Part shown: positions 1 through 32,000 of the stretch, one piece after another
Layout of the letters: each line of letters starts with the position of its first letter
Numbering within the stretch: the first letter of the stretch is position 1
Notes under the pieces: model-generated
Seen by the model: only the letters and a program-made list of their open reading frames with translations
Told to the model about the DNA's origin: nothing
Database searches by the model: none
NCBI RefSeq assembly: GCF_000027325.1
Contig: NC_000908.2
Location: 450,001 to 482,000, forward strand
Direction: 5' to 3'
Length of the DNA: 32,000 nucleotides
Source of the DNA: Mycoplasmoides genitalium G37
GTDB taxonomy: Bacteria > Bacillota_I > Bacilli_A > Mycoplasmatales > Mycoplasmoidaceae
Made by a program: the position numbers and the translations under genes

Positions 1-722
<722 letters not shown>

Positions 723-733
723 TCTGCGTACTT

Positions 734-1048
734 TCAACGCACTTTAGCTGCAGTTTCTTTGATCGTTTTGCTTGGACTGTAGCGCACTAATGGTTTTGGT
801 GGGATATGTCTAATCTCACCTGTTTGCATATCCTTCTGATAACGTGCATTTCTAATAGTAATCCTTAATTTACCTAAATTTTCAGGTAATATACAAACAC
901 TTCTACTTACCAATTCATTTAGTAACAATGTGTTAAGGTATTTAAAGATTTCCTTAATTTTTTTTTCTTTTATACCAGTAGCAACTGCAATTATTTTATT
1001 GATTTCACTACGAGAAAGTGGCTTACTTGTATTTGATGTTTTTTCCAT
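734..1048 (-). CDS. HU/IHF-family DNA-binding protein (104 aa)
   Basis: Intact track ORF. The sequence has the pattern of the HU beta-arm (...LGKLRITIRNARYQKDMQTGEIRHIPPKPLVRYSPSKTIKE) after an N-terminal helical part (LSRSEINKIIAVATGIKEKKIKEIFKYL). Confidence 0.75.
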   Translation of the reverse strand: MEKTSNTSKPLSRSEINKIIAVATGIKEKKIKEIFKYLNTLLLNELVSRSVCILPENLGKLRITIRNARYQKDMQTGEIRHIPPKPLVRYSPSKTIKETAAKVR

Positions 1049-1196
1049 ATAATTATTTTTTAAAACTTTATTAGCTCTGTTATTGCTAAAAACAAAAGAG
1101 AAACAATTTAACGCATTCTATTTTATTATTGATTCAACAATTAAATTAAAACACTTATAAAGTAAATTTTTAGACAATTATTTCTATTCTTAAGAC

Positions 1197-1610
1197 ATGG
1201 AACAAAACAATATTAAAGAACAACTTATTTCTTTCTTTAATCAAGCATGTTCTACCCACCAAGAAAGACTTGATTTTATCTGTTCTACAAGAGAAAGTGA
1301 TACTTTTTCTAGTGTTGATGTACCACTTGAACCCATTAAAAATATTATTGAAATAACTAAAGATGAAAATCAACAAATTGAAATTACAAAAATAGCTGTT
1401 AATAACATTAAAACATTATCTTCTGTTGGTGCAACCGGTCAGTATATGGCATCTTTCTTTTCAACGAATAGTGAGCCAGCTATAATATTTTGCGTCATTT
1501 ATTTTTTATATCACTTTGGTTTTTTAAAAGATAACAATAAAAAACAAATAATAAAAAAGGCTTATGAAACTATTGCTGATAACATTGCTGACTATTTAAA
1601 TGAAAATTAG
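1197..1610 (+). CDS. Hypothetical protein (137 aa) with one hydrophobic segment (AIIFCVIYFLYHFGFL)
   Basis: Intact ORF with an in-frame TAA two codons upstream of the ATG. It fills the gap between the HU-like gene and the clpB 3' end. I recognise no motif. Confidence 0.5.
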   Translation: MEQNNIKEQLISFFNQACSTHQERLDFICSTRESDTFSSVDVPLEPIKNIIEITKDENQQIEITKIAVNNIKTLSSVGATGQYMASFFSTNSEPAIIFCVIYFLYHFGFLKDNNKKQIIKKAYETIADNIADYLNEN

Positions 1611-1612
1611 GT

Positions 1613-3757
1613 TTAAGACTTATTATTTTGTGTAATGGTAATATTGTCTTTAACAACTGCAATGTTGTATCCAACACCTTTTTTTATCTTTCCCTGAAGG
1701 ATATATTTAGCTATTAAAGTTGCAACACTATGATCAATAAAGCGCTTAATTGGTCTTGCACCAAACTGTTGATCAAAACTACTTTTATAGATAAACTCTG
1801 TTAGATTTGAATCAAAATTAAAAAATAAATTTTGTTTATTCAAGCGTTTTGAAAGTTGTGCCAACAAGCTGTTGATTATCGATAAAACTGTATCTTTCTC
1901 AAGAACATTGAAAAATACTATCTCATCAATACGATTTATAAATTCAGGACGGAAATGTTTCTTTAGACTTTGAATGGCCAAATCTTTTTTTCCTTCTAAA
2001 AGAAAATTTGAACCTAGGTTAGAAGTCATAATTATCAAAGTATTTTTGAAATTAACAACCCTTCCTTGTGAATCTTTTAAAGTACCATCATCTAAAACTT
2101 GTAATAAAACATTAGTTACATCAGGATGTGCCTTTTCAATTTCATCAAATAACAAGACGCTATAAGGTTTTCTTCTAACCGCTTCAGTTAGCAAACCTGA
2201 TTGTTCATAACCTATGTACCCTGGGGGTGCACCAATTAATTTAGCTACTGAATGTTTTTCCATATATTCACTCATATCAAAACGAATCAGAGCTTTTTCA
2301 TTGTCAAAAAGAACTTCTGCTAATGATTTGGCAAGTTCAGTTTTACCAACACCAGTAGAACCTAAAAAGATGAAAGAACCAATAGGTTTGTTTGGGTCAT
2401 TTATATTTACTCTACCTCTAATTACAGTGTTAACAACAGCATCGATGGCTTCATCTTGTCCTTTAACTCTTTTTTTGATTTCATCACCTAAGTGCAAAAG
2501 TTTATCCTTTTCACTTTCTAATAGTTTTTTAAGTGGAATTCCTGTTGTTTGTGAAATAACTTCAGCAATTTCATTTTCAGAAACTTCAGTTTTAAATAAA
2601 TCGTGCTTAGAAGTTGCATATTTTTGTTGTGCACTTTCCAGTTCTTTTTTAAGTCTTGGGATATCAGAGTACAGAATTTTAGATGCACTTTCATAATTTC
2701 CTTCACTTTGGTATGTCTCTAGTTTGGTTTGAAATTCTTCAATCTCTTTTTTGAGCTTATTAATGTTTTCAAAATCAGCCTTTTCCTTTTTTCATTCATT
2801 TATAAGTGAATCACGCTTTTGTTTAAGAGCATCTAATTGTTTTTTTAGTTTCTCTAAATATTCTTTCTTTGATTGTTTGTTATCATTTTCCTTATCTTGT
2901 TTAAGAGCTGCATACTCTGTCTCAAGATTGATTATTTCACGTTTAAGACTATCTATTGCAACTGGTTCAGATGACATTTCTGTTTTGATCTTAGCAGCAG
3001 CCTCATCAATAAGATCAATGGCTTTATCAGGTAAATTACGTTCATTAATATAACGAGTTGACATTTCAACAGCAGCTACTAAAGCACTATCAAAAATAGT
3101 GATGTTATGAAAGAGTTCTCAACGTGTTTTTAAACCACGCATAATTGTTAGTGCCTCTTGACTACTAGGCTCGTTAATAAGAATTTTTTGAAATCTACGT
3201 TCTAAAGCGCCATCTTTTTCAATGTATTCCCGGTATTCTTTTAGAGTAGTAGCGCCAATTACTTTTATTTCTCCTCGAGCTAGCATCGGCTTTAATATAT
3301 TGGCAATATCCATTGCACCACTGCTAGAATTACGTCCTAATCCAACTATTTGGTGAATTTCATCAATAAAAAGAATAATCCTGCCATTTGATTCTTTTAC
3401 TTGCTTAAGAATGGTATTAATTCTTTTTTCAAATTCACCTTGGAATTTAGTGCCAGCAATTAATCCAGAAAGAGATAGTTCATAAATTTCTACATCCCTT
3501 AAATTTAAAGGTACATCATTACTAACAACTCTTCTAACAAAACCTTCTACTATTGCGGTTTTACCAACTCCAGGTTCACCAATTAAAACAGGATTGTTTT
3601 TGCTTTTACGACTTAATATCTCAATTAAACGACGAATTTCGTTATCTCTTCCAATAATAGGATCGACCTTATTTTTTAATACTTCATCGTTAATATTACG
3701 ACCAATTTCTTGCAAAAAATTACGATTTTCACCAGCAGGTGTGAAATTAATATTCAT
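1613..3757 (-). CDS. clpB: ClpB-type AAA+ disaggregase (714 aa), short form without the N-terminal domain
   Basis: Track fragments 1613..2497, 2792..3064 and 3119..3757 are all in one phase. I read the junctions 2498-2791 and 3065-3118 codon by codon; the only interruptions are TGA at 2792-2794 and 3119-3121. There are two Walker A sites (GEPGVGKTA and [12 protein letters not shown]) and a coiled-coil middle domain (...[19 protein letters not shown]...). The protein starts about 30 residues before the [16 protein letters not shown] motif, so the N-domain of about 140 aa found in longer ClpBs is absent. Confidence 0.95.
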
Positions 3758-3768
3758 TTTAATTGCTC

Positions 3769-3775
3769 ACTCCTT
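3769..3775 (-). promoter_or_regulatory. Shine-Dalgarno-like AAGGAGT, 11 nt upstream of the clpB ATG
   Basis: The plus strand reads actcctt at 3769-3775, which is AAGGAGT on the minus strand. Good SD matches appear uncommon elsewhere in this window. Confidence 0.5.
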
Positions 3776-3786
3776 TTAATGCAAAA

Positions 3787-3792
3787 ATTATA
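3787..3792 (-). promoter_or_regulatory. Candidate -10 box TATAAT for clpB
   Basis: The plus strand reads attata at 3787-3792, which is TATAAT on the minus strand. It lies 5 nt downstream (in the clpB direction) of the CIRCE element, so CIRCE would occupy the -35 and spacer region. Confidence 0.5.
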
Positions 3793-3797
3793 TAAAA

Positions 3798-3824
3798 TTA
3801 GCACTCAAGGCATTCGAGTGCTAA
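3798..3824. promoter_or_regulatory. CIRCE operator (HrcA binding site): TTAGCACTC-N9-GAGTGCTAA
   Basis: This is a perfect match to the CIRCE consensus, ttagcactc aaggcattc gagtgctaa, a perfect 9-bp inverted repeat with a 9-nt spacer. It lies 41 nt upstream of the clpB start. Confidence 0.92.
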
Positions 3825-3910
3825 TTAAAAACTAGGTTTTTTGTTTATCTCTAATTTATCTAATCAGAGTTGATATTTTTGTCAAAATAATTAGAAACCT
3901 AAAATAACTA

Positions 3911-4753
3911 TTAACTATTTTTTTGTGCTTGTTTTCAAATTGAGGGAAATAATGCTTTTAAAAAGTATTCTAATCGTTTTTCAACTCATTTTCGATAGTT
4001 TAAAATTGCTTCTGTTTGGGGCATAATCTCAGTTCATTGAAAAGCAAATAATAAAACATAAATAACTGTTTCAAAAACAAGCTTACGCTTAAGTCCACCA
4101 TAAATATCAATAAGTTTATTTGCTGTTTCTATGGTTAGTTCTTCACGAATAATATTAGCTATTTCATAATAAGGATTATCAACACAAGATCATTCAAAAT
4201 CAATAAGGATTACTTGCTTTTTAGGTGTTCAAACCAAATTATCAAAAGTAGCATCATGATGACAGAGAGTTTTTGGTATGTCAATATGCTTCTTAGTTAA
4301 ATTAAGATATAACCGTTTATAAAAAGCGGAAAGCTTAGTTTTTTCAAAATAAACCAAAGGATCAAATATTAAAAGTTCATTAGCAAATGGTTTTCAGTCA
4401 ACTGAATGAACTTTTTTTAAAGATTCAACCAATCTGCATAAAAATAGATCAGTTGCTCTTTTAGGTTGAGTGCCTTCTATCCACCTTTTTATAGCATTAC
4501 CTGTTGTTACATCAAAATAAACAAATGGGTTTGAAAAAAAAGGTTCTACTAGTTGCAAAATAATTTGTTCATTTCTTCTGTCTAAAATAACATCTTTTCT
4601 TGAAAGTCTTATTTGAAATTTACTATGATCTTTCAATTCACAAAAAAAAGAAAAATTAGTAAAACCAGAATGAATTTGCTCTATCTTGAAAATATCTGTT
4701 TCTACAACTTGAAGTTTTTCACAAAGAAAAGCAACCGCTTTTTTTAAATCCAT
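3911..4753 (-). CDS. Choline/ethanolamine-kinase-like (APH-fold) kinase, LicA-like (280 aa)
   Basis: I extended track ORF 4394..4753 downstream codon by codon to the TAA at 3911-3913. This crosses six in-frame TGA, at 4394, 4229, 4190, 4034, 3986 and 3935. The translation contains [13 protein letters not shown] (the HxDxxxxN Brenner motif) followed by [20 protein letters not shown] (a DxE metal-binding motif), as in choline kinases. Confidence 0.8.
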
Positions 4754-4765
4754 TAATTTTGATGA

Positions 4766-5947
4766 TTATTTTTTAATGTTTGTACTTACTCTCAAAGCAT
4801 CTTCTACAATCATCAATTCCTCATTTGTACGAACTCTAAAAATTTGATACTTGCTTTCATTTGTTGAAATTAGAGAACTATCTTGATAATTTCCAAATAA
4901 ATTACTGTTAGTTTTAAAACCAAGTGAAGCAACTTTTTCAATTATTAATTGCACACAATAACTAGCATTTTCACCAACTCCCCCAGTAAATACCAAGCTA
5001 TCAATTTCACCTGAAAGTTGATTTAGGTATTTAGCAATATAGTCAGCAACACGATTAACATACATTTTTATAGCAATATCATTAATTTCTGGTTTATCAA
5101 AAATATCACGCATGTCAGAACTACCTGTTATAGCAAACATTCCACTCTTTTTATTTAATTCATTTACAACATCATTACATGAAAGCTTTTGCTGTTCAGC
5201 AATGTAACTAACAATGGCAGGATCAATATCACCACTACGTGTTCCCATTATTAATCCTTCAAGGGGAGTGAATCCCATCGATGTGTTTAGTGATTTGCCT
5301 TGTTTAATCGCACAAACACTTGCACCATTACCAAGATGACAAACAATTAAATTAAGTGGTTTTTTATTAAACTTTTTTTCTAAAAACTCGTTAATGTATT
5401 TATAAGAAGTTCCATGAAAACCATATCTTCTTACTAAGTTATTTTTCTCTCAATTTTCAGGAACTGCATAAAGATAATTTTCCCTTGGAATAGTAGTGTG
5501 AAAAGTGGTATCAAATACAGCAACATTCTTAGCAGTTTTTATCTCTTTTAGAAAAATTTCAATAACATCTGCTTCTGGTTTATTATGAAGCGGTGCTAAC
5601 TTAATGAATTCTTTTATTTTTGCTAGTGAATGTGTATCAACAAGAACTGCATCTGTAAAATAATTTGCTCCTTGTACTACTCTATGCCCTATTAGCCCAA
5701 TTTCTGAAAGTTCAGTAATAATTTTGTTTTTTTTAAGCGCATTTAAAAAATGCTTAACAGCAAGATTATGATCATTAAATTGAACCTTTTCTTCTATCTT
5801 TTTTTGATTAAATTCAAGCTTAAAAAAACCATCAATGAAAATACGTTCACAAAGTCCTTTAGCTAGTACTTGTTTTTTATCATTAAAAAGTTGAAATTTA
5901 ATTGAACTGCTACCTGCATTAACAACCAAGATTTTGTGACTTTGCAT
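4766..5947 (-). CDS. ackA: Acetate kinase (393 aa)
   Basis: Fragments 4766..5278 and 5450..5947 are in phase. I read junction 5279-5449 and found only a TGA, at 5450. The translation has KILVVNAGSSSIKFQLF, RRYGFHGTSYKY, VCHLGNGASVCA and GFTPLEGLIMGTRSGDIDP. Confidence 0.95.
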
Positions 5948-6054
5948 TTAACCGAAGAATATTTACCTTATTTATTAAAAAATAATACTAAATTAATATA
6001 GTGTGGAATAATTAAATGTTTTAACTAAAAAGAAATATTATTAAATCTTAAACA

Positions 6055-6264
6055 ATGAAAATTAAAAAATGCTATATTATCGCTGTTATTTCAGCTTTTA
6101 TTGGTTTTCTTTTTTACTTTTTATCTTCACTTATAGGGATAACAGATGTTAATAATGCAAAAACAGTAGCAACTGTATTTTTTGTATTAGCAACATTAAT
6201 AGTTGTTAATGCTATTGTCTTCTGGATTCTTTATCTATTCAAAAAAAAGAACGTAGTTAAGTAA
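6055..6264 (+). CDS. Small predicted membrane protein (69 aa, two hydrophobic helices)
   Basis: Intact ORF MKIKKCYIIAVISAFIGFLFYFLSSLIG...TVATVFFVLATLIVVNAIVFWILYLFKKKN. It has two stretches of about 20 hydrophobic residues and a basic C-terminus. It lies in the divergent gap after ackA on the same strand as ruvAB. There is no homology evidence. Confidence 0.4.
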   Translation: MKIKKCYIIAVISAFIGFLFYFLSSLIGITDVNNAKTVATVFFVLATLIVVNAIVFWILYLFKKKNVVK

Positions 6265-6326
6265 ATTTATTTGTCACTAATAGTTTTTTAGCACATTAAT
6301 TTGATAGAAAACAAATTGAATGTAAT

Positions 6327-6752
6327 ATGGAAACTATCAGAGAAACACTTTCTTCTATACAAAGAAGCAATTTTTTATTAAATGAAAGCGCACAAATTCT
6401 CAATACGTGTGTAAACAAGAACACATTGCTTGACGATAAGCTGCGCAATTCGATTAATTTTGCACTTAGCATCATTAAGCTAGCAGACTTTTGTCTAAAG
6501 GATGATACTGAAAAAATTAATCAATTCTTAGGTAAAACATATGATTTACCATGAGAGTTTCAATTTAACCAAAAAGACAAGCATATAGAATGCACTGTCA
6601 AAGACAATTTTGGTCGTGAGAAACTAATAAATTTGATTTTTCAAATTGGTGATGCTATTGAAACTTATCATACTACTTTAATAAGATTCAAAATTCCCAA
6701 GCATTGTTTGAATGCAAGGGATCAAATCAAAAAAATAATGGAGGGCAAATAA
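6327..6752 (+). CDS. Hypothetical protein (141 aa) ending 2 nt before the ruvA start
   Basis: Track ORF 6327..6554 continues through a single TGA (6552-6554) to the TAA at 6750-6752. I read every codon and found no TAA or TAG. The translation is METIRETLSSIQRSNFLLNESAQILNTC...DLPWEFQFNQKDKHIECTVKDNFGREKLINLIFQIGDAIETYH...MEGK. I recognise no motif. Confidence 0.55.
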
Positions 6753-6754
6753 AA

Positions 6755-7372
6755 ATGATTACATCTATCTTTGGAAAAGTTACTTTTGTAGGCAAAAGAA
6801 AAATAATTGTTGAGCACAACTGGATTTCATATTGATTTAATACAAAAGAAAACCATAAATTTGAAAAAAATTTGGAAAAAAATAAGCAAATTTTTTGTCA
6901 TATTATTAAAAAAATTGTCGCTAACCAAATTATAGAAGAGGCTTTTGCCTTTAATACTCTAGAAGAAAAAGAGTGGTTCTGTAGATTAATAGAACTCAAT
7001 GGTATTGGTAGTAAAACTGCACTTAATTTGCTCAATAATGACCTTGAGGAAATTAAACAATACATTCTGGAAAATAACTACAGTGCATTATGTGGTATTA
7101 ACGGTGTAAATAACAAAATAGCTCGTGCACTTTTATCACTTGAAATATTTGAAAAATCTGAAAATAATAAAAATATTAAAGGAGTTCAAGTTGCTGATGG
7201 TTATGATGAATTGTTTGAAACACTAAAGTCACTTGGTTACAAACAACAAGAAATTCAGGATGCACTAAAAATGATAGAAGTAAAACCTGATTTTGATATA
7301 AGTCAGTTAGTTGCAGAAGTAATTAAATTAATGTCTTTTAAGAATAATGAAATTACAAATAAAACCGCCTAA
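6755..7372 (+). CDS. ruvA: Holliday junction helicase subunit RuvA (205 aa)
   Basis: The ATG at 6755 is in phase with track ORF 6872..7372, which begins at an internal TTG; there is one TGA between them. The N-terminus MITSIFGKVTFVGKRKIIVE is the typical RuvA OB-domain start. The HhH region is LIELNGIGSKTALNLL ... INGVNNKIARALL, and there is a C-terminal domain III (LKSLGYKQQEIQDALKMI). Confidence 0.9.
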
Positions 7373-8270
7373 TACCTTTGATGAATTTGTAGGAAAACAA
7401 GAAATAATTAGTCAAATTCAATTAAGTATTAAAGCATCTAAATTAAATAAAACACAACTAGATCATATCTTGTTATATGGCCCACCTGGTGTGGGTAAAA
7501 CTACTTTAGCCAGATTAATAGCAAATGAATTGAAAACAAAGTTGCAAATTATTCAAGGTGGACATTTACAAAAACCAAGCGATTTCTTAAACGCAATTTC
7601 ACTCATTAAAAAAGGTGATGTTCTTTTTATAGATGAGATCCATGCCGTAGCACCTAATGTCATGGAACTAATGTATCCAGTTATGGATGTGTTCAAAATA
7701 CAAGTATTAATTGGCAAGGATTTTAATTCCAAGATAGTTGAAATGAAGGTAAATCCTTTTACTCTAATTGGTGCAACTACACAACTTGGTAAAATCATCA
7801 ATCCTTTAGAAGATAGATTTGGCGTTATCTTAAACATTAACTATTATTCAAATGCTGAAATTGAAAAGATGGTAAGTATCTATGGAAAGCAAATGAAGTT
7901 AGAGCTAAATTCAAATGAAATTTCAGCTATCACTGAACATAGTAAACAAACACCAAGAATTGCAATTAGAATAGTTAGAAGAATATTTGAACAAAAAATT
8001 GTTAATAAAAAAATAGACCTTGAGGGTTTGTTTAAGAATTTAATGATTTATAAAAATGGTCTGCAAAGTATTGATGTCCAATATCTTGAGGTTTTAAATC
8101 GCCAAAATGAACCACAAGGAATTAAGTCAATTAGTTCCATGTTAGGTATAGACAGACACACTATAGAAAATAAAATTGAACCTTTTTTGTTGCGTGAAAA
8201 TATGATTCAAAAAACCAAAAAAGGCAGGATTATTACAAATAGCGGAAGAGAATATTTAGTTAACTTTTAA
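7347..8270 (+). CDS. ruvB: Holliday junction helicase subunit RuvB (307 aa)
   Basis: Intact ORF with Walker A LYGPPGVGKTTLA, Walker B VLFIDEIH, sensor GATTQLGKI and TPRIAIRIVRR. It overlaps the ruvA 3' end by 26 nt. Confidence 0.95.
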   Translation: MKLQIKPPNTFDEFVGKQEIISQIQLSIKASKLNKTQLDHILLYGPPGVGKTTLARLIANELKTKLQIIQGGHLQKPSDFLNAISLIKKGDVLFIDEIHAVAPNVMELMYPVMDVFKIQVLIGKDFNSKIVEMKVNPFTLIGATTQLGKIINPLEDRFGVILNINYYSNAEIEKMVSIYGKQMKLELNSNEISAITEHSKQTPRIAIRIVRRIFEQKIVNKKIDLEGLFKNLMIYKNGLQSIDVQYLEVLNRQNEPQGIKSISSMLGIDRHTIENKIEPFLLRENMIQKTKKGRIITNSGREYLVNF

Positions 8271-9504
8271 GCTTATTAGCTCTTTTAATAATTTCAAAAC
8301 CAAAACTTTCATTAATATCAAAAATTAATTTATCAAGTGAAGATTCTTCGCTTAATTTGCTAATTGATTTTGGTATGAATTGATAAAATAAAGATTTTTT
8401 CTGTCCTTCATCTGTATCTATCTTTTTTAAATCAAAAAAACTAATACCTATTAATCGAACGTTCTTTTCAGTATTAATTAATAGTCTGTTGAATAATCGT
8501 TTTGTTATTGACAGTAGTTTTCTATAATCGTTTGAATATTTTTTCATTTTATTTGAATGAGAATTAACAATAAAATCATTGCTTTTCAATTGCACAACTA
8601 TCCCTTTACACACTTGTGAAGAGAGTTGTAATCTTATAAAGAGCTGATCAAATATTTGCGTTAACTTTTTATTTAACTGATTGTTTGAATAATTTAAATC
8701 TTCTAACGTTTCACTGACTGCAAAAGAGCGAGACTTAACCTGATTGTTATTATCTGTATATCATTTGCCTAGTGAAACTGCTTTTAAAGATTCTCAAAAA
8801 TTACCAAATACTTTTTTTAAAAGCGAAGCATCTTCACAAACTGCTAGATCATTTATTTTGTAAAAATTATTTTTAAAAACTAAATCAATATGTTTTTCTC
8901 CTATCCCTGGAATTTCAGTAATTGGTAGTGGTCAAAGTTTTTTTTTAATATCCTTAACTGAACAACTTTTAATTCCAAATGGTTTTGCTTGATTTGAAAA
9001 AATCTTAGCAATTAAAAAATGATCTGAGATGCCAATTGAAATTTTGATTCTCAAGTTTTGAAAAACAAAATTTTTTATTTTTTTCGCTATTAAAAATGCC
9101 TTTTTAAATGAAATGTTTTGAAAACAAGCAACCCCTTCATCAACAGAAAGAACATCAATTTTTAATGAAAAAGTGCTTTCAATAACTGAAAAAATACGTT
9201 TAGAATGTTTTCTGTAATTACGAAAATTAGAATGTGCAAAAATAGCATTTGGACATAGTTCTAATGCTTTTAAAATAGACATTCCAGATCTAATTCCATA
9301 ACTACGAGCAACATAGTTACAAGTTGAAACTACACTTCTTGAAAAGCGATTACCAACTATTAAGGGTTGATTAACTAATTCTGGATTTTCTAATTCTTCA
9401 ACAGATGCAAAAAAAGCATCAAAATCAAAATAAAGAAAAATTAAATTTTTATCAATTAAATATTCTGGTTCAAAATATGTAAAGGTGTTAATCATATTTA
9501 TCAA
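8260..9504 (-). CDS. Y-family (DinB/UmuC/ImpB-type) translesion DNA polymerase (about 411-414 aa)
   Basis: Fragments 8260..8613 and 8932..9504 are in phase. I read junction 8614-8931 and found only TGA, at 8932, 8794 and 8761. The translation has LYFDFDAFFASVEE (catalytic Asp motif), LSVDEGV, and PITEIPGIGEKHIDL (HhH). The true start may be the fourth codon, the second ATG of MINMIN... Confidence 0.85.
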
Positions 9505-9614
9505 GTTATGTTATTATTTACTTGCAATAAAACCAAAGAAAATAACGAGTTTTTAACTTTAATAAAGTTATCGAGGATTTATCATCGTTTGTGCTATTGC
9601 GAATATTGTAGTTA

Positions 9615-10103
9615 ATGGTAGATAGTAAGAAAAATAAAAAACAGCAGGTTACGGATTTTTCTAATTTACTCTCTCAAAGTAAAGGATTTGTTATTTTTGA
9701 CTATTCAGGAATGTCTGCTGTTGATGCAACTTTAATGAGAAAAAAGTTGTTTAATAAGGGTAGTAAGATAAAAATTGTTAAAAACAATATCTTAAGACGT
9801 GCTTTAAAAACTAGTAATTTTGAAGGTGTTGATGAATCGGTCATCAAAGGAAAAATTGCAGTTGCTGTTGGTATTAACGAGATCTTAGAAACCTTAAAAG
9901 TTGTTGATAGTGTAGTTAAAGAAAAAGAGTTAATGAAATTTGTTTGTGGTCATTTTGATAACCGTATTTTTAATAGTGATGACTTACAAAAAATAGCAAA
10001 ACTCCCTGGTAGAAATGAACTTTATGGAATGTTTCTTTCAGTTCTACAAGCACCATTACGAAAATTTCTCTATGCTCTTCAGGCAGTAAGGAATGCTAAG
10101 TAA
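9615..10103 (+). CDS. rplJ: 50S ribosomal protein L10 (162 aa)
   Basis: Intact ORF immediately upstream of rplL, with an L10-like sequence (...GFVIFDYSGMSAVDATLMRKKL...KIKIVKNNILRRAL). Confidence 0.9.
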   Translation: MVDSKKNKKQQVTDFSNLLSQSKGFVIFDYSGMSAVDATLMRKKLFNKGSKIKIVKNNILRRALKTSNFEGVDESVIKGKIAVAVGINEILETLKVVDSVVKEKELMKFVCGHFDNRIFNSDDLQKIAKLPGRNELYGMFLSVLQAPLRKFLYALQAVRNAK

Positions 10104-10125
10104 ATTAAATAAATAGAAAAATATT

Positions 10126-10494
10126 ATGGGAAAACTAGATAAAAAACAATTAATTGAATCTCTAAAAGAGATGACTATAGTTGAAATTGATGAAATAATC
10201 AAGGCTGTTGAAGAAGCATTTGGTGTAACTGCAACTCCAATAGTAGCTGCTGGCGCAGCTGGTGCTACACAAGAAGCTGCTAGCGAAGTTAGTGTAAAGG
10301 TAACAGGATATGCTGATAATGCTAAGTTAGCTGTTTTAAAACTTTATCGTGAAATTACTGGAGTTGGTTTAATGGAAGCTAAAACTGCAGTTGAAAAATT
10401 ACCTTGCGTTGTAAAACAAGATATTAAACCAGAAGAAGCAGAAGAACTTAAAAAGCGTTTTGTTGAAGTTGGTGCAACTGTTGAAGTTAAATAA
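10126..10494 (+). CDS. rplL: 50S ribosomal protein L7/L12 (122 aa)
   Basis: Intact ORF with an Ala/Gly hinge ([12 protein letters not shown]) and the conserved C-terminal domain ([24 protein letters not shown]...[20 protein letters not shown]). Confidence 0.97.
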
Positions 10495-10496
10495 AG

Positions 10497-10670
10497 ATGG
10501 CAGTACAACAACGGCGTTCTAGTAAACACCGTCGTGATAAAAGACGTTCTCACGATGCACTTACTCTACAAACTTTAAGTGTTTGTAAGAAATGTGGTAA
10601 GAAGAAGTTATCACATCGTGTGTGCTCTTGTGGTATGTACGGTGAACTAAGAGTTAAAAAAGCTCACTAA
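10497..10670 (+). CDS. rpmF: 50S ribosomal protein L32 (57 aa); absent from the ORF track
   Basis: The ATG at 10497 lies 2 nt after the rplL stop, and the TAA is at 10668-10670. The translation [57 protein letters not shown] has the MAVPxxRxSKxRxxxRRxH-type N-terminus and a CxxC...CxxC zinc ribbon. Confidence 0.92.
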
Positions 10671-10684
10671 TTCACAGATAAATA

Positions 10685-10951
10685 TTATTGTTTTTTTGCA
10701 GTTGAATTTGTATTACTTTTATGCAAAATAACAGCATTTTTTGATTTTAAACGCTTAGCTCTGTTTAAAGAAATAATCCCTTTTCTGGCTAAACGATCTG
10801 CTTGAGAATAAACAGAACTGAGATTATCTAAATTAATCTCTTTATTAAATTTTTTAACATTAGTTTTTAGTTTAGTTTTTTGTCCTTTATTATTTAAATT
10901 TCTCTTAATGTCTTGACGTAATCGTTTTTCGTTAGATTTAATATTAGCCAT
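10685..10951 (-). CDS. rpsT: 30S ribosomal protein S20 (88 aa)
   Basis: Intact ORF MANIKSNEKRLRQDIKRNLNNKGQKTKLKTNVKKF...ADRLARKGIISLNRAKRLKSK, a typical S20. Confidence 0.93.
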   Translation of the reverse strand: MANIKSNEKRLRQDIKRNLNNKGQKTKLKTNVKKFNKEINLDNLSSVYSQADRLARKGIISLNRAKRLKSKNAVILHKSNTNSTAKKQ

Positions 10952-11014
10952 TTAGGTTATTAATTAGTTTTAGAGTATATTATTATCTTGATTATATTGT
11001 AACTAGAACCATAT

Positions 11015-11689
11015 ATGGATGGTGGACAACAAGGGAGTTTTTTTGGGCTTTTAGTAATTGTTATTCCAATAATTTTGTTAATTGTTTTTTTTTCCAAGAA
11101 AAAAGGGGCACAAAAAAATGATTTTAGTGGTGAAGGAGGTAATCGATCATCAAGAAAAGATGAAGTGTGAAAAACAATTAAACAGTTTTTGCAAGAAAAG
11201 AATGAACGTGGTAAAGAAATTATTAAAACTTTTGTAGCTAAAAAACCAAACCCTTTACATTCAAAAAAAGACCGCAAGCTTTTCAATCAAGAGATACAGG
11301 CATATATTACTAGTAATAACTTAGGAAAAAGCGAAGCAAAACGTTATAAAAATGAGCAAACTCGCTTAATGCAAAGAGAACTTTATTGTATTTATTTTGT
11401 TACAAAAGATGCTAAATCAACTGAAGTTGATGATGCTAGGATTATAGAAGCTGAGGTTTATCAAAAACCTACAAAAACCAAAAGTACTCCAGAGCGGCTA
11501 ATTCGTATACTTGGTTTAAAAAATTTTGAAACTGAAATGCAATGAATTCAACCATTAATGGTTCGTGAAGAAAAGAGAAAAGAAAAAGAAGAACAGAAAA
11601 AACTTAAATTAGCTGCAAGAGAACTAAAAAAGAAGAAAAAGAAGAAAATAAAAAAACCAAAAGAAATCAGAAATCAGAAAAATGTTTAA
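11015..11689 (+). CDS. Hypothetical membrane-anchored protein with a lysine-rich C-terminal tail (224 aa)
   Basis: The ATG at 11015 is in phase with track ORF 11189..11545, with two in-frame TGA. The TAA is at 11687-11689. The translation is MDGGQQGSFFGLLVIVIPIILLIVFFSKKKG (one TM helix) ... REEKRKEKEEQKKLKLAARELKKKKKKKIKKPKEIRNQKNV. Confidence 0.65.
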
Positions 11690-12617
11690 AATTGTTTTCT
11701 TTGGTACTTCAACGCTTTCAAAAAAATGTTTAGAACAACTTTTTTACGATAATGATTTTGAAATTTGTGCTGTTGTAACTCAGCCAGACAAAATTAATCA
11801 TCGTAACAATAAAATAGTACCTTCTGATGTTAAGTCTTTTTGTTTGGAAAAAAACATAACTTTTTTTCAACCAAAACAAAGCATAAGCATAAAAGCTGAT
11901 CTAGAAAAATTAAAAGCTGATATTGGTATTTGCGTTTCATTTGGTCAGTATCTTCATCAAGATATTATTGATCTTTTTCCAAATAAAGTAATTAACTTAC
12001 ATCCTTCTAAGTTACCACTACTTCGTGGTGGTGCACCATTACATTGAACCATTATTAATGGTTTTAAAAAATCTGCATTGAGTGTAATTCAATTGGTTAA
12101 AAAAATGGATGCAGGTCCGATTTGAAAACAACAAGATTTTTTAGTTAATAATGACTGAAATACTGGTGATTTATCCATATATGTAGAAGAACATTCACCC
12201 TCTTTTTTAATTGAATGTACTAAAGAAATTCTCAATAAAAAAGGGAAATGATTTGAACAAATAGGTGAACCTACTTTTGGATTAAACATAAGAAAAGAAC
12301 AAGAACATCTTGATCTTAATCAGATTTACAAGAGTTTTTTAAACTGAGTAAAAGGTTTAGCTCCCAAACCTGGTGGTTGGTTAAGCTTTGAAGGAAAAAA
12401 CATCAAAATTTTCAAAGCTAAATATGTTAGTAAAAGTAATTACAAACATCAATTAGGAGAGATAGTTAATATATCTCGAAAAGGAATTAATATTGCTTTA
12501 AAAAGCAATGAAATTATTTCAATTGAAAAAATTCAAATACCTGGAAAAAGGGTGATGGAAGTAAGTGAAATAATAAACGGAAAACATCCTTTTGTTGTTG
12601 GTAAATGTTTCAAATAG
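11682..12617 (+). CDS. fmt: Methionyl-tRNA formyltransferase (311 aa)
   Basis: Track ORF 11682..12047 extends through five TGA to the TAG at 12615-12617; I read every codon. The translation has MFKIVFFGTS..., VVTQPDK and NLHPSKLPLLRGGAPLHW (the formyltransferase active-site motif). Confidence 0.92.
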
Positions 12618-12618
12618 A

Positions 12619-14622
12619 ATGATTACAAAGAGTTTTTTCCTTAAAAATTTTGATCGCTCTAAAGAATTAATTCCTCTTTCATATAACGATGTTTTTAGCG
12701 CTGTTAATCAGTTTCTGAAAAGCTATACTGACGTTAATGATATTGATATTATTGAAGAAAATTTGATTGAAGATCCAGTTTTTGAACTTGATGTTTTAGA
12801 ACTTTTAAACGAGGATCCAATGCTATTATTGGACAGTAAAAATCCCCGTGTTCAAGAAGCTAAAATTATTGCTAATAAAGCAAAAAAAAATATTAAAGAT
12901 TATTTTAATCTTCCCATTTTTTTTGATACAGATAGTTTAGATAAAAATGTTTCTGTTTATCAAAAAGCTGAGCTTACTGAAAAGAAAATTCAAGAAATAA
13001 TAACATCAAAAAAATCAGCTATTATTTTTAAACCTATTTTTGAAATAGAAGATTGCTTAATTCAACCAGATGCTATTATTGTTCATGAAAAAGGACTTTG
13101 TGAATTTGTTGTTATAAAAGCTACAACCAATACAAAAAGAAAATATTTTTTGGAAATAATTTATGACTTTGTGTTATTTAAAAAAATAGGTAAGTATAAA
13201 CTTTTAAACTATTATTTTTGTACTGTTAAATACGAATTACAAAATAAAAATAATGTTTCTTTCTTTTTAAATACTGAAATAAAAACATCAAAAAACAGTT
13301 TTAGTTTAAGTTCAAAAGAAAAAGATTATTTTAAGAATAAACCTTTTAATCACCCTGAAAAAATTGCTTACATACACAAAAAAAAGAGCAATGGAGTTAA
13401 TGGTTTTTTGATTGTAAAACTCATTGATAACCTTATTAAAAACAATATAGTTGATTTAAACAAAATAAGTGATTTTGTTACTAAAGAAATTGACAGTAAA
13501 AGTGTTCGTAATATTCAACCACTTATTAAAAATGCGGCTAAAATACAAATTAATTTTTGAGATCAAATACAAGATATAAAAAAATATCAAGAACTCAAAA
13601 TAAATCAAATTGTTTTTAATTACAGTGAAAATTTTGATTCTTTTTGGAGTAACTATTTATTAAGAAATTTAATTAAATTAGTTTTTGCTCATAAATACAA
13701 TGAAATTTTTAAATTATCTGGTAAATTAGCTAATTGAAGTCAATTAACATATGCATATAAAGAAAATAAATCAATAACTATAAATCAACTGCTTCACGAA
13801 TTAAATCAGAAAAAAAGCAAGGCTAATTTTAATAACTCAACTAATAAAATAAGTTTTTTTCTTGAAGCGTGAAATAGTGAAAAAGGTTTTGCAATTGGCA
13901 ATAAATTTAAAAATACTTGAAATAAACTTAAAAAAAAGAAAGTTTATTTTGATTTTGAAACAATTAGTTCATCAATCAGAATCATAAATAATTCATTACC
14001 ATTTAGTCAAATTGTTACCCAATGCTCATTAATAGTTGATAAAAATGAAATAGATGATAAAAGAAAACTTAATTGTGAAAATCTAATTTTTGATCCCTTA
14101 TTTATTAGCGTTAATGACTTTAAAAAAGTAATTGATTCACTCTATCAAAACAATTGCAGTGATTATAGTTTTGTTGTTTTTAATAAATCTTTTGAAAAAA
14201 ACAGATTATTGGAAATGGCTACATTGATTAATGAACAAATATATAAAGAAAAAGTAAAAGCTATTGTTGACAATCTTTTTGACTTAGCTGATATTTTTAC
14301 TATTGAAAATAACTGTTTGGCTTTCAAACAGCTAAACGGTTTTTCCTCTATCAAAAAGGTTTTAACTATTATAGATGAAAGCTTTTTAAAGGCAAGTAAA
14401 TCAATTGGTTATCAAAATTTAAAAATCCAAAAAGGTGATGTAGCACAAGAAGTTGCTTTATCGCGTTTTCTAAATTGCTTAAATAAAAATGAATGAAATC
14501 AAGTAGCTTTTGAATTAAAAAAATATTGTGAAAATGATGTCAGAGCGATGATTTCAATTGTTTTATTTATCCAAGATTTAATCAAAAAAAATGATCTATT
14601 TACTTTTTATTCAGAAAATTAG
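12619..14622 (+). CDS. Large hypothetical protein (667 aa), DUF2779-like: N-terminal PD-(D/E)xK-like region plus a C-terminal DEDDy (DnaQ-like) 3'-5' exonuclease-like region
   Basis: The ATG at 12619 is preferred; the track's 12592 start is a TTG inside fmt. The ORF is in phase with track ORFs 12592..13560 and 14209..14496. I read all codons; there are five TGA and the TAG is at 14620-14622. Motifs seen: ITKSFFLKNF at the N-terminus; IQPDAIIVHEKGLCEFVVIKATT; VYFDFETISS (Exo I, DxE); VVFNKSFEKNRL (Exo II-like); KKYCENDVRAM (Exo III, Yx3D). Confidence 0.75.
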
Positions 14623-14645
14623 AACCTGCTTTTCTACTATTTCAC

Positions 14646-15434
14646 CTAATTTTTTTTAGGTTTAATAGCTAGTTTCTTACACATCTTTTGATTTTCTATC
14701 TTCTCTTTTAAATCACTAAAAAAATGGCTTCCTTTACTACTTTTTAAAAAACTTGTAAAAGAAGCCATTGCGTTGTGCTCTAAAACACTTTTATCATCGT
14801 AATTTTTGTTATTTGGGATAGCTTGTGATCAAATAATATCACCATCAAGTTCAATTATACTAAGTACCAAATTATTTGAAGTTAAGCTTACCCTAACTCT
14901 TGGTTCAGGTAATTTTTGCTCTTGAAAAAGTGAAAAGAAATCGTATTTTAAAATCTCAGAAAAAGTTCTTTCAAAAATATATTTTTCAACAAATTCAGTT
15001 GCTTTTTTCATCCCCATATCTTCATAAATGGCGCCAACCAAAGCTTCAAGTACATCACCAACAGTGTTTTCAGTTAGTTCAGCACCATTGCTTAACTTAA
15101 CAAAATCACCTAATTTTAGCTCCATACCAATACGATTAAGATTTTCACCCTTAACAATTTCAATCTTAGTTCTTGTTAAAAGACCTTCGTTATATTTAGG
15201 ATAAAGTTCAAATAGTTTTTTAGCAACAACAAAGTCAATTAAAGCATCACCTAAAAACTCTAAGCGATCGTAACTTTCACTAACATCTTCATGTTCATTG
15301 ATGTAAGAAGCGTGAATAAAAGCTTTTTCAAAAAATTCTCAATTATTAGGAAAAATATCTAAATTCTTTAAAAAAGTTGCTAGTTTTTTATCAAAAATCT
15401 TATTATTTTTTAGTTTCAAAACTTTATTCTTCAT
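14646..15434 (-). CDS. rnc: Ribonuclease III (262 aa)
   Basis: I extended track ORF 14829..15125 in both directions codon by codon. The ATG is at 15432-15434, TGA occur at 15339 and 14829, and the TAG is at 14646-14648. The translation has ESYDRLEFLGDALIDFVVAK (the RNase III signature) and a C-terminal dsRBD-like region. Confidence 0.92.
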
Positions 15435-16410
15435 AGTTATTCAAAGAAGTTTTAATTGCATTAATAAGATCAGATTTTAAGCTTAGATGTGCTAATCTAA
15501 TCGTGCTTAAAAATTGTTGTTTATCAGCAGAACCGTGAGTTTTTAAAGCTAATTTATTTAAACCCATTACAACAGCTCCAGCGTTATTTTTGTAATCAAA
15601 TTTTTTGGCTACACTTTTGATAATACCTAAGCTAAATAAGCCAGCAAGAGGATTTCTTTTATAACCCCTCTTAAGAATCCGTGCTATCGTTTTAAAAGTA
15701 CCTTCCATTGCTTTTAAAACTAAATTGCCGCTATATCCATCAGCTATCAAAATATCACATATTCCATCCAGTAAAAACCTTGATTCCACAAATCCTAAAA
15801 AGTTAAGATTTTTATCAGCTTTTAAAAGCTTAAATGCTTCTTGATGATAATCAAAACCTTTATTTTCTTCTGTTCCTATATTCAATAGTCCAATTTTAGG
15901 AGTTTTTTTTGTAGTTGTTTTTTTAACAAAAATATCAGCCATTAAACCTAAAAAATAAAGTTCTTTTCCTGTGAAATATTTATTAGCTCCAACATCCAAA
16001 AAATAAAACCAATTATTGTTATCTGTCGGTACATAAGACATAAAAGCACTCTTAGTATTTTTATTAATTTTGCCAAAAGCATCATTTGTTAAAGAAGCAT
16101 AAACTGCTGAAGAGCCTGCTGAAATTACAACATCAGCATTACCTTCACGAACTAAGTTTATGGCTATTTGCATTGAACTGTTAACTTTTCTTCTTGCACT
16201 TAGTGGAGTGTCGGTCATTTCAATGAAAGAATTAGCAAGTTTTTTTGTAATATTTTTTGGAAGTATATCAAGACCATCAAAAGCCTTTTCATCACCGATC
16301 AGAATGAAATTTAAGTCCTGATGAAAACTCCAATATTTCAATACTGCTTCAATTGCTTCACTAGGTTTGTTTTCAAAACCTAAACAATCAACTGCAAATC
16401 TAAAAGCCAT
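15424..16410 (-). CDS. plsX: Phosphate acyltransferase PlsX (328 aa)
   Basis: Intact ORF of PlsX length and character (...VVISAGSSAVYASL..., ...LKTHGSADK...). It lies between a FakA-like gene and rnc, as in Firmicutes. Confidence 0.88.
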   Translation of the reverse strand: MAFRFAVDCLGFENKPSEAIEAVLKYWSFHQDLNFILIGDEKAFDGLDILPKNITKKLANSFIEMTDTPLSARRKVNSSMQIAINLVREGNADVVISAGSSAVYASLTNDAFGKINKNTKSAFMSYVPTDNNNWFYFLDVGANKYFTGKELYFLGLMADIFVKKTTTKKTPKIGLLNIGTEENKGFDYHQEAFKLLKADKNLNFLGFVESRFLLDGICDILIADGYSGNLVLKAMEGTFKTIARILKRGYKRNPLAGLFSLGIIKSVAKKFDYKNNAGAVVMGLNKLALKTHGSADKQQFLSTIRLAHLSLKSDLINAIKTSLNNYEE

Positions 16411-18083
16411 TACTGTATGCCTATTATGTAAGAGAACACTTTTTGTTCTCCAGGTGAAAATTCACAAAACAATTTATATTTTTTTTCAACTAAAGCTTGC
16501 ATTTTTTTCGCATCTTGTTCAGTGATGTCTTTGCCATAATAAGCCAAAAGGAACTCAGGTTTTTTCACTTTTTTTGAAAGGATATCAATTGTTTTAAAAA
16601 AACAGTCTGTAAGTTGAGATTCACTAGCAATAATACTTTTATTTGTAACAGCAATAAAATCATTTTTATTCACCATTACTTTGTTTTCTTTATATGACTT
16701 TGAAGCTTGTGTTATCGTAGCGGAAGCAAACTCTTTAATAAAGCGCTTCATTGCTTTCACATTAGTGTGAATAGAAAGATCACTGTTAAATACAGTTAAA
16801 GCAGCAATTGACTCCACAGGATTTGCTGTAATAACATAATCTGCATTAATCTTTTGGTGTTTTAACTGTTTAATTGTTTCATTGGCAGATAGAAAATAGT
16901 TTTTATCATGTAACAAAAAGATTACATTACTAGAATTGGTTAACTTAACAGCCTCAAGTAAAGAAAAAACAGAAGGAGCCCCAGTATCATCAGTACATAA
17001 TATGGCGTTAATATCATGATCTTCACGAATTCTTTCAGCAAATGCTTCTGTAGGTACAGTAGCTACTATAGCAGGTTTTAAAACTCTTTTTGTTGGTGAG
17101 TTATTCTTGTTATTAACCTGTAAATTCATGTTATCAATTTTGACAAATTCAAATTCACCATAATTAAGACCCATTTCTAATAAAAGATGTGGTTTTAAAG
17201 TATGAGCATGAACTTTAACAAAACCATTGTCTTTATCACTAGCAATTACTACAGAATTGGCAATTCTATTTACTTTACTTTCAAACTTTTTTTGATGAAA
17301 TTTTTGCTTTTCAACTGTCTGATTTATTTTTAAACCTAGTCTTAAAACATATTCTGTACAATAACCAAATTCATCTTCATTAGCATGTTGTTCTTTAAAC
17401 TTGTTAAATTTAATTTCTATAGTTGATAAAGTATTGTCATCTAAATTAGATTCGCCCCCATAATATGACAACATTCCTTCAAGAAAACAAGCAAAACCAT
17501 AAGCACCTGAATCAACCACACCTGATGCTTTTAATACAGGTAACATTTGGGGAGTTTTTTTCACTGCTTGTCAAGCTACTTTAACAGCTTGTTCAAAAAG
17601 TTTTTCAAGTGTTTTAGGACGATTTTTTTGACTCTTAAACTCATTGCTTATTAAACGAGCAACTGTTAGCATAGTTCCTTCTACTGGTTTTGATACGTTT
17701 TTATAAGCCACTTCTTGAGCAACAATGAATGCATTTGCAACATCTTCTATACTCAACTCTGAATTATTGCTTGTTTTATTTACGATTATGTTACTGAAAA
17801 ATCCTTTCATTATTTGTGAAAAGATAACCCCTGAATTGCCACGTGAAAACAAAAGTAAATCTCTAGTAAAGTTTTTACCAAGTTCACTAAAGCTTTTTAT
17901 ATGACTTTTTTCATTTTCTAGTTTCTTGATGGCTTCTGTTATTGTTACTTTCATGTTTGTTCCAGTGTCACCATCAGGAACAGGAAAAACATTCAACTGG
18001 TTTATGTATTCATAATTTTTAGCGATGTTATTACAGCCAAGGCGTAACATATCGATAAAAGAAGATAAATTTACTGATGACAT
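16410..18083 (-). CDS. Dak2-domain protein, FakA/YloV-like (fatty-acid kinase ATP-binding subunit homolog, 557 aa)
   Basis: Fragments 16410..17564 and 17571..18083 are in phase, with a TGA at 17571. The N-terminal Dak2 motif is VFPVPDGDTGTNM. The stop shares 1 nt with the plsX start codon. Confidence 0.8.
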
Positions 18084-18151
18084 CTAAAGTAAAACCCTAG
18101 CTTATAAGGGATAAAAAAGAAGTTTATAACCACAATAATTTTAAATTTTAA

Positions 18152-19144
18152 CTATTGAATTAAATATTCAAACCAAGGTACTATTTTACTCTTGAATTGC
18201 ATTAATGAATAATTTGTTAAAATGGGAAACTTGCTCGTTTCTAGTTTAGGAAAAACTAATTCATAAGCGTGAAGTGCTTGATGCTTATATTTATTATTAC
18301 GATTTTTAAATTGAATCAAGCTGTATTTTTTATCACCAACTAGTTGATTTGAAAATAAATTTAAACACGCACGAATTTGGTGAGTCCTACCACTAATTAA
18401 TCTAATTGTTATTAAAGACATATCTTTTTGAGCTATGTATGAAGAATTTTCAAAAAAAGTGCTTATCTTTTTTGCTTCTGGAAAAGGTTTTCATTTTACT
18501 GTTACAATGCCATTATTGTTATCTTTTTTTCAATAAGCAGTTTGTAAGCCAAGATGGTTAAATTGACCAAAAACTAAGCCTTTATATCTTTTGGTTAAAT
18601 GGTTATTTTTAAAAACTTTGTTCAATTCTTTTAAAGCTTTGTTTGTTTTAGCACCAATAACAATTCCAGAAGTATTACGATCAATACGATGTGCAAACTG
18701 GGGATAAAAGTTAAGTTTATTACTGTCAAATTGTCTATATCCACAGTGTTTTAAAAGCATATTTGATAAATTAATAATGCTATGTTTTTTATCAGGTTGG
18801 CAAACTATTCCAGTTGGTTTGTCAACTACAATAATATTTTCATCCTCAAATATAATTTTTAGCTTATCTTTTACCAAATCTAGAGATAAATAGTCATTAT
18901 TAGTTTGTAAATAGGGATTTATATCAAAAAGAAAAGCTATCTCATCTTTAGTTTTTAATCTTGTGTTGACCTGTGGTTTTGTTTTATTTAACAAAACCTT
19001 TCCTAAGCGTAAATACTTAAAAAAGTCACTTCTTTTAATTAAGGGAAGGATTTTTAAACAAAATTGGTCAATTCGTTGGTTTTCACTTTCTTTAGGAACT
19101 AAAAATTTATTAGCTATTCTCATTTTGTTTGGCAAGAAAATCAT
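18152..19144 (-). CDS. RluA-family pseudouridine synthase with an N-terminal S4-like domain (about 330 aa)
   Basis: Fragments 18152..18421 and 18530..19144 are in phase. I read the junction and found TGA at 18530 and 18491. The translation has HRIDRNTSGIVIGAKT (catalytic Asp motif), ...SGRTHQIRA..., and an S4-like N-terminus (RIDQFCLKILP...SDFFKYLRLGKVLLNK). The start could instead be the internal MRIANKF. Confidence 0.85.
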
Positions 19145-20084
19145 CCATTATCTGTACTAATTTCATAAATTGATTTTTTTCATCCAAAACAAAAGCAGCT
19201 GCATATTTATGTCCACCACCATTGAACATTTGTGCAAAGTTATTAATTGGAATATTACGTGAGCGAATGGAACCAATTCATTTTTTAATGGACTCGTTAA
19301 AGTAAACAGTAGTCCATATTTTTACTCCTTTTATGTTATTCAAAGCATGAACCATTGGTAAAGGAGAGACAACACCAAAATGTTTATATGCTCCTTTTTT
19401 AATCAATGCATAAGCTAACCCATTTTTAGTTATTTTGGCTTTGCTAAGTACATAGCTAAAGTACTTATGTTCTAGTAATGGCTTTAAATAAACTGCATCA
19501 TGAACCTTATTGCGGTTAAAACCAGTTTCCATCAATTTTGCTGTTAGGGCAAATGTTTGGGGTGTAGTAGTTGGACCTCAGAATCGCTGTGTATCAGTAA
19601 TTATTCCTGCATAAAGATATGATGCAATCTCATCATTTAATTTGTAACCCATCTGCAAAATTAAATAACCAATCATCTCAGCAGTTGCTGAAAAAGAAGA
19701 ATCAATTCATTCCATATCAGCAAATTTTTCAGTTCTAGGATGGTGATCTATCCTAACTGTCTCTTTTGCCAACTTATGTTTTTGAGTTAAAACTCTTTCT
19801 TGGTTGGAAGTATCAAAAATAATAGCTAAAGATTCTTTTACAAAATCATCATTTATGTCAGTTTGCTCAAAAGGAAAAAGTTCTCTACCGTCTGCATTAA
19901 TATTGTATGAACCCATAACATAAGCTTTTTTTTCACTGAAAAAAGTATTTAGGAAAGTTTTGAAAGCAAAAGCAGATCCAAATGCATCAAAGTCTGGGTT
20001 TACATGTACAAATAAACTGAACTTATCAAACTGTTTAACCTTTTTTGAAAAATTCTTAATGAATTGTGGATCGATACTAATCAT
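19110..20084 (-). CDS. nrnA: DHH/DHHA1 phosphoesterase, NrnA-like nanoRNase/pAp phosphatase (324 aa)
   Basis: Fragments 19707..20084 and 19278..19535 are in phase. I read both junctions and the tail and found TGA at 19707, 19578 and 19278; the TAA is at 19110-19112. The translation has HVNPDFDAFGSAFA, RIDHHPR (DHH) and NGGGHKYAAAF (the DHHA1 GGGH motif). The 3' end overlaps the next gene's start by 35 nt. Confidence 0.85.
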
Positions 20085-21234
20085 TGCTTAATTCACTTAC
20101 TCCCTTTTCAATTAAATCATTTAAAAAAATAAGCTCACTTTCAAGCTTTTCAACATTTATCAATTTAGCTTTCGTTGTAGGATTTTTGGGAGAAAACTCA
20201 CTACAAGTATCTAAATGTTGTTCAATAGAAATATCAAAAGTATTAAAAAATTTAGCTAATTCAATAATTTTATCTTTACTAAAGCCAATTAAGGGGCGAA
20301 CTATAAATGTATCTGGTGTTGCTGATTGAATAACTTTTAAATTTTCAATGGTTTGGGATGCAACTTGTCCCAAAACCTCACCTGTAACTAGACAATCATA
20401 CTTAAACATACTAGCAGCTTTATAAAAAACACGACGCATTAAAACGATACGATAAGATTCATTACTAATATGAATTAACTCTTTTTGAATTGCAGTGAAA
20501 TCAAAAACTAATAATTTACCACTACAAATCGTTTTATTAAAAGAAATTAAATTTGCTAACCTTGTGATTTTTTCAATTGTTTTTTGATTCTTATTTGGTT
20601 CATTAATAAAGGTGATAAAATCAATGTTAAAACCACGTTGCATTACAAGTGAAGCTGCAACTGGGCTATCAATTCCTCCTGAAAGTAAGACTAAAGCTTT
20701 ACCACTACTATAAACAGGTAATCCACCTTTACCTTTAAAACGTTCTGTAAAAACAAGAAAATGCTCCTTCAAAATCTCTATATTAGCTATTATTTCAGGG
20801 TTATTAATTACTCCTTTTAATTGGTATTTTTCAAATAGTTTAACTGCTAAATACTTCTTAAAATTACTTGAATTTTCAGCAAAATTTTTATCACGTCTCT
20901 TAACTTCTAATTTAAAGGAATTAAAATCTTTAAATAAATTAAAAAGAAGATCTAATAGTTTGTTTTCTTCCCTTACTATCTGTGATGCAAAAAAGAACAA
21001 ACTAATTCCAGGCAAAAAACTGAATAATTCTTGGAGAATCGCTCTTTGTTCTTTTTTAATATCAAAGACAACAATTCTATCAAATTCATAAACAATACTA
21101 TTGTTAATTTCCAGTTTTTTAAAAGCTTTTTTGATGTTAATTTTTAATTGTTTTGTGAAATAAGAACGGTTTTTTCCTTTTAAAACCAATTCACCATAAC
21201 GCGCAACTAATACATCTTCACTATTCAATTCCAT
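20077..21234 (-). CDS. thiI: tRNA 4-thiouridine synthase ThiI (385 aa)
   Basis: Intact ORF with a THUMP-like N-terminal half and the PP-loop LLSGGIDSPVAA. Confidence 0.9.
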   Translation of the reverse strand: MELNSEDVLVARYGELVLKGKNRSYFTKQLKINIKKAFKKLEINNSIVYEFDRIVVFDIKKEQRAILQELFSFLPGISLFFFASQIVREENKLLDLLFNLFKDFNSFKLEVKRRDKNFAENSSNFKKYLAVKLFEKYQLKGVINNPEIIANIEILKEHFLVFTERFKGKGGLPVYSSGKALVLLSGGIDSPVAASLVMQRGFNIDFITFINEPNKNQKTIEKITRLANLISFNKTICSGKLLVFDFTAIQKELIHISNESYRIVLMRRVFYKAASMFKYDCLVTGEVLGQVASQTIENLKVIQSATPDTFIVRPLIGFSKDKIIELAKFFNTFDISIEQHLDTCSEFSPKNPTTKAKLINVEKLESELIFLNDLIEKGVSELSND

Positions 21235-22066
21235 TTTCCTTTAATCATTGAATATCACTTTCTGTTAGTTTAGGACTTTTACCAGTTAATATGTAATTTT
21301 CATATCAAATTCTCGCCTTATCAACTAAAACACTAAATCCCTTATGATCTATCTTGATAGGAATTAACCTAATTTCTCTATTGCTAGCATTAAATTGTTC
21401 TGGTAAGACATAATCTTCTGGTTTCAAAAAGGCAATTGCAAAAAGTCCTTTATTTACATTGCGCAAATATAGATAAAGACCAATTTGACAATAATATAAA
21501 GTACTGATAATAATTTTTCCATTACTGTCAAATCAACTATCTTTTTTGCCATCTTTCTTTTTAACAATAGGCATACCATTTTCATCAAGAATCATCTTGA
21601 GATTTCCATTGATTTTTTTATAAATAAGACTATCGCAAGAAGTTGTTTTAATCTCTAACATAGGAAGATCATTTTGATAAGCTAATTCACCATTTTCATC
21701 AAGAGGTTCACCATCAGGTATCCCACCAAAAACACTATCATCCTTAAATAAATCAAATTGAACTTTTTTAGGATCATAAGAATGAAAATTAAAACCAGTT
21801 TTTAAATTGACATAATCACGTATTTTAGGTTCTATTATGTTTCCAGCTTTTGCCAGTGTTTCATCAAATTCATCTTCATAAATTTTGACCATATTAGCTC
21901 AAGTTTTAAATGATGACTCATATTCAGATAAACCTAAAACCTTGCCAAAGCGAGTACCGGTTATTTTTTTAAATAGAGCTTTATTTCTTAAAAAATACTG
22001 TTCTGATAGAACAATTTGATTATCAACTATATCAAAATCAGTTTTATATTGCTTTATAAATCCCAT
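21221..22066 (-). CDS. YqaJ/lambda-exonuclease-family PD-(D/E)xK nuclease homolog (281 aa)
   Basis: I extended track ORF 21533..21892 in both directions codon by codon. The ATG is at 22064-22066, TGA occur at 21899, 21533, 21305 and 21245, and the TAG is at 21221-21223. Motifs appear in the family order: KKITGTRFGKVLGLS, AGNIIEPKIRDY, GGIPDGE, LPMLEIKTTS (D...ExK) and YYCQIGLYLYL. Confidence 0.75.
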
Positions 22067-22891
22067 TTATTTCATCAACTGTTCACAAATTCCTTTTAAA
22101 ACAATTGATATTTCAGGATTATTAAATTCCTCATCATTATCTGGTTGTTTTTTGCTTAAAAATACAACACTTGCTAATTGATTAATGTTATTAATTGGAA
22201 CTTCTGTCACATTTAAATAATGAACATCTTTTAAAGAGCAATTCTTGCTTTTAACATATGTTTCTAAAGCACTAAACTTGGAATTTTTTGTGCTAGTAAA
22301 TAAAAAATTTTCGTTATAAAAATTGCTGTAATGAAACTTAGGCTGACCACTAGAAATATGTTCCATAAGTTGAAAGTCTAAATGATACTGAGGACTAAAT
22401 ACATAAATAGAACTAACATCCATTTCACTGAGATTTTTTAAGAAATTTTGGTACTTTAATGTTTGGTCAAATTCCGTTAATCAAATTAATTTGAATTGCT
22501 TATATTTTTCTAATGAAATAAAGTAATTAATTGTTGTATTAGGTTCCTCACTAATCTTGCTTTTTCCAATTGCAAAAACACCAGAATTAGTAATAATAGC
22601 ATGGTGTACAATAGTGTCTATACTAACAGAATCTAAAAAAGATTGATAGATAAATTCATTGGTTTTGCTAATTCATATAATCGCGCCTGATTCTGCAATT
22701 ATATCAACATCATCTAACGAGAGTAAATCAAGTAAATAAAGCACTGCTTGTTGTCAACAACTTGACATAAAAACAAGTTGATGGTTATTCGCTTGAATGA
22801 AATTAAAAAAGTTTTTTCATACTTCTAAATCCTTTGTAGTGTTAAAAAAATTTGCTGTATTAATATCTAAAACAACTATTTTTCTATCCAT
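22067..22891 (-). CDS. HAD-superfamily (Cof-like) protein with degenerate catalytic motifs (274 aa)
   Basis: I extended track ORF 22067..22423 upstream codon by codon to the ATG at 22889-22891, crossing TGA at 22481, 22673, 22754 and 22817. The N-terminus is MDRKIVVLDINTANFF, where Cof-type phosphatases have DxDGTLL. IIAESGAIIW resembles the Cof xxNGAxI segment. There is no clear GDxxND motif. Confidence 0.6.
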
Positions 22892-24578
22892 CTCTTCTAA
22901 CTCTTTTAACAAAATTATTAAAGCTAATTCTGGTGATTTTTTCACCTTTAAAACCACGGCATGTCAACTTCTCTAAATTCTCTATTTCTTTATCTCCAAC
23001 AATAAGTTGTAAAGGAATTTTTTCAATGATTGCTTGTCTAACTTTTTTAGCTAAGCGATCTTGATTATCATCTAAATTTACACGGATGTTTTCTTTTAGC
23101 AATTTGTTATAAAGTTTTTTTGCTGCCTTTAAATGCTTTTGGATATTAACAGGAATAATTACGGCTTGAACAGGTGCTAACCATAAAGGAAAATTACCAC
23201 TTGTTTTTTCAAGTAAAGCAGCAATAAACCTTTCATAAGTTCCAATAATTCCAACATGGATAATAACTGGTTTTTTTAGTGTATTTTTTTTATCTATATA
23301 AGTTAGATCAAATTTTTCTGGTAGTAAAAAATCTAGTTGAATGGTGGCAATAGTAATCATTTTTTTAAAGATTGTTTTGAACTGAAAATCAATTTTTGGT
23401 CCATAAAAAGCAGCAGCTCCTATCTCTTTTTGATATTGGATATTTAAATCTTTTAAAACATTCTCCATTTGGCTTTCAGATTCTCTTCATAAACCAGGAT
23501 TATCAATAAATTTTGATTGATTTTTAGGATCATGTAGAGAAAGATCTATCCTATCAAATATAAATCCAAATTTTTTATTAACTTTTTGAATTAAATTAAA
23601 TGCGTTTTTAATCTCACTTTTAATTTGATCTGCACGACAAAAAATGTGATTATCAAGTAAAGTCATGCACCTCACTCTTTCTAATCCTATTAATCCTCCA
23701 GAGGCTTCAAAACGATGCAAAATAGAATCTTCTGAAAAGCGCTGTGGCATTTTTTTATATGAATATCGTTTTTGTTTGAAAATCAGACAGTGATGAGGAC
23801 ATGTCATAGGACGAAGCATCATTGCTTGACTATCAAGTTTAATAGCAGGAAACATATCTTCCTTATAGTGCTGATAGTGGCCGCTAATTTTAAAAAGCTC
23901 TATGTTAGCTAATACAGGAGAACAAACAGTATTAAAACCAAACAATAGTTGCTGGTGATGCACAAAATTACCGATTATATTCCTTAGTGTTGTACCCTTT
24001 GCTAATCAAATAGGAAGACCTGCACCGATCAGTGGGTCAAAGCTAAATAACTCTAATTGTTTACCTAAAGATCTGTGATCCTTCTTCAAGCGTTCTTCAT
24101 TTTCTTTTATTAATTGTTCTAATTCTTTTTTTGATTGAGCAAAAATGCCATTAATCCTCTGAAGTTGTAATTGTGAAGGATCTCCCAAAAAATAATTTAC
24201 GCTTACATTTAATAGCTTAATAAAACTTTTTTTAATAAAAGTTAAAGTTAAATCTTCTATTCAAAAATGTTTATTTTCAAAAAAGGTGATTTTAAATTTG
24301 TTTAAGTTGCTTTTTTTTAATAAGTTTTTTGTAAACTGATCATTTTCAAAAAAACTTAATGCTTCATCTAAAGAAACAAATTTTTGAGAAATCCCTTCTA
24401 GTTTACTAGAAAGAGAGTTTAAATCAGATTCTATTTTTGCAAACTGTTTTGTAGAAAAATTCTCATTTATATAAAAATCTAAATAAAATTCATCTCCATT
24501 AAAACCATGTTCACCAAACTGAACATTAGCATATTTGCATTTTAACCATATTTGTAATAAAAGAACTCCTGCAAGCAT
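22884..24578 (-). CDS. thrS: Threonyl-tRNA synthetase (564 aa), lacking the TGS domain and with a degenerate editing domain
   Basis: Fragments 22884..23468, 23487..23963, 24006..24188 and 24261..24578 are all in one phase, and the total length equals 565 codons. The class II core includes RMTCPHHCLIF, HRFEASGGLIGLERVR and FYGPKIDF, followed by an anticodon-binding C-terminus. Confidence 0.95.
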
Positions 24579-24892
24579 TAAGATTCTTGATAATCAATCA
24601 TTACTTTTGAATTTGGTTTCATAATTTTGACAACTTCGATTGTTGTTTTTCAAATTCCACTGCGTTTTTCTAGGTAAGTGCGCAGAATACCTTCGATGCT
24701 AATTGTTTTAAATTTTTGAGTATATGCTTCAAGTTCAAATGCTAATTGACCATTTGCATAAAAAACAAAAAAATCAGTAAAACTTCGTTCACCAAACAAA
24801 CGTTTCTGCTTAATAGTTACTAAAAATCCTGTCTTTTTGTGGCTTCACTTTGTGCTTTCTATTTCACCTTCCAAAAAAACGCAATTTAACAT
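24578..24892 (-). CDS. Small SSB-like OB-fold protein (104 aa); absent from the ORF track
   Basis: The ATG is at 24890-24892, there are two in-frame TGA, and the TAA at 24578-24580 shares 1 nt with the thrS ATG. The translation is MLNCVFLEGEIESTKWSHKKTGFLVTIKQKRLFGERSFTDFFVFYANGQLAFELEAYTQKFKTISIEGILRTYLEKRSGIWKTTIEVVKIMKPNSKVMIDYQES. The pattern N-x-V-x-L-x-G ... DFF ... G-x-LA ... ISIEGxLRTY ... TIEVV matches the layout of the bacterial SSB/PriB OB fold. There is no acidic C-terminal tail. Confidence 0.6.
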
Positions 24893-24897
24893 GCTTT

Positions 24898-25479
24898 TTA
24901 GCTAGGTAATTGACCTGTTAAGTTGAAATGAAATTTAAAGTGGTTAATTGTTTCTAAAACCATTCTTTCTTCTATTAATGCAGTTCTAATACCTTCAAAC
25001 TTTTGTTTATCATCAAGATATTCTCTAACATTCTGATTAGTTTTTTCATAATACAAGCTAATAACTCTTTTAACAATATCATCACTAACTTCAACCTTTC
25101 ATTCCTTTTGTAAGAAATTAAATACTAAAGCTTTTTTAATGATTTTTTCAGCTATTGATTGAATTGTTTTTTCATCAGCATCTTTAACAACATCTCTTTT
25201 CAAGCCTTCAACAACATTTTTTAACTCTTCAGGGTTAATTTGAAATTCAAAATAACTAACAATTTCATTCATTGCTGCTGAAAACAAATTATCTTTAATA
25301 ACAATATGAGTTAGTTCGTGGTAAAGAGCACTTTCCTTAGCATCTTTAAAAGAAGCTAAAATTCTTTGCCGATGTTGCTCAATAAAAGCAGGATCTGCAA
25401 AAATACGATCAACTTCAATTACCTTATCATACTGAATAGGTTTTTGCAACTTTGCAATAGATTTAAGATTAGTAGCCAT
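24898..25479 (-). CDS. Hypothetical protein (193 aa), possibly related to the trigger-factor C-terminal (chaperone arm) domain
   Basis: I extended track ORF 25099..25479 through a TGA at 25099 to the TAA at 24898-24900, reading every codon. The segment ...AEKIIKKALVFNFLQKEWKVEVSDDIVKRVISLYYEKTNQNVREYLDDKQKFEGIRTALIEERMVLETI resembles the conserved part of the TF C-domain. This rests on alignment by eye only. Confidence 0.5.
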
Positions 25480-25525
25480 ATTTTTAGAAACTTATTAAAT
25501 TTTAATTCCTATATGCGTGAAGAAT

Positions 25526-27139
25526 TTACATTTGTTGTGGTGTTGAAATCTTCAAAACATCAAGGATTTGTTTAACTATAAATTGTAATGATCTCAATAA
25601 AGCAAGTCTTTGTGCTGATAAAAGTGAATTTTTATCATCATTAATTTTGCAAACTTTATACCAGGAATGAAATAAACTAGCAGTTTCATATAAAAAGTTA
25701 GTTAATAAGTGCAATTCGCCTGTTTCCATAGCTTTTTGCAACATAAAAGGATAATAGACAAGTTGATTTAAAAGTGATATCTCTTTTTCATTAATCAAAA
25801 GACTGCAATCAGTAATTTCTTTTAATTGATCAGAATTTGCAATTCTAAGAATACTATTCATTCTTGCAAACGCATATTGAACATAATAAACTGGATTAGC
25901 AGAGTTTTGCAAATTAGCTATATCTAAATCAATTTTGATAATTGTGCCATTATTTTGAGATAACATAAATCATCTAGCAGCATCTTCACTAATCATTGAA
26001 AGCATTGTTTCAATTGTGATTACATTTCCAGCACGTTTTGACAAACGTACTAGCTCTTTATTTTTATAGAGAGTAACCAGTTGTAATGCAAAAATTTTTA
26101 AAGAAGTTTTAGTGGTATTTTTTAAAGCATCAAATGCACAATACATCCTTTTAATATGTCCTTCATGATCAGTGCCTCAAACATTAAATAGAATGTCAAA
26201 GCCACGTTGTAATTTTTCTAAGTGATAAGCAACATCAGTTCCAAAATAAGAAGCTCTTTTATCACTTCTAATTAAAACTCTATCCTTATCATCTCCATAA
26301 AGCGTAGTTTTTAGTCAGAGTGCATTATCTTGATAAAAATAACTATTTGGTTTAAGTTGTTCTAAAAGATCATTAAAATTTGTTTTTTTAACAATTTCGC
26401 TTTCAAATTTTCAACTATCAATAAAAACATGGATTTTATTCAAATCACTTTTAATTAAAGACAAAACTTTTTGGGTGCAATTAACTAAAAAATGATCTAA
26501 GAATGATGTTTTACAAAACTCTTCAAAATTTAAATTATCAACTGGAAAATTTTCAATTTCACTAGCAATTTTATCTATTACTATTCCACTATATCCATCA
26601 GGATGTTGCTGGATAGCAATATTTTTTTTTAACTGCAAACTTTGATAAACACTAAAGCTAAAAACTCGTGCTTGTTGTCCATAATCATTTACCCAATATT
26701 CACAGACTGTTGTATAACCCAACAGCTTGGCTAAATTGTTTAAAACATCACCAAAAAAAGCTATTCTCACATGACCTAAATGGATCCTTCCGGTAGGATT
26801 TGCTGATACAGATTCAATTAAAATCTTTATATTTTTCTTAGTAAAGCAAGGTGTTTTTATCAAGTATTCTAAGTACTTTTGATAGCTAATTTGAAAGTTT
26901 ATAAAATTATTGTTAGCAATAAAAACATTTTGGTAGTTATCCTTTTTATTTTTTAAAAATCACTCAACAATACTATCTGCAATTTTTTTATGATTTTCAC
27001 TTTTTAGTTGGAAAATAATAGTTGAAGAAAAACCATTAAAACTATTATTTTTAACTAGTTTAACAAGTTCCTTTTGGTCATCAAATTTAAGCTTTAAAGC
27101 GCTAATGCATTCTTTTAAATCATTGATGATAAAAAACAT
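25526..27139 (-). CDS. argS: Arginyl-tRNA synthetase (537 aa)
   Basis: Fragments 25526..25966 and 26411..26863 are in phase with the ATG at 27137-27139, and the total is 538 codons. The translation has [17 protein letters not shown] (the class I HIGH region) and a DALR-type anticodon-binding C-terminus. Confidence 0.93.
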
Positions 27140-27147
27140 TACTTTAA

Positions 27148-27153
27148 ATTATA
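27148..27153 (-). promoter_or_regulatory. Candidate -10 box TATAAT for argS, 8 nt upstream of its ATG (near-leaderless)
   Basis: The plus strand reads attata at 27148-27153, which is TATAAT on the minus strand. The whole divergent argS/mnmG spacer is only 28 bp (27140-27167). Confidence 0.45.
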
Positions 27154-27167
27154 TTTAATGATGCAAA

Positions 27168-29006
27168 ATGTCTTTTATCATAACAGTAATAGGTGCTGGG
27201 CATGCTGGATTGGAAGCCGCTTTCATTGTAAGCAAATTCAACATCAAAGTAAACCTTTTAGTTCTTGATATAAATCATTTAGGTTCTTGTCCATGTAATC
27301 CTTCAATTGGTGGACCTGCTAAGGGAATTGTTACTAGGGAAATTGATGTTTTAGGAGGTATGCAAGCAATTGCTGCTGATAACAATGCCTTACAATATAA
27401 ATTACTAAATAGTTCAAAAGGACCTGCTGTGCAAGCTATCAGAGCACAAATTGACAAAATAGGTTATAAAAACTGGTTTCAAAGTCAAGTTAAATTAAAT
27501 AAAAACATTAATCTAATTCAATCTGAAGCAATCAATTTAATTGTTAGAAATGAAAAAATAAAAGGCGTTATTTTAAAAGACGGAAGTGAACTTTTAAGTG
27601 ATGCGGTTATTATCACTACCGGAACGTACCTAAGATCAAAAACATACTGTGGTAATACAGTTAAAAATCAAGGACCTGATCAATCTAAAAATAGTGAAAA
27701 ATTAAGCACAAACTTAATTAACAGAGGTTTTAAAACAATTCGTTTAAAAACAGGAACTCCGCCAAGAATTTTAAAAACTTCACTTGACTATAATCAAATG
27801 GAATTAGAAATTAATAATAATCAAAACCTTGCTTTTAGTACTACAAATAAAAATTTCTTACCACTTGAAAAACAAATACCTTGTTACTTAGTTCATACCA
27901 ATCAAAAAATTCACGATCTAATCCTTAAAAACTTAAAAAAATCTGCAATGTTTAATGGTAGTATTTCAGCACAAGGACCACTTTATTGTCCAAGCATTGA
28001 AGACAAAGTTTTTAAGTTCTCTCAAAAACCTCGTCACCAAATTTTTGTAGAACCTGAATCATTGAGTCTAGATACTATTTATTTAGCAGGATTATCAACT
28101 TCTTTTACACCAGAAATTCAAAAAGAAATCATCCAGCTTTTACCTGGTTTTCAAAATGCAGAAATTAAAAAGTTTGGTTACGCTATTGAATATGATGCTT
28201 TTCTATCTAATCAACTAAAACCAACACTTGAAACGAAGTTAATAGAAAACTTGTATTTTGCTGGACAAATTAATGGCACTAGCGGTTATGAAGAAGCTGC
28301 TGGTCAAGGTTTGATGGCAGGAATTAATGCTGCTTTAAAATTATTAAAAAAACCACCATTTATTTTGCAACGTAATGAGGCTTATATTGGGGTTATGATT
28401 AATGATTTAGTTACTAAAACAATCAGTGATCCATACCGTTTGTTAACATCCAGAGCAGAATATAGACTATGATTGAGAAATGACAATGTTCAAGAACGGC
28501 TCATTAAAAAAAGCTTTGAACTTGGTTTAACAGATAAAAAAACATATGAATTGTTCCTTAAAAAGGAAAAGAAAAAACAGGAATTAATTTCATTTTTAAA
28601 AAACACTCAAGTAGGCAAGGTTAAAGCATTGAAATTCACTAATAAAAATACCGCTCAATCACTTTATGACTTCAACAAACGAAGTGAAATAAATTTAGAT
28701 AAATTGATCAAAGATCTTCCTGAAAAATACCAATTAGATTCAGAAACACTTAAACAAATTGAAATTGAAATTAAATATGAGGGTTACATAAAGAAAAATG
28801 AAAAGTATTTTAAGGGTTTAGATAAATTAAGCAAAATTAAAATTCCTCATACTTTTGATTACCATAAGGTTAAGAATTTAGCTAGTGAAGCTATTTTTAA
28901 ACTATCTAACTTTAAGCCTAGTAATTTAGCAATTGCAAGTCAAATAGCTGGAGTGAACTTTAATGACATTATAGCCATAAAACATTTTTTAAAAACTTAT
29001 GAATAA
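27168..29006 (+). CDS. mnmG: tRNA uridine-5-carboxymethylaminomethyl modification enzyme MnmG/GidA (612 aa)
   Basis: Track ORFs 27168..28472 and 28473..29006 are contiguous and in phase, separated by a TGA at 28470-28472. The translation has [12 protein letters not shown] (FAD-binding), [33 protein letters not shown] and [11 protein letters not shown]. Confidence 0.95.
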
Positions 29007-29577
29007 TGCTAATTTTGAAAAATATGTTGATTTAGTTTTTGAAGCAAACAAAAATTTCAACTTAACAGGATTTAAAACAAAAGAAGCTATTTATCAGAAT
29101 TTAGTTATAGAAATATTGACATTATTTAAAGGATATGAAAAATTTTTTATTGACAAAACTGTAGCAGACTTGGGAAGTGGAAATGGTTCGCCTGGGATAA
29201 TATTAAAACTGTTATTTCAAAAAATAAAAAAGTTAGTTTTAATTGATAGTAAACACAAAAAAATTAGCTTTTTAAATAAATTAACTAAGCAACTAAATCT
29301 GGAGAAAACTGTTGCAATTTGTGAACGAATTGAAGTACATAAAAATCACTATGATGTTATCTGTTCTCGTGGTCTAAGTACGATTATTAAAGTTAATGAT
29401 TTAGCATTTTCCTTGCTTAACTCAAAAGGTATTATTTTTCATATAAAACAAAGCTTAGACCAATACATTGAATTTGAAAAATCAAATCAGAAGAATCAAT
29501 TTAACTTGTTATTTATAAAGCACTTTACTAGTCAGAATAAAAAACTAATTTTGATAGCTTTACAAAAAAATGATTAA
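28999..29577 (+). CDS. rsmG: 16S rRNA m7G527 methyltransferase RsmG/GidB (192 aa)
   Basis: Intact ORF with the SAM-binding motif DLGSGNGSPGI. It overlaps the mnmG 3' end by 8 nt, in the conserved mnmG-rsmG order. Confidence 0.9.
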   Translation: MNNANFEKYVDLVFEANKNFNLTGFKTKEAIYQNLVIEILTLFKGYEKFFIDKTVADLGSGNGSPGIILKLLFQKIKKLVLIDSKHKKISFLNKLTKQLNLEKTVAICERIEVHKNHYDVICSRGLSTIIKVNDLAFSLLNSKGIIFHIKQSLDQYIEFEKSNQKNQFNLLFIKHFTSQNKKLILIALQKND

Positions 29578-30226
29578 GTTAGGTTGAGCGTCTTTTAGTA
29601 ATACAGAATTTGCTCAAGATATCTTTATAAAGTTTGCCAATCAATTCTATAAACAAGATGATGCTGGAACAATTTTATTTGAACTAAAAAAAACATTAGG
29701 AGTTAATCAACTAGATGAAATTGAAAAAAATAAAAAAGTTATTATTGTTAATCAGTTTCAAAATAGCTTAGGCAAATTTTTACTTTTTAATAAAGAAAAT
29801 ACTAAAAGAATAAACAGTTTAGCTAATGAACATATAAGTTCTTTTTTAAAAAAAATTTTCAGATTATCTGGATTTAAAGATATGTTGATTGATGTTCAAC
29901 ATCATAAAAAGTTACAAAAATGTTTATTAAGAGAAATTCATCTTTTAGTTTGTTTAATTAATAGCAATCAATTTAGTGATGAATTAATGCAAATTATTGA
30001 GTGGTATCAGTATTTAAAAAAACACTCTAGTAAACTTTTTGTTATTACTGCAAGTAGTGATAAAAAACCAGTAATAGAGCCAACTATAAATGAATATAAA
30101 GCTATTTTTGGAGAGTATTTATCTTCATTTCACCTAGATCTAAAAAATAATCAAAGTAATGATTTATTCCAGAAATTACTTGATCAGATCAAAATAAAAG
30201 CTACCTCAAAAACTAGTTTGAGATAG
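29570..30226 (+). CDS. Hypothetical protein (218 aa)
   Basis: The ATG at 29570 (within ATGATTAA, overlapping the rsmG stop) is in phase with track ORF 29882..30226, with one TGA (MIKLGWASF...). I read every codon. I recognise no motif. Confidence 0.55.
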
Positions 30227-30239
30227 CTAAAAATATAAA

Positions 30240-30315
30240 TGGCGCATCGGGAGGGATTTGAACCCACGACAACACGCTTAGAAGGCGTGTACTCTATCCA
30301 CTGAGCTACCGACGC
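30240..30315 (-). tRNA. tRNA-Arg (anticodon UCU), 76 nt with encoded CCA
   Basis: The reverse complement is GCGTCGGTAGCTCAGTGGATAGAGTACACGCCTTCTAAGCGTGTTGTCGTGGGTTCAAATCCCTCCCGATGCGCCA. It folds as a cloverleaf by hand: a 7-bp acceptor stem with one G-U pair, a D arm GCTC/GAGT, an anticodon stem CACGC/GCGTG, a loop CT-TCT-AA, and a T arm GTGGG-TTCAAAT-CCCTC with one U-U mismatch. Confidence 0.93.
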
Positions 30316-30690
30316 ATTTCTTTACTAGAAACTATCATATGAATCTTCAATAAGACTCTAATAAAAGTTTAGATGATTTTTAACTTTTTTATTGTATTCA
30401 TGCAATAAAAATTAATTTAAATAAAAGAAATTTATTAAAAAATCCTTAAAGCACAAATATCAATAATTTCCTTTTCTATTGATTCTTAACTATTTTTAAA
30501 AAAATAGTCAATTTATTTAGTCACAAAAACCTTAGTTAAAAATAAATTTAAGTTGCAATTGGATTGAACATATTATTTAAACTTTCTTTTAAATTAAGTG
30601 TTTTAAAAGTTGATTTTTAATAAATTAATTAACAAAATAAGATAAATAGTTAAAAACTCAATAATAAACGCTTTAAAATATTTCACTTTG

Positions 30691-31332
30691 ATGGATGAAA
30701 AAGGGATTTTAGTTGCAATTAGTGGTGGTAGTTGCTCAGGAAAAACTACTGTTGCTGAAATGATTTATCAACTTTTAAGTAAAAAATTAAAAGTTGCGAT
30801 CATCTGTCAAGATAACTATTACAAGTCCTATAAAAATAAGCCATTATTAAAAAGAAAAACAATAAACTTTGATCATCCTGATGCTTTTGATTGAAAACTT
30901 TTAAGATCACACATTGAAGATCTTCTAAACGGTAGTATAGTTAATGTTCCTTTATATGACTACATTAACTATACCAGAGCTAAAAAAACAGCAAAAATTG
31001 GTCCAATTGATGTTGTTATTCTAGAGGGTTTAATGCCATGATTTGATGAAAAATTATCAAGACTTTCTAAGCTAAAAATATTTATAGAAACAAATGGGGA
31101 AGAACGTTTAATTAGAAGAATAGAAAGAGACTGACAAAGGGGAAGAAATATTGATTCTATTATTAAACAGTGACGCGAAATAGTAGCACCAATGTATGAA
31201 ATATTTGTAGAAAAAATGAAGCGAAATGCTGATTTAATTCTGCCTTGAAGTCAACGCAGAGAAGTAAGTACAAGTGTATTGGATGTCGCAATTGAACACT
31301 TATTTCACAAAACTGTTGAAAAAAATAATTAG
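30691..31332 (+). CDS. udk: Uridine kinase (213 aa)
   Basis: The ATG at 30691 is preferred; the track start at 30688 is the preceding TTG. The ORF extends through five TGA to the TAG at 31330-31332, and I read every codon. The translation has the P-loop ISGGSCSGKTT, FDHPDAFDW and IERDWQRGR. Confidence 0.92.
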
Positions 31333-32000
31333 TTCTGGAAATTATAGAGATGTTTAAATTTCAAAGGTGAATTATGTTTATGCTCTGCTTTTGCTTTCAA
31401 ATCTAAAACAATTTTTTGCTTTTCTGAACTAAGTATTAAATCACCTTTTAAATATTGATCAAGTTCCTTATAAGTAATGCCCATCTCTGTCTCATCAGTT
31501 TGCCCTTCAAAAAGACTAGCAGTTGGCGCTCTTGTGATTACAATTTCAGGAATATTAAAATGCTTAGCTAATTTGTAAACGTCCTCTTTTAAAAGCCATG
31601 CTAAAGGAGCAATATCACAAGCTCCATCTCCTCATTTTGTGAAATAACCAAGTGTATACTCTACAAAATTACCAGTACCTAAAACTAAGAAGTTGTGTTT
31701 TTGAGCATAAGCATATAAAGTTATCATCCGTAAACGTGCTTTAATGTTACCAGCTGTTAAAAAATCTTTTTTTGGATCTATTCCAAGGGTTTTTACTAAC
31801 AGATTGAAACTCTCTTCCAGTTCAATGTTAATACTATTAAATTGCATTTTTTTAACAAGTTCACTAGTTGCTTGAAAATCAAGTTTTGAATTATTAATAT
31901 GCATTATTAAAGCTAAATGGTTTTCAAAACCAAAAGTTTCTTTAGCAATAGCAGCAACAACTGCTGAATCAATTCCTCCAGATAAGCCAAAAATAACACC
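31329..32000 (-). CDS. nadE: NH3-dependent NAD+ synthetase, C-terminal about 223 aa (5' end lies outside the window)
   Basis: The frame of track ORF 31632..31904 is open to the window edge and extends downstream through a TGA at 31632 to the TAA at 31329-31331; I read every codon. The translation has the PP-loop GLSGGIDSAVVA at the window edge and ...GTGNFVEYTLGYFTKW.... Confidence 0.88.

Follow-up and report, generated by a model that had tools for sequence, protein, structure and literature searches.

MG366 of Mycoplasmoides genitalium pairs a predicted intact DEDDy exonuclease site with a Cas4-like site that lacks key residues

MG366 of Mycoplasmoides genitalium G37 is probably a metal-dependent 3'-5' exonuclease of genome maintenance, likely with DNA as its substrate and with a Cas4-like domain that would serve for targeting and be largely inactive as a nuclease. 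We put the probability of this reading at roughly 0.57. The two-nuclease build is correct and not novel, since it is already annotated and published at the family level. Majorek 2014 described the fusion of a Cas4/RecB-like nuclease domain with a DEDDy 3'-5' exonuclease domain for the family, and mSphere 2026 described the same fusion for the JCVI-syn3.0 homologue MMSYN1_0389. In the literature DUF2779 is classed as family F.17 of the RNase H-like superfamily, within its 3'-5' exonuclease clade, and is found together with Cas4-like DUF83. The sole new detail is that, judged from the sequence, the first nuclease site of MG366 is without key residues and the exonuclease site is intact.

Results

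Gene identity and reading frame

The window is a 32,000-nucleotide stretch of the M. genitalium G37 genome (NC_000908.2, positions 450,001 to 482,000). Re-translation under genetic code 4 gave a single 667-amino acid ORF at 12619-14622 on the plus strand. Table 11 interrupts this ORF at five TGA codons (13561, 13735, 13873, 13918 and 14494), which code 4 reads as Trp. The product is an exact match to MG366 (AAC71593.1), annotated "DUF2779 domain-containing / UU173 family protein", and the identical 667-amino acid sequence is present on 28 contigs. The ORF proposed in the initial annotation is thus real, and its description of the source as a roughly 500-gene organism was right.

MG366 passed the gathering threshold of Pfam PF11074 (DUF2779) with 79.7 bits against 23.3 (E 2.9e-22), and the match spans residues 442-577 and profile positions 1-126/126. 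PF11074 was also matched by 69/69 relatives. The likeness to DUF2779-type proteins that the initial annotation had noted is genuine. NCBIfam NF045869 (UU173_fam, cut-off 225) was exceeded with 370.5 bits over residues 2-657 and profile positions 1-650/650. The initial annotation called a two-module protein with no assigned function notable; MG366 belongs to the uncharacterised but already annotated DUF2779/UU173 family, and its build had been predicted before.

A TTG start at 12592, which gives the 676-amino acid form found in databases, was rejected because a gene starting there would share 26 nt with fmt, and because the start of the M. pneumoniae orthologue falls at the position of ATG 12619. 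Main-text literature searched by the locus tags MG366, MG_366 and MPN544 returned nothing; the gene data sat in supplements. The name mg366 is also that of a C. elegans eri-1 allele. Coordinates are collected in Table 1.

Table 1. Features of MG366 and its surroundings, in positions of the window
Feature	Position	Strand	Basis
Upstream genes of the MG366 transcription unit: DUF5385 protein (11015-11689) and fmt (11682-12617)	11015..12617	+	Pfam; 8-nt overlap, 1-nt gap; M. pneumoniae operon
MG366, complete CDS, 667 aa, code 4	12619..14622	+	AAC71593.1 identity, PF11074, NF045869
Cas4/RecB-like PD-(D/E)xK core, ~residues 75-235	12841..13323	+	AF2 secondary structure, Foldseek ACE1, PD-(D/E)XK / ExoV matches
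D151 of the 'PD' motif, retained	13069..13071	+	Invariant in 18-sequence alignment; D in 76/76 triad-intact members
V165-I-K167, family E-x-K with metal-binding Glu replaced by Val	13111..13119	+	Alignment and related genomes
D183, replacing Gln of family LDxx[F/Y]Q	13165..13167	+	Here LEIIYD
Helical middle region, ~residues 236-430, without recognisable family	13324..13908	+	AF2 helices H241-428 (P0001 numbering), pLDDT 55-95, partly lower confidence
A8 homopolymer just 5' of Exo I	13930..13937	+	Three further M. genitalium genome records have A7
DEDDy 3'-5' exonuclease-like domain, predicted RNase H-like fold, ~residues 440-660	13936..14598	+	PF11074, Foldseek CroV YprB protein; weak RNase T / Nibbler EXO matches
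Exo I, D445-F-E447, strand beta-1	13951..13959	+	Conservation; model strand E449-458 (P0001 numbering)
Exo II, N522-K-S-F525-E526, helix start	14182..14196	+	Conservation; model helix H532-546 (P0001 numbering)
D555 of FDLAD, further near-invariant acid	14281..14283	+	124/125 homologues
Exo III, Y636-C-E-N-D640, long C-terminal helix	14524..14538	+	Conservation; model helix H632-666 (P0001 numbering)
rnc (RNase III), convergent downstream gene, outside the unit	14646..15461	-	Pfam Ribonuclease_3

The C-terminal exonuclease-like domain

Three motifs of DnaQ-like exonucleases had been assigned to the C-half. They lie at the coordinates given for them and stood up to comparison with 125 full-length homologues, of which 122-125 conserve each key residue. 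Exo I lies in VYFDFET, with D445 encoded by gat 13951-13953 and E447 by gaa 13957-13959, each present in 123/125. FNKSFEKNRL was taken as Exo II from its fit to the Nx2-3(F/Y)D pattern and its position, with Glu as the acid in place of the usual Asp; N522 is found in 122/125 homologues and E526 in 125/125. KKYCENDVRAM carries the Yx3D of Exo III, formed by Y636 (122/125) and D640 (123/125). A genome scan for relatives, all Mycoplasmoidaceae, found the C-half catalytic set complete in 78/78 related genomes. These motifs are not a chance occurrence.

In the AlphaFold model of MG366 (pLDDT 84.7, pTM 0.85) the catalytic D/E/E/Y/D residues are predicted to sit on the expected elements, namely beta-1, the helix after beta-4 and the C-terminal helix. 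The modelled C-half shows the RNase H-like fold of the YprB and family-B-polymerase exonuclease type. Its assignment as a DEDDy exonuclease-like domain is borne out by the PF11074 clade, by these residue positions and by Foldseek, which places the C-half in the RNase H-like fold. The initial annotation had named the contrary search outcome as grounds for refutation, and it did not occur.

The Foldseek searches of the viral library BFVD aligned MG366 over its full length with two giant-virus proteins (741-769 columns, prob 1.0), Faunusvirus A0A3G4ZWN9 (E 1.1e-8) and Cafeteria roenbergensis virus (CroV) E3T4R0, a 'YprB ribonuclease H-like domain-containing protein' (E 3.6e-6). The full-length alignment implies the same two-domain build in these proteins, which differ from MG366 in their hosts, share 11-13% sequence identity with it and are likewise uncharacterised. 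Further viral matches were Exonuclease V (prob 0.99), PD-(D/E)XK proteins (prob 0.94-0.97) and DNA polymerase A (prob 0.98). The full-length viral YprB match is followed by many PD-(D/E)XK and exonuclease V proteins, which supports both fold assignments. Whole-model matches against PDB were thematically consistent and non-significant, with RNase T and Nibbler EXO at TM 0.41 and E ~0.4-1.8. PHROG returned weak matches to DNA polymerase and its exonuclease subunit.

Sequence-level searches were negative. Against all PDB sequences, phmmer and two hmmsearch profiles (18 and 69 sequences) returned chance matches only (14-3-3, tryptophanase, spike) and no solved nuclease. No signal was seen when the family N- and C-halves were compared by hhalign with single E. 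coli DnaQ, PolB-exonuclease and RecB-nuclease sequences. Narrow E. coli PolB-exonuclease and RecB-nuclease profiles (120 homologues each, Neff ~2.6, without secondary structure) gave a probability of ~0.1%, with expected pairs no better than control pairs, a result that we do not read as refutation. PF13482 RNase_H_2, the YprB family, was not matched at E<=1 by MG366 or its 69 relatives, placing the likeness at the fold and profile-profile level. At the same cut-off the 69 relatives matched no second nuclease family in Pfam, apart from weak NERD in 7.

MrfB, known in B. subtilis as YprB, and other DEDDh/DEDDy 3'-5' DNA exonucleases akin to the exonuclease domain of family-B polymerases share with MG366 the RNase H-like fold, Exo I DxE, Exo II NxxF(D/E) and Exo III (H/Y)x3-4D. 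Unlike MrfB, MG366 has Tyr rather than His as general base, Glu rather than Asp in Exo II, an extra invariant D555 and a fused PD-(D/E)xK domain. HHpred links MMSYN1_0389 to MrfB (8UN9, 5e-7) and to Cas4 (7MID, 2e-6) (mSphere 2026).

The N-terminal Cas4/RecB-like domain

The N-half had been likened to PD-(D/E)xK nucleases, and the model agrees. Its elements (helix H113-129, strands E134-137, E141-148, E152-155 and E160-166, helix H176-190, strand E194-203) give a core in the order alpha-beta-beta-beta-alpha-beta, with D151 opening a strand and K167 closing the next. Cas4/RecB nucleases (SSO0001 4IC1, Cas4-Cas1 7MID, Argonaute-associated ACE1 9IAB, RecB/AddAB/AdnAB) have this core in common with MG366, and in them too Asp starts strand 2 and Lys ends strand 3. 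When the N-half alone was searched against PDB by Foldseek, Cas4-family ACE1 took the top four places, with individually non-significant E values of 0.011-0.033; the viral Exonuclease V and PD-(D/E)XK matches point the same way. In contrast to Cas4/RecB nucleases, MG366 lacks the catalytic Glu, the four-cysteine Fe-S cluster and a CRISPR/cas context. No invariant or near-invariant Cys was found in the N-half in an 18-sequence alignment, so the four cysteines of the Cas4 Fe-S cluster are absent. MMSYN1_0389 is also without four conserved cysteines (mSphere 2026). The middle region between the two domains gave no Pfam or PDB match.

The stretch IQPDAIIVHEKGLCEFVVIKATT includes D151 (13069), V165 (13111) and K167 (13117), and the D...(D/E)-x-K triad is incomplete in MG366 as its (D/E) is Val165. 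That Val precedes the Lys by two positions and may leave the site degenerate had been foreseen; in the 18-sequence alignment column 165 is Glu in 16/18 close homologues and Val in M. genitalium and M. pneumoniae only. M. amphoriforme, M. testudinis and 74/76 related genomes keep D-E-K, which marks E165V as a derived change specific to the M. genitalium / M. pneumoniae lineage. Also absent is the Gln of the conserved Gln/Tyr motif, which lies on the helix that follows the ExK strand; Asp replaces Q183 here. Gln is found at 183 in 73/76 triad-intact members and 8/57 degenerate members, so its loss tracks loss of the triad. MG366 is a member of the DUF2779/UU173 family with MMSYN1_0389, MPN544 and Mbov_0804, sharing the Cas4-like N-half, the DEDDy C-half and the C-half residues, but, like MPN544, it lacks the Glu of D...ExK and Gln183.

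A rival reading is that both halves are active nucleases, with another acid such as E162 or E179, or a water-mediated contact, replacing Glu165, so that Cas4-like cutting would be combined with 3'-5' trimming. In the PD-(D/E)xK superfamily, catalytic residues are known to migrate within the active site. MG366 retains D151, K167 and E179, with E162 nearby, and both domains were predicted to be active in MMSYN1_0389, where D186/E210/K212 are intact (mSphere 2026). However, the E162 column is not conserved, and E162 lies five residues before K167 and would thus face the opposite side on a beta-strand. Q183 is gone along with E165, as in clearly degenerate members. The family provides a further argument: in a Mollicute-biased sample 56/123 members have a degenerate triad, lacking its residues outright, yet keep the exonuclease site, the C-half set being intact in 55 of these 56 and in 121/123 overall. 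Two active nucleases in MG366 are thus quite unlikely. The same counts differ from the statement that the D/E/K residues are conserved family-wide (mSphere 2026).

Operon and gene neighbourhood

MG366 closes a three-gene operon, DUF5385-fmt-MG366. A 1-nt gap separates the stop codon of fmt (TAG, last base at 12617) from the MG366 ATG at 12619, and fmt and the DUF5385 gene overlap by 8 nt. The corresponding M. pneumoniae operon 242 comprises MPN542-543-544 (published supplement). Tight coupling to fmt, as first proposed, is real in this genome, but only 15/78 related loci have fmt within ~1.4 kb upstream. Recurrent neighbours in these loci were a lysyl-tRNA-synthetase-like gene, fmt and rplJ/rplL. 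Clustering of the 78 neighbourhoods gave a housekeeping context with no repair or defence partner and no MrfA-like helicase partner nearby.

Co-transcription with fmt, the convergent rnc and the recurrent translation genes could point instead to a 3'-5' exoribonuclease that matures or turns over RNA and is functionally tied to translation; it would fill a gap in the very small exoribonuclease set of Mollicutes. Many DEDD families are RNases, the PDB matches include RNase T and Nibbler, and an M. bovis DUF2779 mutant was recovered beside a mutant of the nanoRNase NrnA in a co-culture screen. Against this, the closest characterised relatives act on DNA (MrfB, Cas4, polymerase exonucleases, Exonuclease V), the remaining genes found in the M. 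bovis screen were mostly for DNA replication and repair, and neighbours in compact genomes are weak evidence, with fmt upstream in so few loci. We consider this exoribonuclease reading unlikely.

The Cas4-like N-half also raises an immunity or defence role, in which a 'solo Cas4' lineage would act on foreign DNA. Giant viruses and phages encode proteins of the same fold, and the family has been placed under 'immunity connections' (mSphere 2026), although the discussion of that paper itself concludes that it acts beyond immunity. PADLOC-DB 2.0 gave 0 matches for MG366 and three scattered single-member matches among 69 relatives, and this reading was rejected because nothing recurred. Neither the ORFs of the window nor the neighbours that recur across the 78 loci include cas genes, and the context is one of housekeeping genes and no defence island. 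The C-half catalytic set is complete in all 78 relatives from the genome scan, all Mycoplasmoidaceae, and both M. pneumoniae and syn3.0 depend on the gene quasi-essentially when grown axenically. These points also argue against defence, which we regard as highly improbable.

Fitness data and a homopolymer frameshift

Transposon-essentiality data, which the initial annotation had recommended consulting, differ among species. MG_366 is listed as non-essential (NE) and MPN544 as essential in the supplement of Lluch-Senar 2015. Published transposon data give MPN544 as essential or quasi-essential and MMSYN1_0389 as quasi-essential in syn3.0. M. bovis Mbov_0804 (DUF2779) was needed for growth with host cells in the co-culture screen.

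These listings, with the eroded N-site, raise the question of whether MG366 is decaying in M. genitalium and contributes little. Three M. genitalium genome records, CP003770-CP003772, have A7 in place of A8, which splits the gene into 455 + 212 amino acids and truncates the protein right before Exo I. Elsewhere in the gene these records differ from the window at just 0-2 sites, which makes a miscalled homopolymer common to all three a plausible artefact. In the window the ORF is intact with every C-half catalytic residue present, the exact 667-amino acid sequence recurs on its 28 contigs, and the N-site substitution is common to M. pneumoniae, where the gene is quasi-essential. Decay is therefore very unlikely.

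Discussion

The preferred reading is a 3'-5' exonuclease, and its predicted catalytic engine would be the C-half, probably with two divalent metal ions bound. The C-half would remove nucleotides in the 3'-to-5' direction from a nucleic-acid end, most likely of DNA. The N-half probably no longer cuts, or cuts poorly, because both the Glu that binds metal (V165) and the Gln linked to it (D183) are lost; it may instead bind ends or particular structures and present the substrate to the exonuclease. As a housekeeping function, genome maintenance through processing of DNA ends or lesions is likely. This function would matter for the fitness of M. pneumoniae and JCVI-syn3.0, whereas M. genitalium could do without it in vitro.

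Several observations bear on this proposal. The action of the relatives MrfB and Cas4 on DNA and the weak PHROG polymerase matches count for a DNA substrate. The Exo II Glu in place of the canonical Asp, the negative profile searches and the non-significant PDB Foldseek matches (E 0.01-0.4) count against the proposal. The retained D151, K167 and E179, with E162 close by, leave some chance of residual or re-wired activity in the N-half. Also on the contrary side are the translation genes at the locus, the operon partner fmt and the frequent lysyl-tRNA-synthetase-like neighbour, and the non-essential M. genitalium gene, frameshifted in some genome records.

Mollicutes are not known to have RecBCD or AddAB. 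It is possible, and we offer this tentatively as a rather doubtful extension, that the Cas4-like domain has repeatedly turned into a pseudo-nuclease, here through E165V and Q183D, with the DEDDy site unvarying. On this view the conserved contribution of the family to fitness in minimal cells would be to trim 3' ends under the guidance of a non-catalytic PD-(D/E)xK end sensor, and the family could provide the exonuclease for DNA-end processing or repair that is missing from Mollicutes.

The prediction that both domains are active, made for the syn3.0 protein, should not be carried over to the human pathogens. Which half to mutate first follows from the invariance of the exonuclease site and from a Cas4-like site that is often degenerate and can be dispensed with. 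MG366 and its orthologues are among the functionally unassigned, conserved proteins that even the smallest genomes retain, and assigning their activity would close one remaining gap in the parts list of the minimal cell.

Gene structure and operon context

The window has a G+C content of about 27%, and many of its genes are broken at TGA in the table-11 ORF list, indicating a Mollicute that uses code 4. Translated with table 4, MG366 is a single 667-aa ORF containing five in-frame TGA (Trp) codons. An exact-sequence look-up returned M. genitalium G37 'Uncharacterized protein MG366' (AAC71593.1), which databases label 'DUF2779 domain-containing protein' or 'UU173 family protein'. A relative in M. 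pneumoniae, entered as 'MG366 homolog', shares 65% identity. Sequence comparison supports the curated start, which agrees with the N-terminus of this orthologue. A 676-aa automated database form (entries P0001 and P0175) begins 27 nt upstream of the ATG, inside fmt; this start was rejected because it overlaps fmt and is unsupported by the orthologue.

Coordinates of features in and near MG366
Feature	Position	Strand	Remark
ruvB (+) and impB/mucB/samB-family (IMS domain) polymerase gene (-)	7347-9504	+/-	~3-5 kb upstream of MG366
DUF5385 protein gene	11015-11689	+	first of operon; hydrophobic N-terminal stretch, lysine-rich tail
TTG of the 676-aa form	12592	+	rejected start
MG366	12619-14622	+	ATG at 12619
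Homopolymer site	12882-12890		listed with the A8 tract as a site in MG366
A8 tract	13930-13937		just 5' of Exo I
PFSQIVTQCS	13999-14028	+	outside the classical Exo I-III set
FDLAD	14281-14295	+	contains D555
Hairpin, 10-12 bp plus T-run	14311-14341	both	terminator-like, inside C-half coding region

MG366 is the last gene of a DUF5385-fmt-MG366 unit, in which an 8-nt overlap is followed by a gap of 1 nt between the fmt stop and the MG366 ATG. The coupling to fmt proposed in the initial annotation was verified, and one M. pneumoniae operon comprises the same trio. In 15 of 78 related loci, fmt is no more than about 1.4 kb upstream, and in 18 it occurs somewhere in the fetched flanks; ORF-level clustering placed it directly upstream in 13. 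Also recurrent nearby are rplJ/rplL and, in 24 loci, a lysyl-tRNA-synthetase-like gene. The DUF5385 gene adjoins fmt in 16/78 loci, and its M. pneumoniae homologue MPN542 was scored 'E' (essential).

PADLOC gave no defence-system match, and the neighbours in the 78 loci include no recurrent repair or defence partner. Both results argue against a defence nuclease, which is highly improbable. Since rplJ, rplL, rpsT, the DUF5385 gene and fmt intervene, the DNA-repair genes ruvB and the IMS polymerase gene are near MG366, yet non-adjacent; no linkage of these two genes to MG366 relatives was seen in other genomes.

Of the 21 homopolymer runs of at least 8 nt in the window, 5 lie in MG366. In place of the A8 tract, three complete M. 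genitalium genomes (CP003770, CP003771 and CP003772) have A7; they carry 0-2 further differences from the window within the gene. The A7 form splits MG366 into 455 and 212 aa, with a product ending just short of Exo I. Similar breaks occur in a fourth record (a 579,558-bp contig) and in a draft where the gene lies in three pieces of 92, 354 and 244 aa. The A7 records could reflect a genuine slippage-prone frameshift or a common homopolymer sequencing error. Terminator-like hits at the internal hairpin numbered 2 against 0.9 expected. Near the 3' end of MPN544, the M. pneumoniae orthologue, at the rnc junction, a promoter-like element with a TSS (664650-664660) and the small RNA ncMPN097 (664700-664820) are annotated.

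Family membership and fold

MG366 matches Pfam PF11074 (DUF2779) at residues 442-577 (E 2.9e-22) and scores 370 bits against the full-length NCBIfam UU173 model (cut-off 225). Searching 1.84 billion representatives yielded 2,099 relatives at E<=1e-3. The motifs named in the initial annotation were all located at the coordinates given there. Across 125 aligned full-length relatives, the exonuclease residues are essentially invariant (D445 123, E447 123, E526 125, Y636 122, D640 123), and the set is complete in 78/78 related genomes, all Mycoplasmoidaceae. D555 (124/125) is a family-specific fifth acid, unexpected in DEDD enzymes. Q464 (121/125) and Q468 (124/125) of PFSQIVTQCS are also conserved, as is K579 (124/125), likewise outside the classical motifs.

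With 18 homologues as input, AlphaFold2 gave a confident model (pLDDT 84.7, pTM 0.85). D445 and E447 lie on a beta-strand, N522, F525 and E526 at the start of the helix following the fourth strand, and Y636 and D640 within the long C-terminal helix. As modelled, these residues take up the DEDDy arrangement on an RNase H-like fold. The predicted N-half core is alpha-beta-beta-beta-alpha-beta, with D151 beginning one strand and V165 and K167 ending the next.

Foldseek against the PDB gave weak matches only (Cas4-family ACE1, R2 RLE, HincII, Card1, AdnAB, RNase T and Nibbler EXO), although these are proteins of the right kinds. Sequence-profile comparisons, by HMMER against the PDB and by hhalign to profiles of the PolB exonuclease and the RecB nuclease, were negative or uninformative. 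Foldseek against predicted viral structures produced significant matches at probability 1.0 over >740 columns: a Faunusvirus protein (E 1.1e-8) and, at E 3.6e-6, a 'YprB ribonuclease H-like domain-containing protein' of Cafeteria roenbergensis virus. The alignments to these proteins (A0A3G4ZWN9 and E3T4R0) span all of MG366 at just 11-13% identity, so the PD-(D/E)xK plus YprB-like exonuclease build is present in giant viruses too. Exonuclease V, many PD-(D/E)XK proteins and one family-A DNA polymerase followed. Assignment of MG366 to the two nuclease folds and to the family is well supported.

Unequal constraint on the two halves

Databases and the literature already cover the gene, its family and the fusion reading. 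Within the RNase H-like superfamily, DUF2779 was assigned to the exonuclease clade as family F.17 by Majorek et al. 2014, who noted co-occurrence with the Cas4-like DUF83 domain. For MMSYN1_0389, the JCVI-syn3.0 homologue, HHpred matches to Cas4 (7MID, 2e-6) and MrfB (8UN9, 5e-7) were reported (mSphere 2026). The loss of Glu165 and Gln183 in this lineage, and the unequal constraint described here, add modestly to that picture.

The initial annotation had cautioned that Val replaces the acid two positions before the N-half Lys. Val165 was confirmed, and occurs only in MG366 and its M. pneumoniae orthologue. It is derived, because M. amphoriforme, M. testudinis and 74/76 related genomes keep D-E-K. 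The other two of the 76, M. imitans (E-S-K) and an uncultured Mycoplasmatales (V-F-K), point to additional separate erosions within this branch of the family.

An independent HMM alignment of 123 family members showed a degenerate triad in 56. The C-half set is complete in 121, including 55 of these 56, so the exonuclease site is strictly constrained and the PD-(D/E)xK site is not. Gln183, which is Asp in MG366, occurs in 73/76 triad-intact and 8/57 degenerate members, counts that ignore phylogeny. Activity of both halves, as predicted for MMSYN1_0389 (mSphere 2026), is distinctly unlikely for MG366.

Published transposon data list MG_366 as non-essential, consistent with a gene decaying in M. 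genitalium, which we consider very unlikely. MMSYN1_0389 is quasi-essential; the 2015 class of MPN544 was 'E' and its 2025 class 'F1' (quasi-essential). In M. bovis, a transposon mutant of the DUF2779 gene grew normally in broth and poorly with host cells.

The reading of MG366 in the initial annotation, including its degenerate-site caveat, was correct; activity, substrate and N-half inactivity are what we infer. An exonuclease acting on RNA is rather unlikely. Most likely, MG366 is a metal-dependent 3'-5' exonuclease, with DNA as the probable substrate, whose largely non-catalytic Cas4-like module would bind ends or structures in housekeeping genome maintenance. For the DUF2779/UU173 family, the unequal constraint on the two halves means that the published description of the triad as conserved throughout needs qualification.

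Follow-up and report, generated by a model that had tools for sequence, protein, structure and literature searches.

The window analysed here, a stretch of 32,000 nt from the chromosome of Mycoplasmoides genitalium G37, carries on its minus strand a yqaJ-type exonuclease gene, MG_373, which lies between a HAD-like gene and thiI. With translation table 4, positions 21221..22066 are read as one open reading frame of 281 aa, and with table 11 the same frame is interrupted by four TGA codons (21899-21901, 21533-21535, 21305-21307 and 21245-21247), corresponding to W56, W178, W254 and W274. W56 and W254 do not vary among 48 orthologs, and conservation is at least 90% at W178 and W274, indicating that the reading of TGA as Trp is correct since the TGA sites fall on conserved Trp columns. 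The rejoined 281-aa frame proposed in an earlier, sequence-only reading of this DNA was borne out as a single frame under table 4, and the five motif strings listed there in order are all present, at residues 35, 75, 114, 136 and 191. The genes and features of the locus are given below.

21221..22066, minus strand: yqaJ-type exonuclease gene MG_373, 281 aa, code 4 (open reading frame, Pfam, NCBIfam, PHROG, AF2 model and Foldseek)
21932..21964, minus strand: N-terminal motif ITGTRFGKVLG, aa 35-45, with K34, I35, T36, G37 and R39 invariant in 48 orthologs
21647..21715, minus strand: PD-(D/E)XK core, D118 in GGIPDGE and E138-x-K140 in MLEIKTT, invariant residues
21521..21625, minus strand: MPN551-family-specific insertion, aa 148-182, beta-rich, between ExK and YxxQ, with conserved P166, K169, K174 and W178
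21464..21496, minus strand: YxxQ motif YYCQIGLYLYL, aa 191-201, with Y191 and Q194 invariant
21221-21234, minus strand: overlap of the yqaJ stop and the thiI start, 14 nt, ATGGAATTGAATAG, read from the sequence
20077..21234, minus strand: thiI, tRNA 4-thiouridine synthase, the conserved downstream neighbour (TIGR00342, 515 bits; synteny)
19110..20084, minus strand: nrnA-like DHH/DHHA1 nanoRNase/pAp phosphatase, the second downstream neighbour (NF053633, E=9.5e-59, 198.9 bits, under the 350-bit cutoff)
22067..22891, minus strand: MPN552-family HAD-IIB-like gene MG_374, abutting the yqaJ start (NF045755, 375 bits; weak Hydrolase_3 match)
12592..14622, plus strand: UU173-family/DUF2779 protein MG_366, with a Cas4-like N-terminal domain and a DEDDy 3'-5' exonuclease domain (Pfam, motifs and literature)

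MG_373 is the ortholog of M. pneumoniae MPN551 (73% identity) and a full-length equivalog of the MPN551 family NF045868, scoring 412.4 bits against a cutoff of 250, with residues 1-279 aligned to model positions 1-281 of 284. The two genes share the operon site upstream of thiI, and nothing substantial differs between them. The family name, "MPN551 family DNA-binding protein", records DNA binding alone and goes back to one pull-down in which MPN551 bound DNA (Yus et al. 2019), while yqaJ has been the label of MPN551 in M. pneumoniae papers and datasets since 2015. The identification is thus not new, as database and paper labels already exist, and nothing is added here to the current annotation. 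No enzymology for any member of the MPN551 family was found in the searchable literature. MG_373 is a real, intact gene of the lambda-exonuclease/YqaJ type.

The Pfam YqaJ profile search that had been proposed as a check on the sequence-only reading gave a match to PF09588 over residues 33-144 at 27.7 bits, above the gathering score of 22 (E=3.7e-6), and the PHROG 434 RecE-like exonuclease family matched aa 33-271 (E=6.5e-16). The score against TIGR03033, the phage-related lambda-exonuclease subfamily, was 28.7 bits, under its cutoff of 68.05. The AF2 model of MG_373 had a pLDDT of 95.2 and a pTM of 0.90, and its best PDB matches in Foldseek were LHK-Exo (3syy), lambda Exo (6m9k, 1avq and 3sm4) and the H. 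somnus phage exonuclease (3k93), with E=2e-5 to 3e-4 and probability 1.00; the chains cited had target-normalised TM-scores of 0.51-0.67. In the viral fold search (BFVD), the top matches were YqaJ recombinase proteins, down to E=4.6e-9. By the model and Foldseek together, MG_373 has the lambda-exonuclease fold. The link to the solved exonucleases runs via fold comparison only: PDB sequence searches with the single protein and with the 48-sequence profile returned no exonuclease homolog, the few matches at E<1 being unrelated, and the profile of the 48-ortholog alignment gave a meaningless alignment with a single lambda Exo sequence. No family match to a helicase domain was found in the single-domain 281-aa protein, which has no motor of the AddAB/RecBCD type.

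E79, D118, E138, K140, Y191 and Q194 are invariant in the 48 MPN551-family orthologs, and also when the MPN551 and MAGa7180 families are taken together. Substitution of the D/E/K triad in orthologs, which the earlier reading had named as a result that would speak against it, was looked for and not found in the 48 orthologs or in the sister family. In motif order and fold matches, but not by residue-level structural alignment, E79/D118/E138/K140/Q194 correspond to E85/D119/E129/K131/Q157 of lambda Exo, and ITGTRFGKVLG aligns, at motif level only, with ITAS32-35. The fold and the set and order of catalytic motifs are thus common to MG_373 and lambda exonuclease (Red-alpha) or LHK-Exo, whereas identity is only 12-15%, and MG_373 is longer by ~30 aa at its N-terminus, has two insertions and is extended by helices at its C-terminus. 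Lambda Exo is a trimeric toroid through which DNA is threaded, with Red-beta as its partner, in contrast to MG_373, which has no Red-beta-type partner gene. The motif conservation and the model support the assignment of MG_373 to the lambda-Exo/YqaJ nuclease family, with its active site intact and its activity predicted.

The nearest relatives outside the mycoplasmas are phage RecE-like exonucleases, the ~350-aa phrog_434 proteins. This relationship is in line with descent from a phage gene and loss of its partner. The best phage-family match of MG_373 includes exonucleases encoded in modules of the exo-RecT-SSB kind (B. subtilis YqaJ/YqaK, for example), and the canonical order exo, RecT, SSB was recovered on one viral contig, which served as a positive control for the annealase search. 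The phage members adjoin a RecT-like annealase and an SSB, whereas neither adjoins the mycoplasma gene, which is part of a housekeeping operon. As had been claimed from the sequence alone, scans of the neighbouring and uncharacterised ORFs of the window with NCBIfam, Pfam and PHROGs turned up neither an annealase nor an integrase nor another phage gene, and the single phage-family match in the window was a generic HU-like DNA-binding one. Across 80 loci, all from Mycoplasmoidaceae, no annealase (RecT, Red-beta, Erf or Sak) was found in the ten clusters scanned by profile, drawn from the top 30 recurrent neighbour clusters listed.

The order yqaJ-thiI-nrnA is kept in 62 of the 80 loci, dnaE comes next in 44, and a polA-type 5'-3' exonuclease is present in 33. 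The 14-nt thiI overlap and the direct abutment of the HAD-like gene (upstream stop at 22067-22069), both pointed out earlier, are confirmed by the sequence, and nearly every related locus has its yqaJ stop and thiI start overlapping or a few nt apart. The two genes are predicted to be translationally coupled through the 14-nt overlap. In M. pneumoniae, MPN551 is included in the transcription unit MPN556-MPN550. In a scan for promoter and terminator consensus sequences, promoter-like sites were fewer than in shuffled sequence and no terminator was found on the minus strand, which is consistent with a long co-directional gene block and otherwise uninformative. The SSB-like MG_376 and the HAD-like MG_374 were rejected as conserved partners, since none of the other 80 loci has a homolog of either within 10 kb of yqaJ; as a neighbour, the HAD-IIB-like gene is confined to the M. 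genitalium/M. pneumoniae lineage. The GC content of the yqaJ region is 0.27-0.28, equal to that of its surroundings. A local prophage or mobile-element origin was rejected on this composition, the synteny and the absence of phage genes, and mycoplasma yqaJ is supported as a vertically inherited core chromosomal gene, not a prophage remnant. The description of MG_373 as a domesticated, orphan chromosomal gene is likewise supported by the conserved gene order and the lack of an adjacent annealase.

A sister family, the MAGa7180 family putative nuclease (NF045870), is homologous to MG_373 over its whole length (E=1.4e-34), and its members have the invariant E, D, ExK and YxxQ residues and a similar size. 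Their genes are also chromosomal and without an annealase. MG_373 scored 119.6 bits against NF045870, under the cutoff of 225, indicating that this is a sister family and not MG_373's own. The MG_373 insertions at aa 121-128 and 148-182 are absent from MAGa7180 proteins, and the downstream context differs, with DUF2779 in the MAGa7180 family and thiI-nrnA in the MPN551 family. M. bovis MbovP701 (WP_013456606.1) probably belongs to the MAGa7180 family, judging from taxonomy. In a 2024 study, MbovP701 was a YqaJ-domain, Mg/Mn-dependent 5'-3' dsDNA exonuclease that in vitro also degraded ssDNA and RNA as well as plasmid DNA; the protein had no signal peptide, a trimer was modelled, and its loss slowed growth, the mutant showing a growth defect in rich medium. 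The authors of that study had already pointed out the missing annealase partner and raised the idea of homologous recombination repair. [quoted passage not shown]

In MAGa7180-family loci of Hominis-group mycoplasmas, yqaJ has a DUF2779 gene directly downstream in 9 of 13 cases (L082, L085, L086, L087, L089, L090, L091, L093 and L094), with start/stop overlap in most; the statistic is small, as the metagenome scan for such loci gave only 8. The earlier statement that the nuclease has no partner thus holds with respect to an adjacent annealase, but is perhaps too strong in view of this adjacency in the sister family. Linkage of yqaJ and DUF2779 in the MPN551 family was rejected, since a single one of the 80 loci had DUF2779 within 10 kb of yqaJ, and the pairing is confined to the sister family. 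In the M. genitalium window both genes are present, 6.6 kb apart, on opposite strands and in different operons. The PD...ExK motif is kept in most Mycoplasmoidaceae DUF2779 proteins and reads V-I-K in the M. genitalium and M. pneumoniae copies; the Hominis-group proteins likewise lack the motif Glu. The DUF2779 protein has been read in the literature as two nuclease domains and is quasi-essential in JCVI-syn3.0, and a transposon library of M. bovis contained a yqaJ mutant and a slow-growing DUF2779 mutant. For MG_366, the two-nuclease reading rests on Pfam, motifs and literature, and the whole-protein fold search with its model (pLDDT 82.8) gave no significant PDB match (best E=0.067). Alongside MG_373, MG_366 is a further candidate for a nuclease that processes DNA ends, and it may function as a partner of YqaJ. 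It could also resect instead of MG_373 or as well as it, which would count against a role of MG_373 in feeding RecA.

Disruption of MPN551 carries a fitness cost. The gene was placed in class F and then E (2015, Lluch-Senar) and in class F2 (2025), and insertions in it vanish over passages. The effect is not polar, since the downstream thiI is non-essential. For M. genitalium, the calls were taken second-hand from the Lluch-Senar 2015 supplement, where MG_373 is listed as essential and MG_366 as non-essential. In both species ruvA, ruvB and pcrA are classed as non-essential; the class of recA is F in M. pneumoniae, NE in M. genitalium. The cost of losing yqaJ is thus higher than that of losing ruvA, ruvB or pcrA and, in M. 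genitalium, recA, suggesting a role that is at least partly independent of RecA.

We consider it reasonably probable that MG_373 is a 5'-3' exonuclease of the lambda-Exo/YqaJ type that makes 3' tails for SSB and RecA and also clears broken DNA. The protein would be a cytoplasmic, metal-dependent exonuclease of the PD-(D/E)XK superfamily that binds the end of a dsDNA and degrades its 5'-ended strand from 5' to 3', with D118, E138 and K140 predicted to hold the catalytic metal and E79 and Q194 to support the active site. The product would be a 3' single-stranded tail or a wholly degraded fragment. Without an annealase, the tail would pass to the host SSB and RecA for repair of breaks and forks and for recombination of the MgPa type, and broken or linear DNA would be cleared by this activity too. 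For MG_373 itself, enzymatic activity, polarity and oligomeric state are what we infer, and the cellular role most of all. The proposed outcome, a 3' single-stranded tail for RecA, would be like that of AddAB/RecBCD and RecJ, by an analogy that is likewise inferred. In contrast to AddAB/RecBCD, MG_373 is a single 281-aa protein and has no helicase domain, Chi recognition or RecA-loading module. The nuclease domains of AddB and RecB also belong to the PD-(D/E)XK superfamily. According to the literature (2013, PMC3720892), RecBCD, AddAB, RecJ and RecFOR are absent, in agreement with the earlier statement that resection enzymes of the RecBCD/AddAB type are lacking. MG_373 is unmentioned in the searchable literature, including the papers on the sigma-20 (MG428) recombination regulon, so co-regulation gives the RecA-feeding role no support. 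A role of MG_373 as the resection step feeding RecA is a plausible hypothesis.

The fitness data also bear on a mainly degradative role, in which MG_373 would clear linear, broken or foreign DNA, perhaps also RNA, for nucleotide recycling, with NrnA finishing the short oligonucleotides and no substrates being made for RecA. The growth defect of the mutant in rich medium and the fitness class of MPN551 fit metabolism better than a dispensable recombination process, the nanoRNase gene nrnA is linked in 62 of 80 loci, and mycoplasmas cannot make nucleotides de novo, as stated in the 2024 M. bovis study. Without a signal peptide in M. bovis, however, host DNA would be out of reach, and little linear DNA is available in the cell as a nutrient; the broad substrate range in vitro may reflect contaminating or relaxed activity, and the presence of dnaE and the polA-type exonuclease in many loci points to replication and repair rather than salvage. 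A mainly degradative role is judged unlikely. The degradation of RNA by MbovP701 in vitro, together with the location in an operon with argS, thrS and thiI, the adjoining nrnA and rluA and the M. pneumoniae unit MPN556-MPN550, could also indicate that MG_373 acts on RNA, in processing or turnover of tRNA or rRNA. This is very unlikely: all characterised lambda-Exo/YqaJ/RecE members found by fold or profile are DNA exonucleases, and MPN551 has turned up as a DNA-binding protein. Unrelated functions are often found together in mycoplasma operons, which also counts against an RNA role. That MG_373 binds DNA without catalytic activity, or is what remains of a decaying prophage, as the NCBI family name and the restriction of the Pfam match to residues 33-144 might suggest, is contradicted by the conservation data and hardly credible, since no catalytic residue varies across the two families, the complete fold is modelled with confidence, with a PHROG match over residues 33-271, position and gene order are conserved across the bacterial family with no phage genes nearby, and disruption costs fitness.

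The adjacency of yqaJ and DUF2779 in the sister family, overlapping in most of the nine loci, raises another alternative, in which MG_373 is one half of a two-part nuclease with MG_366. The pair would cover both polarities as a helicase-less stand-in for AddAB/RecBCD, with YqaJ supplying the PD-(D/E)XK activity lost from some DUF2779 N-terminal domains. The presence of both genes in the window, the V-I-K reading in M. genitalium and M. pneumoniae and the missing Glu in the Hominis group, the quasi-essentiality of the two-domain DUF2779 protein in JCVI-syn3.0 and the recovery of both mutants from one M. bovis library are in line with this, whereas the near absence of linkage among the 80 MPN551-family loci, the opposite strands and different operons in M. 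genitalium, the distance between the M. bovis locus numbers 0701 and 0804, the listing, in the supplement noted above, of MG_366 as non-essential against MG_373 as essential, and the lack of a significant fold match for the MG_366 model argue against it, and we see a two-part nuclease as a tentative and rather improbable option. A wider form of the idea, which is more doubtful still, is that Mollicutes swapped RecBCD/AddAB for a helicase-less set of YqaJ and DUF2779, ancestrally an overlapping pair, which was kept by most Hominis-group species and split in M. genitalium and M. pneumoniae, where the Cas4-like site of DUF2779 lost its Glu. If this were true, YqaJ would be the sole remaining PD-(D/E)XK resection activity, which would explain its near-essentiality while RecA, RuvAB and RecU are dispensable.

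In M. genitalium and M. pneumoniae, recombination between adhesin genes and silent repeats serves immune escape, yet it takes place without RecBCD, AddAB, RecJ/RecQ or RecFOR. To this the present analysis adds the context of a family-wide core gene that is locked to thiI-nrnA, often together with dnaE and a polA-type exonuclease, and of a sister family in which yqaJ is paired with a DUF2779 double nuclease whose Cas4-like motif is degenerate in M. genitalium. MG_373 is the most obvious candidate for the preparation of DNA ends for RecA, and since its loss also has a measurable fitness cost, it is a sensible target for experiments.

Under the standard bacterial code, the ORFs of the window (G+C about 27-31%) are interrupted at TGA codons, indicating a Mollicute genome, and under table 4 positions 21221-22066 (-) form a single ORF of 281 aa. 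This gene is MG_373 of Mycoplasma genitalium, as follows from the pairing of MPN551 with MG_373 in a published ortholog table and from the match of the ORF at 24578-24892 to PDB 2HQL. The four in-frame TGA codons of MG_373 (residues 56, 178, 254 and 274) all fall on Trp columns in an alignment of 48 orthologs, two of them invariant (W56, W254) and two at least 90% conserved (W178, W274). The rejoined frame proposed by the sequence-only reading is thus independently confirmed, and its gene junctions were reproduced as well: the 3' end of yqaJ overlaps the beginning of thiI by 14 nt, and the yqaJ start codon comes immediately after the stop codon of the preceding gene.

The MG_373 protein is very likely a lambda-Exo/YqaJ-type exonuclease. 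Full-length MG_373 matched the curated NCBIfam equivalog NF045868 "MPN551 family DNA-binding protein" (412 bits, cutoff 250), and the Pfam profile YqaJ (PF09588) was matched with 27.7 bits (gathering score 22). Residues 33-271 matched PHROG family 434, RecE-like recombination exonuclease, and in NCBIfam the scores for the MAGa7180 putative-nuclease family and the lambda-exonuclease subfamily TIGR03033 were below the respective cutoffs. Sequence searches found no exonuclease homologs in the PDB. The AlphaFold2 model from the 48-sequence alignment was very confident (pLDDT 95.2, pTM 0.90); its top structural matches were the alkaline exonuclease LHK-Exo, lambda exonuclease, a Haemophilus phage-related exonuclease and the mimivirus YqaJ/Cas4-like R354, and among predicted viral structures phage and giant-virus YqaJ recombinase proteins matched best.

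All five YqaJ/lambda-Exo motifs quoted earlier were found, at residues 35, 75, 114, 136 and 191. With lambda Exo taken from the lambda genome record, residues were paired by correspondence of the motif series:

ITAS32-35 of lambda Exo, ITGT35-38 of MG_373
E85 of lambda Exo, E79 of MG_373
D119 of lambda Exo, D118 of MG_373
E129-x-K131 of lambda Exo, E138-x-K140 of MG_373
Q157 of lambda Exo, Q194 of MG_373

All the paired MG_373 residues are invariant within the MPN551 family and remain so after adding the MAGa7180 family, and no substitution of the D/E/K triad was seen in orthologs from either. Judged from these residues the active site is intact, and MG_373 is predicted with high confidence to be an active exonuclease of this type. 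Two insertions, aa 121-128 and a beta-rich aa 148-182, set the MPN551 family apart from the MAGa7180 family. The second insertion (21521-21625 (-)) lies between ExK and YxxQ, has conserved Pro, Lys and Trp, is restricted to the MPN551 family and missing in the MAGa7180 family, and could be an additional DNA- or partner-contact element.

Curated annotation already reflects this identification, as do recent papers on an enzyme that probably belongs to the sister family, MAGa7180. Lluch-Senar et al. 2015 list M. pneumoniae MPN551 in their supplement under the name yqaJ and with the Pfam YqaJ domain; the name recurs in Yus et al. 2019, where the protein bound DNA in one experiment, and in a 2025 essentiality map; MG_373 by name was not mentioned in the literature searched. 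MAGa7180-family proteins are present across Hominis-group mycoplasmas, and the M. bovis YqaJ-domain protein MbovP701 is very probably a member. Purified MbovP701 degrades dsDNA 5'-3' in a Mg/Mn-dependent manner, with ssDNA, RNA and plasmid DNA as further substrates; its transposon mutant grows slower (Hao et al. 2024). These authors noted that YqaJ exonucleases usually act with an annealase, and hypothesised that an undiscovered partner exists and that the enzyme serves in homologous-recombination repair, which a 2025 review repeats.

The minus-strand block containing yqaJ runs argS, MPN555-family chaperone gene, MG_376, thrS, MPN552-family HAD-like gene, yqaJ, thiI, nrnA-like gene, rluA-family gene and onward; in M. 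pneumoniae, MPN556-MPN550 are given as a single transcription unit (2025 essentiality map). Other features of the window are:

22067-22891 (-): MPN552-family gene upstream of yqaJ, with only a weak HAD-IIB/Hydrolase_3 match
24578-24892 (-): MG_376, homolog of M. pneumoniae MPN554 (PDB 2HQL "MG376 homolog", E=1.9e-47)
126-722 (+): recU, named by NCBIfam profile
6590-8270 (+): ruvA and ruvB, named from translations only
8260-9504 (-): DinB-like polymerase gene, named from translation only
30240-30315 (-): tRNA-Arg (anticodon TCT), the sole RNA gene found by Rfam and ARAGORN

The N-terminal motif of the MPN552-family protein is VLDINT, the second Asp of HAD DxDxT being replaced by Asn, and the protein may be a pseudo-enzyme with an essential role. 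MG_376, which shares a transcription unit with yqaJ and is the third gene upstream of it, has a weak SSB-like profile match and, like MPN554, is listed as essential; SSB is a frequent member of phage exonuclease modules, and no MG_376 homologs were found near yqaJ in the other 80 loci. With recU, ruvA, ruvB and the DinB-like gene, much of the organism's small recombination/repair set is found no more than 20 kb away from yqaJ, divided among separate transcription units.

The description of yqaJ as orphan and domesticated was supported and could be extended. Scanning its neighbours and all the window's uncharacterised ORFs with NCBIfam, Pfam and PHROGs brought up no annealase, integrase or phage structural gene. 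With one genome per species, 80 related loci were obtained, all from Mycoplasmoidaceae (Mycoplasmoides, Ureaplasma, Malacoplasma and related MAGs), and the order yqaJ-thiI-nrnA is retained in 62 of them, the yqaJ stop and thiI start nearly always overlapping or lying a few nt apart. The gene for DNA polymerase III alpha (dnaE) comes next in 44 of the 80, followed in 33 by a polA-type 5'-3' exonuclease gene. This extended block, which places yqaJ beside replication/repair genes in many Ureaplasma and other Mycoplasmoidaceae, is not in the M. genitalium window; examples among the related loci L003-L081 are:

L062, 13329-16259
L046, 16119-17000

Upstream neighbours vary among the 80 loci, and none of those profile-scanned is an annealase. 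When 1.84 billion representative proteins were searched exhaustively by profile, only 481 relatives reached E<=1e-3, those outside the MPN551 family being the MAGa7180 family and phage RecE-like proteins of PHROG 434 (about 350 aa). The family profile also found a viral contig (L096, 900-3003 (+)) encoding a PHROG-434 exonuclease, a RecT-like annealase and an SSB, a canonical phage module that serves as positive control for what the mycoplasma gene is without. The yqaJ gene is a domesticated Mycoplasmoidaceae core gene without an adjacent annealase, most simply explained as a phage-type exonuclease that mycoplasmas acquired early in their evolution and retained without its annealase.

Another candidate nuclease in the window, and a possible non-annealase partner, was found by NCBIfam/Pfam profile scans:

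12592-14622 (+): MG_366, UU173/DUF2779 family

Majorek et al. 2014 described DUF2779 proteins as fusions of a DEDD-type 3'-5' exonuclease with a Cas4-like PD-(D/E)XK domain, and a quasi-essential JCVI-syn3.0 member was analysed likewise in a 2026 paper. In 9 of 13 MAGa7180-family loci from Hominis-group genomes and metagenome contigs, a DUF2779 gene lies directly 3' of yqaJ, in most of the nine with start/stop overlap. Among the nine are loci of M. crocodyli, M. mobile, Metamycoplasma buccale (with recU as the following gene) and M. iguanae. Coordinates for four of the nine loci are:

L082, 7001-10085
L085, 6001-8581
L086, 6001-8818
L087, 6001-8752

No such linkage is seen in the MPN551 family, where just one of the 80 loci has a DUF2779 gene within 10 kb. 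The DEDDy motifs are conserved throughout the DUF2779 alignment. The Cas4-like D...ExK is E-T-K in most Mycoplasmoidaceae; M. genitalium and M. pneumoniae have V-I-K instead, and the Hominis-group motif likewise has no Glu. This pattern is, speculatively, compatible with YqaJ supplying PD-(D/E)XK activity to a two-protein end-processing set. A fold search with the MG_366 model gave no significant match, and MG_366 is on the M. genitalium non-essential list. The pairing was not mentioned in the literature searched, and is the one lead here for which no description was found.

The proposed resection activity feeding RecA presupposed that RecBCD/AddAB-type end-resection enzymes are absent, which the literature bears out (Estevao et al.; Torres-Puig et al. 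2015, the latter for RecD, RecO and RecR). In such a cell, making 3' tails would need a 5'-3' dsDNA exonuclease. Resection for RecA as the main role of MG_373 is nevertheless held only tentatively, tempered by the second candidate nuclease MG_366, by the texts of the sigma-20 (MG428) recombination-regulon papers, which do not mention MG_373, and by essentiality. MPN551 was placed in class F and then E in 2015 and in F2 in 2025, and the frequency of insertions in it drops over passages from 0.75 to 0.03. As the downstream thiI is non-essential, this effect is not polar; MG_373 is on the essential list. In contrast, ruvA, ruvB and pcrA are classed as non-essential for both species, and recA as F for M. 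pneumoniae and NE for M. genitalium, a mismatch with a purely RecA-linked role. The resection hypothesis is a reasonable proposal, and the essentiality pattern suggests that yqaJ has at least one RecA-independent job, such as replication fork/break processing or linear-DNA clearance.
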